From Euprymna scolopes (taxonomy: Eukaryota), in NCBI GenBank assembly GCA_053919585.1, contig CM132793.1: a stretch of 64,000 nucleotides of DNA; one strand, written 5' to 3'. The number at the start of each line of letters is the position of its first letter. The stretch's first letter is position 1. The translations under genes and the position numbers were made by a program. The notes below the pieces were generated by a model. It worked only from the letters and a program-made list of their open reading frames with translations. It was not told the DNA's origin and ran no database searches. Below, piece after piece: positions 1-64,000 of the stretch.

Positions 1-190
1 GCATGGATATACTTGCACGTAATAGTAAACTAAAGATAACAAAAACAAATCTAATAGGGAATAAAGTAAAATGAATGTTTAAAAGAATATGCAAATGAGC
101 TGTATCTTATACAGATTAATTCTTTCATTTACAATATATATTGTATTTTATTAAATAGAAAAAGATTAATATAAATATCAATACACAAAA
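1..190. repeat. Unclassified dispersed repeat (second copy ~17835-18045)
   Basis: CATGGATATA..CACGTAATAGT and TTAAAAGAATATGCAAAT.AGCT occur in the same order at 1-110 and 17838-17941. Confidence 0.5.
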
Positions 191-760
191 CGCATTTGAG
201 TATAAATGTACACACTAGAGGAGTTTACTATTATAAAATAATTCCTCATGAATTACAAAGATATTAGATATGAATACAATTATAGAGATTAAGGACAGCG
301 TACAAATGTTACTAGTTAGGATATTCTTAACATACCGAGTGAAAAACATTTTAACTTCCGTACTTTCACATATTTATATAGCAAAAGATACCGTAACAAT
401 TAAACTTAACTTCAAATTCTATCTAAAAATAGCACATCCATATTCTGTGAAAACAAAAAATATAATGCATACAGGGTTGGTGTCACGTAGAATTCAATAT
501 ACCGACATCTTTAGCCACCAACCCCAATTTAACATTCAAACCACACAAATCAACCGACTCCGAAACAATTCTCAGGCTTTACCAAAATAGTCACTTATAA
601 AATATGTGGACTCTATAACAAATAATTGAGTTTTCTATATACGACTGTACCTATTTATGAAATAACTTGATGCTATTTCATTAGTGTAGCTCTAAACTCT
701 AGTCCCTATCGCTTCGCAAAATGTTTAAGTACCTGTTGTATAATTATTTATACACATTTT

Positions 761-933
761 GGTACTCATGCAGAGTGATCCGTGCTGAAATAACATTTAA
801 AAAGCCATTCTTAACATGGGGAGGGTAGGTTATTTTGTACCTATTCTGCGCTTTAACCTTACAATTGAATAAAAAAAAATTAAACTTGGAAATATGATTT
901 GAAAAATAGCGCGGATCACTCTACATTAGCACC
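761..933 (+). mobile_element. MITE with GG...CC termini and 8-bp TSD (Merlin-like), copy 1
   Basis: 26-bp TIRs (GGTACTCATGCAGAGTGATCCGTGCT / AGCGCGGATCACTCTACATTAGCACC, 22/26 match). Perfect TSD CACATTTT at 753-760 and 934-941. Confidence 0.8.
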
Positions 934-1059
934 CACATTTTTTAACAAATTTACTGCACGTAATCAACAGAAACTCGCCTTAATTCAGCCGATTATCCAA
1001 GTCTAATTATTCATTTCCGAAATAAATTTTACTAGTAGATTTTTGGTATTTTTCTTTAG

Positions 1060-1188
1060 TTGAACTGCAACTTAAGATGCACCGGTCAATTGACAACTTG
1101 TAATAGGTTTTCGAGTATGCTGACAACGAATCCTACATTTAAATGTAGGACAAGTACTTTTCTGTATATTAAGATATTGTGTTCCAAT
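1060..1188 (+). CDS. Candidate exon A of a Cys-rich, possibly NTR/TIMP-like protein (LNCNLRCTGQLTTCNRFSSMLTTNPTFKCRTSTFLYIKILCSN)
   Basis: Acceptor ttttggtatttttctttAG, donor GTaatc, open frame, ends in phase 0 matching exon B. Family assignment is inference only. Confidence 0.4.
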
Positions 1189-1534
1189 GTAATCCCTTTG
1201 CTTTTACTGGCGGCCATGATTTCCCCAACTGTAATCTATAAATGTAATTAAAAAAAAATACAGTAAAATCGAATTTTTACTTGAAAACCCCAAGTTAACA
1301 TTAGCACCGTACATACACTAAAGAAATATCCTGGTTTTATTAGAACTTCATTAGAATAAAGAATTTTGGTCACAAGAAAAATTACATGTAGATACGAATT
1401 AGACGATCACATGGTACATGAGTATCCATTAAACTCGTGCATTCTGTAAACTTCAGTTTAAGGGATTATGTTCCAAGATATTTCAGATGTATTTATTTCA
1501 GTAACAGTATAAAAATGACGTACTCGTTAATAAT

Positions 1535-1570
<36 letters not shown>

Positions 1571-1904
1571 CTAAGTCTAGGTTAGGCTTCTATTGCAGAA
1601 AACTATTTTGATTACCAACACTTTGCAGTTATTGGAGGCAATTCATCAAACGCATAAAAAAATATTCGATTCGCTGCTCTAATTATCAAACAAAATATGC
1701 TGGCTCAAATAACATCAACGCCGAATGCATTCATTATTTGCTGTAGCTTTACTTTTGTTATGCTTTTTCGGGGTGTTCCTTTCTGGATTAATCTACAAAT
1801 TCAGAGATCTTTGTCTGTTTTAATTAAACTATTAGCCCATTTTTATTTGAACGCGTGTCAGCGCGAACAGTGCTATGAGAATACTCTGTTCAATTTCAGT
1901 TTTT

Positions 1905-2645
1905 GATTATATTTTACCCCAACAAGGCACTGCCATTTGATGTATGTGGGAGGGGGGGCTACTATCAGAGGCATAAGTTGCAGGAACCTATGTAAGGTGA
2001 TGGGCAGCAAGATATCTGTTCACATTACACTTTAACTTCTGCATGTCAGCACAGTTGAACGCAGACATCAGGAAGGGAATTTGAAAGCCTAAAAGTTCTG
2101 GGGAAGACTATTAAAGTAGAAAGATGTCTTATCGATGTGTATGGGTGGGATTTTGCTATTTGTCGGGAAATTACATCGAGGGTGTACAATGGTTTGTTGT
2201 TCGTTGGAGCATAGACCATTAAAATACTTATGAAATAGGCAGAGGGATGCAGCATTTCGTCTATGGGACAGAGGCCGAAGCTTAGATGACAGTTCAGATC
2301 CTCTAAGGTTGGCGACTCTTTTGAACCCTGTTCGGGAGTCAGACCAGCAGCAGATACATCAGCCCAAATGTGACAACAGTACTCCAGACATCGGCGAATG
2401 GTGATCTTGTAAAGGCACAGGATACTTTGAGGCGTAAGTAACTTTCTAGCAAGGTACAGAGAGCCAGCCTTTTCGCAGCAGCCCTGGCAATGCTTTCGAT
2501 GTATCTGTTCCAATTCATGTTGCCTGTAAACCTTAAGCCGAGGTCTTTGAACGAAATGCATACCTTTTAGCCATAGCTATTTATAGTTGAGGTGGTTTCT
2601 TGAAATTATTAAAGGAAAAAAAAAGGTTAGTCTTGGCAGCATTTT
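1905..2645 (-). mobile_element. CR1/L2-group LINE 3' fragment, decayed (same family as 42231-43555)
   Basis: Minus ORF contains GSLYLARKLLTPQSILCLYK..CLEYCCHIWA. 1905-1970 matches the reverse complement of the 3'UTR at 43470-43530. Confidence 0.9.
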
Positions 2646-2842
2646 ATTTAATATCTGAGCAGGAAATAAAAATGAGATAAAATTTAAGCACATTATGCAA
2701 CAACTTTATAATGGTCTAAACAGGGGGGCGTAGGTAGCATGCTAGCAAATCCATTTTCTCTTGAGAAATATCTAGGAAATGGAAGTCTGAGTTCATTGTC
2801 GTAATCAGGAATCACGTCAAGGCACATTGTCTCAAGCGTATC

Positions 2843-2954
2843 TCAAATTGAGACAGCGCCTGGCTAATAAAGGATAGGTATTGCTGTGGGGCAGTCTACC
2901 TACTACTTAGGTGGTATACCTATCCTTTATTAGCCAGGCGCTGTCTCAATTTGA
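2843..2954. repeat. Perfect 39-bp inverted repeat with 34-bp spacer
   Basis: TCAAATTGAGACAGCGCCTGGCTAATAAAGGATAGGTAT (2843-2881) is the exact reverse complement of 2916-2954. Confidence 0.95.
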
Positions 2955-3993
2955 AGGGAAGTTTGTCTTGGAAGGTTAACGACTATGACCAGTAAGCCCC
3001 CTCCGCCAGTGTTTTGGGGCAATGTTATAGAATAGAAAGGATCGGTATTTATCAGCCTTCATTCTTTAAGATGGGTAACCTGCTAATATCTACGGATAAA
3101 CCACACATTTAGTCATGCACTGGGGTTAAAGATCAGGTTTATTAGCACCTTCGCTTTGTTGGATAGATATAAAGTTCTGTCGTTTCTATTCAAAACGATA
3201 TAGAATTAAGATATTAAGTATCATACTAAAAGTTCTCGGTTCTGTTTGGTTTTTTAAGGGAAGGCTCTCATCAAAATACGATAATAAAATTTTGGATTAG
3301 AACAATTTGTTTGATACTGGTTATAAGAATAAAAACACAATATTAAGTCACTATTAAAATACAAAGACAAGGTTATGCATTAAAAAGTTTAAACTAGTTC
3401 AGAGTAATGTATACTACAGAAGAAAGGCGGTGTTTTTGTTTTAATGGGTGATGGTGTTTATAGTTATTCAAGACATCAAGAGAAACAGTGCTGGCTATTT
3501 TAGAGCACATTTAAGATTAAAACCAAAATGAATACAATTAAAGTTTTTTGGAATTTAAGTCAAGATAAAATAAAAATGCTTAACTCTTTTCGATCTCAAA
3601 AACAAGCAAATTTCAATAATAAAACAAAGAAACTTAAACTAATTTAACTATTTGTAGAAAAACAACCTGGATTTAAATCGAAAATTGAAAAGTAGACGCT
3701 ATAGGACGCGTTATTTCATTTACCCTCACATAATTTGGGAACATTATTAGTATTTTTTGTGGTTAATAGAAACAATTAAGGGAGTCGCAATATAAACTGA
3801 ATTTTTAATTTACTGTAGTAATTCATCCAGTTTTTATTTTAATTATACCAAACATTCGCGGGATGTGGAAAGCAGAATAAAATAACAAGGGGGTTGTATA
3901 GCAATATTGTGAGGGAATGAGATAGATAGAAATATATAGATTAAATTCCAAACATAATGGACATATTTTTTTTATTTCTGTTCATGCCATCAG

Positions 3994-4093
3994 ACAACTC
4001 TAGTAAAAATATACATCTCAAGTAGAATTCTCCACGAATCTTTCCCTTGGCGTTTTGAGAAATTGAAACCCAGCAACGTTGCATATATTTACG
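3994..4093 (+). CDS. Candidate exon B (TTLVKIYISSRILHESFPWRFEKLKPSNVAYIY + G)
   Basis: Acceptor ttttttttatttctgttcatgccatcAG, donor G|GTaaca. Only one frame is open (phase 0 in, phase 1 out). Confidence 0.45.
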
Positions 4094-4756
4094 GTAACAT
4101 CTTGTGAAGTGGATATTCAGTGAAGGTGAAATATTGATCGATGCAATTATGGTTGATCAAATCTAGAGATCAGTTTTTAAAAGCTTGATATTTCAACATT
4201 AAAATCCTACTTGATGCTTAACTTTGCCTTCGGACAAGGCAAGTAAGCACGAACAGTACAATGTTTTAGTCGAGGTGCATTTCACCGGTAAATTGATCTT
4301 TCATTTAAATGGCGCAAGATTATATGCAATGCTGCTGTATATTTCTTATGTGATCATTTTTATATAGAAAGACCTAACACATACATCATTGATAAACCAC
4401 AGCAATTGAGAAATTATGCTTAAATGTTAAAGACTGATTTTACACATTTCTAAAATATTCGGCTCAAATTACTGGAAATCCAGATCAGTATTTCAAGAAA
4501 ATGATTTCTTGTTTTATAACTAGTGCCCGTGTCACAGCGTTACAAGAAATTAAATATAAAACAGTGATTTTAAAGAAACAAATATTTTAGGTTTGATAAT
4601 GGCTGTGTCTCTTGATTAGGAGATTTGTTCCGATAGTCCGATACAATACAAACGAAGCTAACCGCATTTTGCAAACTAAGATTAAAATAGTTTAAAGAAA
4701 CAGTCTGAGTTTGTTAGGATTAGGTTACAGTTGATTTAAAGTTTAAAGAATTTTTA

Positions 4757-6432
4757 GTTTTGATTTTTTTTTATTTTTTTTTATTTTTATTTTTTTTTTT
4801 TACTTTTTTGATTTTTTGTTTTGATTTTTTGTTTTGATTTTTTGTTTTGATTTTTTGTTTTGATTTTTTTTGTTTTGATTTTTTTTGTTTTGATTTTTTG
4901 TTTTGATTTTTTGTTTTGATTTTTTTTTGTTTTTTTTTTGTTTTGATTTTTTTTTGTTTTGATTTTTTTTGTTTGGAGTTTTTTTTTTTGATTTTTTTTT
5001 GAAACTCCAAACAAAAAAAACTCCAAACAAAAAAAACTCCAAACAAAAAAAACTCCAAACAATTTTTTTTTTGTTTGGAGTTTTTTTGTTTGGAGTTTTT
5101 TTGTTTGGAGTTTTTTTGTTTGGAGTTTTTTTGTTTGGAGTTTTTTTGTTTGGAGTTTTTTTGTTTGGAGTTTTTTTGTTTGGAGTTTTTTTGTTTGGAG
5201 TTTTTTTGTTTGGAGTTTTTTTGTTTGGAGTTTTTTTGTTTGGAGTTTTTTTGTTTGGAGTTTTTTTGTTTGGAGTTTTTTTGTTTGGAGTTTTTTTGTT
5301 TGGAGTTTTTTTGTTTGGAGTTTTTTTGTTTGGAGTTTTTTTGTTTGGAGTTTTTTTGTTTGGAGTTTTTTTGTTTGGAGTTTTTTTGTTTGGAGTTTTT
5401 TTGTTTGGAGTTTTTTTGTTTGGAGTTTTTTTGTTTGGAGTTTTTTTGTTTGGAGTTTTTTTGTTTGGAGTTTTTTTGTTTGGAGTTTTTTTGTTTGGAG
5501 TTTTTTTGTTTGGAGTTTTTTTGTTTGGAGTTTTTTTGTTTGGAGTTTTTTTGTTTGGAGTTTTTTTGTTTGGAGTTTTTTTGTTTGGAGTTTTTTTGTT
5601 TGGAGTTTTTTTGTTTGGAGTTTTTTTGTTTGGAGTTTTTTTGTTTGGAGTTTTTTTGTTTGGAGTTTTTTTGTTTGGAGTTTTTTTGTTTGGAGTTTTT
5701 TTGTTTGGAGTTTTTTTGTTTGGAGTTTTTTTGTTTGGAGTTTTTTTGTTTGGAGTTTTTTTGTTTGGAGTTTTTTTGTTTGGAGTTTTTTTGTTTGGAG
5801 TTTTTTTGTTTGGAGTTTTTTTGTTTGGAGTTTTTTTGTTTGGAGTTTTTTTGTTTGGAGTTTTTTTGTTTGGAGTTTTTTTGTTTGGAGTTTTTTTGTT
5901 TGGAGTTTTTTTGTTTGGAGTTTTTTTGTTTGGAGTTTTTTTGTTTGGAGTTTTTTTGTTTGGAGTTTTTTTGTTTGGAGTTTTTTTGTTTGGAGTTTTT
6001 TTGTTTGGAGTTTTTTTGTTTGGAGTTTTTTTGTTTGGAGTTTTTTTGTTTGGAGTTTTTTTGTTTGGAGTTTTTTTGTTTGGAGTTTTTTTGTTTGGAG
6101 TTTTTTTGTTTGGAGTTTTTTTGTTTGGAGTTTTTTTGTTTGGAGTTTTTTTGTTTGGAGTTTTTTTGTTTGGAGTTTTTTTGTTTGGAGTTTTTTTGTT
6201 TGGAGTTTTTTTGTTTGGAGTTTTTTTGTTTGGAGTTTTTTTGTTTGGAGTTTTTTTGTTTGGAGTTTTTTTGTTTGGAGTTTTTTTGTTTGGAGTTTTT
6301 TTGTTTGGAGTTTTTTTGTTTGGAGTTTTTTTGTTTGGAGTTTTTTTGTTTGGAGTTTTTTTGTTTGGAGTTTTTTTGTTTGGAGTTTTTTTGTTTGGAG
6401 TTTTTTTGTTTGGAGTTTTTTTGTTTTTTTTT
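4757..6432. repeat. T-rich tandem array: degenerate TTTTTGTTTTGA units, 4 inverted CTCCAAACA(n) units, then 90 perfect TTGTTTGGAGTTTTT units
   Basis: Exact 15-bp period over 5071-6420 (1350 bp). Inverted 16-bp units at 5005-5062. Degenerate units at 4757-4990. Confidence 0.98.
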
Positions 6433-6441
6433 CATGTTAAG

Positions 6442-6599
6442 CCAAGAAACGGTGTAATGATCCAAATATAGACAATACATTCTTTTTAAATGAAACATAT
6501 TTGGCGCTAAATGTGTTCCTCTCAACTGAATGCAATTGCCCAAAAGGAACGACTATCAAGCAACCTGCGTTACAGAATAGAAATCCCCGAATCAATTAA
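6442..6599 (+). CDS. Candidate terminal exon C ((A)KKRCNDPNIDNTFFLNETYLALNVFLSTECNCPKGTTIKQPALQNRNPRIN*)
   Basis: Acceptor ttttttttttcatgttaAG (AAG is less common). Open 52-codon frame needs phase 1, matching exon B. Stop TAA at 6597-6599. Confidence 0.4.
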
Positions 6600-8159
6600 T
6601 CTACAGATACGGCATAGTCTAGTCTCTACATGCATCAATTACTCAGTGCATAAATGTGCTTATATATTATAAAGTGTATACTGTTGCTACTATTGCGAGA
6701 ATGTTACTGAGGTTGGAATCAGTATTTAAGTAAACCAGCGCTTAATAACCAATACGGGAAGGATGCTGGATTTGTTCAGTCTTAATTAGTTCAACGCTTA
6801 CGTAGTTACGTTATGCTGTAGCAAAATATCTCCAGTGCTCACATATTTTGAATTCTATTTAGGTTAGAGCATGAAAAGATTTTTGTCGATCAAAGTGAAT
6901 TTGTTGATTCTCAAACTATTCCTGAAGTTTCAAGGAGATAGTACTTCAAAGGAAGCAAAAGGGGAAATGTTGATTCTTTTGCACTCAAGCATTGATTAAG
7001 TTAATTTAGAAACTCGACTCATAATATTAGATTCGGCACATCTTCCATTGTTCTACATGGAAAATTTATTATGAAACTATAATCCAGAGCGATTAGCACA
7101 CATTTAATTATACAACACATCTCTATTATAAATCTTTTTTGTAGTCAATTAAATTATATGTAGCAAGTGATTCATTTTAAAATAAATTAAAATGTTCACT
7201 AAATGATTTTCATTAAAAAAAAAACACTCCACCCAAGTTAAAAATAACTTCATATATAAATCTGATAAGGAATAGTAACTGTCGATCCCCTTCAAAATCA
7301 CAAGTATGCACATGTCACGGTTTTAGGTAAACTTGGAGTTGCAATCATTTTAAATGGTTTCACAGATTGTTTTAAAAAAATTGAACCGAAAAATGCCATT
7401 TAACGGAGAATTGAATAATTATAGCATCCTTTTTACAACGAATGTATTTGATACAAATAAACTTCAGTTTATGTATAAGTGCGACAGTAAATTTCATATA
7501 ACAAATTTTACGTCATTAATTTTGTAAAGAACGCAGTTTTGCATTAAAATCATATTTGCGTTAGAGATCCAAAATAACACTGACCTCTATTTACTTACCC
7601 TTATTTGTAATGGCTATTGTAACTTCAGAAATACTTTAGAGTGTCTTAATAGATTTTCTTAAGGATAAGCACAGATAACATGAGTGATAATTAAGGAGCT
7701 CAGTGTCATACTATTACGATGATTAGCAACGTGTTTTATCGAAGATTAAAACAAATAATCGGATATTCGTAGTTGAAAAATGAAAACCTGATATAGATCG
7801 AAAAAATTGTTTAGGTTGCAGAATTTATGGAATTTTATTTATGATTTTATGCCTGGTATTTTTGGGGATGCGGGGTCGCCCTATACTAACTAGGGTCCAA
7901 TCTTGTGATTCCAAATTCTTAGCCTTTCTGAAGACAGGGTTTTCATTCAAGTAAAAACCATATTTGAATGAAGCAAAAACTTCACATTTTTACTCTTTCT
8001 CCGTATATAATCGTCAGCATACAAACTATACTAAATTTTCCAGAAATTAAAGTTGTTCGTTCCTCACTCCTACTATTGCTAACAATAGCAACAAGACATA
8101 ACATACACAATTGCAGAAACAATATCTGAACCTTATTCGTTGCGTTTCGGAAAATATTT

Positions 8160-9945
8160 CTACTTCCGGGATAGCGGTCCGTGTGGATCAATAAAGATCT
8201 GCACATTAATGGCAAGCTACACAAGAAAAACACGAAATATAAAGTGATAATGGTTTCTATTAATACCTCCATTACAAATCAGCTCACAAAGTTCCGACCT
8301 TGTTTTGCGGCACGCAAACAATGCAACACCATCTTACCATTTCACAGTTCAGTAAATTACTCCTGAAACGAGATGCGAAAATAATTAATAAAAGTCTGAG
8401 TTCATTCAAGTGTAAATCGGCGATCACATACCAGCCGTTATCTCTGGTCACCAGACATGTTTTTATTGAGCATGTTAAACGAAAAGCCTACCATTGATAG
8501 TTATTGACGCTTAAAGTGTCTAAAAGTGACCAACGCTTACTGGTAGATATGAATTAAATATGAACAGGCGTATCGACAGTTGAGACATGTCCTTTCATGG
8601 TGATGACTTACAATAGGTACTTGTTGATGTATCCGCTTGCTAGGGTCTAATATATATTTGCCATTGTGTCATCTCGTTCAAAAGTGTTTTGTTTTAAACT
8701 TTTTTGAATTGTAATTAAAACAATTAAAATAGTGTTACCTGAATATTTTGTTTTCGCTTAAAAAAACTGAAATTCATCCTTATCTCAACTCGCAATCGAT
8801 ATTATTTGAGAAAATTTAGTACATTTAATCTCGAAAATAAGCTCAGGAGAGGATATAATTCAAATCAGTTGAATTCGTTTATTAGCGCTAGTAAAATCTC
8901 GGGAATGTAAGCGAATCTTTATTATAAAAATTATATACTTTTAACATTTACAGACACGTGTTTCATCATAAGAAAATTCAATAATTTATTCGACTAATGT
9001 ATCAACATGGATTTTAGTCAATACATTCATTCAATAAGTGCGAAAGTTTAACCTCCAATATAAGTCACGCCATATACGCGGTATAGTCGATAATGTTGAC
9101 TTATTTAGTTGCTTGTACACACGTCAGGAAAGTGGGTGGAATCTCTGTCATAATTCAGAATCATTGAGATCCTAAAATACGTCATTCAAATTCTCGCCAA
9201 ATTTTACTTTCTGGATTATTTTATAGGCCATTTAGACTTGACTTTTCCCAGACGGAATGAGAATGGAAGAATATTTCACAATTGTGATATATTTGTCGTC
9301 TTAATCGGTGAAATCGCTTATTTTTTTCACTCAAATCGATTGAGTGCTTGCTCTACTGGAGGGCTTACCGCGTAGTTTGGGAATGAGATATTTTTACTGA
9401 GTCTCTCTTTAAAAAACTACAAAAATCAAGTAATTGACTAATCAATACGAACTTTTTACCGATTAATTTATTTATAGCGTGTACTTTTTTACCATAATCT
9501 ATATATTAGCTGCCTACAAAACCTTTATTTGTGGTATCAAAATTGCTTAAAATCAGCCAAAACTAAACAAAATATATTGTACTGTGGCAAAGGTTAGGAT
9601 TAATAAAACAAAACTGCACGTACCAGATTTTAAGGTTAAAAATCCGAATTCTGAATGTGTTTAATTTTTCATCTTTTGAATTTAGAAGTATGAAATTTGC
9701 TGAATATCTTAATTGTCTTTCAGATAAGCAGACACATTTTCATTGTCTTTACGAAAAACAGTAATTTATGCTCTTAAAAATATATTTTTTTATGAGACAA
9801 ATATTGCTTATATACGATATAATAGGAAGTGATTTAAAGTATCGCTATCAAGAGGGAAGAACTCAATAACAGCACATTTTACAAAAATGCGACTTGTTGC
9901 AGCAATTTGGTACGGGAAATTCTCACCTATGGAAGACCATAATGC
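8160..9945 (-). CDS. Putative micro-exon gene (exons 9927-9945, 9624-9650, 9369-9416, 9123-9171, 8612-8646, 8338-8362, 8160-8216)
   Basis: AG/GT-bounded 19-57 bp segments join in one open frame. Donors are GTGAGA, GTACGT, GTAAGC, GTGTGT, GTAAGT, GTAAGA. No recognisable homology. Confidence 0.22.
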
Positions 9946-9964
9946 CTATATTTATTCGTATTTA

Positions 9965-10232
9965 GTTATCTCCTCTTAATACTTTGTTGCTATGACTTAC
10001 ACTTGTTTTGAAAGTGTGGGGGGGGGGCTTGCGTTTACCAGATTCGCTCGTCCAGAAACACTTCCTACCCATTGCAAGACAGGGTCAAGACAACTGAGCG
10101 TGATACTAAATGCAAGAGTTGACCTCAATGCATACAGCATCAAGCATTCCTAAAATGGTCACCCATTTGATACTGGCAGGCCTCCTCGTTTCTTGACTTG
10201 ACTTATGTAGGGAACACACACACACACACACA
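9965..10232 (-). mobile_element. 5S rRNA-derived SINE (SINE3-like), copy 1
   Basis: Minus strand AGTCAAG..GGCCTGCCAGTATCAAATGGGTGACC..GGAATGCTTGATGCTGTATGC resembles the 5S box A/box C/3' half. Body is shared with 29920-30175. Confidence 0.65.
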
Positions 10233-10385
10233 TATAAAATTAAAAAAAATAAAAATTACAATAAATTTACCAAGGTAATGAAAATGGTAAACTTAAAATA
10301 TATAAATATTAAAGAGTTAATATTTACAAGTAATCTCAACCAGATGTAAAAGCTCAATAAAACCGAAAAGGAAATAGAGCTTATA

Positions 10386-10767
10386 ATATGAACAAATGAT
10401 TAATAAAACATTAAAAGGCATCTTGAAAAAGATTTAAAACATTTAATTTTAAAAAAGGAAGCACCAGATAAGTGGGTAGTCCTTAATCCGCGGAGTGTCG
10501 AAGAAATACTCTCCTTCTCATCAGAGGGCAGGAATTGGCAAAATGCGGGATCGGATGTTGCATAAAAAGTATTTAATGAAACTGCAAGTCATTTTATATG
10601 CAAAATCCGGTCCCTCATTTTGCTAATTCCTGCCCTCTGATGAGAGTATTTCTTCGAAACTCCGGATTAAGGACTATCCACTTATCTTGTGCTTCCTTTT
10701 TCAAGATTAAATGCTTTTAACTCTTTTTCAAGATGTCTTTTAACATGTTCTATTAATCATTTGTTCC
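10386..10767. mobile_element. ~180-bp-arm imperfect inverted repeat, Penelope-like pLTR relic with hammerhead motif in each arm
   Basis: 10390-10570 is the reverse complement of 10590-10767. Each arm has CTGATGA-stem-GA(A/C)A-CTCCG(CG)GA. Flanked by (CA)n and (GT)(TA)n. Confidence 0.75.
10632..10674 (+). ncRNA. Minimal type I hammerhead ribozyme-like motif (degenerate)
   Basis: GCCCT-CTGATGA-GAGTATTTCTTC-GAAA-CTCCGGA-TTA-AGGAC. Mirror copy on the minus strand at 10479-10529. Confidence 0.55.
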
Positions 10768-10768
10768 C

Positions 10769-10829
<61 letters not shown>

Positions 10830-11459
10830 CTTATGGAAATTTACAGAATTAAATTAACTTTTGTAAATGCTACTATATTTACAAACATTAAAATTTCATT
10901 TTCACAATTTTTCCACGCAAAATCTATAGATACAATTTTGTAAATTCGGGTACTTGTGATATATGTGCATATTCAAGCTAATCATCCTTTATCTAATTTT
11001 GAGAAAAAAGAATTGAGTCAAACCTTTTAAAAAGTATTCAAATGTTTTATCATAGAGAAAAACGACGGTGTGTTTATGAAGTTTTCAAAATTCTATAAAA
11101 ATTGAAACGTTTTAATATTTTGCTTTTCATGTTAGTCAAAATCTGACTTTTTATCACATGTTTTCGATTATCGCCATTCAGTAGGTACATTCTAATAGAA
11201 ACGAAGACTTCCGAACAAAACTGCATCTGTGTGGATTTCCAGAACAATCAACCCAGCAGTTTCGCAGAACTGACGGAACCAACACGCACAGTATTTAATG
11301 GTTTAGATTTTTAAATCCTTTAGACTGTTAAGCGTTTAATTATACATAATCGATAATCCATATATAATAGATTTTTATCAGAATTTAAAGATTGTTTGAA
11401 TGTTATATGATCGCATTATACTCAACTATATTGTAGTATAAAACGGTTTTCGCCTTATC

Positions 11460-13175
11460 AGAATAAGTTGACTGCTCCCTTGCAAAGGGTAAAAATCCCT
11501 TCATAGAGCAACCAGTTAGTCGTGGGTTGCTACACGTAATGCTTCAGAGCGTGATACTGGTGATTGACCCCACCTAGACCTGGGTGAATAGAAGTCAAGG
11601 CACAGTAATACACCACTTTGGCTCTTTGGCTAGATGGACATCGAAGATACTCGATCCGACCAATCAGCCAGTCACGCCAAGTCCTGGCCCTCAAAATAAC
11701 TACCATAACAAAGATCAAAGGTAATTTATATTTTTCTTTGCTACCAAAAATAGGCAAACCAAGTGCTAAAATGCAATAGTAAGGTCAACCAATCAGACAA
11801 ACCAGACCTCAACATTACATCTGAAAATATGTATTTTTTGAGGACATAATAAACAACAAATAGGAAGTAATTGAGACTCCTTGCCAAAAGATATTCTCGA
11901 CGTAGTCCCGATATGATTAAGGCGAATGGGTTTCCCCACTTACCATGCCACAATTTTAAATTTCGAGCTGGGTTTGGAGCGTGGTTTATGAAAAATAAAC
12001 GCCAAATCCATGGCTGGGAAAATACTGGCACAAAAGCCGGATCAATCTCTATGCTGAGGAAACTTCCTACGATTTCTACCTATTTAATTAATAGAAAAGA
12101 GTTGGGCATCACCTTTGTTGACAAAAATATCAAAAAATAAGACTGAAATTTGCTCGTCGAAGTAATAAATCTCTACTGAATAATTTTCATGTGTATAAGT
12201 GCGAAGTTACTCCACATGAAAGACTTATCAGTTCAAAAACCGTGTGTCAAAGTTATGAGCTATCATTAGCAATAGGAAGAATTAAAAATAAGGGTGGTGA
12301 AACAAATCCGTATCAACATAAATGTACAATAACTTTCAACACACCAATAATACCTAAATAACTCAAAATCGGCTACGTAAAGGTAGATAAATACATTCCA
12401 CCTTGGTTAAGGCGTTTCAGCTGCCAAATAGCTAGTGCGGCAATACTGAACGAATCAATAAAAAAAACTGATTTTCAAAAAACAAAACATCAGTTTTCAG
12501 TGCTAGAATACATGTTCTACCTGTCAGTTAAGCCTCTAATAAGAGAGAATCCAAATTTATAATCATTTCAGACTACCAATCCAATTTAAAAGCTATCAAA
12601 AATAAGATGGCTAAGACACTAATCGCAAAATTACTCCACAAATTAACAGAATCAAACAGTCAAAAAGAAATTATGTTCTGGATACTGAGCCATTCTGGTA
12701 TCAAAAATGGCAAATTAGCGGATTCCGCAGCAAAAACTGCCATAGGTCTTCCAATTTATTCAAATTTAAAAATCCCATACAGATATCAAAACACAAATAC
12801 ATACACAACGGATAAAGGGCACATTTACTGGAATAAATGTCCTAGCAAACTACACAAAATGACATAACAATGGAAAACTAAAGTCAAACAAACAAGAAGT
12901 CAACTTATCTCTATATCTTGTCATACGCAACTTACAATAAAACGGAATTATTTAAATGCACTGATGGTGTAACAACGATGTATTAACACAAAGAACAAAT
13001 ATTTATTCCATAAAAACATAAAAGCATACTTTCATACATCCAAAAATTGTTTATCAAAGAAAAAAAATACAACTCACTTACACAACTAGAGCAGGTGGCT
13101 AAAGCTCCTTGAACCAATAGCCACTCGGCCTAAAATCAAGGATTGACATTCTGTAAAACCCAACAAAAAAAAAAT
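11460..13175 (+). mobile_element. I/Nimb-type LINE, internally deleted (5'UTR, ORF1 remnant, RNase H remnant, A-rich tail)
   Basis: ORF1-like EVTPH..ITFNTPIIPK*LKIGYVKVDKYIPP.LRRFSCQ (~12200-12430). RNase H-like FIIISDYQSNLKAI..FWILSHSGIKNGKLADSAAKTA (~12555-12745). Tail GTAAAACCCAACAAAAAAAAA. No EN/RT between them. Confidence 0.75.
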
Positions 13176-15399
13176 AATACAGTAGAACCTCAGGATGCGG
13201 CATTAAAAATTAGTAACAAAATACAGTACAGTATATAATGCACATGTATATGATAAAATAACATAACACCGTAAGGCACGACAAATGCCGTAACCAAAGT
13301 CCGGAAAGAAACAACGTATTTTACATTGTAACGTGAAAAAAAACGTATTCTGGGCCACTGTATCCCGGGATTTCATTGTATTTGAATGAAGAATTCGGTC
13401 ATATAACACCTGAAATCCCTATTTTAATAGTCGAAAAAAAACTTGATAAATATTTATAAATTTGTCAAAAAAAAATTAAAAATTCACGAAAGTCTGATAT
13501 ATTTAAATTTTTGGTAAAGTGTCAGTACTATATTTTTCACATTTGCGTAAAATAGGATTTAATCTATGTAATTCCATCTACAATTATGGCTAGCAGCTAT
13601 ATTTCAACATTTTTTATATTAATGCTTCGGAGTTAAGAATGGTGAGAAATCAGCTAATTTATGCAACGCATTATCGGTTACAGATAAAAAAAAACAAGCA
13701 TCAATGTGATAAAGATAATACCAGATGCAAATTTTCAACATTTACATTTGATGTGGAGATATGAAACAGTTTAGTGAATTTTGGTGTCCATTACATTTGC
13801 GCGATATCTTGTCATTATTCTGACATGATAGTGATTACTTCCGTTCCTCTCTCTCTTGTCAGTGTAAAACAACCCGACCTGTTCGCGCCATCTTTGTTTT
13901 CAATATGGCGATTGTGGCTTATTTTATTTGTTTTGGTTTAACGTTCTGTCCAATTCTGCGAACTCTGGTGTTTACATTGACGGCCAGTGGGAATTTTCAT
14001 GTCTCGGATTGCTTTGGCAACCAACGATTCAATATCCAAAGTTGTTTGAGGTCTAACATTGCCTGTTTCGTCCATTGAATAATTAGGTCAATAAAATGTT
14101 CGACTTGAAATTAACATGAAAATCTAAAGGTATAAAAAAAGCAATTTTAACTGCACTTGTTTCTTTGTAAATTTCTATTTTACATTTTTTCTAAAACATT
14201 CTACCAATAAGTACAGCCGAAACCCGGAATACAATAATAAACATTTAGCATCCTATTTGTAGAACATGTTTTCTTTTACTAGTTTATTTTCGATCCTTGA
14301 TTAACAGGCAAGATATATTCATGTGTGCGAATTGAAGACATTAATTGAAATCAATTTCGTTTTTTTTTTCTTTTTGTACGTCGTTAACGCACAAGGTAAC
14401 TCGATAAGCACGCCAAGAACACTACGGTTGTTGTCTTCGGTATTTTATTAACATGAATATTTTATCCAAATTACGTAAAAATACACGTATAGCACTCAAG
14501 ACAAAGTATGAAATCACTATATTTTAAAGGATAATTGCAGACGGTGTATATCCACAAATGAGCATATTGGCAATAGGAAAGCGGCCAGCACGAAGACTTT
14601 GTGGATTTTAAAATTGGAATATGTTACAGTAACAATATTACTATGGAAGTCTACTTCGAAAGTCTTAATCAAAACCAATAGACGAAAAAGTTTACGTCTG
14701 CTTTGTCACTTTAACTATAAATACAGTAACACCAACATATAATCATATTTTAGCAGTATTAATAGAATTACATTCATAAAGCTTATTTAAAATATCGCCT
14801 AATGTTTGTTCCAGCGTGCCATTTTTATTATTCGTGTGTTACCACTCGAGTAGAAAAGTTGGGAAAATTGTCTATTGACGCTAGACGGTAAAAAGAATTT
14901 AGACAAACTGCTAGACAGGAATATTTTTTAACATTGGATTTGAAAACTAGGTGGTAGTTAGCTAGGAAGTTTAGGAAAATGCTTTATAAATGTAAATTCT
15001 GGTTAAATTTAAAGTAGGGCATAAAGAAATTTATTTGGAGGGGTTTTCGAAAGCAGATTAAAAATTAAGAGGCGTGACAAGATAGTAGAGCTCAGTGGAG
15101 TATCTACCATGAAAAAAATATATTTCTAAAAAATATTTAAGTTTCAAAATTGGGTTTATACTTTTCGGATGTAACATTCGTATCGGACGCTTATGAAGAT
15201 GGGAGCTTGTGCCTGGAGTAAGATTTTCTTAATTTCTAGTGAATTAAGTAATGAATTACAAAAAAGGTCTTGAATCTCACTTTAATGTTATTTATAACCT
15301 GAACATTTTCAAATTATCAACTAAGATTACACATGAAGTAACATATGTAATTCTGACCATAGTAAGTCCGAGATGGGGCTGGTTTAAAGTTTGCAAAAT

Positions 15400-15910
15400 G
15401 ATCGCTATTTCGCGACCCCAAACCCGGAGTTACTTAACCGCTATTTGAAAAAAATACGACGCATTGGCCCTCTGATATGTTGGATTAGCCCCGAAAGGAA
15501 TCAACGACCCCCCACTGCATTCCGAAGAGACCCCCGTCTGCAGCATACCTCAAACAACCCCTTGACTTGGAAAGGTGCATATGTCGGCAAACACGTGTAA
15601 CAGATAAAGTGCTTACCGAGGTACTGCTAGAAACCTTCCTCGTCACGTAACACCTTAGAGGCAGTATAAGAAAACTACTGGCAGACAGGGAACACCGCAG
15701 AACATGGACGACGTCGGCACTCCTCAGAACTCCCTCAGATCAAATGGCGTGCACCAAATAACTAACATCTGGCCTAAGCCATGTTCAATATGTAACCAAG
15801 GGCCAGTAACCCACCACTTCTCCCAGTCACAATGTAAAATGGCAGTCAAAATCGCTTCAGGGTAGAACCGACCTTCTCGGATGTCTATCCCCTTTCAAGC
15901 ATTGGACAAT
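15400..15910 (+). mobile_element. Decayed non-LTR ORF2 C-terminal fragment (L1/Tx1-like zinc knuckle)
   Basis: GC-richer block reading WPKPCSICNQGPVTHHFSQSQC (CxxC..H..C) at ~15770-15835. Confidence 0.35.
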
Positions 15911-16354
15911 CCCTTATTTTTTCCAGATTAGCGCGAAGTAGGTGTTCATTCTTTGCCAAAGAAAGGAAAAAAAAACTAATGTATTCGATCGGCATGATTC
16001 TCTGAAGGTCTTGATATCTATACTAGCAATCATTTGATGAATTCTAATGTTTCCAATCAGTATGTCAGTATATGAAGACATGCAAAGTTGTCTGTTTGCA
16101 TCCGTATTATTTTGCTGCAAAAATTGACATAATAAAATTGTTCAACAGATTCACCTCTCACGTGTGTTATCTTTAGTTCGACAAATTTATGTTGAATCTG
16201 AGTGACCAGTTAATGATACTATACGTTGTCGAGAAAAGCGTTGCAAAATTCCCGCGAGAAAACTTATCCCCTCCCCGATCGAGATATACATGAAATTAAA
16301 CTATTTACTATTAAATTCTAATTTTCTCCTTTAGATGAAGCCAGTTATCTTGCA

Positions 16355-16390
<36 letters not shown>

Positions 16391-16708
16391 TGCCCGCCTG
16401 CTAACATAGAATTTTCAGGCCATTAATTTTCTCAATTGTGTCTATTGTCAGTAGCTTGGAGGTAATTGTGCTAGCCTAAGGAGTCAAAGTAAATAAAGAT
16501 GTGGAAAAATGTATTAGTGTTTAGAAAAATCGGGATACAAGGAACAGGTGTTACACAATGATGAGCTGCATATAATGTTTATCAAGAAATTAATGAATAA
16601 AAATTGAAATTTAACACAAAATTGTTAATATTACTTTACCGACCGTTTTAATTTTAAGATATGTCTTTTTATATGATGCCGAGTGATCTTATCTTTTTTA
16701 TTTATATA

Positions 16709-17345
16709 CTAGCCTTGGCGCACGGCGTGTCCGGGTGTTTGGAGGTGTGTTGAGCAAAAATATCTGGTAGTAGGCAGGCTTGAACCCGTACCGCGAAGTA
16801 GGAAAAGAACGTGAAAAAAAAAACGTGATGTCTTTGCTCTTGCGCCCATCGGCAAGCCGAAAGTGATGTAGGCTAATCAATCGAAAAGAGGATAGCTTTC
16901 GAAAACATCGGCGAAAAAAGCGTCCAGTTGAAGGGGTAAGTAATGTTTTTAGCCAATTTTTCAGTAAAGGAACCGAAGTTTGCGCAGCTGGGCAAACTTG
17001 AGACCTTGTACCGGAAACATATCCAGTAAATAAAACGTTGTTTAGCAAATTAACTTTTTGCATTCGTTTTTTTTTTCATTTCCATACACCAAACATGGAT
17101 ATACATATAAATATCACTGGGTCATAAGCTTCATTTCGGTACCTTACTTGCCTGTGTGGATTGCCTGTAGGCTGAGATAAACCGCACCAAACACAGACAC
17201 TAGGAAAATTTACAAGATTTCTCGTCCGAAGGGTCAGTTTCACGATACAGATCTCGTGAAAATCCGTCACCTCTGTCGAAAGTTTTATGCGGAGAAACAC
17301 ATACATACGCGTACATACACACCCACCCACACACACATACATTTA
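16709..17345 (-). mobile_element. Non-autonomous Helitron/DINE-like element, copy A
   Basis: Minus end has a GC hairpin (CCCGGACACGCCG..) then CTAG|T. Collinear blocks shared with 35470-35895. (CA/TA) microsatellite near the 5' end. Confidence 0.65.
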
Positions 17346-18329
17346 AACAGACAGGTGAGATTTATATTATCGATTATATTGGACGCAATGTATAGTAATT
17401 TTAAAAATTCAAGAAACTCGTGCACCTTCACCGAGAATCGAAACCAAAACGTTCAGCTCACAATTTATTTTTGCCTGTGCCGCCGATGACTGGGATATGA
17501 AAATATATTTACTGCAAGGCTAAAAGTTAAAACCTGAACCAGTAGCTACTACGTTGTGCGTTCCTAATGCTGGCATTCGACCTCCACCATGCAAATTTAA
17601 TTTTTAAATTTTCACTTTTTCACCAATCGTTCCGGGTTAAAACCCAAATATAAAGTTCCCCATGGATTCAAATACGTTATGTATGAAGTTTTAGATAAAA
17701 AAATATAGGAGTTTGGTAGGCAAAATTTTATAAATAAAATATATATATACGTATACAGAAATATATGTATGGAAACAATTTTGTTTACTATAAACGTTTA
17801 GGCAAATATTACGCAAGTATAAATCATAAAATATCTTCATGGATATAATTACACGTAATAGTTAATGATCATCCCATGAGGAAAGCGAAAAGATTAATAG
17901 GAAATTAAAATGATGGCTTAAAAGAATATGCAAATCAGCTAGATATGTTGCTAGTGAATTCACTTTCACGATCCATATAAGAAAATTGTATTTTCTTTTA
18001 AAATAAAAGGGTATTAATATGAATATCGAAAGGCACACACACAAACCGTCTTTATAGGTGTATAGACTGCTGTAAACGCTACAGATATTGAATTTGGATC
18101 TTTTATGAAATGTTTTTAATTGGAAAGTTCACGGAGGGTAACATTGGAGACAAGATGAAATTCATAATTTTAACCTAATTATAAATGTTCAATTATCAAC
18201 GTAATTTTCATTTTATATTTATATTTAAACTTATAAAGCATAGTAAATTTCGATACTTTGTATATTTTCTAACTACCTTGCTTGGTCGTAAAATACTTTA
18301 ATCCATGCAGATTTTGTATTACAAAGTCC

Positions 18330-19092
18330 ATTCTCTAATCCAATACCAAGCTTCTATCTTTATATCATCAACGTTCTGATTCCCATCTGGCAGCAATTGA
18401 AATCGATGGCTCTCGTCTTGCGGAGGCTCAATGTTTTGACAAGCTTCTTGGTTTGACCTTTACTCCTAATCTGAAATGGAACACGTACATCAAGTCTGTT
18501 GCCAAGGACGCTGAGAAAATGGTGGGATCCTTCTACCGCTCCAGAAAATATCTCACTACTGATGAAATTATCTATCTGTATAAAAGTCAAGTACGTCCAA
18601 GGATGGAGTACTGCTGCCACATCTGGGCAGGAGTTGCTAAAATCAGCATATCCTGCCTTGACAGAGTACAAAATAGACTTCGTATCTTAGTGGGGGGATG
18701 CCCTTTTCTCTTCCCTGCAGCCTCTCACAGAAGAGACATTGCGAGCCTGCCTTTTTTTAGCGTAATTTCCATGGCAAGTGCTGGTCTGAGCTCCAATCTC
18801 TGATCCGCCCTCGCCAATCTTTCACGAAAAACACCCGTCTAGCAGAAACTCTCATTAATTTTCCTCACTCTTTATCTATGCCTTAATACAAACGTAGATT
18901 CCATGACCAGAGCTTTCTTAGAAGTGCACGATTGTGGAGCTCTCTTCCGTTTGCCTGTTTCCCACCTGACTATCAAATCAATACTCATGATTACTACGAT
19001 ACTATCCCATTGGTTACTGTACACGCAATAACCCTTATCACCGAGTGGCTTCCGGGCCTTGATAAGTGGTAACCTCCATGTAAAAAGAAAAA
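18330..19092 (+). mobile_element. CR1/L2-group LINE 3' fragment, family 2
   Basis: ORF 18453-18803 has VRPRMEYCCHIWAG..SHRRDIASL. 3'UTR ends ...CCTTGATAAGTGGTAACCTCCATGTAAAAAG. Confidence 0.9.
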
Positions 19093-19699
19093 AACTATAT
19101 TAACGATTACAAAAAATTAAAGAATGAAGTTGTTCCATCAGCTAGAATCGAAGCCCTTTAGCGCTTCAGTCGCATTCCTAGCAGCTTGAGATATCAACAT
19201 ATTTAAAAACTTAAAATTTAATCACTTCAATGAACAATTTGGCGCATGCGCAAAATGTATTAGAAATATGTCGACAAGTTGTAATCAATATTTTTCATTT
19301 CAACTTGCTCATATTTCTGTACGCGTTATTCATCCATCCAAACAGGTATTTTTCTCCATGTAAACCATTCCTGGCGTATGATTATTTACTGTTAATCAGC
19401 CTTATGTAACTAGGTTAAATATTTTCACACACCTGCATAAATGTTTTATTCATACTGATTACGACGCAGTGCTAATTTTGATATAAGACTTACAAGATAT
19501 TTTCGCCTAATTATAATCTACTATTGCTTGACTAATAACACGAATAGTGGGTCACTAATTTCGAATAAGAAAAATCAAAATACAGGAAATTTGTATGAAG
19601 ATCGATCAACTGAAATATCTACAGATTGACAGAAGGGCCGAGAAATGTGAAAATTTTTAATTTTATCAAGAGACAAAATATAGTACGGATTTAAAAATT

Positions 19700-20320
19700 A
19701 GGATATAGCACCTGTCAGATTTTTGTGGCTTTGGTTTATCCTATGCCGACACCATTTCTATTTCTTATTTCTTTTAATAAACACTTGCTCTTCAGACTAC
19801 GGTTTATTTACTTCTGGTGTTATCGACAAAGCCAACCATCCTCCTAAGGACTTGGCATGGCTTCATTACCACATTATTTCTGTTATTTATAAATTAGATG
19901 AGTATTGCTTGAACAGCTAATTCAAGTGTTTGTGGGCCTCGTGCAAAGTCAGTTATAATGCAATACTGAGCGATTTCCGGGACAAAACTTCATGGCATAA
20001 GGATCAGGAATAATTGTTCAATAAAGATTAATGAATGAAAACAGAACATGGATAATTTACATATCCGCTGCATTTATTGATACCGAAACTCCAATCATCT
20101 TCAAACAATCATATATGCTAGTAATAATTTCTTAGTATATTTTTCTAGCATATATACTTTCCACCTCAATACTTACCGTTTAAAATAGCTTTTCTAGATT
20201 TTCTGATCTCCAGTAAACGAATATCCCGTGTTAATCTGCGGCAGACAAGTTTTCCGGATATTATTTTTCCCAGCGAATTTCAGTGACCGACATTATTTTC
20301 GATTGTGATTGCTTTTCTTT
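19700..20320 (-). mobile_element. Decayed Penelope-like element ORF remnant (RT thumb/GIY-YIG C-terminus)
   Basis: Broken minus frames resemble PLE C-terminal motifs (DNTRSK..EEQVFI, ..CRHR). Many stops and frameshifts. Confidence 0.35.
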
Positions 20321-20324
20321 CGTT

Positions 20325-20552
20325 TGTGTGTTTCCCACCTGACTACAACTTGGATGTCTTCAAGCCCAACATAAACAAGTTCCTGATTAACCGCCCCCTA
20401 AAGTAAGACACTTTATCAGATCTCCATTAGCAGCGATAACTACGATATTATCCCATATTATTCTGTACACGCAATAACCCTTATCCTCGAGTGGCCTCCT
20501 GGCATTGATTTCATGTTTCAGCGACTTAATTGTAAAAAAAAAAAAAAAAAAA
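20325..20552 (+). mobile_element. CR1/L2 family-2 3' end with poly(A)
   Basis: TTTCCCACCTGACTAC..CTGTACACGCAATAACCCTTATC..GAGTGGC as at 18958-19090, followed by an A-run. Confidence 0.85.
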
Positions 20553-23500
20553 TATTTCATTAGTCATTATATATTGACACTGGCTTAAGAGAACATATGC
20601 TTAACTATCCTCTAATGGAGTATGTAATGCACGGTAAGATACCAAAATAGAACCAGTATTACTTAGAATAGAAAATATGGCTAATGAAAACGGTATAATT
20701 CCCATAGAATATGCTACTCTGCCGTTCACACTGTAAAAAAATAAAATAAAAACGAGGTAATGTAATTCCGTAATCGCTAATGACATCGCTTTTTGTTCCA
20801 CGTTAATCCCGAATTCCGAGGTAAATTCTTGAGAAGTGATTCAAGTACAATTAGAGGAAGTGAATCTTTTTCAGAGACAATATAGGAAGACTATAACGAA
20901 ATGCAAGAAATAGAGTAACGTCTAATTTCGATAGAAAACTAGTAAGAGTGTAAAGAATATAAATGGGCAGAGTAATGGAATTAAAGAATTAAATAGGCAT
21001 ATAAAATGCAAATAAAATATGTGGCATGCTTTTAACTTATCGATTTAATGTATTCCGTTTGAAAGGGGGAAAATAATACGAAAGAAATAACATTTCATTA
21101 TGTAGATTCGTCTTACAAAAACTTTCGGTTCTATTACACCGAAACACATTGCACATGAATAACGGCTCCTTATAAATGATACATTAAACATTTTTATTCC
21201 CTCTGATCCCATTGCAATTTTCTACTTTTACAAAATATTAAAGGGGTTCTTTTCTATCTGGACAGACAATGGGTACTCTACGTAAAGTCCTTTTCGGACA
21301 TTTTTATAAATCAATCTGTAGCCGCATCTCGACTAAGGGACATGACTTTAATCTTGTTGCAAGATTAATTTTTGAGCAAATGTCATAAGCATAGGAAAAA
21401 AAACGATTTTTAACTAGCTTTTGTTACGAGTAAGTTTTAAGTATTGACTACCTTAATATTTTGTGTATCAAAATAAGTACATATTAATCTTTAGTGTTAG
21501 TACTGAAAGCGATATAGATATTGATCCTTACTCGCAGATAGGATTCAAGATAACTATAGCCAATTACATAGAGCGATACCGAATTCATTCAACCAATCAA
21601 AACTGCTATCTTAGATAAGAATGCATTTTGTTTTATAGCATATCATGTCCTTATGTCATGTTATTTCGAAAAAGTGTGATTACATTATGGTGCATTTTGT
21701 AGAGGGTCTGTAAACAATTAAATTCTATTTCACCCATATGTGATATTAGTGTTATGGAAATTAGTGTATACTAAGTGACTAAACCTTCCCAAGTACTCTC
21801 AAATAACTAGCCAACATCCACGTGTACATTTGGAAATGGCTTGAATTTGATACATCGCAACTAGTTACGCAGATAAAAAGATCGTAACAACTAAGAAATT
21901 TCGGGATTTGAGGCAGATTTATTATACAAGATGCCCAAAGCAATGAAACTTCCTTCAGTAGAATACATCTTAATAAAGTGGTTCATTTTTTTTTGTTTTG
22001 TAAAAAATCTAATGCTGATATACAAGATTTATGTGAACTGATTGACGTTTTCTAAATACTTGGTATTAATTTGACTATGGTTTGTAAGGCATGGCTTAAA
22101 AGTACCGCAGTATAAGAGAAAAAGAATTACGAACAAGAATATAAGAATGAATGAAATTGGTAAAGAGAAAATTGATCAAAAAGAAAAGGCGGGTGTATAT
22201 ATAAGAGAATTTATCAACAAAAATGAAAAAGGCTTACTTGGACAAGAAAAAAAACAAAGATTGTGGGTAAACATCTTATAAGGATTTTGAGGATGCAAAA
22301 AAATAGGGAGAAAGACATGCAGTATTAAATGAAAAACAAAAGACGCAAAGACCCAACTATAAAAATCTTGATAAAAAAATCCTTACTAGGTTGATACAGG
22401 CCGAATGCATGTATATGAAAATAAAGAGAAATAAAGATATCACAAAGAAGAATAAATACGAAGAAGAAAACGATAATGAAAAACAATGAATATCAGAAAA
22501 GGAACGTAAAATGAATAGGGGTAAAGAGATAAAAAAAATAGGAAACTTGATAGATCGAGAAAGGACACCGATGGAAAGAAGGGACAAATTAGATGGGAGT
22601 GATTGCCGATTGATTGTGTCAGATGACGCTCTAGAAGTACAAAGGGAGGTTTAAATAAGGCAATTTACCATGAAATCCTTGCCAGCGAAATAAATGGAGG
22701 AATAATGCGCATATTTCTGATTCGTAATTTGAAATGTTTTCTTAGATCGGATGGATGAGAGAAAAACAAAGAACCTAACATGTAGTCAGATAAACCAATA
22801 AATCGATTTTTTGAGGAATTGATGGAAACTCGAATGGGTTGGATAATGAGAACAAAGATGAACAGATATGAAAAATAAAACGTCCGTATGTTAAAATGCG
22901 AACACAACCCAAATTAACGATTCTATTTTATCTTATGATAGTAAATGAATTTTGATTAGTTGTGTAGTGTTACTACGGATCTTAAAACGATTTATGTGGG
23001 AAGCTGCTCACTTGCACACATTTTAATAAGTAATTGTATTGGTTGATCATGGTAAATTAAATCGCTTTATATCAACCAGTTTAGGCATTTAATGCTCTCC
23101 AATAACTTTAGAAAACATGCTTAAAGTTTAATTCTTCAAAGATTTAAGTTTTGCTGTACCGTTTATTAAAGAGAAAAAGTAAATTTATCTACGGAGCTAG
23201 ATACATGATCCGCATGAATTAGTCATACATTTCACTAGAAAGCAAATTCTATAAATAATTTAGACTTTTGGGCTTCGACTGTTTTTGAATGACGGAGTTA
23301 AATCTTTTTTCTCTTACAGTTCTCGTTAATTGCCTGGCTCGTGTGGTATTCTGACAGCTTATACACAGCACTCCTTTTAGATATTAGTACCCAAATGCCT
23401 TATAAACTGGGATGCATTTCTGAACATGTTCATTAACCAGCTTTCCAAAATGTAATGATAATGTCTTTTTGAGGTAATTTTTTTAATCAACGGGACTAGA

Positions 23501-24251
23501 AATAAACATTACAAAGTGAAAATCAGTTTTCAGCCGGGCCGACAGAAAAAAGTCAGCTTAATACCTGACTTATGACAAATTAAATATTAAAGTATAACTC
23601 CGGTTGATGAGGCATGTCGATGTAATTACATCGCACTGGTATCTATGTTATATAGAACGGGGTGGTTTCATAAAAATTACGGGGCAATAAAAAATTTAGT
23701 TATATGGCAAAATTGTATAACTTAACTGTTTAACAGTGGCTATATACCCCCACTCATTTTAATTCTATTTCAATTGCTTACTTTTTGTATGGGACAGAAG
23801 ACGGCGCCCATAACAATTATCCTAAGCTATCAAACTGCTGATTCCAAGCAGCAAGACTAGAACAAATACATAGCAAATGACTTAAGTTGAAGTTAACTAA
23901 GCTTGATACATTTTTCACTTAGTTCCCTCTATCTCACCGTTTCTAACACTTGATTCAACAACTTCCTAATACTTAATCATGGAATTTAAGGACGCCCGGT
24001 TTTATAAAAAGCTTAAAATGTCAAAAAATAAAGCTAGAGAAACGGCAAAAATAAATGAAAGTGAGCGAGTAATGGTGAAAAGATCATTGCATTTTCTAAA
24101 AAATTGGAAATTCAATAAGTATAAAATATTCGTTATGTGCAGGTGTCTAACATATTTAACCGATAGACTTTAAAACTAGTGGTCACATTACACTAAAAGA
24201 GGAAATTCAAATCCTGCACAAACGAGTGCAATCTGTTCGGATTAAATACTG

Positions 24252-24320
24252 CGTACAAAAAATTCGTCAGCAAGTTGAAATGCAAAATGTTTCAACTTGC
24301 TAAGACGAATTTGTGCGTAT
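24252..24320. repeat. Imperfect palindrome, probable MITE centre
   Basis: AATTCGTCAGCAAGTTGAAA..TTTCAACTTGCTAAGACGAATT. Related CAAGTTG..TTTCAACTTGC at 19275-19310. Confidence 0.6.
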
Positions 24321-24669
24321 GCCGAAAGTCATTCATGGCTTAAAATAGTTTGATTAAATCTTATCTCTTGATAAAGCAAACGGTAGAGAACGCGACTGGG
24401 GCGCTAAATGTTTTTGTTCTGATGGGACCCAACATATTTTAGCGTTTGAAAGCAGTACAATATATTAAGTCAATATAATATCCAGTAGAGAATTGACTCT
24501 GTAATAATAAATACGGAATCTGCATGACCTAAAATGTATTTAAATGTATCTTGACTGGGCAAGGCCGGGCTCGCCTCCCTCGCCTATCATAAAAACTTAT
24601 TCTTATAAATATTATATACTAGAAATATGTAAAAACTCTGGTTCAGGTTATTCCTGTAAAACAAAATAT

Positions 24670-24850
24670 GGTACTCAGGCAGAGTGATCCGTACTGAAAT
24701 AATAACGTTATTTAGAAAGACATTCTTAACATGGCGAGGGTGTTTTGTACCTATTATGTATTTAACCTGACAATTGAATAAAATAAAAAATGTAATTAAG
24801 CGTGGAAATACGATTTAAAAATAGCGCGGGTCACTCTCTGTATTAGCACG
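24670..24850 (+). mobile_element. Merlin-like MITE, copy 2
   Basis: Homologous to 761-933. Perfect 8-bp TSD CAAAATAT at 24662-24669 and 24851-24858. Confidence 0.8.
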
Positions 24851-25342
24851 CAAAATATGCTGAGGAAACTGACCAGTAACAAGTTACAGACGACGTTGCC
24901 TCTCCTTATATCGTAAATAGGTTCTAAGCGGGATTATCAGGTTCCATGGAAATAGCAATATCCTTGTTCCGCATAAGCAAGCAATGTTTTTGCTAATCAG
25001 TTTATATACATGCACAGTGGGGCAGGTCGATTTTGGAACTCCGGCGAGGCAAATGAATTAATACAATAAATATTAAGTGTAAAGGCAAAATTATGTTTTT
25101 TAAGTAATAACGACCAAAGTTCGCTTTTTCATTTCAGGAACTTTTTGGGTGAAAACATTTTAGATTTCACCGTCGCAAAACACGCTCGTTATTGATATTG
25201 AAAATTAACGTTTGTTTATTATTTAATTTGAAAACATTACGATTTAGGTTTATTATTTCGAAAGGAAAAACGAAAGACTTGTTTAAAATATATACAGTGA
25301 ATTTAAACATATTCGTTTTATCTTTTTTAATTTGTTTTTCTA

Positions 25343-25415
25343 TTAGGTTGGTGCAAAATAATTGCATTTCTTGGACGGTAAAACGAACGTCAAAAACATT
25401 TTTGCACTAACCTAA
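25343..25415. mobile_element. 73-bp mariner MITE (MADE1/Hsmar1-type TIRs)
   Basis: TA|TTAGGTTGGTGCAAAA..TTTTGCACTAACCTAA|TA, with TA TSD. Confidence 0.85.
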
Positions 25416-25739
25416 TATTTCACATAAAATTCTATTTGGAATTTTAAAATATAGCAATACCCCAGTTTAATATAAACAAAACCAAACAAATATTCCATAC
25501 AATTTTATTCTACACATTCTTTTCGAGACATAACCACGTAAATTTTCAAGTTTTTCTACTTAATAAAAATTTTTTGCAGGAAATTAGTGTCAAATTTTAA
25601 TTTCTTTTATTTTTAGGGAGTAATTGATTTTAAGCGGAGTTTTTCTAAAAGTAGTTTTAAAATCAGATAACCTACAAAGATTAATAAGAGTAAATAAGGA
25701 AACTCCTTTAAAGGTTTTTCGTTATTTGTGCATCTGTTA

Positions 25740-25895
25740 TTGTGCTAAAATTGATTTATTTAGAAATCCATTCTTAATATGGGAAGGAGGTTGCATTGTT
25801 ACTATTCTGTACTTTCACCTGAAAATTCAATAAACAGAAATTTTATAAAAAATAAAATTTTACTTGAAAATACTATTAAAAATAGCATAGTGACA
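25740..25895 (+). mobile_element. Merlin-like MITE, old degenerate copy
   Basis: Internal CCATTCTTAA.ATGGGA.GG..CTATTCTG.ACTTT.ACCT..AATT.AATAAA matches the family body. TIRs are eroded. Confidence 0.55.
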
Positions 25896-26731
25896 TAGAT
25901 AGACAAGCACTGGTTTTTCAAACTCTAAACACTAAACGTTCGTTTAAAATGACACAGCTACATCAAGAATGAATCTATTTATGGATAAATTTGTTATCGA
26001 AGGAGCTAAAATCTGCTAAAATGTCTAAACTAAACACTACTATGCGTATTATTTGGTCTGGTCCTCTCTCTTCAATACATCTAATTCAACTCTACAACTT
26101 GTTTCATTATTTCTCATAACTAGCGCTTATTTTTTACGTATGAAACTGGAAGATAGCCTAATAGGTTCCTTCAGTTATAATCCATTTATTTATTTTACTT
26201 TTCACATTAGAATGTCAGTAAAAGCACAAAATTTGCTGGTCCACCTTGTCATTTGGATGAAACAGCACCCCCAACTTCACAAGTCAGCCAGTTTAGTTAG
26301 TTCCTCGAAAACAGTTTTCCCACTTAAAAAATAGTGAGATTTCTAAGTTAATTGCTAAGGAAATAATTAGTATTCGGCAAGCATTAACTCCACAATTACA
26401 CTTAAGGTAACATATAGAACAGAAGGTCAATATATTTTGCTATAATAGGACCAAACAGATGGACAGGAAATATCCTGCCACAATCAGTGAAAAAATGAAC
26501 AGCTAGACAGACTGTTTGATATATTTTAAGGCTGAAGAGTCAGTGGATGAAACGCGGAATATTCAGTGTAGCTTAATCCCCATGTATATTTGATAAGTTA
26601 CTTACTAGATCTACCTACGTATTGCGCACTTTTGAAGTAAATACTTAAAGTTTACGTATAAATTTATACTTTCGTATATTACTTTTATGCGAGTAAATTA
26701 AGTAGTTATATATATATTAAAGAAAAAATAA

Positions 26732-26778
26732 TTGCTCCTGATGATAATCGGACGCCCATATAGAAAGCGCTTCAGTAG
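26732..26778 (+). ncRNA. Minimal hammerhead-like motif in a Penelope-type relic between (TA)n tracts
   Basis: CTC-CTGATGA-TAATCGGACGCCCATATA-GAAA-GCGC-TT-CAGTAG, with palindromic stem III AGCGCT. Confidence 0.45.
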
Positions 26779-26921
26779 AATATGGCTGAACGTTTGGGCG
26801 CCATTTTATACAAGATGCCGACTGAAATAAAAGCCTGCTTGGCCAATCAAAAAGATTTCTAGAACTAGCGGGAAAAATGACTTGTTTAATATGTGCTTGA
26901 ATAATTATTGCTGCCTGTACG

Positions 26922-26974
<53 letters not shown>

Positions 26975-27684
26975 GAAAAATATTTAGTTTAAAATTACGG
27001 CCTATTAAATTCTGCGTAATTCAATATTGAATCTCTCGATTTTGGTAAGTTTTCATCCTTAAAGTTCTAAATCATTCCAATATTGTTTATCGTGTAGATG
27101 AACTGTTTTGATTTTGCAGAATATGAGTTTCTTAAACCAAAAAGATTTGAATAGGTTTTCTTTTTGATCTCTTTTTAAATTTATATTTTGGTATTCATCA
27201 ATTCTGCCTTTTTTTGATTGAATAAATCAGATTAAGTAACAATATCAAATAAGTAAAGTAAATAAAATAGAATTAAAAATATTTGTATAAAAGAATTAAA
27301 ATACTATGCTAATGTGGGTGGCTTTTAAATAAACATGAATATTGTCACCAGGTAATCGGTCAAGGTTACGATAGGACAAAAGTTTGTAGATGTGATGTGT
27401 TTTCATATCCAATTATATGAACACTAATGCTTTTAAGTGTTAGTGTTGTACATGTCATAAAGTAGTGGAATCGGCAATGTTGTTGCAACTATATTCGATT
27501 CGAAAATTATAGGAAGCTTAGTTTATAAATTAGGTTATTTTAAACTTACAAGCGCATATAAAATAATTATCGATCTAAGATAACTCAATCAGTATTTTAG
27601 AAATACAATAACCTATGGTGACTTGACTAAAACGTCGACCTTTTTTTTTTAACTCCATACGCAAAATATTATAAATATAGTTAG

Positions 27685-28360
27685 GTTGGTTGGTTGTTTT
27701 TGTTTTACGGCATATCAACCCTTTTCAGGTTATTTAATGCCGAATCCAAAGATTTTCAAGAAAAAATTTTAATAGAATATATTTGTTGTTTTTAAGTCAG
27801 TTTCTATTTAACTCATAGTTGGAACCCTAACATGTACTACCACTCTGGGTCAGAGTGGACCTGGGAGCAATGGTAATTAAAGGGTGGCTCCACACTCCCC
27901 GAAGCCCACAAGCTGGGGCCTCACCATTGACTAACACTCTTTTGATGGGATGTCTCCTAGCGGCTTCGGCTGCATGGAGACAGGGTAGTACCAGTCAAGG
28001 ATTCGTCACTTGACACTCAGCCCAACAGGTGAGGGGCCGGGAACCGGCCCAGCACCTGTTGGACTGAGGTACACCGCCTGGGTAATACCTAGGAGGTCCA
28101 CCCTCCCAGGCCATGCCACCGGGCTTTCCGGTGGGGCAAGTTTATTGCTTGCTGCCTGAGGCGCCCCGACTGGGGAATGCCGACGCGGTTACTCAGGCAA
28201 TTTTTAAAATTGCAGGAGTGCCCCTCCTTTAGGGGAGCCTGCGGGGTTCCCACTTTCCGGCCTTGTGCCACATTTTGCTGAGGTGGGCAGCAAATAAATA
28301 TCTACCCTCTGCAGGGGGGGGCAGTCGGTCTATTCTAATGCCCCACCGACAGGGACAAAT
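27685..28360 (-). mobile_element. SINE-like element (LINE-shared ends) interrupted by a GC-rich insertion
   Basis: Body ACCACTCTGGGTCAGAGTGGACCTGGGAGCAATGG matches 37890-38125 in opposite orientation. Minus tail GATATGCCGTAAAACAAAAACAACCAACC. Confidence 0.8.
27951..28300 (+). other. GC-rich, highly structured insert (about 9 hairpins, UUCG loops, AAATAAATA tail), probable retroposed structured RNA
   Basis: Stems TGTCTCC/GGAGACA with GCGGC-TTCG-GCTGC; GTCAAG/CTTGAC; CTCAG.CCAACAGGTG/CACCTGTTGG.CTGAG; CCACCGG/CCGGTGG; TGCCTGAG/CTCAGGCA; TTTGCTG/CAGCAAA. Confidence 0.7.
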
Positions 28361-29279
28361 ATAGTTAAGCATGCATTAAAATATGGCGGTATGTACGCTT
28401 CAATCTTTTCCTCGTCACATGTGCTTAAATTGTACTCTTTCTGGGATAATTAATGAAGAAGTTTTTTATTTTTACTTTTAAAAGAAACTCATTTTATCCT
28501 CCACCTTTTCTTTTTCAATCTGAATAAATGAATATTTCTTAAAGATCTACTAGTCAGCCCATACCATTCAAAGAAACCAGCGCAATATGTACCATGAAGT
28601 CAATAAAATAATAGGCAGGTAATATAAATATACTTGTAGTATTGAAATTGTTTACTAATAATAGATGTATCAGCACTTTATTGATCTACTTATAGATAAT
28701 AAACATGAGAAAAATACCTACATTTTTTTTTAATTTTTCATATACTTTATACACTTATAACGTTGATATAAAATAAGGATTTGTTCATTCAGTAAAAATA
28801 GGTGGAATACTCGGTAGAATGGGTAAGTTGAAAAAATGATCTCTCAATACATTGAACCAGGTTAAGAGGGGAAGACTTAACGTTCCGGGTGAGACATGTG
28901 ACTAGATGAAACGTCCAGATAATTAACAGCTCTATGTATGTGGAAAACGTTTTGTATCAGACTTTTTAAAATTCGAAAGAAATACATGATTGTGACATGT
29001 GTGGCTGCCCGTGAAATTGTGAAGAAAAAGTTGCACAATTTCCTGTCGCACTCTTCTCTGGAGTCGACATTGGCGGATTCCAATGGCAAGAAGATTGGAA
29101 TATAGAAATAAGCGAGGAGCACATAATATTTGGAAATGGTCAATCTGATACTGGCCAGCCTTACCATAGCATAACTTATCATGTTAAGTGTTTTTAACTT
29201 TTAAATTCAGGTGAACATCTTTCGGCTAAAACAAAGATATTAACCGAAATAAGCACTACCGGAATCAACATTTCCGTCA

Positions 29280-29499
29280 ACTCTGCCGCTTGCCTGTTTC
29301 CCACCTGACTACAACTTGGACGTTTTCAAGTCCAACATAAACTAACTCCTGACAAACCGCCACCTTAAGACACTCTAACTAAACACCCAATACTAATGAT
29401 TACTACAATACTATCTCAGTGATTACTGTACACGCAATAACCCTTATCCCTGAGTGGCCTTCGGGCCTTGATAAGTGGTGAACCCCATGTAAAAAAAAA
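29280..29499 (+). mobile_element. CR1/L2 family-2 3' end
   Basis: Same ORF end and 3'UTR as 18950-19090 (GGGCCTTGATAAGTGGTGAACCCCATGTAAAAAAAAA). Confidence 0.85.
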
Positions 29500-29919
29500 T
29501 ATTATGCAAGTAAGATAAATTTTGCGTTTTGATGGCAATGAAGTAGCTGAAGACGTTTTTGATACCGCAAAGGTTTTGAAACATTTCTCACTCACAAAGT
29601 TGTTGAGATGCTGGAGAAAGCGGTAATCTGTAGGTGAAACGCTTGATTATGACAGTTTATTCAGTTCTATAGTCCAATTTAAAATTCTTTTATAGAAAAC
29701 TACTTTAAAATCTTAAACTTAAATTACTAATTTTCATTTGGTGAGCCCAATAGTGCTAATATGCCATTAAATAGGACATACTTTGAAGAATCGATAAAAG
29801 TCAATCAATAAGCGCGCATTTTGCTACAAATACGATAATTTCTTTCGGCAATTTGTCGTCACGTGATATTTACTCACTTATGTGTAAGCATAAGACCTAG
29901 AAACAGTCTGTATTTAGAA

Positions 29920-30175
29920 TTATCTCCTATTTTCTTTTTTGCTGTGACTTACACTTGACTAAGTATAAAGTGTGGAGAACTTCCTTCTAACTCACTCGTC
30001 CAGAAACAATTGCTCCTGGTGGCAAGACAGGATCTAGACAACCAAGCGTGATACTAGGTACAGGAGTTGTCTCCAACAAATACAGCGCCTAGCATTTCCA
30101 AAATGGTCACCTACCTGGTAGTGGCCAGCCTCATCGTTGTGAAAATTAATGTGTTATTTAGACAACACATACACA
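29920..30175 (-). mobile_element. 5S-derived SINE, copy 2
   Basis: Collinear with 9965-10232 (CTCGTCCAGAAACA, GCAAGACAGG, AGCGTGATACTA, AAAATGGTCACC). Followed by CA/TA repeats. Confidence 0.65.
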
Positions 30176-30861
30176 CATGTAATACATATATACACATACA
30201 TGTTTAGCTTATAAAGTTGGGTTTTCACTTTATCGTAAAAAAATACGTAGAACTTTGGTAGAGGGCGAAATTAAAACAATTGAGTACTTACTTGATGGTT
30301 TAATTACAGGTCGTTTTCTTTACTTTCAATTTATACTGCGTTACCTTGCGGCTTTGTGAAAGCCTGCTAGTTGCATTCTAGATTAAGTGGTATTTGAGGA
30401 GTCTTCTATGAAGATTAGTAATTATCCTTGGCACGAAGAACTGTTATTTTTAATACACTAATCAATTAATAATTAAGATTAATCTAATGAGGTTATAGTC
30501 AACAGGACCCAGCAATCGTTCTTACTGAACAGATATGTCAAGAAAGATCTAGCTTATGAGGTTAAATTGTTTCAAAGATACCATAACAAATTGGGTTCCT
30601 AAGGTCGTTAAATTAAGAAAAATAAAAAGAATCCGGCGTCGTCAATCTTTTTTAAAACGGATTTTCAATTGAAAAAAGTGCCGCATTCCGAGCGGGTCAA
30701 TATTTTAATTCAACCATAAAGAATATGCGATTTAAAACGATGTATTGAACTGATCACCCAATGAGGAGACGATCCAATTTGTAATTTCTCACATGGATTA
30801 ATTTTCAGCGATGCTCTATATGATTACATATTTTTGTACTAGTTTATCGTATACTATTATG

Positions 30862-31047
30862 GGTACTCATCCACTTATTGGTCCGTGCTGAAATAACGTT
30901 ATTATTTGAAAAGACATTCTTAACATGGGAGGGTGTTTTATACCTATTCTGCACTTTAACCTTACAATTGAATAAAAAAATAATAAAACTTTAAACTTGG
31001 AAATACGATTTAAAAAAATAGCACGGATCAGCAAGTGCATTAGCACC
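30862..31047 (+). mobile_element. Merlin-like MITE, copy 3 (TIR variant)
   Basis: Family body. TSD CTATTATG/CTGTTATG (7/8). Both TIRs carry CACTT in place of CAGAG. Confidence 0.8.
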
Positions 31048-31127
31048 CTGTTATGCTTGCAATGCATTTTGTATCAACTTAAGGAATTCCCTATCTGACA
31101 CATAAGAGAAAATCTAATACTTGCGTG

Positions 31128-31161
<34 letters not shown>

Positions 31162-32049
31162 AATTGGCTACATTATAGAATGATATCTAGCTGCAATTGT
31201 GTGAATGGCATGTAAAAAGACATTAAGATCAAGACATTTTGCATATCTTTGTTGAAAAGACCCCAATTTACTATCGCAATTTCAAATATAACCTTTACAA
31301 AACACGAAAATATGTATATAATATAGAAACTGCAGGATAAATATGTCAAGTGATTTAATAGAAAAGGTATATTTGTAAAGAAGCACGAAAGAATCTACCG
31401 AATAATGCTTTCACTTGCAAATAATTACAGGGAATGCGTAGTAGAAATTCAGATAGAGGTAAACTTTTGTAAATGTCTGCAATCAAAGGAATAACAAATC
31501 ATTGAAAAATAAGAATCGGGAAATTGAATGATATAAAAAAGAACGGATAGGATAGAAACTGCAGTAAATACCTTGCAAAAAATATAAAATAAACCCAGAC
31601 AGTAAAAGAAAGTTATAAATAATAAAAAAAAGTAACCAAACAATGATTGATCAGATTAAAATTGGATATTTTGTCGGGAAAGACGACCAAATGTGCCAGC
31701 AGCTTTACCACAAAAGAAATTAAATTAAATATACAGACAGGAGTCATCACATATAAGCATGATCTAGTAACACATAAATAGAAATACGTGAACATATAAA
31801 AAGAATTAAAGGAAACGATTAACAATAACAAAGAACATGTTTGTGCAAGACGACGGTGACTAAACACTCCAAGCAATGGAGTTTGATTTTCACCACTGAT
31901 CTTTAATTTATTTTTAAGTCCAAAAAACATTTTAATTCTTCAATTACCAAAGACTGACTACAATCAATTTTTTCTCAGTTATACTTTTTTCTAACATTGA
32001 AATAACAGTAAATTTAGCATCTTTAAATTCCAAAGAAAACTTATATATT

Positions 32050-32530
32050 CAGCATAACTCAAAAGGGATTCGCTCCAGTTGATACCACATACAATAGGTG
32101 TAAATGGTCAGAGGTAGGAGGAGAAAGCACTAAGTAGACTTGCACTCGATGAATGGGAGGAGTACCAAGTCTATCTGGAGATTTATCGCCACCAAATTCC
32201 TGTGGATACGAATACTTACCAATCATAAACAACTGCTGCGATCACTCATTTGCACATGAAACGTGATACTTGGACTCCTTGAAACCGGATTTGCGTTTTC
32301 CAACGGGCCATCCCAAGAATCTGCACACCGATAATATCTATTTTAATAATAGATATTTCAACAGAACACCTGATCGAATAGCTCAATCACGTAATAACCG
32401 CGAATTACTTTGCGAAGAGCGACAAAGATGCAGGGAATCGACCATCGGCATACTACACAACAGATCATTAAAGAAAGCTGAAGATAGCCCTGTTCTAAAT
32501 CTAAGAACTCATACAAAATACACGTACTCA
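32050..32530 (+). mobile_element. Decayed LTR-retroelement integrase-like fragment
   Basis: RFPTGHPKNLHTDN resembles the integrase G.P..I.TDNG motif. Heavily mutated. Confidence 0.3.
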
Positions 32531-34984
32531 TGATTAATTAATTGCTTAGACATGTACAGTATAGTTGCTAAAATGTTATATTTAATGTGGAAGCCAAGGA
32601 AAAGACGAGGATTTGAAATGCTAACCGAAGTAAACATCTGGCGAATATAAAAATACGAACAGACATTTGTAATAAATTTTCTATTTTAACTACTTTTAAT
32701 CATAACCATAATCCAGCTTAACGACAGTTTAGAGGTGAATCCAAATGCATAAACACAAAGATAGACCAGCTGATGTGTATGAATATGTAAGCATTATCTG
32801 AAAGAGCAATGAAATATATATCCTAATATATGCAACCATAAATTTACATAGATGCGAAGTAATAAACTGTAAAGAGAAAATTTTATTTTACTTTGTCCTT
32901 AGATGGCATGAAACTGCATCATAAAGTGATGAGGACACTTGTAATTATCAGATCTGGATGGGAACTTAATCAAATGAGCATAAATTATCACAACTGTATA
33001 ATACTTGCATAGAAGAAAACTCATTGAAGGCAAAGTATTAGAGCAGGAATAAATATTTGGGCAGTATCCTTACTACAGGATTACGTACACCCCACCCCAA
33101 TAAAACTCGTACAAACATTTGATTTTATCAATGTGTATAAAGTTGCAACAAACATTTCAAAACTAAAACTACCTTTGTATCATTGTTCAAAGTATTGATT
33201 ATCTAAATCAGTTCGTATATTCTCTAAAATATGATCCAAGTAGCAAGATGGCGTTGGAGGAAAACACGTCGCTCGAAAATGCCACATGAATGCATTTCTT
33301 TTGGGATTGATGACTTTTTCTATTATTGTCTGTAATCTATTTTTTCACTGTTTGTTGCGGTACACTATCTTCTGGGTACTCACCAATACAAGTAGGTTGG
33401 ATTCACGTCTGGTGATTGATATTTACCTAACATCACATTTTCTATTGGTTATTTTCCGAAATGCTACTTAAGCCAAACTATGCAATCTTTCGATGGGGGG
33501 GGCACGTGGCCTCGTCTTGTTAGATACTTTTATCTTGGTTATTCCCTCTGCTTCATAACTATGATGCCCACGTATTCAGTGTGAGATGCCTTATTTTGTT
33601 TTTAAACAAATATCGACTGATGAGGCTATTTACAGAAATTGCTACCTAAGCTGTGCATTTTCCTTAGAGTAATGCCCTCTTAAGCATACCTCCTGGGTCG
33701 ACTATACACAGCTAAACGTATTTCTTATGTACAGATGACGGTAGAAAGCGCGCTTTGTCAAATAACCGAATATGATCCATGAAGTTTGAATTTCTTCCCG
33801 TTCTGTTAATGTTTTTTCCTTATCAGGCTTGTACCACAATGTATTTAATGGTAAAGTATTTTCTGAGTAGAATGATTCTTTCATAAGCCTGGAATGTTAA
33901 GATTAATAATTTAATATATTGGATACAGTTCCGTGAAGAGAAAAATTAAAAAAAATATTATAAACAAAAATATCGGGTTTTGTTTTGTCAACCTGGAATA
34001 TCTTGATACCTAAATGAATGACGAAAAATAATGAGCAACTATAACATAGAATTAGCAAATAAATGACGATGCACTTCATTATATATCGAAAGATTATGTT
34101 AGGAAGTAAATATTAGTGAATGATATAATCAAAATAAGAAAGAATGAAGTATATTGCTTTCACCCTCTATGCATATTACATGGTATCAAGGAAACAGGAA
34201 AGCTTTGCAGATAGTACATGCTGGAATGATGAATCAATATGGGAGAAATTAACGTAATACAAACAATTGTTGGTAGTTTGGAAATGATAAAACAATTCGA
34301 ACTATGGGAAATTGAAATTAAATGGTAGCTAATAAAACACTATTGATAAAAGCAATCTGGAAGATTATTCTTAACCATATAAAAGCTGTGTCGTCAGCCG
34401 GGTTGGAAACATTAATTTTCTTCCAAATCAGTCTCTTTTTAGGAAATATCTCGCAAATGGAAGATCATTGTTTGGCAAATAATTTCGCTTTAGAACAAAA
34501 AGCTAAGTTCATACTGTCACATGGAAACGTAAGGAATGGTCAACGAACGTTGCTCTTCATAACTTTTCGACTTCAAAAATATTTATTTGGTTAGAATTTT
34601 ACAAAAGGGAAGATCAAAAAAAATAACCCCAACGTCACAATTGTCAACATCTTCTACATAAGAGCAGAACCGAAGTTATCGGCATAGGAATGATTTCCAC
34701 TGTTTCAGTGACCTTGACATTTTGCCTAGATGACCCAAAATCAAATTATTTTCCAGTTTCACATGACTGATAAGTTAACCCGGTTTTATGTGTAAGCTAA
34801 ACCACAAAAAAAATAGACATCATTACCTTGACGGAGATAATGTGTCAAGCATATTCATGCGTTCTTAGTTTTTCTATTACCCGTTTTAACTATTAAACAT
34901 AAGCATTTACTTTGGTAGGTCTGACGCTTACCTTCAAAATAAGATTAAAAAAACGGCTTGTCTATTTATATTGACTCATTTTCA

Positions 34985-35016
<32 letters not shown>

Positions 35017-35895
35017 TATGTAAAAGTATGTGTGTCTGTACATTACTTTACGCAATAACTCTGTCAATTTTTAGTCTACATACTCGAAATTTGATATACA
35101 GTTTACTGAGATTTGGGAATATTAATGTGATCGGTTTTTGACCAGAGTTGGCGATTAAGGGGTCAAAGTTCAACGATTTGACTTTTGAGAACTCTAGAAA
35201 AAATTACTCCGACAATTTGGGTTCTACGCACTTGAAATTTTAGATATAGGTTCCTTGGACATGGATCTAACTTAACTTTATTTAAGCTCCAAACAAATTT
35301 TTAGGGTCATAATAGGGGTCAAAGTTTTTAAAAAATTGACCTTTGTGGTCTCTCCCGAATTACTCAGATAATTTCGGGTCTAAATATTTGAAATTTTACA
35401 TAAAGGGTATTGAGAGATAGGGCAAGTTTTTTCATCAGTTTGGGTCGAAAAATATCGGTTACCAATATATAAATGTATGTAGGTATGTCTGTTTGCATGT
35501 CTGCCGTAAACTTTCAATAGAGGCGACAGATTTTACCAAGATCAGTATCTATCTATCGTTCTATCTTTTATACGATAAATATCGAAAAATTGGCGTAAAA
35601 TCTTATCTTCCCCTTCAACTAGGCACTTTTCTACAGGGAGGGGTCACTTTTTCGCCGATATTTTTTAAAGTTATCCTCTCCTTTAGATTGTCTAGCCTTA
35701 ATTTTTAAAAATGTCGCTTCCGGTTTGGCGGTGGTCGTAACAGCATAAACGTTAGGTTTTACCCCGTTCTTTTCCTCCTTTGTGGTACGGGTTCGAGCCT
35801 GCCTTCCTAATACCCCTTTGTGTTTAGTTTTTTTTTTTTTTTTTTGCTCAACATACACATCCAAACACCCGGGCAACGCCAGGCGCCCATGCTAG
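34985..35895 (+). mobile_element. Helitron/DINE-like composite; 35470-35895 is copy B
   Basis: Ends CCCGGGCAACGCCAGG hairpin then GCTAG|T (35892-35895). Homologous to 16709-17345. Upstream GGGGTCAAAGTT internal repeats. Confidence 0.65.
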
Positions 35896-37593
35896 TAGTA
35901 AATATATTTCAAATAGCTCGAAAATGGTAGGATTAATATTGACAAGCTTATCAAACTTTGAACAGGTTAGTAAGAAAAGCCCACTTGAAACTAATACCAT
36001 GAACTGTGCGTTTTACGTGCTAAAAACAATAGTTTGAAAACTTCTGGGGCAACTGTCATTTTATCCACTACACCACAGATGTTTTGCAGTAGTACACTAC
36101 GAAAGAGTAATAGAAATATTTTCTCGGTGACTCCGAGATTTCCATTAGCAACATAAAGTATATTTTAGGATTCTGCTTTTATAGCAAGTCTAATCAAAGC
36201 ATTTTTATTTTTTAAATTCAAAAGTTTTTTAGCATATTATTGGTTTGATAGCATTCACCGGAATCTAATACACGCATATATACGAATAACCTTGACTACT
36301 TTTACCAAACTACTGCCCATTTTTTAATCTATAAAATTTTGTACAGAATTTGGGCCTGTGGAACAAATTCAATTTGTTTTTTAGCTGGTAGAAATAACTA
36401 AGTACTATATATTAAAAAAATGAATTTGGCAGACGAAAATTGGCATGCGTTTGTTTTTTTCGGACAACTGATTTTATTTACATTGTTTCCATATGAAATT
36501 ATTAAACTCTTTTTTAATTCGCCTCCTTTAAACTTGGTTTCGAACCTCAACGATCCTGTCTGTTAATGATACATTTGGAAAAATAAGTACTTAACCTAAA
36601 AAGTATATTTAAATATTAAATAGGTGTTGATTCTATAACGAATGAACGACTGAAAAAATAAAGAAATTGGGAAATTTCCTAGATTTTTTTTTTGCGAAAT
36701 TGGAACGCTGTTTAGACTGTACATAACATTTACGACTGAAACAAAGCAGAGCAGGAAGTGAAATTGGATAGAAAAATAGACTTAATAAAAAAAAAGGCGG
36801 GCTTTCCTGGATACTAACTCGGATGCCGCCTCTTGTAAGTTAATGAATTCAAATTTCAATATTTGGATTATTAAAGTGACTGTATCATAAATAGGAACAT
36901 TGACTTCTATTAAAGCCCACGCGTCCAGATCGTGATATTTAACTCATTGGATTACTCAATCTTCTGGAATGACATGAATTTATATTATAAATTTCAATCT
37001 CAACTATATCATTGTCGTGGTTTACGTAAGGCGAGCGGTGCGTTACTTACTAATAGTCAGAAATGGCTTCATGGTCTAATTTCGATCATTTGTTAAATGT
37101 ACTTGTTTGAATTTGTCATGCTATTTTATATAAACAGACGTCATTATTTCTTTCACTTCTAACCATCAAGGTTTTCCAATCTATATACGCTCGTAATTTA
37201 TCTTATTTTTCTAGTAGTTTCCTCGAAAGTGATGAGCTTACCTTTTGAAAATCAATTGAATAAAAAATCGTATGTTATATATTTGCACATGCTTTTTTTC
37301 ATTTTTATTCACCTTAGTCTCTTTCGATATCTATATTGAATATGTTAATGATATATTCAGAAAAAGCCGACTCCCTTACACCAACACTGTTTTCAGTTTT
37401 GTTATACAGAACAGAAAATATAGTTAATATAATTTATAATTGAATTTTATAGGTTGAAATGTTTTATACAAATTCTTAAACTGTATAAGCGATATTTTTA
37501 TAGAACTTTGTGAATGTTGTTTTATGACTGGCATCCTTTGATATGAATAATTTGTATATTTATTTGCGGACTGTTATATTCATCTTCATGGTT

Positions 37594-37636
37594 TCTCGAC
37601 GTTTCGGTCAACATTTTTTCTTGCCTTCGTCAGGTG
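37594..37636 (-). ncRNA. Hammerhead-like motif typical of Penelope pLTRs (non-canonical)
   Basis: Minus strand CAC-CTGACGA-AGGCAAGAAAAAATGTTGACC-GAAA-CGTCG. No clear UH site. Confidence 0.35.
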
Positions 37637-37889
37637 AAAAACCGCGACCGGATAGGAATGTCCAGTCTCTTACCTGTATCCCCAGTAATGATGCTTTCCA
37701 TTGTTGTCGTTTCACCACGTTTTGTTTGCTAACAAATCCTCTAGCCGGCTTTGTGTAGGGTTGAGACCGTTATCGTCAGTTCTCACCTTGAACCGTTTAG
37801 AGAACGCCTCCATCCACTGCGCTCCGACGAGCGATCAAAGTTGGATCTTTAGGTCTTATGAATACAAGATGTTTGTTGGTCCTGTATAT

Positions 37890-38127
37890 CACCTTAAACT
37901 ATATCCAGTGATGAGGACCCAGCTTGCGGTATTTGGGGTGTGTGGCGCCACCTTTTCATTGCCATTGCTTCCAGGCCCACTCTGACCCGGAGTGGTAGTA
38001 CCAGTAAGGGTCCCAACTATGGGACTTGAAAACAACAAATATATTCTATTCAAACATTTTTCTTCAAAGTCTTTGGATTCGGCATTAAATAACCTGAAAA
38101 GGGTTGATATGGCGTAAAACAAAAATA
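37890..38127 (+). mobile_element. SINE-like element, 5'-truncated copy of the 27685-28360 family
   Basis: CCATTGCTTCCAGGCCCACTCTGACCCGGAGTGGTAG..GGCATTAAATAACCTGAAAAGGGTTGATATGGCGTAAAACAAAAA. Confidence 0.8.
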
Positions 38128-41100
38128 ATCAAGATGTTTATTTGGTGTACCATCAACGTAGTGAGACAACTATGGAAGGCAGTAATTACTACAGTTCAGA
38201 GTCAGCATTTCTATCCTGTCGATGAAAACCCCCTGACAAATGCCAGAAGAATAGCTGTGAATGTTTTCCTGTATGGGCGATCAAAAAATGATTATCCTCA
38301 TTTTATACACCGAACATGAAGACTTGCTTCAGATTTCATACGTAATAGTAAATTTTAATTTTAAAATGTTAATGTCCTGTTTTAAACAGAATATCCCGTA
38401 TACATTTATGTTCAAGCAAAATATTTTAAGGGCTTGCTTTTGCGAATTATAGATATATTGTGGTTGAAATAGGTTGTACACATTTTATCAGATTGTGTAG
38501 TACAGTTATCCGATTAATACGGTGTTATGTCCTGAAATATCCCTTCCGAGTTTTGATCCGAAAATTATTTATTGCTTTAGATTGTAACTGTTAAAATAGA
38601 GAACTCACTTGATAGTATAAAAGATGAACGTGGTGATCCCGACCACTTCCCGGATTCATGAATTAAAACTTAGAAAAAAAAACACTGTATATATACCGAT
38701 TATAGCAATAGGAATACAACGTAACTTCACTTGATATCTTGGGAAGTGAGGGTCAAAATTTAAAAAATGGCAAATAGGTAAATTCGTAGGACAACCGATA
38801 GGTATTTCATGAAAGCCCTCGTAGGGAATCTTACATGCTATTGTTTACCAATGTATAGCCGAGAAAAGACTGAATATGAATGTAGATATATTTAGTTTAA
38901 AGGCATTTTATGAGTGGAGTTGATTTTGCGGCAGTTCTAAGAACGTCGCTAGATGGGTACAGTACAGGACTGGTTGCGACTTGGACAAGATCGATAGACT
39001 GTTCGGAGGTGGATATGAAGGAAATGAATTTATTTAAAGACTGGCTAAATCGATCGCGACAGAAACAAATAAGATATAGACCTTGGCGCTAAAAGGGTTA
39101 TTTCCGTCGATTATAGAAGCTGTTGAAATGTTTTTGTCTTATTTTAATAAATTTGAGCAATTGTGCACCCCTAGATAGACTACAGTGTGAGATATTAAGG
39201 ATAAGATGGAGAAGCTAAAAAAACAGTTGGGCTGGCTGTTAAATGGGGGATGTGATTAGTTTATTTTCAGACTTGGTGACGTACTGTGATATCAATCATG
39301 GAAACACTAAAAACGTTCCTAAATAAATGTGAATCAAATATTACTTGACACCATAACACCACGGCTGTGGCAAAACGTCCCATACCCACAGCAATAATTA
39401 TACAATTCAAAAGACAGTTTTGTAATAAAAATTAGTGTTTAACCTCCTAATTCCTTCCTCAAACTGGCGATGACACCAGAAGCACTTAATATCTATGTCC
39501 AATTGGAAAGAGTCACTTAATTTCAGAAAACACTGCCGTTAGTGATTAGCGAGGATTGGATAGTTAAGTTGAAATTATTCGTTTACAACAATCCTCGGAA
39601 AATACAACACTGAACAAGAATCTGCGTAAATTTCTCTCCGGTCACACTGCACCACCTTTTTTAATGGGCGATTCGTAGATGACAGGTCTTCGTAAAATAC
39701 ATACGCGAGTTGTCCCTGATTTTAATAGATTGCTAAAACATAGGTATAGATAGAGGTGTTAAATAAATGTTATGTGCTTTAGATAGGGTAAAAGAAATTG
39801 TTTTCGTCTTTCCTAGCAGTGATTTTTCTTACTACATAATTACTATTAGATATCAGAAACTGGCATGTATTTTCTTATATACATTTATTTACGTAATAAA
39901 TTGAAGAAATTTTTTTATCAATTTAAATTTCATATCATATTTTAATAACAGCACATACGAGGCTATGACTCATTCTATTCATACAATGCAACATAGCATT
40001 TGCTCAAAAAGATCTGATATGCTTTCAAGAAGATCAGCAAAAAATGTTTATTCAGTGTAAATTAAATCATTTTTTTAATACCTTAAAGGTGGAGATTTAC
40101 CTCAAAACGATGTGTATAGTTTCAATCTAGAGACGATTTGTAATTAAAATAAACAAATTGCCAATAGTAACTTCAGAAAACGTGCATATTCTCTCTTACC
40201 AACAGTGATAAGTTTGGAAATGAAATTGGAAAATGAATTTTTTTATATATTTTATTCTATTTATAGTTGACTCGTGCTATTTGTATGCTCCCGTATATAC
40301 AATACCACTGTGGAGCCTCTAAGAAATTAATACCTTGTCCTAGAAACATACTAGAAATAAGTGTAGGAAAAATAGAATACACTATTGCTACTTGAAAAAC
40401 ATCTGCTAAACTTGACATTAATAAATTACAGATCCCTCGTCAAAGTCAGCCCATCTATTTTCGTTTGTAGAGGAAGCAAAATGCGAATAGTTTATTGAGC
40501 CATTGATGTAACTGTTTAGTATTGTCCTATCATGTGAGTCTCGTTCCAAAGTACTGTTTTTTTTTCAATTCCAAATTAACGAACTATAAAAGCGGAAGTG
40601 ATAACATTAAAAATAAAACTTGGGCTCCAGAATTCATATTTTCACATAGTCACAACCATTGTCAATGCACTTTTGCAGGGAATTCAATGACCTATCTGCT
40701 TAAGGCGCACATCTGTGACAGAAGTTGCTTTCTTAATCTTACGCCATCAATATCTAAAAAAAAAGATTAAATCTTTTAGGTCGGGAATGTTTAAGTTAAA
40801 ACAATACGATTTGCAATCCCTTTTTATTCATTCTAATGGAATAAAAAATAGAAAGCTTTACTTTTTGAACGTTTCACGTATGACAAAATCATTTTTTATA
40901 GGTTGTAACTGTTAAAAAATAAGTACATTTATTTAAATACATGTACTATGTATAGTATGGTTGATCTCCAAATCTAATATGCTATTTGAAAGTAACTAAT
41001 TTACAATATGGCGTGTATTGCAATGTATATCCTTGAAAACTATAATGCATGTTTTGTTTTCTTTGTTGAATTTTACACTAAATGTTAATTTATCTCATTC

Positions 41101-42230
41101 ATTTTGTTTTTCATCTGAATCATTACCTTGAAATGTGAATCAGATTTACAAAAGAAATCTGACAACCAATAAAACCGTTCTTTCTAAACACGAGCGAAAG
41201 TAATTAAAATAAACTATTCAAGTAATTTATATTGATTTTTACTTTGATTTATGCATTGATTTGTGCGATTTATTTCTAAGCAAATCAAAACATCAAACGA
41301 CGACATGTTATAGATAAAAATTAACACGTGCACGCATTAATCGATATGTCGTTATTTAGGTTTTCAATTTCATCACGCGTGCATTTTGTTTTTAATTGTT
41401 CGATTAACATAATACAGACTGTATATTCCGGGGTTTTTCTTTATTATATATAAACTGCAAACTTGTTTTAGAAATTCTATGGTCTAAAGGTTTTATTTTT
41501 TTACGCCAATAGGTGTGTATAGTTACTTTAGATAGCCTTATTTGAATTAGCCTTGTCATGCCAAATAAGGATGTAAACGAAGAAAATATGTCAATATAAG
41601 TATATAGCTAAAATGACTCTCTCTCCCTTTATATATATATATATATATATGATGTAATAGCGTATACTTTGATCATTCAATGTTCTTCACATTTGCCCTG
41701 CCATCCCACGATCATGCATTAATAACTATTATTTGCTGACAAGCCTCTATTGCCTCTTTCCTGATTTTCCTATAAATCGATTGCATGAACGATATATGTA
41801 TATTAGTTTCACTTTTAAAAAAATATTTTCCAAGAAAAAGTACGTGTATATCTACCGATTGATATCACCTGTCATATTTTAAAGCTAATTTTATGGACCG
41901 TCCACATTTCAATTTTGGTTGTTCTCAGACTTGTGTATATTTAAACACAGAACAATTTATAGATGTGTCTGTTCGAGCGTTATGTACATGAAGTTCATAT
42001 TGATGGTTGTAAGGGAAGATTCATTGTTTACTTTTTACAGTTATTTCCAATGTTAAAATACGTTCAAGTGAAAAATTGATCATGACCACACTATTCGTAT
42101 GTAAATTCGCAAATAAAACTGGGAAAATACATATGCTGTCGCTTTGTACTTAACATAATTTAATAGACTTAATAATGTTGCATGTTTATTTTGTATATTT
42201 ACTGAAAAACGCATAAGATTTATAATTACA

Positions 42231-43451
42231 GATGCTAAACTTCTGACCGATCGTCAATATGGATTTAGACAAGCCCGTTCCACGGCAGACATCCTCACTG
42301 TAATCTCTGAACGCATATACCATTCACTGGACAAAGCGGGAGAGGGAAGAGCGGTAGCTCTAGATATATCTAAGGCTTTTGACAGGGTATGGCATGAGGG
42401 TCTCCCTAGGAAGATTAGATCTTACGGTATCACTGGTAGAATACTTAACGTAATTAAATCCTTCTTAGATAAGAGAAAAATCCAGGTTGTCCTCGACGGT
42501 CGTACATCTAAACAATATGATATAAATGCGGGAGTGCACCAGGGATCTATCCTGGGACCTCTGCTGTTCCTGATATTCATAAATGACCTCCCCGACAAGA
42601 TTGCCTCTGAGATGGGGATATATGCTGATGACACCACACTCTATAGCAGGCACGACAGGAAAACAAACGAACATATATCTAAAGTAATGGCAGAAACACT
42701 AGAGGATGACCTCCAATCAGTAGTGGAATGGGGACAAAAATGGATGGTCACGTTCAATGCCACCAAGACAAAACTGGTTTCATTCAATAATTACAAGAAA
42801 CCTTCTCTACCACCTATAGCAATGGCCAACGACTCTTTATCTGAGAGTACGTCTCTCAAGCTCCTTGGCCTAACGTTCACTGGAAACATGAGTTGGAACA
42901 GTTACATCGAGGGCATTGCCAGGGCCGCTGCAAGGAAGGTGGGCTCTCTCTACCGTGCTAGAAAAGTTTTAACACCCGAAAGTATCCTGTACCTCTATAA
43001 GGCCACTATTCGCCCATGTATGGAGTATTGCTGTCATATTTGGGCCGGTGCATCGGCTACTAGTCTCTCGCTCCTTGACAAGGTTCAAAAGAGAGTCGCA
43101 AATCTGATAGGCCCTAAACTGGCATCAAAACTTCAGCCTCTGTCCCATCGTCGAAACGTTGCATCCCTCTGCCTGTTCTACAAGTATTATAATGGTGAAT
43201 GTTCTGAAGAACTGCAAGCACTTGTGCCCCCACGACGTGAACACCCTCGACAGACCCGACAAGCTGCAAAATACCACCCCCACACTGTAGAGATCCCTAG
43301 ATGTAAAAGATCCTTCTACTCCAGTAGTTTCTTCCCCAGAACTGCTAGACTTTGGAATTCCATTCCGGGTCACTGCTTCCCCAACTGTACTGACATGCAT
43401 AAGTTCAAGTGCAACGTGAACCAACATCTCGCTGCCCTAATCCCTACATAG
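42231..43451 (+). CDS. Reverse transcriptase (LINE ORF2, N-terminally truncated, ~406 aa open)
   Basis: QYGFRQARST, ALDISKAFDRVWH, GVHQGSILGPLLFLIFINDL, YADD, MEYCCHIWAG, HRRNVASL, SSFFPRTARLWN. Confidence 0.9.
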   Translation, partial: DAKLLTDRQYGFRQARSTADILTVISERIYHSLDKAGEGRAVALDISKAFDRVWHEGLPRKIRSYGITGRILNVIKSFLDKRKIQVVLDGRTSKQYDINAGVHQGSILGPLLFLIFINDLPDKIASEMGIYADDTTLYSRHDRKTNEHISKVMAETLEDDLQSVVEWGQKWMVTFNATKTKLVSFNNYKKPSLPPIAMANDSLSESTSLKLLGLTFTGNMSWNSYIEGIARAAARKVGSLYRARKVLTPESILYLYKATIRPCMEYCCHIWAGASATSLSLLDKVQKRVANLIGPKLASKLQPLSHRRNVASLCLFYKYYNGECSEELQALVPPRREHPRQTRQAAKYHPHTVEIPRCKRSFYSSSFFPRTARLWNSIPGHCFPNCTDMHKFKCNVNQHLAALIPT

Positions 43452-43555
43452 TACCCCAGTAGATGTTTCCCCTGATAGTAGCCCCCTACACCAAAGTGGC
43501 AATGTGCCTTGTTTGGGGTGAAAATGTAATAAAATAAAAAAAAAAAAAAAAAAAT
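42231..43555 (+). mobile_element. Young 5'-truncated CR1/L2-group LINE (RT domain, 3'UTR, poly(A))
   Basis: Uninterrupted frame 42231-43451, short 3'UTR, then AATAAAATAAAAA poly(A) to ~43555. Confidence 0.95.
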
Positions 43556-46500
43556 TCAAAATTATGCAGATCAATTTTATATATATATATATGTTTGTAT
43601 AAGACTTACTTTAAAATTAGTTTAGCAATCATTAATTTGAAACAAAAGCTTTTCTGCGGATTATATATTGATTCAGTTTAATGTAATGATTCTGAAGTCA
43701 GAAAAATGTGCATGTCTATTCAAGTTAACTATGTTTTTATATGTATATAATTTATCTACAGCTTTTTGAGATATGCTAGTTTTTCGATCATTGTTGATTT
43801 TGGAAAACGGTTGACACGTTCGGAGTCATCATTAATGAAATATTCAAAAGGAAATGAGAACGAAGCAATATTTGATTGCTTTCGTATAACTTTCACAAAA
43901 ACGTTGCTTTCGTTCCAAGAATGGGAAAAAATCTATGGGCGTTAGAAACATATTATATAAGTATTACATGTAAAACTAGATGTTTAGGTCGGCATGCGTT
44001 TAGATTAAGAAATATATGCTTTGGTATTTCTCTATATAATGAACACACATAATTATATTGATGTGTTATAGGAAGCAATTAAAACTTGTTTACGACTTTT
44101 GTACTCCTAAAAGTAAACAGACATGAATAAAAAATATTAATCCATGTAATTTTTGTTAACAATTCACATCACGGGACAATTACACGTTTATAAAACTAAG
44201 TGGTTTTGTGGCCGTCTTTTCAGAATTTAAATTAGATAAAAACGGGTACAATGATTGTGAAACACGAATGAGATGCAAAAGCATTGCATGAAAGCATGCA
44301 TTTTCCTGACTAGAATCTCGATTTCGAATAACATATCGATCATGGTAGAATGAATCTTTCAAAATATAAACGTATTCAATTTTGTATCATTTCATATGGC
44401 TATCGACGCTTACGTCTGATTATTTGAACAGCCCTTAAAATATAGACGTATTTACAATGAATTGTTGTTTATAAGTAAATTTGCGAAGTGAAAATTTTCC
44501 TCTGGAAATCACCTACAAGAGGCGAGTAAATTTTATTAAGCAGCATTAATATTTTCATTAAATTTTATCAAAGTTTCTTTTTTAATATTTAATTTATATA
44601 TTTTAAGTAAATAAAGTAACGTGCTTATTCTGATATTTCGTCTCTAATCTTAAAGATAGTTAATTCATACTTGTGGAAAATTATACAGTATTAACTTTTC
44701 GATTTCAAACCATAGAACCTACAAATGATTATCAAATGCTAGCAGTTTCATTTACAAATAAATGAGTTTCAGGTTCATTTTTCAGATCTACCGATAATTT
44801 TTATAATCGTATCGAGTTATAAAATGTAGAAACGTAAGAAAATAAATTTCTTTAGATTCTAAATATATTTTCGCGTTTTAACCGCCCACTGTTAAGAACC
44901 GTTTTAGAAATAAATACCCCAACCTAACCTGCTATCGAGATGGGAGTTTTTATTCCCAACGCCGTTCCTAACATAGGGGAGGTTGGGGGTTTATATTACG
45001 TTGGGTAATCTTGTAGAAAATATTAAAATTCCAAGTCCCTGTAAACCTCAGTCAAAACGGGGCTTATTTTTTTTTCCAAAGAATATACCGCCATTTTTTT
45101 TTAATTAGCTCGGAAAAACTGAAGTTTTAGATTAAATAAAGAGCAATAAAAACTACTTAAACCCAAAACTAATGAGCCAGGAAGGTATTAAATAAGCTTT
45201 TGTTGGCTACAGTAACATTTATAGCTTGTATAATTTTTTCGTATAGTTTGTTCGTTTCTCTGTTAAATTACAATATTTTCCAAGTTCACTATTTTCCGGC
45301 TATTGCGTCCCAAGGAAAATATTACTCTAAAATATCTAATATATATGATTTTCCAATTCCTCATACTCGTCATTTTCAGTGATTTATCATTGGCGACAAC
45401 ATATGTACTCTATAATCTGCAGGGCAACACAATAGTAATTATTTTAAGGATTTCGTTGTTCTTCTCTGCTTTATTGGAAAGGTCCCTTCTGTTCGGTCAT
45501 TCCTACCTCCTTTACACTTAATGCAATTAACATTTGCCATCATTATTTGGTTGGAGGGCTATCAGATGACGTTTTCTTAAGGGTTACTTCGGTATTTTCG
45601 TATATATTAGAATCGTGTAATATTCGGTCTATATCAGGAGATATTGCTTCATCGTTTTATCAGATGTCCGCTCGTCGTTTTCTCTCGGCTACAGTTTGGC
45701 GTATGTCACCTTACCATTTTTAAAATAAAATTTAGTAAATGAGCGCACCTTCAAAATGTTTCTCCGTTACAGTTTATAGATAGGATTATTTTTCCTGTAT
45801 GAAAAGTGCCTTGTTATTAGCTTCCGTTTTCTAACAGTCGGCCGCTTCGCTCCTTTTCTTTACTATTTTTATCTCTTAAGCAACCTGCGTTCTTTTCAGC
45901 GTATTCCACATTATGCGACCGTTTTATTGTCTTTCTGTTGTATGCTTATGTATAAGGAGATTATACTATGACAAAACATGAAACTTTGGTAAGTATTTCT
46001 TGAGTTCAAGTCGCAATATCTCGATTTAACTGAACAGAAGAATATATTAATCAGCTTCGGTCTGTTTGAAAAGAAGATTGTAGATTACTGTTATGTACGC
46101 TAACCAATGTACTTCTTTAATTGTGTTTGCTCTTTTGTCCTTGGATTTGATTGTCTCAGGGATAACACTGTATGTTGGAAGAAAGCAGTTTTATAAGCGA
46201 ACAAACTGTAGAGATTTAAATAACGTTAAATGATGACGTCGGTTACTTATGGCAAATTGCAGATGTAATAAGACAGCAGAAAAGATTCAATATGTAAAGA
46301 ATATTAAAATACTCAACAACAAAAAGTAAACTATTTTGATATTTTTATGGAGAAAATTGTAATACGATCGTAAAATTATTTTAAACGGTAATTTACTTAC
46401 TACCGTGTTAACCTATTTTGACCAAAAGCGAATTACTCCACCCTAAGAGCTTGCCATACATGAATGAGAATATTCACTGAAATGATTGTCTAGGGTTTGT

Positions 46501-46930
46501 TGCCAGCTTGATCTCGAGATCATATATTTCTCTGCCTTCTAGATAGCAACCATGTAATAGTTATAACATTGCAAACACTTTTGTAGATTGTGTCTGAAAT
46601 GTTATCTTTATTGATGTAAATTCCATATCGTTTAATTTTTTTTTTCATTTAAAATAGGAAAATTGAAATATAAAAGAAGGACCGAAATAAGGGAAAATCG
46701 CTTTTTATTGCTGAAAAGCTAGAATAACAGAAGATAATTGATAAAAGTTAAACTAACCCGAAGCAAATAGTCGCATGTCAGATAGATGGCATTTAAGATT
46801 AGAATTTTTATATCCGGATAAAAATGTCCATAAAAATAGATTAGTGCGAACTTGCGGCCAAGGTAATCAAAGTAAAAAAAATTCTATACGAAAATTTTTT
46901 GATTCAATATGTGAGATGTTTAAGTAAAAT

Positions 46931-47003
46931 AGAAGAATGAAGATATTCCACTGCAATGTTTGTATTTAAAATTATCATTAAAGGAAAATGCACACACACA
47001 CAC

Positions 47004-47034
<31 letters not shown>

Positions 47035-47090
47035 AACAATGATAATTTTAAATACGAAAACATTATCGCAGTGGAATATCTTCATTCTTT
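46931..47090. repeat. ~50-bp inverted repeat flanking a (CA)(TA)n microsatellite
   Basis: AAGAATGAAGATATTCCACTGC..GTATTTAAAATTATCATT versus AATGATAATTTTAAATAC..GCAGTGGAATATCTTCATTCTT. Confidence 0.85.
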
Positions 47091-47325
47091 TATATACATG
47101 TGTGTGTGTGTGCGCGCACACACATACGTGCCTTTTTTTTTTAGGGAAGAACTTTTGAAAGCATATTCAAATTTACTTTTGTATGCTTGACAGGAATTCG
47201 TGACTTGTGAAGCATTTGATGCGTAGAGGAAGACATATTTCCACGCCTAATTGTAGCCAGAAACACTCGCGTGCAGGCGCATAACCATGCAGTGATATCC
47301 GCATAGATTTATTTTCTTTATATAG

Positions 47326-47410
47326 TAAACGGACACGGCATGAATTCTGGACTAAATGGGTTCATGCAGACCCGATGGATGCTTTTATGGACATAATAAT
47401 GCCTTTGCAT
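47326..47410 (+). CDS. Isolated candidate coding exon (KRTRHEFWTKWVHADPMDAFMDIIMPLH)
   Basis: Acceptor ttattttctttatatAG, consensus donor GTAAGT, one fully open frame. Partner exons not identified. Confidence 0.3.
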
Positions 47411-49177
47411 GTAAGTGTGCAGCTTTTTGTTTCTGGTAAGGAATTTTCAATCACTTGAACCAAAACTGAAGTTTACTAGCAGACAATGTATCACGTTTTT
47501 AGCCTGAATGTTATCTAATTCCAATCAGCTACTTAATCTTGCCGATTATTCGTGTTACAATGCAATGATTAAATTATAAAATAGAGATTATTGGGGTTGC
47601 AGAAAAACGTGTTTATATAAATTATTACATAACTAGCTATCCAATGAGTAGAAAAATTGATTTCCTGCATAGATCGGATTTGCACAGACTCTTTTTAAAT
47701 GGATTACAATTCAAACATAACCAGTTAGATCTGTGGAAATTCCACTACGGACTCTTCATATGTAATATATTGATGCTGGCATTCTGTGGATGTTCAGCGT
47801 AAATAAAGACGCCCTGATATTATTGCGCCCTTTTTGTAAACACTCCAAAACTATTTATCTAGAGACATCCCGCATAGACTGGGCGAAAAATACGCTCAAA
47901 TATGTTTTTTCATCAGATTTCGTATGAATTATTATAGTTAATTTTCTATCGATTTTTATATATGATAAAGTCGAATTCCAAAATATACATGTGACTGGGG
48001 TATATCAGCTTGAATCGGAATCTAAACCAAACCTTAGGAAGAAATCTTGATAAAATTATTTATTTAAAAAATGTTAGTTAAACGACAGTAACTTTGAAGA
48101 AAAAATGTAAGCATGATAAGGTAACACACATACTATCCTATCAAGATATAGATTCTACCAAATCGTATGAAATATAATCTTTTTATGATCTAGTATAATA
48201 GTTTTCCACTAGAAAATGTATAAAATGTGAAGTTTTAGCTCGTGCAAACGTAAAATTTAATTAAAGAATTTTTCCAGGTTTATTATCGCTATTGATCTTA
48301 TTTTGTCGGAATATATGTACAAATAAGTTCTGTCTCTGCGTGTAGTATTGCGGCATCAGTTAAATAGTTTATCGCAGAGCTAAATTAAGATTTTAAATCG
48401 GCTCATTCGAACGGATGTTATATCATAAATTTGTGGAGTTACCTTTTTCACAAAACTTTAAGATAACATTACGTAAAAATTACATTGAGGAATTTATAAA
48501 TTTGCCCAAAGCTTTTAATGCCTGCAGTAATATACGTTATATAGTTTTTTTTTAAGATGATTGCTCATTCGTATTTTGATTGTTCAGGCTACTGTTAATT
48601 TTAGTGCTATTTTCAGAACTTTTCGATAGATGCAATGTCCGGCCCTAAACTGTATGTTTTTGAACTCTGAAATTTGTATAGAAATTCTAACGTAAACATT
48701 TCTTTAAGCCATAGAGGTAACATGCCCTCATCTAGCAGCTATGACTAGGGAGAACAATTCCAGAGTTCAACAACATCCACCTGAAAAATACGTTGCTTAC
48801 ATCAGTCAGAGCGTTATGAAAATAACACAAAATGGAAACATAAATACGAAGAATCCACATGTATTTTATTGTTTTATATTTTCTGCTAAATTTTAAATAA
48901 ATTATTCGTTTATTTTTATTCGTTTGTTTAGTTTGGGGCGAATCTATCAGTTTTTTTTTAACTAGTTAATTTATATCAATTGTAACCTTCAAATATTTTA
49001 TTTATGACATGTGTCCTCTACATAACCGATTAGGTTGGCACCGGCTGTTGTGGATTAAGAAAATAGAATTATCCATTCAGAACAATTCTTTTTAGGTTCC
49101 AAATTAAGTAAGTATATACGAACGATAAACTTAGTTGGTATGAGGTGGAGGTAAATATCCGGCTGAACTATTTAGTG

Positions 49178-50520
49178 TAGGCACCGCCAAAAATGGCCGC
49201 AAAATCAAGTTGTTGTTGTTTTTTAAAACTAAATTACATTTATTAAAATCCATTATTTCTGAGTAACTTTTTTTTTCCAGAAAGATAAAACCCTGAATTT
49301 TATGATATAGAAAACAGAATAATGTAAAACTTTTTCTATTTTTAATTCAATTTTAAATGTTAAATTTTCCCAAAAAGTTAACAATTGTTATTTTTTGTCT
49401 TGCACAAAAAACGTACTTAAATATTTAAAAAAAAGGGTTTTTGAAATAATTTATTTATTCATTTATTGTCTAACTAAGATTTAGGATGATTTTCTAAGAG
49501 AATATGCAAAAATATTATAATATAAGTACCTGAATTTCAAATAATTCCACTTATTCATATATGTAACCAGATATTTCGCGTCGCCGAAGAGTTCAGATCG
49601 ACTCTGTTTACGTTTTCTTTCGATGAGACGAAAACTATGGAAGACTAAACAGGCCAAAAAACTTATTTTTCAGTGACGAAAATTTCAATGTATTATTAAG
49701 CTGAGGCTGGCCAGTACCAGATGGGTGACCATTTGTATGAGTTTGGTTTTTAATGTGTATGTATGTGGGGGCCAGGTTCCCCAAAATGGGGGGAGGGGGC
49801 AATTTAAAGCAGAATAAAAAAAAATTATTTCAGCGCGTTTGGTCCACCGTAGTCGAAAGGCGGCAAACGTTTTCAAACGAGATCGAAAAAAATGATGCTA
49901 TTTTTAACACAAAGGGCACAATATTTATCGAATTTTTTTTTTTTTTGTATCGATTATTCAAAGCATGCTCTGTTTAATAATGGTCATGCATTATTCGGCT
50001 CGCTAAAAAAAAATTGTTAATTTATTTATCAAAAATTTTAAAATGGCCTTTTTCGTATAAATATAAAAAAATTTTTTTTTTTGTTTTGCTTAACTTAAAT
50101 TAATTATTTTACTTAACATATTCACCGAATTTCACACTTCAAAACTCAAAAGCGGGATAATTAAACACAATCGAAGTTCTGATATTCAGACGTCAAAATA
50201 AGGTATGCAAACAATTTTTTTTTTAATCTATAATTCTGTCCCTTACAACAACACAATATGTTTTGTTCAGTTTCAGATGATTATTTTAAGCATATTTGTT
50301 CCCACTTCAAAACAAGGGGGGGGGGTTGTAAGCAAAAAAATATATATATATAAATATCGTTTATGAAAAATAAGTACACTGTTATAAAGTTCATTCTTCT
50401 CCTAATAATCGCTGAAAATTTCGTATTGATCGGATAATTACCTGATTTTTGGTAGATTTTTAAAAAGACGGTCCGTCAAAAAGTACTGACCTGCCCCCCC
50501 CCCAGTTTTGGCGGTGCCTA
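49178..50520. mobile_element. Non-autonomous hAT DNA transposon (1343 bp)
   Basis: 15-bp perfect TIRs TAGGCACCGCCAAAA/TTTTGGCGGTGCCTA. Perfect 8-bp TSD ATTTAGTG (49170-49177, 50521-50528). No transposase ORF. Confidence 0.92.
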
Positions 50521-52902
50521 ATTTAGTGTATTCTTAGTCTGCTTTGAGCTAAAACATAATCAGGAGAAAAGAAAATGAGAGGCAGAAGAGATTAAATGAG
50601 AACTGTGGCTCGTCACTCTGACGATCTCAGTGGTGTAAAATATTCCCTTAATAAAATTGAAAGAATTAAAAAAAACTATCGTTTGATTAAAATATCACAG
50701 AAATTCATTTGTGAACTTTCTGTAAGTGATTAAATATATTAGAAAAAAGATTCCCTTTATTGATGTTGTCTTAGTAGGATTGCTACTTATAGTATTCGTT
50801 TTGGTTCATTTTAGACTTTTAACTTATTCGTTTTGTGTTGCATTTTGTATTATTTCTCTTATGCTTAGATATATTTTAGTTATATTTTTATTTCTTAGTG
50901 TTTTATTTTTCCAATTATTCGTTTTCTTTAACTTGTTTTACTTATTTCGTTTTTTATTCTTTTACGTTTGCTTTTATTATAATTAGTTTTCCTCCTTCCC
51001 ATTTTTCTATTTATGTGCTCACTTGAAATTCATCAGAAATTATTAACTGGTCGTAAACCATGGAATATTCTGCAATCTGGATAAGTATCCCACGTCTGGT
51101 CTCCGTATTCTGAAAACGTTTGCAATATACTTAGAATTTCGAAAACAGCCGTTTGCCATCGCTTTCTTGCTGGCAGCGACCGGTGATCTTCATGATTTGG
51201 GTGACAATAAGCCTCACTAAGCTTCTAGTTCGCTTTGCACTCTATCGCTTGATGTGTGCGTGTTTCATATTGCTTTTATCAAAAAAGCATTCTTGTTCTC
51301 GTTTATGTGTGCTATCCTGTGGTTCCGTTGTACGTTAGTAACTAGATAAATAGGATGGTAACTTTTTTTCTTTAGATGCAGCCAATCATTTTTATATCTT
51401 TGTAATTTTTGCATTTTTAAAGATTATTAAAAAAAATAGCATATTTGTCTGTAGATACGTTTTCTAGTCCCCCTGACAAAGGAGGGACTTGATCTAGTTA
51501 TTTGCTCCCGTTCGTTTGTTTGCACTTTTTCAGCCATGTCTTATTTTCGAAAATTTGGCAAAACATTAGTCATGATTGAAGTCATTTTTTTTTTTATTCA
51601 GAGCTTTTCAAAGCCTATTTTTACGTAAACCACAGACATAACTTGGCTCACTGCAATCAACACTCCCAACATAGTTTCATCATAATCGATATAGCCAATG
51701 ACAAAATTACAGTATTCGGTCGAAGAATTCCACCTGCGCGTGAGAAGTCCTCGTTTCGTCGATTCATCACAATCATAATTTTTTTCTTGCAGCTTTCAGC
51801 GTATCGTGGCAATACACATCAAGGAAAAGTATTTTTTGCGTAACATGCATCGCACAGGGTATGCTTCATTTTATCGATATTCATCTTCCTTCTTTACTTT
51901 TCACTCTCGAAAATCTTTTTTTTAGAATTAGTCACTTCTAAAGGGGAACCCCGCATGATCGGCTTGTCTATAAGGTGTAATGAGAATTACGATCTGTCCC
52001 TCACGCTTAGGTTCCAGTTTTTGATCGCGATTAATTCTTAACATTTATTTGGTGATTAGTTACGCTATAGTTTGGAATAAAAGTTTTACAATTATTTTGT
52101 TCGTTTGTTTGGAATGCCATAGTTTAATAAATGTTCCTTCTGGCACACATTTGTAAAACGTTAATTTTAGATAGGTACCCGTCTCCAATAAGTTTCGATT
52201 GTTGGCGATTAATTTATTTTTAGGTTTTATTTACCTTTTATTTTACCCTTTAAAATATTTAATTTTAAAAAACATCTGCACAAGTCTATCTCAAACAGTC
52301 GTTTCGTCGGCCTGTCACTTTTAATTACCAAAATAGAATGTTCGATATTCGTCCTCACATCGTGATGTCTGTTTTAAATAACCTTTTTTTGTATACAAGA
52401 TCGTTCGTCGGTTGGTTAGCATTTTTTTCAGTCATGCTTAAGTCAGAATTATTTTCGGTAGCCCACATTTGTATAGGAGCTTTTATTCACGTTTAGTTCA
52501 TCAGTCAAACTTTTTTGTATATTAGAAATTGCATTTTGATTGTAACAAAATAACGTACATTGAATGGGCGCTTCTAATGCTTTGTTGTTTTAGCCTGATC
52601 TTTCATTGGAAAAACGTAGTCTGTGTGCAATATGAGCAGAAGGCAGTAAGGTAAATTATAATTTGCAAAAGTGATTTAATTTTCTCTTTTCTGGCCCGGT
52701 TCATCGTTTTCATAGGTTTGTGCAACTGTTCTATGTTTCGTATTGTTTTATTTGATGTCTCGCCAAGACGTCGACCTTTTGCTTTCTGAACGTTTGCCCA
52801 CCTTTAACAGATATTTGCCGAAGGTATTTCGAGCCAAAATTATTGCGACGTCTTCGCTGGTGAAGAGCGCGTGCGAATAGGAATTTGCATACACACACTG
52901 AA

Positions 52903-52942
<40 letters not shown>

Positions 52943-52974
52943 CAAGATTTATTTTTAATTTTTTTCTTTTTTAT

Positions 52975-53435
52975 TTTTTTTAGTCACCTATTTTCAGTAT
53001 AGAAAAAATGCCTTTCGAAGGGTACGAACATAGTTGCAAATTTCGCAGTCTGATATTAAACCCTTAGGTTGCCATCAATTTACATGAGAAATAATACAAT
53101 TTAAATTCTATAGGTTTAAATGACGGACGGGCAGACGGACACGGATGTAAGACAGATCAACGTAAATACGCACACATGAACGCAACGCGCGGTGAGATAT
53201 GCACACGCGCGCTCAGAGACACGGACGGGCGCGTGCACGCACGCACGCAAGCACACACACACACACACGTAGAGGCGCACACAGACACGCATACAAGCAC
53301 GAAGGGGCATATGCGAACGCATGCATGCACGTACCCACGGAGATACATACACACCATGCAAGTAGTACAGAGCGTACACAATTTTCTGCAAAAAAAAAAC
53401 AATCTATCGATATAAACAAAACAAAAAAAACCTGA
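52975..53435. repeat. DINE/Helentron-like relic with cryptic GACG/ACGC/CA microsatellite
   Basis: GACGGACGGGCAGACGGAC followed by ACGC/CA-rich simple sequence at 53140-53390. This explains the overlapping ORFs there. Confidence 0.5.
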
Positions 53436-54162
53436 TGTAGTATACATAAAGCTAATCGGTAACTAGAGTCCAGTAATAACTGACGATTCATTTTAAATCG
53501 CAAATTTCTACACAGTAATAATTAGCAAAACAATCTCGATAATTAGCAAGCAGAAACGTATATAGTATAGAAAATTAATTTATTTTATGTGTGTGACCCT
53601 GTATGTTTGAGGGGTGGTCTCTAATAAACTATACACTTTTCGTTCTATAGATTTGAAACGTGATATAAAGGAGACTTGAACCTTTGGGGCAAATTTGATT
53701 TTGTTTTAGCCGGTAGAAATAACTACTAACGGGTCAGGATTGCGTCTTGGTTGGCGTAAGTCGAATAAACTATTTTTCTACATGCGCAAATATACATTTG
53801 GTAACGTTAGATTGTTTTTGTATTTCTATGAACTAAGATCAGACTAACAAATAACGCTAGAGAGCAAGGTTTTAGATTCGATTCTAGCTAAGGGCATGGG
53901 TCATTTTGTTACTTTTGTAAACCTTACTATGCATTGGTACAATATAAAGTATTGGCTCTATAATATAGAATTTCCATAAATTGAAATATAATTAAGCGTA
54001 TTTTACGGCCGGTACATCGCTTGGCGGTTCGTGCTATATATTGACTACTACATTATAGCCAATAGCGAAGTGTCTATGAAATCAATCTGAAATCTATTAA
54101 TTTCAATATATTAAAGCGTATTTGACAACCGATTTATGCTCTCAAAACTATGTATTTTGAAA

Positions 54163-54207
<45 letters not shown>

Positions 54208-55589
54208 TTGAAACTCAAGATCAAGATCAAATATGCACATCCCCCCACAACGTGTTAAATGAAATTTTTAATATTAGCTGACATATAATTAACTGTTATG
54301 TCACTATTAACTACTATATAATACGTGCGAGCTGTACTTTTTAGATAACTCAAGATAGATTCTATTATAGGCTAACAATTTATCAGAAAACGCCTTGTAT
54401 AGTCCTATCGAATATTGTCTTTAGAAAAATCAATTAACAGAAACATTTTAAGAATGACGGTAACAATTACCTTTTAAATTAGTGGACATAGTAATATTAA
54501 AATTGCATATAAGTAAGGATACCGATTAATGTATATATAAAAATAGAATTATAAACAGGATTTGTTTAAACCATGGTATAATTCGATGCTAAATTATACG
54601 TGGTAATACATTCTTAAATTTATCGAAAATTCACCTCCCACAAAATATTCAACAATAAGTAGCAAAAAAAAAAATGATTATATTCATATAACAAAATACA
54701 ATACCAGTAATAATAATCATGGAATAACACCATACAAAAATCGTGACGTGTCAATAAGGATGAAAGTAAAATGGAGTGGGAGCAATAACTAGGTCTCCAT
54801 TGGTTGGGTCTGGAGGATAATGGAAGCTTTTGGAGGCTTACTGTCACCCAAATTCCATTGAAGATCAATGCTTGTTACGAAAAATCATTAGTAAGAGGCT
54901 GAGGTAATAACGCTAAGTATTCGCAAAGGTTAATGAAAGGTGTAGAGCTCTGGGCATCTGATTAAACATTCGTCACTCAGACTCTAAGGAATTATTATCG
55001 CCGTGGCATCTCTTATGCCCTGCGTGTGAATAATAGAACTAATAATGGCAATCTTACTATGTATTTTTTGAAGGGCGAACATTCGCCCAATGGAAATAAT
55101 CTACTAGATCAAGACATGCAGCTATTTTGAGATATTGTAATGTATAAATTATTCTTGAGCGAAAAACTAGGTCTCTTTAATTTTTAAACATGTTCTATTT
55201 TATCAGAAGCAAAATAACAATTAACCGTAAACGCATAAGTACACTTAACTATAGAGCTACTAAAATACATAACTTTATATAAGCACCCTGACTTATTAAT
55301 TAAGAAGACAATATATAATAAAAAGCGACGGTTAATTTTTGTCAGTGTGACCTCATCAGTAAAGTTTTTCTTTTAAAATTAAACGCTTAAAATTTGAGAA
55401 GTGCAAATGTCTTTCTGAAACAAAGTTTTGACAAACATTGGCCGATTAATTACATGAGTAGTTAATGAAATCAAAGAATCTGACCGAAAGGAAGAGTAAA
55501 CATTACATGTTAAATAATGCTAGCTAATGTTGTCGAGGTTTCTGATGCATTTAATAGATTTGTTTATAGTACGCCGCCGAAATAGCCTC

Positions 55590-56090
55590 GCCTGCATTCC
55601 AAAAAAACTGAGACCAGTCGCAGACGACCCAACAGTCAGAATGGCTTTCCTTGGTGCAACTTTGGCTTTGAGAAGTGTCGGAGTTTCGTCACCGTCTATC
55701 CACTAAGTTAAGCGTCGCCGGTTGTCGTAAAGTTCCAATTTCTCGTCGCAAGTCACAGCCAGGTCCAGAAACAGGTCGTTCTTGTTGCGTAAGAGAAAAG
55801 ATGACACTTCATAACGGCGATCATTTGGTTGTCGTTCAATTCGTAAGGTATCGATTTATCAAGTGTTTTCTCTCCAATCTCTCAGGTTCTTGGAAATCGT
55901 GGAATACGTTACGTTTGAAGAGCAAGTTCGAACAGCTGAACGACTAAAGCTCTTAATTGATCGTTGTCAACATCTGATTGTCATCTGTGCTCTGCTCACC
56001 TTCAGGACTCGTCGACGCCACGAAATTTCTAAAACCTATTGTACGTTCAGTTGTGGTGCCTGGATCAAACGTTTGTTTAATTTTGAGAGC
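55590..56090 (-). pseudogene. Decayed mariner transposase (cecropia/Hsmar1-like)
   Basis: Minus frames: KFRGVDES..DNDQLRAL, IPYELNDNQ, LLRNKNDLFLDLAVTCDEKLELYDNRRR..W.D.DETP..KPKLH (WVPHEL and TCDEKW..YDN motifs). Stops and frameshifts. Confidence 0.85.
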
Positions 56091-56519
56091 TATTTCAGCT
56101 GCTTTTCTGGCTGGAATGCATTAAGAAAAAAAAATTGTACTATTTTTTCATCTTGTATTTAACATTCTATAAAGACAATTGTTTTAATACTATTGTAATT
56201 TAAACGATTATATCGGGTGAGAAACACTGTTTAAAAATATAGATACAACGAAAACTTATTTGAAAATACATTTGTAATTAAAATTACAAATTCTAGAACT
56301 TTCCTCTTAGCCATATACTTGAACATTTAACCGCGCTGATTCATTTTATGGATAAGTTGGTCATCACCACTGATGGCTACGCCCATTTTTAATAAGAGAA
56401 AATTTGAAAAGCATGGGTTATTAGAATGACTGAACATTAATTATTTTTGACAGGTTAATAAGTTGTCATATTTATCTATTTCTCCATAGTTATTAGAAAA
56501 GATGGGTTGATTGATGAAT

Positions 56520-56872
56520 TGTAGGAAAACGCGTGACTTGCCTAACTAGCACGTGTGAATAATTCAACAGGTCGGTCTTGGAACGAAATGAATGAGGAAA
56601 CACAAATGACTGCCTAATCTCATATGCATGCAATGTTAACACCTGATATGCAGAGGAAATGCTCCTGAATGGAGATAAGAGGGTTGAATTTTCAGAGAGC
56701 ATATTCATTTTAAAATTGTTTTTTGAAGAAGAAAATTCGATCAGCAGAAGTGCTTTCGCAGTTGAGAGAAAGTGGGCTACGTATACAGAAGTTTGGAAGT
56801 GGGTACAACAATGTCAAACTTAACCAAGAAATTGATGCGGAGTGCAGAAGAAATAACACGCGGGTTATTTAA
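56520..56872 (+). repeat. 5' LTR
   Basis: Collinear with 60030-60377, with many substitutions. Confidence 0.88.
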
Positions 56873-59675
56873 TTATGAGCTATTTCTGCTCTCGGTGATC
56901 GGTGACTTAAAAAAAAAACAAGAAAAATGGACAGATTCGACTTTCGCTTAATACCTTAGTTTGACGGATCTACCACTGAACTGTCTGTTGAATGGGTTGA
57001 GAAGGCTTGGAAAATCTGTACTACGACACCCTCGTCCCCTGCCAACCAATAAACATAGGATTGCCGGTCATTGTCGTTAAAATTGAAGATATGCAGTGTT
57101 TGGCACTCGTAACCACGGGTTGTTCCCGGTCTATCGTTAGTACACATCGCTGTCAGATGTGGCGGAAGCAACCAGTCGGCATTATGACCATCAATGGCTT
57201 ATAACGAGCATGTTGTGGTAAAGGGGCAGTCACAATCTGTACTGAGAAGGGTGACAGCCGATGTTGACGGTCTGGTGATGCAAGAAAACCCCGTTTGCCT
57301 ACGACACGTTGACTGGAATTGATGCAATACAAACACTAGGAGGCATAATAACAGCGGTCGGAGGTGTAATGCTGTAAGGGTAAGAAGTATGTGTATCCAT
57401 GTCTATTGAAGAAAATGACTTCTATGCTACATTTGATGACAACGAAAGGCCGTGGACGGCAAAGTGGAAATGGACCATGAGCCAGACACCAGATCGGCTG
57501 TGCAACACCATTTTAGAGTATGCAGTGTCTACCAAGAATAGAGCTTAATATTAAGAACTTCAGACGTGGATTGATAACGGTTGGTTAATACCGAACCCAC
57601 AGGAACGCCTGGGACCACCCACAGGATTAACTCCGCTCATGGCTATTGAAAAGACAAAATTCGGCCCGTAATGGATTACCGAGAATTGAATCAATATGTT
57701 GATGCTTTCACCGGAAAAGCAGATGTGTGCACTGCTAAACTAAGAGTGACATCAAAAAGGGGGTAATATAGCACTGCTGCATTTGAAGACAGCTTACCTT
57801 CAGATTCGTGCCCATAGGTAATTATGGTCATTTCAGACAGTGATAATCAAGGGAAAACGATATTGTTTGACATGTTTAGGTTTGGCTTAAACGTAGCACC
57901 CTTAATAATGACAGCCATTATTATAACTGTTTTGATACAGGATGAGACCACAGCAAAAGCTGCTTCAGCTTATATTGACATCTACGTTAATGAGGATATG
58001 TCCGCAGATGTGGTTCGAATAAAACTGGAATAGTTTCGGTTAATAAGCAAAGACTCTAAGCGCCTAAAGGATGGGGTGCCTGTATTATGCCTAGAGGTCG
58101 GGGAGGTGAGCAAGGCTTCTCGATAGAAGCGAGGGAGCCCGATTCCAGCGTTACCCAGTGTATTGACAAGGCACATTGTGCTTTCTATTTGCGGTAAATT
58201 ACTAGATCTACCAGTCTGTAACAGGAGTATTAAAAAGACGAATAACTGCAGTAACCAAAGAATGGGGCAACATGGTGGATAATGATTCTCTCCAGCAAAT
58301 GATGGCTGAAACGTTGTCCAGAGTACATAGAAAAGACCATGCCCGGGGTGAGTGACAAGTATCCAGAAACGAACTGAATGCATGGGTTGACGCAAGTTCA
58401 CTGGCTACAGATGTGGTGGAACAATAAGGTGCTGTTGTGGAAGATACGTGCTGGCTTCGACCGAAAAATGATGCCCAGCATATAAATTTGGCAAAACTTG
58501 ATGCCACGTAAAAAGGTCTTAATCTTGCATTGGAATGGCAGGCTTAGGTTGTGTATCTGACTCATTGTGTTTACCACTGGTTGACCAACGCCTTGACTGG
58601 AAAGGCTCGAGTCAAGACAAGAGCTACAAGTGAGATGTTAGTACAAAGGAGCTCGCAATAATAAAACGTCTAGTTGACGAATACTGTTTGCAGTTGGACA
58701 TTACCTTAGTTTCGTCGATGCAGTATTTGGCTGATAGCTTGACTAGAGTACCAAAGAGGTGGATTGATGCAATGAGGCAGGGATATGATCGTCAGCAACA
58801 AATATGCGCGACCGTAACAGACCAATTAACACCTGACCAAATCCGTATAATACATCAGCATAGTGGACATCCCGGAATTCGGAGGACCACATATTTTGTC
58901 GGAAGAGTGTCCTGCAACTAAAAGGGCATCAATCAAGACAGCCATACATCGTGCGAAGAGTCAGCGAATTGATTCGGCACCGTCCCAATGCAAAAGGGCA
59001 CCTTGAGGTGAAAGATAACTGGTATCGGGTAAGGATGGATGTAACGCATTATGAGGGCAATCATTTTTGACCTTGAAATTGTGGCCTGACATGTTTCAAT
59101 ATATGTCGGCTGTTGACACAACAGGTTGCATTTTACATTATACGACAGTAGGGAGCAGTCTTTTTTTTAATGTGATGCCGCGCTTGAAATTCTGACTGAT
59201 AACGCCACTATATTTCGATGTCAAGAATTTCAGAAATTCACGCAGGAATGGGGGATTAGAATTATTTACCCATGTGCATATTTACCCGAAGGAAACGGTA
59301 TAGCGGGGCGGTGTCACCGCACCATCAAAATAATTGCGGCCAGGATAGTGCTCTATTCCAGAAGCTGTGTACTGGTGACACCCAAGGACGATGCTACATC
59401 AGCAACTGTAAAAGGAATTGATGTCACACCATATCAAGTGGGTAAAATCCCCCGAATGCTGGGTGTACTGAAAAGGATTGATGGTGTACCACGTCACGTA
59501 AAAAATATCCGCCCCTGTTATACCTCTTCTGATTCTGAAGACAATCACATACAGTTCAGGGATGATTCTGATCGCCTACTGCCCCTTCGGGTGAGAAGAG
59601 AAACACTACCTACTGAACCAGATGAGGGAATGATGGGGCATACTGGTGGGAATAGTGATGAGAAAGAGTGACACG

Positions 59676-60015
59676 AGGAAGTAATACCACCAGTTCCCCA
59701 TCGAAGTACTCGAGATAGACGAATACTGCTCACCCTCCCTGATTGTGAAACACCGCCTATAGCACCACGGGAGGGGATGATGGAAGATACTGAGGAAGAT
59801 GAAACCGGAGAAGTGATGCCTCCGATTCGTCGAAGATGTACCAGACAAAGACGGATACTGCCCCCCTGCCCTGATTGTGAAACACTGCCTATATCCCCAC
59901 GAGAAGTGATAAGGGAACAGACTGGGGGCAATAACGGTGGCAATGAAGAAGTGCGACCCCTGATTCTTCGAAGAAATACCCGACAAAGACGACTGCCCCC
60001 CTGCCCTGTTTGTGG
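59676..60015 (+). repeat. ~130-bp unit triplication in the 3' region of the Gypsy element
   Basis: Three units GAAGT..CC..CGAAG..AC..GA.A.AGACG..TACTGC.C.CC.CCCTG encoding EVxPP..RR.TRQRR.LPPCPxC. Confidence 0.8.
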
Positions 60016-60029
60016 TCATAAGGGGGACA

Positions 60030-60377
60030 TGTAGAGAAACGCGTGACTTGCCTAACTAGCCCATGTTCATAATTCAACGGGCCATCGTGGAACGAAATGA
60101 ATGAAGAAACAAAAGTGGTTGCTTTATCTCTTTATATGCAATGTCACTACCTGATATACAGATGAGATGCTCCTGGTTCGAGATACAAGTGTTGATTTTT
60201 CAGAGAGGATGTTCATTTTTGAAGTTGGATGTGGAAGAAGTTTGATCAGCAGAAGTACTTTTGCAGTTGAGGGAAGGTACGTTACGTATACAGAAGTTTG
60301 GAAGTTTGTACAACAGTGTCAAACTTAACCAAAAAATTGATGTGAAGGGCAGAAGAAATAACACGCGGCTTATTTAA
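60030..60377 (+). repeat. 3' LTR
   Basis: Preceded by PPT ATAAGGGGGACA. Matches the 5' LTR. Confidence 0.88.
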
Positions 60378-60949
60378 TGATAGAAATAAACAAGTGCACT
60401 CGTTTTATTACGACTTAAACGTGAATACATCACAAAGCAGGTTAGTTGTTACATAAAATCATTGAACACTGTCTGTCCGTTTAACTCAACATACTCTTTT
60501 GTATTTTTGTTTTTTTTACTGTGTGACAACATAATACCTATTTCAAAACAACTAACCTTGCACGACTAATAAAAGCCGTTTATTCAGATCACCCATCTTT
60601 TATTAAGCATTTAAATGGCATTAAAGTGTCGGAATTATAAAAACAGTTTATAAAAGATGAAGTTTATTTTCAATTGTTTTATCTTTTTATTACTAACCGA
60701 ATGTTATATCCTTTATTTTTAAATATATATTTTACCTATATACGCACAGCTAACTCATGTGAAATAAAGTTAGCCGCCACCTCGAATACTTATTTTAGTA
60801 TATTGTAAATAAGTAGTTTGATATCCTCAAATCAGTTAAAGAGTTTGGTAGGGTTTTTATAATACGATATAATAGCTTTCTCTTCAATGACTAATAAATC
60901 GGCTTCGTCAGCGTTCACCATTCGGCGGTTCAGTTGGTTCATCGATTCA

Positions 60950-61400
60950 CATTTTATCTGTTTGGAGGAATTTAATGACGCACGTCTATGAGTGGTCGGA
61001 TTAAGATTTCACACCGTCAATATCTGCAGAAGAGAAAAACTATTCAGGCCATGTCATCCATGTAGATAGTGGAATCATTCTACGGCCCCAGAACGTATAT
61101 TGCTCCCGGCGCAATAAACTATCTATTCACGAGTCAAATACGTTCATAGATGGAGTACGTTTGCCACATATGGAGTGGAGCACCAAGCACACCCTGATTT
61201 GATAGTATAGATAACCGTCTTACAAATTTGGTGGGTGAGCTTTCTGCATCCCTTCTGCCTCTCTCTTACTAAGTTACAAGTTCCTCTGTTCTATCGATAT
61301 TTTTATAATAGATTTAAGCTCGGTCGCACCCTGTCTCGTCCCCATAAAACGTTCACAACAAATATTCTCTTAGCTAAAAATATCGCCAACAAAATTCCTG
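60950..61400 (+). mobile_element. Old CR1/L2 fragment
   Basis: SQIRS*MEYVCHIWSGAP at ~61132-61186. Confidence 0.7.
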
Positions 61401-61669
61401 ACTTTTCCGGGCTGAAAACGAAGCAAAAATTCTACAACCGATTTTTTTTTTCATATGACGGTCCGTCTGTGTAACGCAAGAAACTTTATTTGTTTCCCAA
61501 CTGTATATAATATGATAATTTTCAAGTCTAATGTGATAAATATCTATTAGGCCTTCCATTTAGATAACTAGCCAAACTAAGTTTAGCCGTGACGGCTTTT
61601 GTTTCACCCTCCACACATTATACCGTTATCTTAGTGCCCTCCAAGCCTCAATAAATGATCACCTTCAAA

Positions 61670-61728
<59 letters not shown>

Positions 61729-61791
61729 TACAAAGACAAATATTACAAAATCAGGACATCAAATATAAAAATCTCCTCCGCCGCCGCTCTC

Positions 61792-62130
61792 TCTGTGTCT
61801 GCTCTCTGGGACTTTTATTTTCTGTGTCTGCTCTCTGGGACTTTTTTTTTTCTGTGTCTGTTCTCTGGGACTTTTTTTTTTCTGTGTCTGTTCTCTGGGA
61901 CTTTTTTTTTCTGTGTCTGCTCTCTGGGACTTTTTTTTTCTGTGTCTGTTCTCTGGGACTTTTTTTTCTGTGTCTGCTCTCTGGGACTTTTTTTTCTGTG
62001 TCTGCTCTCTGGGACTTTTTTTTCTGTTTCTGCTCTCTGGGACTTTTTTTTCTGTTTCTGCTCTCTGGGACTTTTTTTTCTGTTTCTGCTCTCTGGGACT
62101 TTTTTTTCTGTGTCTGCTCTCTGGGGCTTT
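61792..62130. repeat. Minisatellite, ~11 copies of ~29-31 bp TCTGTGTCTGCTCTCTGGGAC(T)n
   Basis: Direct tandem units that vary in T-run length and at two core positions. Confidence 0.95.
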
Positions 62131-63669
62131 TTCAGCCCCTTACTCGGGGATTTTCTTTTGTTTTACTTCGCGTCTCAACTCACCAAACAACCTTTCACTT
62201 TGCTCCCTAATCTTTTATCTACTTTTTATATATCCTTATAAATTACATTTCCATATATTAAATGATTGAACAATATATTATCGTAGCACAATAGTGTCCC
62301 TCTCTCTACCGCCTCCATTAATAACCCACACTTTCTGTCCATTCGTATATATTCCTATTTTTTCTTTATATTTTTTTTTACTCCCCCAAATTTCTTCAAT
62401 CATTCGTCATCGATTTACGGTTTTTGCATTTCTTCCCATATAAGATTTGTATCTAGATATAATCGTACTATAGCAACAAATAAGCTAGCAAAAAACAAAC
62501 GCCACTAGCCATGTGTGTGTTCCTAAATTAAAGCCGTGCTGTTGAATCATGTAGTTGCACTATGGCAGTAAAGAATTAAATATTCTTCACCACAAACTAT
62601 TTACGGTTCTTGTTTGGTGTTTATCATTTTTGAATGTGTTCATACTCAGTCTTGCACTGTTAGCGCTTCTCCCACGTGCCTTATACTAATGTAATATAAA
62701 GCGATGAGCAATGTCGGCGAAAAGTCGTTTGTTTGTTGTCCCTTGATAATCGAAAGCGTCAGAAAGCGAAATGAAATAACTACAAAATAAATTAAATTTT
62801 ATTTTACTTCCTTCTTTGCAGCTGAGAGAAAATGAGTTTAAATGTAAGACATCTCGTTTCCTTTGCTGAATTCAGATTGCAGTACATTTAACCAGCGCTA
62901 AAAAATAATTCGCTAAGACATTTTTTTTACATATCTGTGCGCACATTATCTTTCGTCCATTTTTGAAGGTATAGGATGTCCTACTCGTAGACGAAATGGA
63001 ATTTTTTTATATTAAATCTGATTTGCTGTTGTGTCGACCTTATAAAAAATACATGCCTGAAAGTCTAAAAAAAATTATTTTCTATCCTTTGCGAATAGAA
63101 TTAAGCTTACAACCGGTGTTTATAGAATAAGGTCATATTCTTCAAAATCACAAGTTTTCATGAGGAATATTGTGAAACTACATAATAAGAACACTAGTTT
63201 AAATGAATCGGTGCTATAATACCTTATGATCACCTTTCAGCATATAAATGCAAGGTCAGTTAAAATAAAATCAATGCGAACCTGCTAGAAAACACCGAAG
63301 CGCAGACAAAGAAGAAAGCATTGAGCAAGTATTTCACTACTTCACATAAGACTTCACAGGAAATTCGGTTTGGTTTTTAACAAGTTAAAATAGCTGCTCC
63401 ATGGTCAAACTTGAAACAAAAATTTGGAAGACTTGAGTCGACTTAATATGTAACTTATATGCTCGTATGATGTAAAGTTCGTTAATACGCAACGTTTTCT
63501 TGTCAATATATCGATAACTCAAACTGTAGCGATTAAGACTGGAAAGCTAAAGATTTGGGTTTCGATCATTTTGATAGCAATAAAGTAACGTTTTGGCATT
63601 GAACCACAAATACTAGGAACCCGTGACTTCTGAAAATGCTAAAACAGTGTAGTAAATAATGGGCAATCA

Positions 63670-64000
63670 ACAATTCCCCCACAAACCAACAATCATGAGG
63701 TTGGTTGCTCAGCAACCGAGAAGGCTAATATGCTTGCCAGTCGGTTTGCCTCCAACTCCACACTGGACCCTGCTAACCACCCCTCCCTGACATTCATTTG
63801 CGGACAGCCGCCACGCAAGACGATCTGATAATCACCCCATTTCAGGTGCATGCTATCATAAAAAAAAACTTGACATTTCAAAAGCTTGTTGACCTGATAT
63901 CATTCCAGTTGTGCTATTGAAAACGTACTCCGCCGAAGTAGCTTCAGTTCTCTCCAAACTTTACAACAAATGCGTTAATGAATCTTGCTTTCCTGCCTGC
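63670..64000 (+). mobile_element. CR1/L2 ORF2 fragment (pre-RT region), runs off the window
   Basis: EKANMLASRFASNSTLD..LDISKAC*PDIIPVVLLK..SVLSKLYNKCVNESCFPAC. Confidence 0.85.

What the first reader, a model, noticed from the sequence alone, without database searches (positions are those of the whole stretch)
27951..28300. Unidentified ~340-nt highly structured RNA module retroposed into a SINE
Seen: an abrupt GC-rich island that is almost entirely hairpins, with two UUCG tetraloops (one cUUCGg), a 15-bp stem capped by GGCCGG-GAA-CCGGCC, and multibranch stems. Several pairs are G-U on the plus strand (GCGGC/GCTGC, CCTGGGT/ACCTAGG, CTCCTT/GGGGAG) and would be A-C on the minus strand, so the plus strand is the likely RNA. 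It ends TTCCGGCCTTG..hairpin..AAATAAATA, echoing the CR1/L2 3' motif TTCCGGGCCTTG at 19049. It has no convincing ORF and I recognise no tRNA, 5S or 7SL head. Inference: a structured ncRNA or unusual retroposon mobilised by the CR1/L2 RT, possibly with a ribozyme or IRES-like fold.
Basis: partly seen in the sequence, partly recalled or inferred. Interest (0 to 1): 0.75.

Follow-up and report, generated by a model that had tools for sequence, protein, structure and literature searches.

The report
Copia LTR repeat unit captured by SINE
The GC-rich, hairpin-packed 380-base island is real, but it is one unit of a tandem repeat that normally sits inside the long terminal repeats of two young Ty1/copia jumping-gene families of this mollusc genome. 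A SINE picked it up during reverse transcription, so it is an unusual transposon part rather than a new RNA gene or ribozyme.

Summary
Window 27924-28307 is a 57-60% GC island in roughly 30% GC DNA.

The interpretation changes. The island is one copy, 99% identical to consensus, of a 382-bp unit found at 1,200 or more places in this 5.9-Gb genome. The unit usually forms arrays of 1-5 or more head-to-tail copies, 16-21 bp inside the 5' end (U3) of the LTRs of two related Ty1/copia families. Those families show a 5-bp TSD, a PBS complementary to nt 25-39 of initiator tRNA-Met, a polypurine tract, and gag-IN-RT order. Many of their LTRs carry no unit.

In the window the unit lies inside a Ceph-SINE-like element on the minus strand, flanked by an 11-bp TSD. 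It replaces about 50 nt of SINE at short microhomologies. The best explanation is reverse-transcriptase template switching between SINE RNA and copia RNA.

No Rfam family matches, ribozymes included. The CR1/L2 echo is an 11-nt chance match. Two hairpins show compensatory changes, so some structure is maintained, but the strand and function remain open.

An earlier scan found hammerhead retrozymes elsewhere in this genome. It did not find this unit.

The parts
27673..27683 (.). Left copy of the 11-bp target-site duplication AAATATAGTTA of the SINE insertion
   Evidence: An exact repeat lies at 28357-28367. It abuts the SINE tail.
27684..28356 (-). Chimeric SINE (Ceph-SINE-like) on the minus strand. 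Its 5' end is at 28356 and its (AACC)n tail at 27684-27696. About 50 nt of SINE are replaced by the 382-bp unit.
   Evidence: More than 3,000 candidate copies at 92-96% identity. Canonical copies have about 44 nt where the window has the unit, a precise ...CAGGGCC(A) end, a variable (GGTT)n end and 10-13-bp TSDs.
27803..27825 (-). 18/23 match to the RTE-like 23-mer quoted for the Ceph-SINE core domain
   Evidence: against the 23-mer printed in PMC5786205.
27924..28307 (-). One copy of the 382-bp GC-rich unit. It is 378/382 identical to the consensus of 62 genomic units.
27940..27949 (.). 3' arm (TTTTGATGGG) of the unit-junction hairpin. In arrays it pairs with CCCCATYAAAA of the preceding unit or of the LTR. 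In the window the 5' arm is only partly present (27924-27932).
27951..27982 (.). Stem-loop with the cUUCGg tetraloop
28016..28068 (.). Long hairpin, 10 bp + 2x2 internal loop + 7 bp, GAA loop. It has a C/A mismatch on plus that becomes a U-G pair on minus.
   Evidence: Weak miRNA-like Rfam hits here only reflect the hairpin shape.
28274..28294 (.). Terminal 7-bp hairpin (TTTGCTG/CAGCAAA) with compensatory changes between unit subfamilies
   Evidence: UA to AU at two pairs and UA to CG at one pair.
28293..28298 (+). AATAAA hexamer at the plus-strand end of the unit. It is AUUAAA in one subfamily and lost in another.
28308..28356 (-). 5' segment of the SINE, resuming exactly after the unit at ...ACCC|TCTGCAGG
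28357..28367 (.). Right copy of the 11-bp target-site duplication

Best explanation
The island is one unit of a 382-bp GC-rich, hairpin-rich tandem repeat. Its normal home is the U3 end of the LTRs of two related, recently active Ty1/copia retrotransposon families, called LTR-A and LTR-B here. In copia sense, an LTR with no units reads TGTTGCAATATTTTGG, then a 1-5 nt variable linker, then TTAATGGGGTATGA and the rest of U3-R-U5. Each unit ends in the same TAATGGGGTA motif. The units therefore travel in the 3' part of the copia genomic RNA, just downstream of the polypurine tract. Their number changes, down to zero, as expected when reverse transcriptase slips on direct repeats (inferred). The window copy arose when a reverse transcriptase copying a SINE RNA jumped onto a unit-bearing RNA of the same polarity at a short homology (UGG, within the shared AAUGGGG motif). 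It copied one full unit and jumped back at GGGUA. The chimeric cDNA was fixed by target-primed insertion with an 11-bp TSD (inferred from the junctions). What the unit does for the copia elements is not shown. My ranking is: a cis-acting RNA structure in the 3' region of the genomic RNA for export, stability or packaging, about 35%; a DNA-level U3 repeat or passenger whose palindromes are kept by mutation mechanics, about 30%; a source of an antisense LTR transcript, about 15%; other, about 20%. The confidence given applies to the identity and arrival claims, not to the function ranking.
For: Distribution of the unit:
- It occurs at 95-99% identity on many chromosomes, period 382, in arrays. 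Unit-only search gives 1,212 candidate places.
- Arrays are always bounded by one of two conserved flanks. Flank A is 296 bp plus a 16-nt tail and also exists without units (9 of 11 sampled copies). Two of four sampled B copies also lack units.

Evidence that the flanks are copia LTRs:
- L071 holds two A copies 4.2 kb apart with a 5-bp TSD (CCTGT) and the same linker (taggt) in both.
- The internal ORF fragments hit Retrotran_gag_2, zf-CCHC, gag_pre-integrs, rve and RVT_2 in copia order, on the strand opposite to the unit's reader orientation.
- L078 shows the same layout for B: TGT...ACA termini and a polypurine tract.
- The sequence after the 5' LTR in both families is complementary to nt 25-39 of this genome's own tRNA-Met(CAT). 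This is the priming mode reported for Drosophila copia and Ty5, and 5-bp TSDs are the Copia rule (PMC10886601).
- Solo LTRs show 5-6-bp TSDs.

Evidence for capture by the SINE:
- The window SINE runs on the minus strand with an 11-bp TSD.
- A second chimera, L002, has its own 14-bp TSD. Its SINE parts are 92-93% identical to the window's, but its unit is 98.6% identical. This points to separate captures at the same site.

Evidence for maintained structure:
- z is about -6.5 on both strands.
- Six pairs carry double-sided changes, giving 17 such cells against 4.4 +/- 1.6 in shuffles (0 of 500 as high), and slid controls score lower.
- Subfamily-level variants fall mostly in unpaired columns: 24 of 36, where 36% of columns are unpaired.
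Against: - No transcript data exist, so U3, TSS and poly(A) assignments are positional inferences.
- LTR-A ends ...CTAGA rather than the usual ...CA.
- Template switching is inferred from microhomologies. A DNA-level recombination would leave the same junctions.
- L020 has the unit in the opposite polarity relative to a copia pol fragment and a LINE fragment. This needs either a plus-polarity unit RNA or a DNA rearrangement.
- The compensatory changes could come from quasi-palindrome template-switch mutation rather than selection. The aligned sequences are related, so the shuffle control is not a probability.
- G-U counts (14 plus, 8 minus) lean toward the strand that is antisense to copia. 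That fits the RNA cis-element idea poorly unless it reflects G-to-A mutation bias.
- Only about 80 loci were inspected out of thousands.
Confidence: 0.8

Rival explanations
1. The unit is a self-contained antisense RNA gene nested in the LTR. A bidirectional LTR promoter (inverted CCAAT, then TATA 31 nt before TCA+1TACCCC) drives a roughly 385-nt structured plus-strand RNA. This RNA starts at AUACCCC and ends after the unit's AAUAAA near UACCC.
For: - In both otherwise poorly alignable LTRs, the TATA-like block and TCATACCCCATYAA lie at an identical 31-nt spacing, with an NF-Y-type CTGATTGG upstream.
- Every unit ends AAUAAA or AUUAAA, followed by UAUCUACCC.
- Four isolated copies all end at ...ATCTACCC(C), and one (L024) starts at ATACCCC.
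- L020 is most simply read as a cDNA that used a plus-polarity unit RNA.
- More G-U pairs fall on plus.
Against: - The first roughly 40 nt of the two LTRs are homologous, so the shared spacing may be inherited rather than a sign of promoter function.
- One subfamily has lost the hexamer while keeping the hairpin.
- The minus strand also carries an AAUAAA.
- The SINE chimeras need the minus polarity.
- No expression data.
Confidence: 0.15
2. The unit is a DNA-level U3 tandem repeat (an enhancer block or plain satellite-like passenger) with no RNA function. Its hairpins are inverted repeats kept perfect by template-switch correction during reverse transcription.
For: - Both strands fold equally well.
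- Unit number varies from 0 to 5 or more, and LTRs without units are at least as successful.
- Tandem repeats in U3 or 3' regions of LTR elements are common (general knowledge).
- The junction tip and the LTR linker are hypervariable at the same spot whether or not pairing is possible.
Against: - Base composition and fold z-score are extreme for an enhancer.
- Subfamily variants avoid paired columns, and three different terminal-stem states all stay complementary.
Confidence: 0.3
3. The unit is a retrozyme-like or viroid-like element: a unit-length, possibly circular RNA made by an unrecognised self-cleaving motif at the junction, reverse-transcribed by rolling circle into arrays.
For: - Head-to-tail arrays of a roughly 380-nt unit dispersed at 99% identity.
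- A conserved-base, variable-tip hairpin sits exactly at the junction.
- Hammerhead retrozymes exist elsewhere in this genome (earlier notes).
- Some copies lie next to (TA)n or (CA)n.
Against: - No hammerhead, HDV-like, twister, pistol, hatchet or hairpin ribozyme hit even at E up to 10 on native dimers, and no CUGANGA core on either strand by eye.
- GC is 57-60% against under 45-50% for animal retrozymes (PMC7229834).
- Arrays are not free-standing. They sit at one fixed site in LTRs that carry 5-bp TSDs.
- Units within an array differ by position, so the arrays are not products of one circle.
Confidence: 0.04
4. One reading: a structured ncRNA or unusual retroposon mobilised by a CR1/L2 reverse transcriptase through a shared 3' motif.
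For: An 11-nt similarity (TTCCGG(G)CCTTG) to a site at 19049.
Against: - BLAST with word size 7 finds no extended similarity between the unit and anything else in the window.
- The unit's genomic homes are copia LTRs.
- The host SINE has an (AACC)n tail and an RTE-like core.
Confidence: 0.02

Closest known systems
Ty1/copia LTR retrotransposons primed by the anticodon-stem fragment of initiator tRNA-Met (Drosophila copia, yeast Ty5)
   Same: The elements that carry the unit have LTRs, a 5-bp TSD, a PBS complementary to tRNA-iMet up to nt 39, a polypurine tract and gag-IN-RT order (PMC10886601).
   Different: Their LTRs hold an optional array of 382-bp GC-rich hairpin units 16-21 bp from the LTR 5' end. 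LTR-A ends ...CTAGA.
Tandem repeats in U3 or 3' untranslated regions of LTR retrotransposons, and structured 3' RNA elements of retroviruses and LTR elements (MPMV CTE, RSV direct repeats, MusD transport element), recalled from general knowledge and not tested
   Same: A repeated, structured non-coding module lies between the polypurine tract and the promoter part of the LTR. Its copy number varies between copies.
   Different: There is no sequence relation. Function is untested here, both strands fold equally well, and the units are unusually long and GC-rich for the genome.
LTRs that carry small-RNA-derived modules (Cassandra 5S, Helenus tRNA-like, Ajax)
   Same: A foreign-looking structured module sits inside the LTRs of a mobile LTR element (PMC10886601).
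   Different: Those modules are recognisable 5S or tRNA derivatives with pol III boxes in short non-autonomous TRIMs. This unit matches no Rfam family and sits in LTRs of elements with copia gag-pol.
Animal non-LTR retrozymes (tandem ~170-400-bp units with type I hammerheads)
   Same: Similar unit length, head-to-tail arrays, young dispersed copies. Such elements are present in the same genome (PMC7229834).
   Different: No hammerhead or other known ribozyme, high GC, and arrays embedded at a fixed site in copia LTRs rather than inserted on their own.
Chimeric retrocopies made by reverse-transcriptase template switching (SINE or LINE chimeras)
   Same: A foreign segment replaces part of a SINE at microhomologies, and the whole is flanked by one TSD.
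   Different: The donor is a copia LTR repeat unit. The same re-entry point was used in two apparently independent captures.

Membership tests
Ty1/copia LTR retrotransposon (home of the unit) | Two direct LTRs flanking an internal region, with a 5-bp target-site duplication | tested here: met
   L071: LTRs at 408-~735 and 4958-~5270, TSD CCTGT. L078: LTRs at 1472-1720 and 6154-6402. Solo LTRs have 5-6-bp TSDs.
Ty1/copia LTR retrotransposon (home of the unit) | gag, then integrase, then reverse transcriptase (copia domain order) | tested here: met
   Pfam hits on the L071 minus strand in this order: Retrotran_gag_2 and zf-CCHC (5044-4205), Pol_BBD and gag_pre-integrs (3967-3623), rve (3577-3197), SH3_retrovirus (3193-2582), RVT_2 (2313-1868). 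The frames are broken by stops.
Ty1/copia LTR retrotransposon (home of the unit) | Primer-binding site next to the 5' LTR and polypurine tract next to the 3' LTR | tested here: met
   A 15-nt exact complement of nt 25-39 of the genome's tRNA-Met(CAT) lies directly after both LTR types. AAAAAATAAGGAGGA (A) and CAAAAAGGGAG (B) lie directly before the 3' LTR.
Ty1/copia LTR retrotransposon (home of the unit) | LTR termini TG...CA | tested here: inconclusive
   LTR-B is TGT...ACA. LTR-A is TGTTG...CTAGA, so its 3' end is not CA.
Animal non-LTR retrozyme | Type I hammerhead ribozyme in every unit | tested here: not met
   No hammerhead hit in Rfam at gathering scores or at E up to 1-10 on single units and native arrays.
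Animal non-LTR retrozyme | Free-standing tandem arrays of low GC content | tested here: not met
   Unit GC is 0.57. Of the loci recovered by the unit search, all except four isolated single-unit copies (the window copy, L002, L020, L024) are arrays inside LTR-A or LTR-B.
Any curated RNA family (Rfam 15), including ribozymes, tRNA, 5S, 7SL, snRNA, IRES | Covariance-model match at or near the gathering score | tested here: not met
   0 matches at gathering scores in the whole window. Best sub-threshold hits are miRNA-like hairpin matches of 15-19 bits against cut-offs of 66-142.
CR1/L2 LINE 3' UTR module | Extended similarity to the 3' end of a CR1/L2 element | tested here: not met
   Only an 11-nt motif is shared with 19049. 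No alignment beyond chance in the window. Repbase and Dfam are not available.
SINE of the Ceph-SINE superfamily (host of the window copy) | Short non-autonomous retroposon with TSD, simple-repeat tail and the Ceph core domain | tested here: inconclusive
   10-13-bp TSDs, an (AACC)n tail and more than 3,000 candidate copies. 18/23 match to the quoted RTE-like 23-mer. No tRNA-like head found by Rfam.
Cassandra/Helenus/Ajax-type LTRs | 5S- or tRNA-derived sequence with pol III boxes in the LTR | tested here: not met
   No 5S or tRNA match in unit-bearing LTR loci.

The most novel reading that the evidence does not exclude
The 382-nt unit is not just LTR cargo but an RNA entity of its own. It would be a stable, highly structured RNA transcribed from an antisense LTR promoter, or processed by an unrecognised junction motif. 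It would spread between unrelated retroelements (two copia LTR families, at least two SINE lineages, a LINE/copia chimera) by template switching at its CCCCAUYA/UGAUGGG junction hairpin. That would make it a hyperparasite of retrotransposons, or a copy-number-control RNA.
Probability: 0.1. Interest if true: 0.6.

Novelty: new variant of a known kind. Interest (0 to 1): 0.3.

Why it matters
The main value is correct annotation. A sequence that looks like an orphan structured RNA or ribozyme is explained as a module of very young Ty1/copia LTRs, and the window copy as a template-switch chimera in a SINE. Three smaller points may interest transposon biologists. First, copia LTRs here carry an optional, copy-number-variable array of long GC-rich hairpin units, with compensatory changes in two stems. 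Second, the same unit was captured repeatedly at one short motif. Third, a hypervariable spot lies 16 nt inside the LTR. If the unit proved to be a cis-acting RNA element or an antisense regulatory RNA, it would be a tractable case in an animal group (cephalopod-like mollusc) where transposon biology is little studied.

Tried and rejected
1. Penelope-like or retrozyme reading. It was prompted by the tandem arrays and nearby microsatellites. I dropped it after finding fixed 5-bp TSDs, LTR pairs and copia gag-pol.
2. Carriers A and B as SINE-like retroposons transcribed in the unit's plus orientation. This is wrong: the coding strand, PBS and PPT show the opposite orientation.
3. Tf1-like self-priming (TAATGGGG after the LTR pairing with CCCCATTA). 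I rejected this once that flank proved to be the PPT side. The complementarity remains as an unexplained stem bracketing the PPT.
4. One search used the wrong flank of L014 and hit an unrelated repeat. Ignore it.
5. CR1/L2 echo: an 11-nt chance match.
6. Similarity between the unit and the copia internal region: none.
7. Exact-pattern scans of the metagenome and viral collections with the long-hairpin sequence: no match. Those collections hold little animal DNA.
8. Origin from rDNA spacers. This was not tested.
9. Strand call from G-U pairs and from variant placement: not decisive.
10. The search of earlier findings by sequence and by place returned nothing on this unit.

Full report
**Observation.** Window 27924-28307 is a sharp GC island (0.58-0.63 GC in 200-nt windows, against about 0.25-0.35 around it). 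These are a stem capped cUUCGg (27951-27982), a second UUCG loop, a 10+7-bp hairpin capped GGCCGG-GAA-CCGGCC (28016-28068), several further stems, and an AAATAAATA end. Folding 27951-28300 gives -177.9 kcal/mol on plus (z -6.49) and -170.6 on minus (z -6.55), with no shuffle as good on either strand. The structure is equally strong on both strands.

**What the island is a copy of.** Searching the window's own 5.9-Gb genome shows that positions 27933-28307 recur at 95-99% identity on many chromosomes. They mostly occur as head-to-tail arrays with a 382-bp period. A unit-only query gives 1,212 candidate places. The window copy is 378/382 identical to the consensus of 62 distinct units. Arrays of 1 to 5 units were seen among 26 distinct loci. 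Some run off the fetched DNA, so 5 is a lower bound for the largest arrays.

**The arrays sit in copia LTRs.** Every array has one of two conserved flanks.
- Flank A (296 bp plus a 16-nt tail) also exists without any unit, in 9 of 11 sampled copies. It has 2,015 or more candidate places at 98-99% identity.
- Solo copies have 5-6-bp TSDs.
- In L071, two A copies lie 4.2 kb apart. They share the same 5-nt linker (taggt) and are flanked by the 5-bp TSD CCTGT.
- The internal region carries broken ORFs that hit Retrotran_gag_2 and zf-CCHC, then gag_pre-integrs, rve, SH3_retrovirus and RVT_2.
- L078 shows the same for flank B: LTRs of about 250 bp with TGT...ACA termini, and a polypurine tract before the 3' LTR.
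- In both families, the 15 nt after the 5' LTR are the exact complement of nt 25-39 of this genome's own tRNA-Met(CAT) gene. This is the priming mode described for Drosophila copia and Ty5, and 5-bp TSDs are the Copia rule (PMC10886601).

**Position and polarity of the units.** Read in copia sense, an LTR-A with no units begins TGTTGCAATATTTTGG, then a 1-5 nt linker, then TTAATGGGGTATGA. LTR-B begins with a homologous TGTAAAATGTTTTTGA-linker-TAATGGGGGTATGA. Unit-bearing LTRs hold the array between these two blocks, 16-21 nt from the LTR 5' end. By position that is U3. The copia genomic RNA therefore carries the units once, just after the polypurine tract, in the polarity that corresponds to the window's minus strand. 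The units in A and B are 98-99% identical although the rest of the two LTRs hardly aligns.

**How the window copy got there.**
- The surrounding 27684-28356 is a SINE on the minus strand. It has a precise 5' end (…GGCCCTGTCGG in SINE sense), an (AACC)n tail and an 11-bp TSD (AAATATAGTTA at 27673-27683 and 28357-28367).
- The SINE carries an 18/23 match to the RTE-like 23-mer quoted for Ceph-SINEs. Rfam finds no tRNA head in it.
- Canonical copies have about 44 nt where the window has the unit. That stretch contains CCCCCATTGA, which resembles the unit/LTR motif CCCCATTAA.
- In SINE sense, the chimera leaves the SINE at UGG and re-enters at GGGUA. No LTR-terminal sequence is present.
- The simplest reading is template switching by a reverse transcriptase from SINE RNA to a unit-bearing RNA of the same polarity and back, followed by target-primed insertion. 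This is inferred, not shown.
- A second chimera (L002) has its own 14-bp TSD and the same re-entry point, but a different exit point. Its SINE parts are 92-93% identical to the window's while its unit is 98.6% identical. This argues for independent captures.
- Two other isolated units lie next to a LINE RT fragment plus a copia pol fragment (L020) and next to a mariner-like end (L024). L020 has the opposite polarity logic and remains unexplained.

**Is the structure maintained?**
- At each unit junction, CCCCAUYA...UGAUGGG forms a hairpin. Its base is conserved and its tip is replaced by many unrelated but self-complementary sequences.
- The terminal 7-bp hairpin exists in three mutually compensated states.
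- On an alignment of 21 distinct junction segments, 96.6% of cells pair. Six pairs carry changes on both sides. The 17 such cells compare with 4.4 +/- 1.6 in shuffles (0 of 500 as high), and all slid controls are lower.
- Variants shared by three or more units lie mostly in unpaired columns of the consensus fold: 24 of 36, where 36% of columns are unpaired.

Caveats apply. The sequences are related. Quasi-palindrome template switching can create compensatory changes without selection. The hypervariable spot also exists in LTRs with no units, where nothing pairs.

**Which strand?** This is unresolved. The plus fold has 14 G-U pairs and the minus fold has 8, and the energies are nearly equal. 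Plus carries AAUAAA or AUUAAA at the unit end, but one subfamily lost it, and minus has its own AAUAAA. In plus orientation both LTRs show an inverted CCAAT box, a TATA-like block and TCATACCCC exactly 31 nt later. This could be an antisense promoter, or just inherited spacing in homologous LTR ends.

**Comparison with known things.**
- Rfam 15 gives nothing at gathering scores in the whole window. At E up to 10 it gives only weak miRNA-like hairpin hits, including on native dimers. No known ribozyme, tRNA, 5S, 7SL or IRES family is present.
- Animal retrozymes share the unit size and tandem habit, and earlier notes of this scan report them elsewhere in this genome. But they are defined by hammerheads, are AT-rich and stand alone (PMC7229834). 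None of these features is met here.
- Penelope-like elements were considered (PMC8557442) and excluded by the LTR, PBS, PPT and gag-pol evidence.
- The CR1/L2 echo is an 11-nt match.
- Exact-pattern scans of the metagenome and viral collections found nothing.

**Verdict.** This is a real and unusual-looking sequence with an ordinary class of explanation: a copia LTR repeat unit captured by a SINE. What the unit does for its copia hosts is open. I rank a cis-acting RNA structure first (about 35%), a DNA-level repeat or passenger second (about 30%) and an antisense LTR transcript third (about 15%). A new ribozyme or circular RNA is unlikely (about 4%).

Noticed in passing
G000:C4:~4,110,600-4,134,600 and beyond (L079-L082): Very large head-to-tail array of initiator tRNA-Met(CAT) genes with a period of about 147 bp. 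A 20-mer from the anticodon arm occurs 1,238 times on one strand. ARAGORN confirms tRNA-Met(cat) in four consecutive repeats.
   Followed up: partly
LTR-A and LTR-B copies, e.g. L071:703-735, L060-L069, L076-L078: A hypervariable 1-5-nt linker lies 16 nt inside the LTR 5' end. It differs between copies that are otherwise 98-99% identical, but is the same in the two LTRs of one element. The same spot is the variable tip of the unit-junction hairpin.
   Followed up: partly
L071:735-770 and L078:6120-6200: CCCCATTA (A) or CCATTA (B) just upstream of the polypurine tract is complementary to TAATGGGG just inside the 3' LTR. In the genomic RNA this stem would bracket the PPT and the LTR start.
   Followed up: no
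L078:1-1464 and 6402-7600; L015:720-1300: LTR-B copies carry other tandem repeats: 52/104-bp repeats at the far end of the LTR, and roughly 155-bp arrays beside the LTRs in L078.
   Followed up: no
L020 (G000:C16:24853190-24856564): One unit is sandwiched between a LINE reverse-transcriptase fragment and a copia pol fragment, all in the same sense. This may be a three-template chimeric cDNA or a rearrangement. The unit's polarity here is opposite to that in the LTRs.
   Followed up: partly
L014 downstream flank (query): An unrelated repeat family with about 4,900 candidate places at 80-85% identity lies next to one LTR-A copy. It was hit by mistake.
   Followed up: no
G000:C47 (many sites) and C46:128.70-128.74 Mb: 5.8S rRNA matches at about 14-15-kb spacing mark the rDNA arrays. 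They could not be fetched.
   Followed up: no
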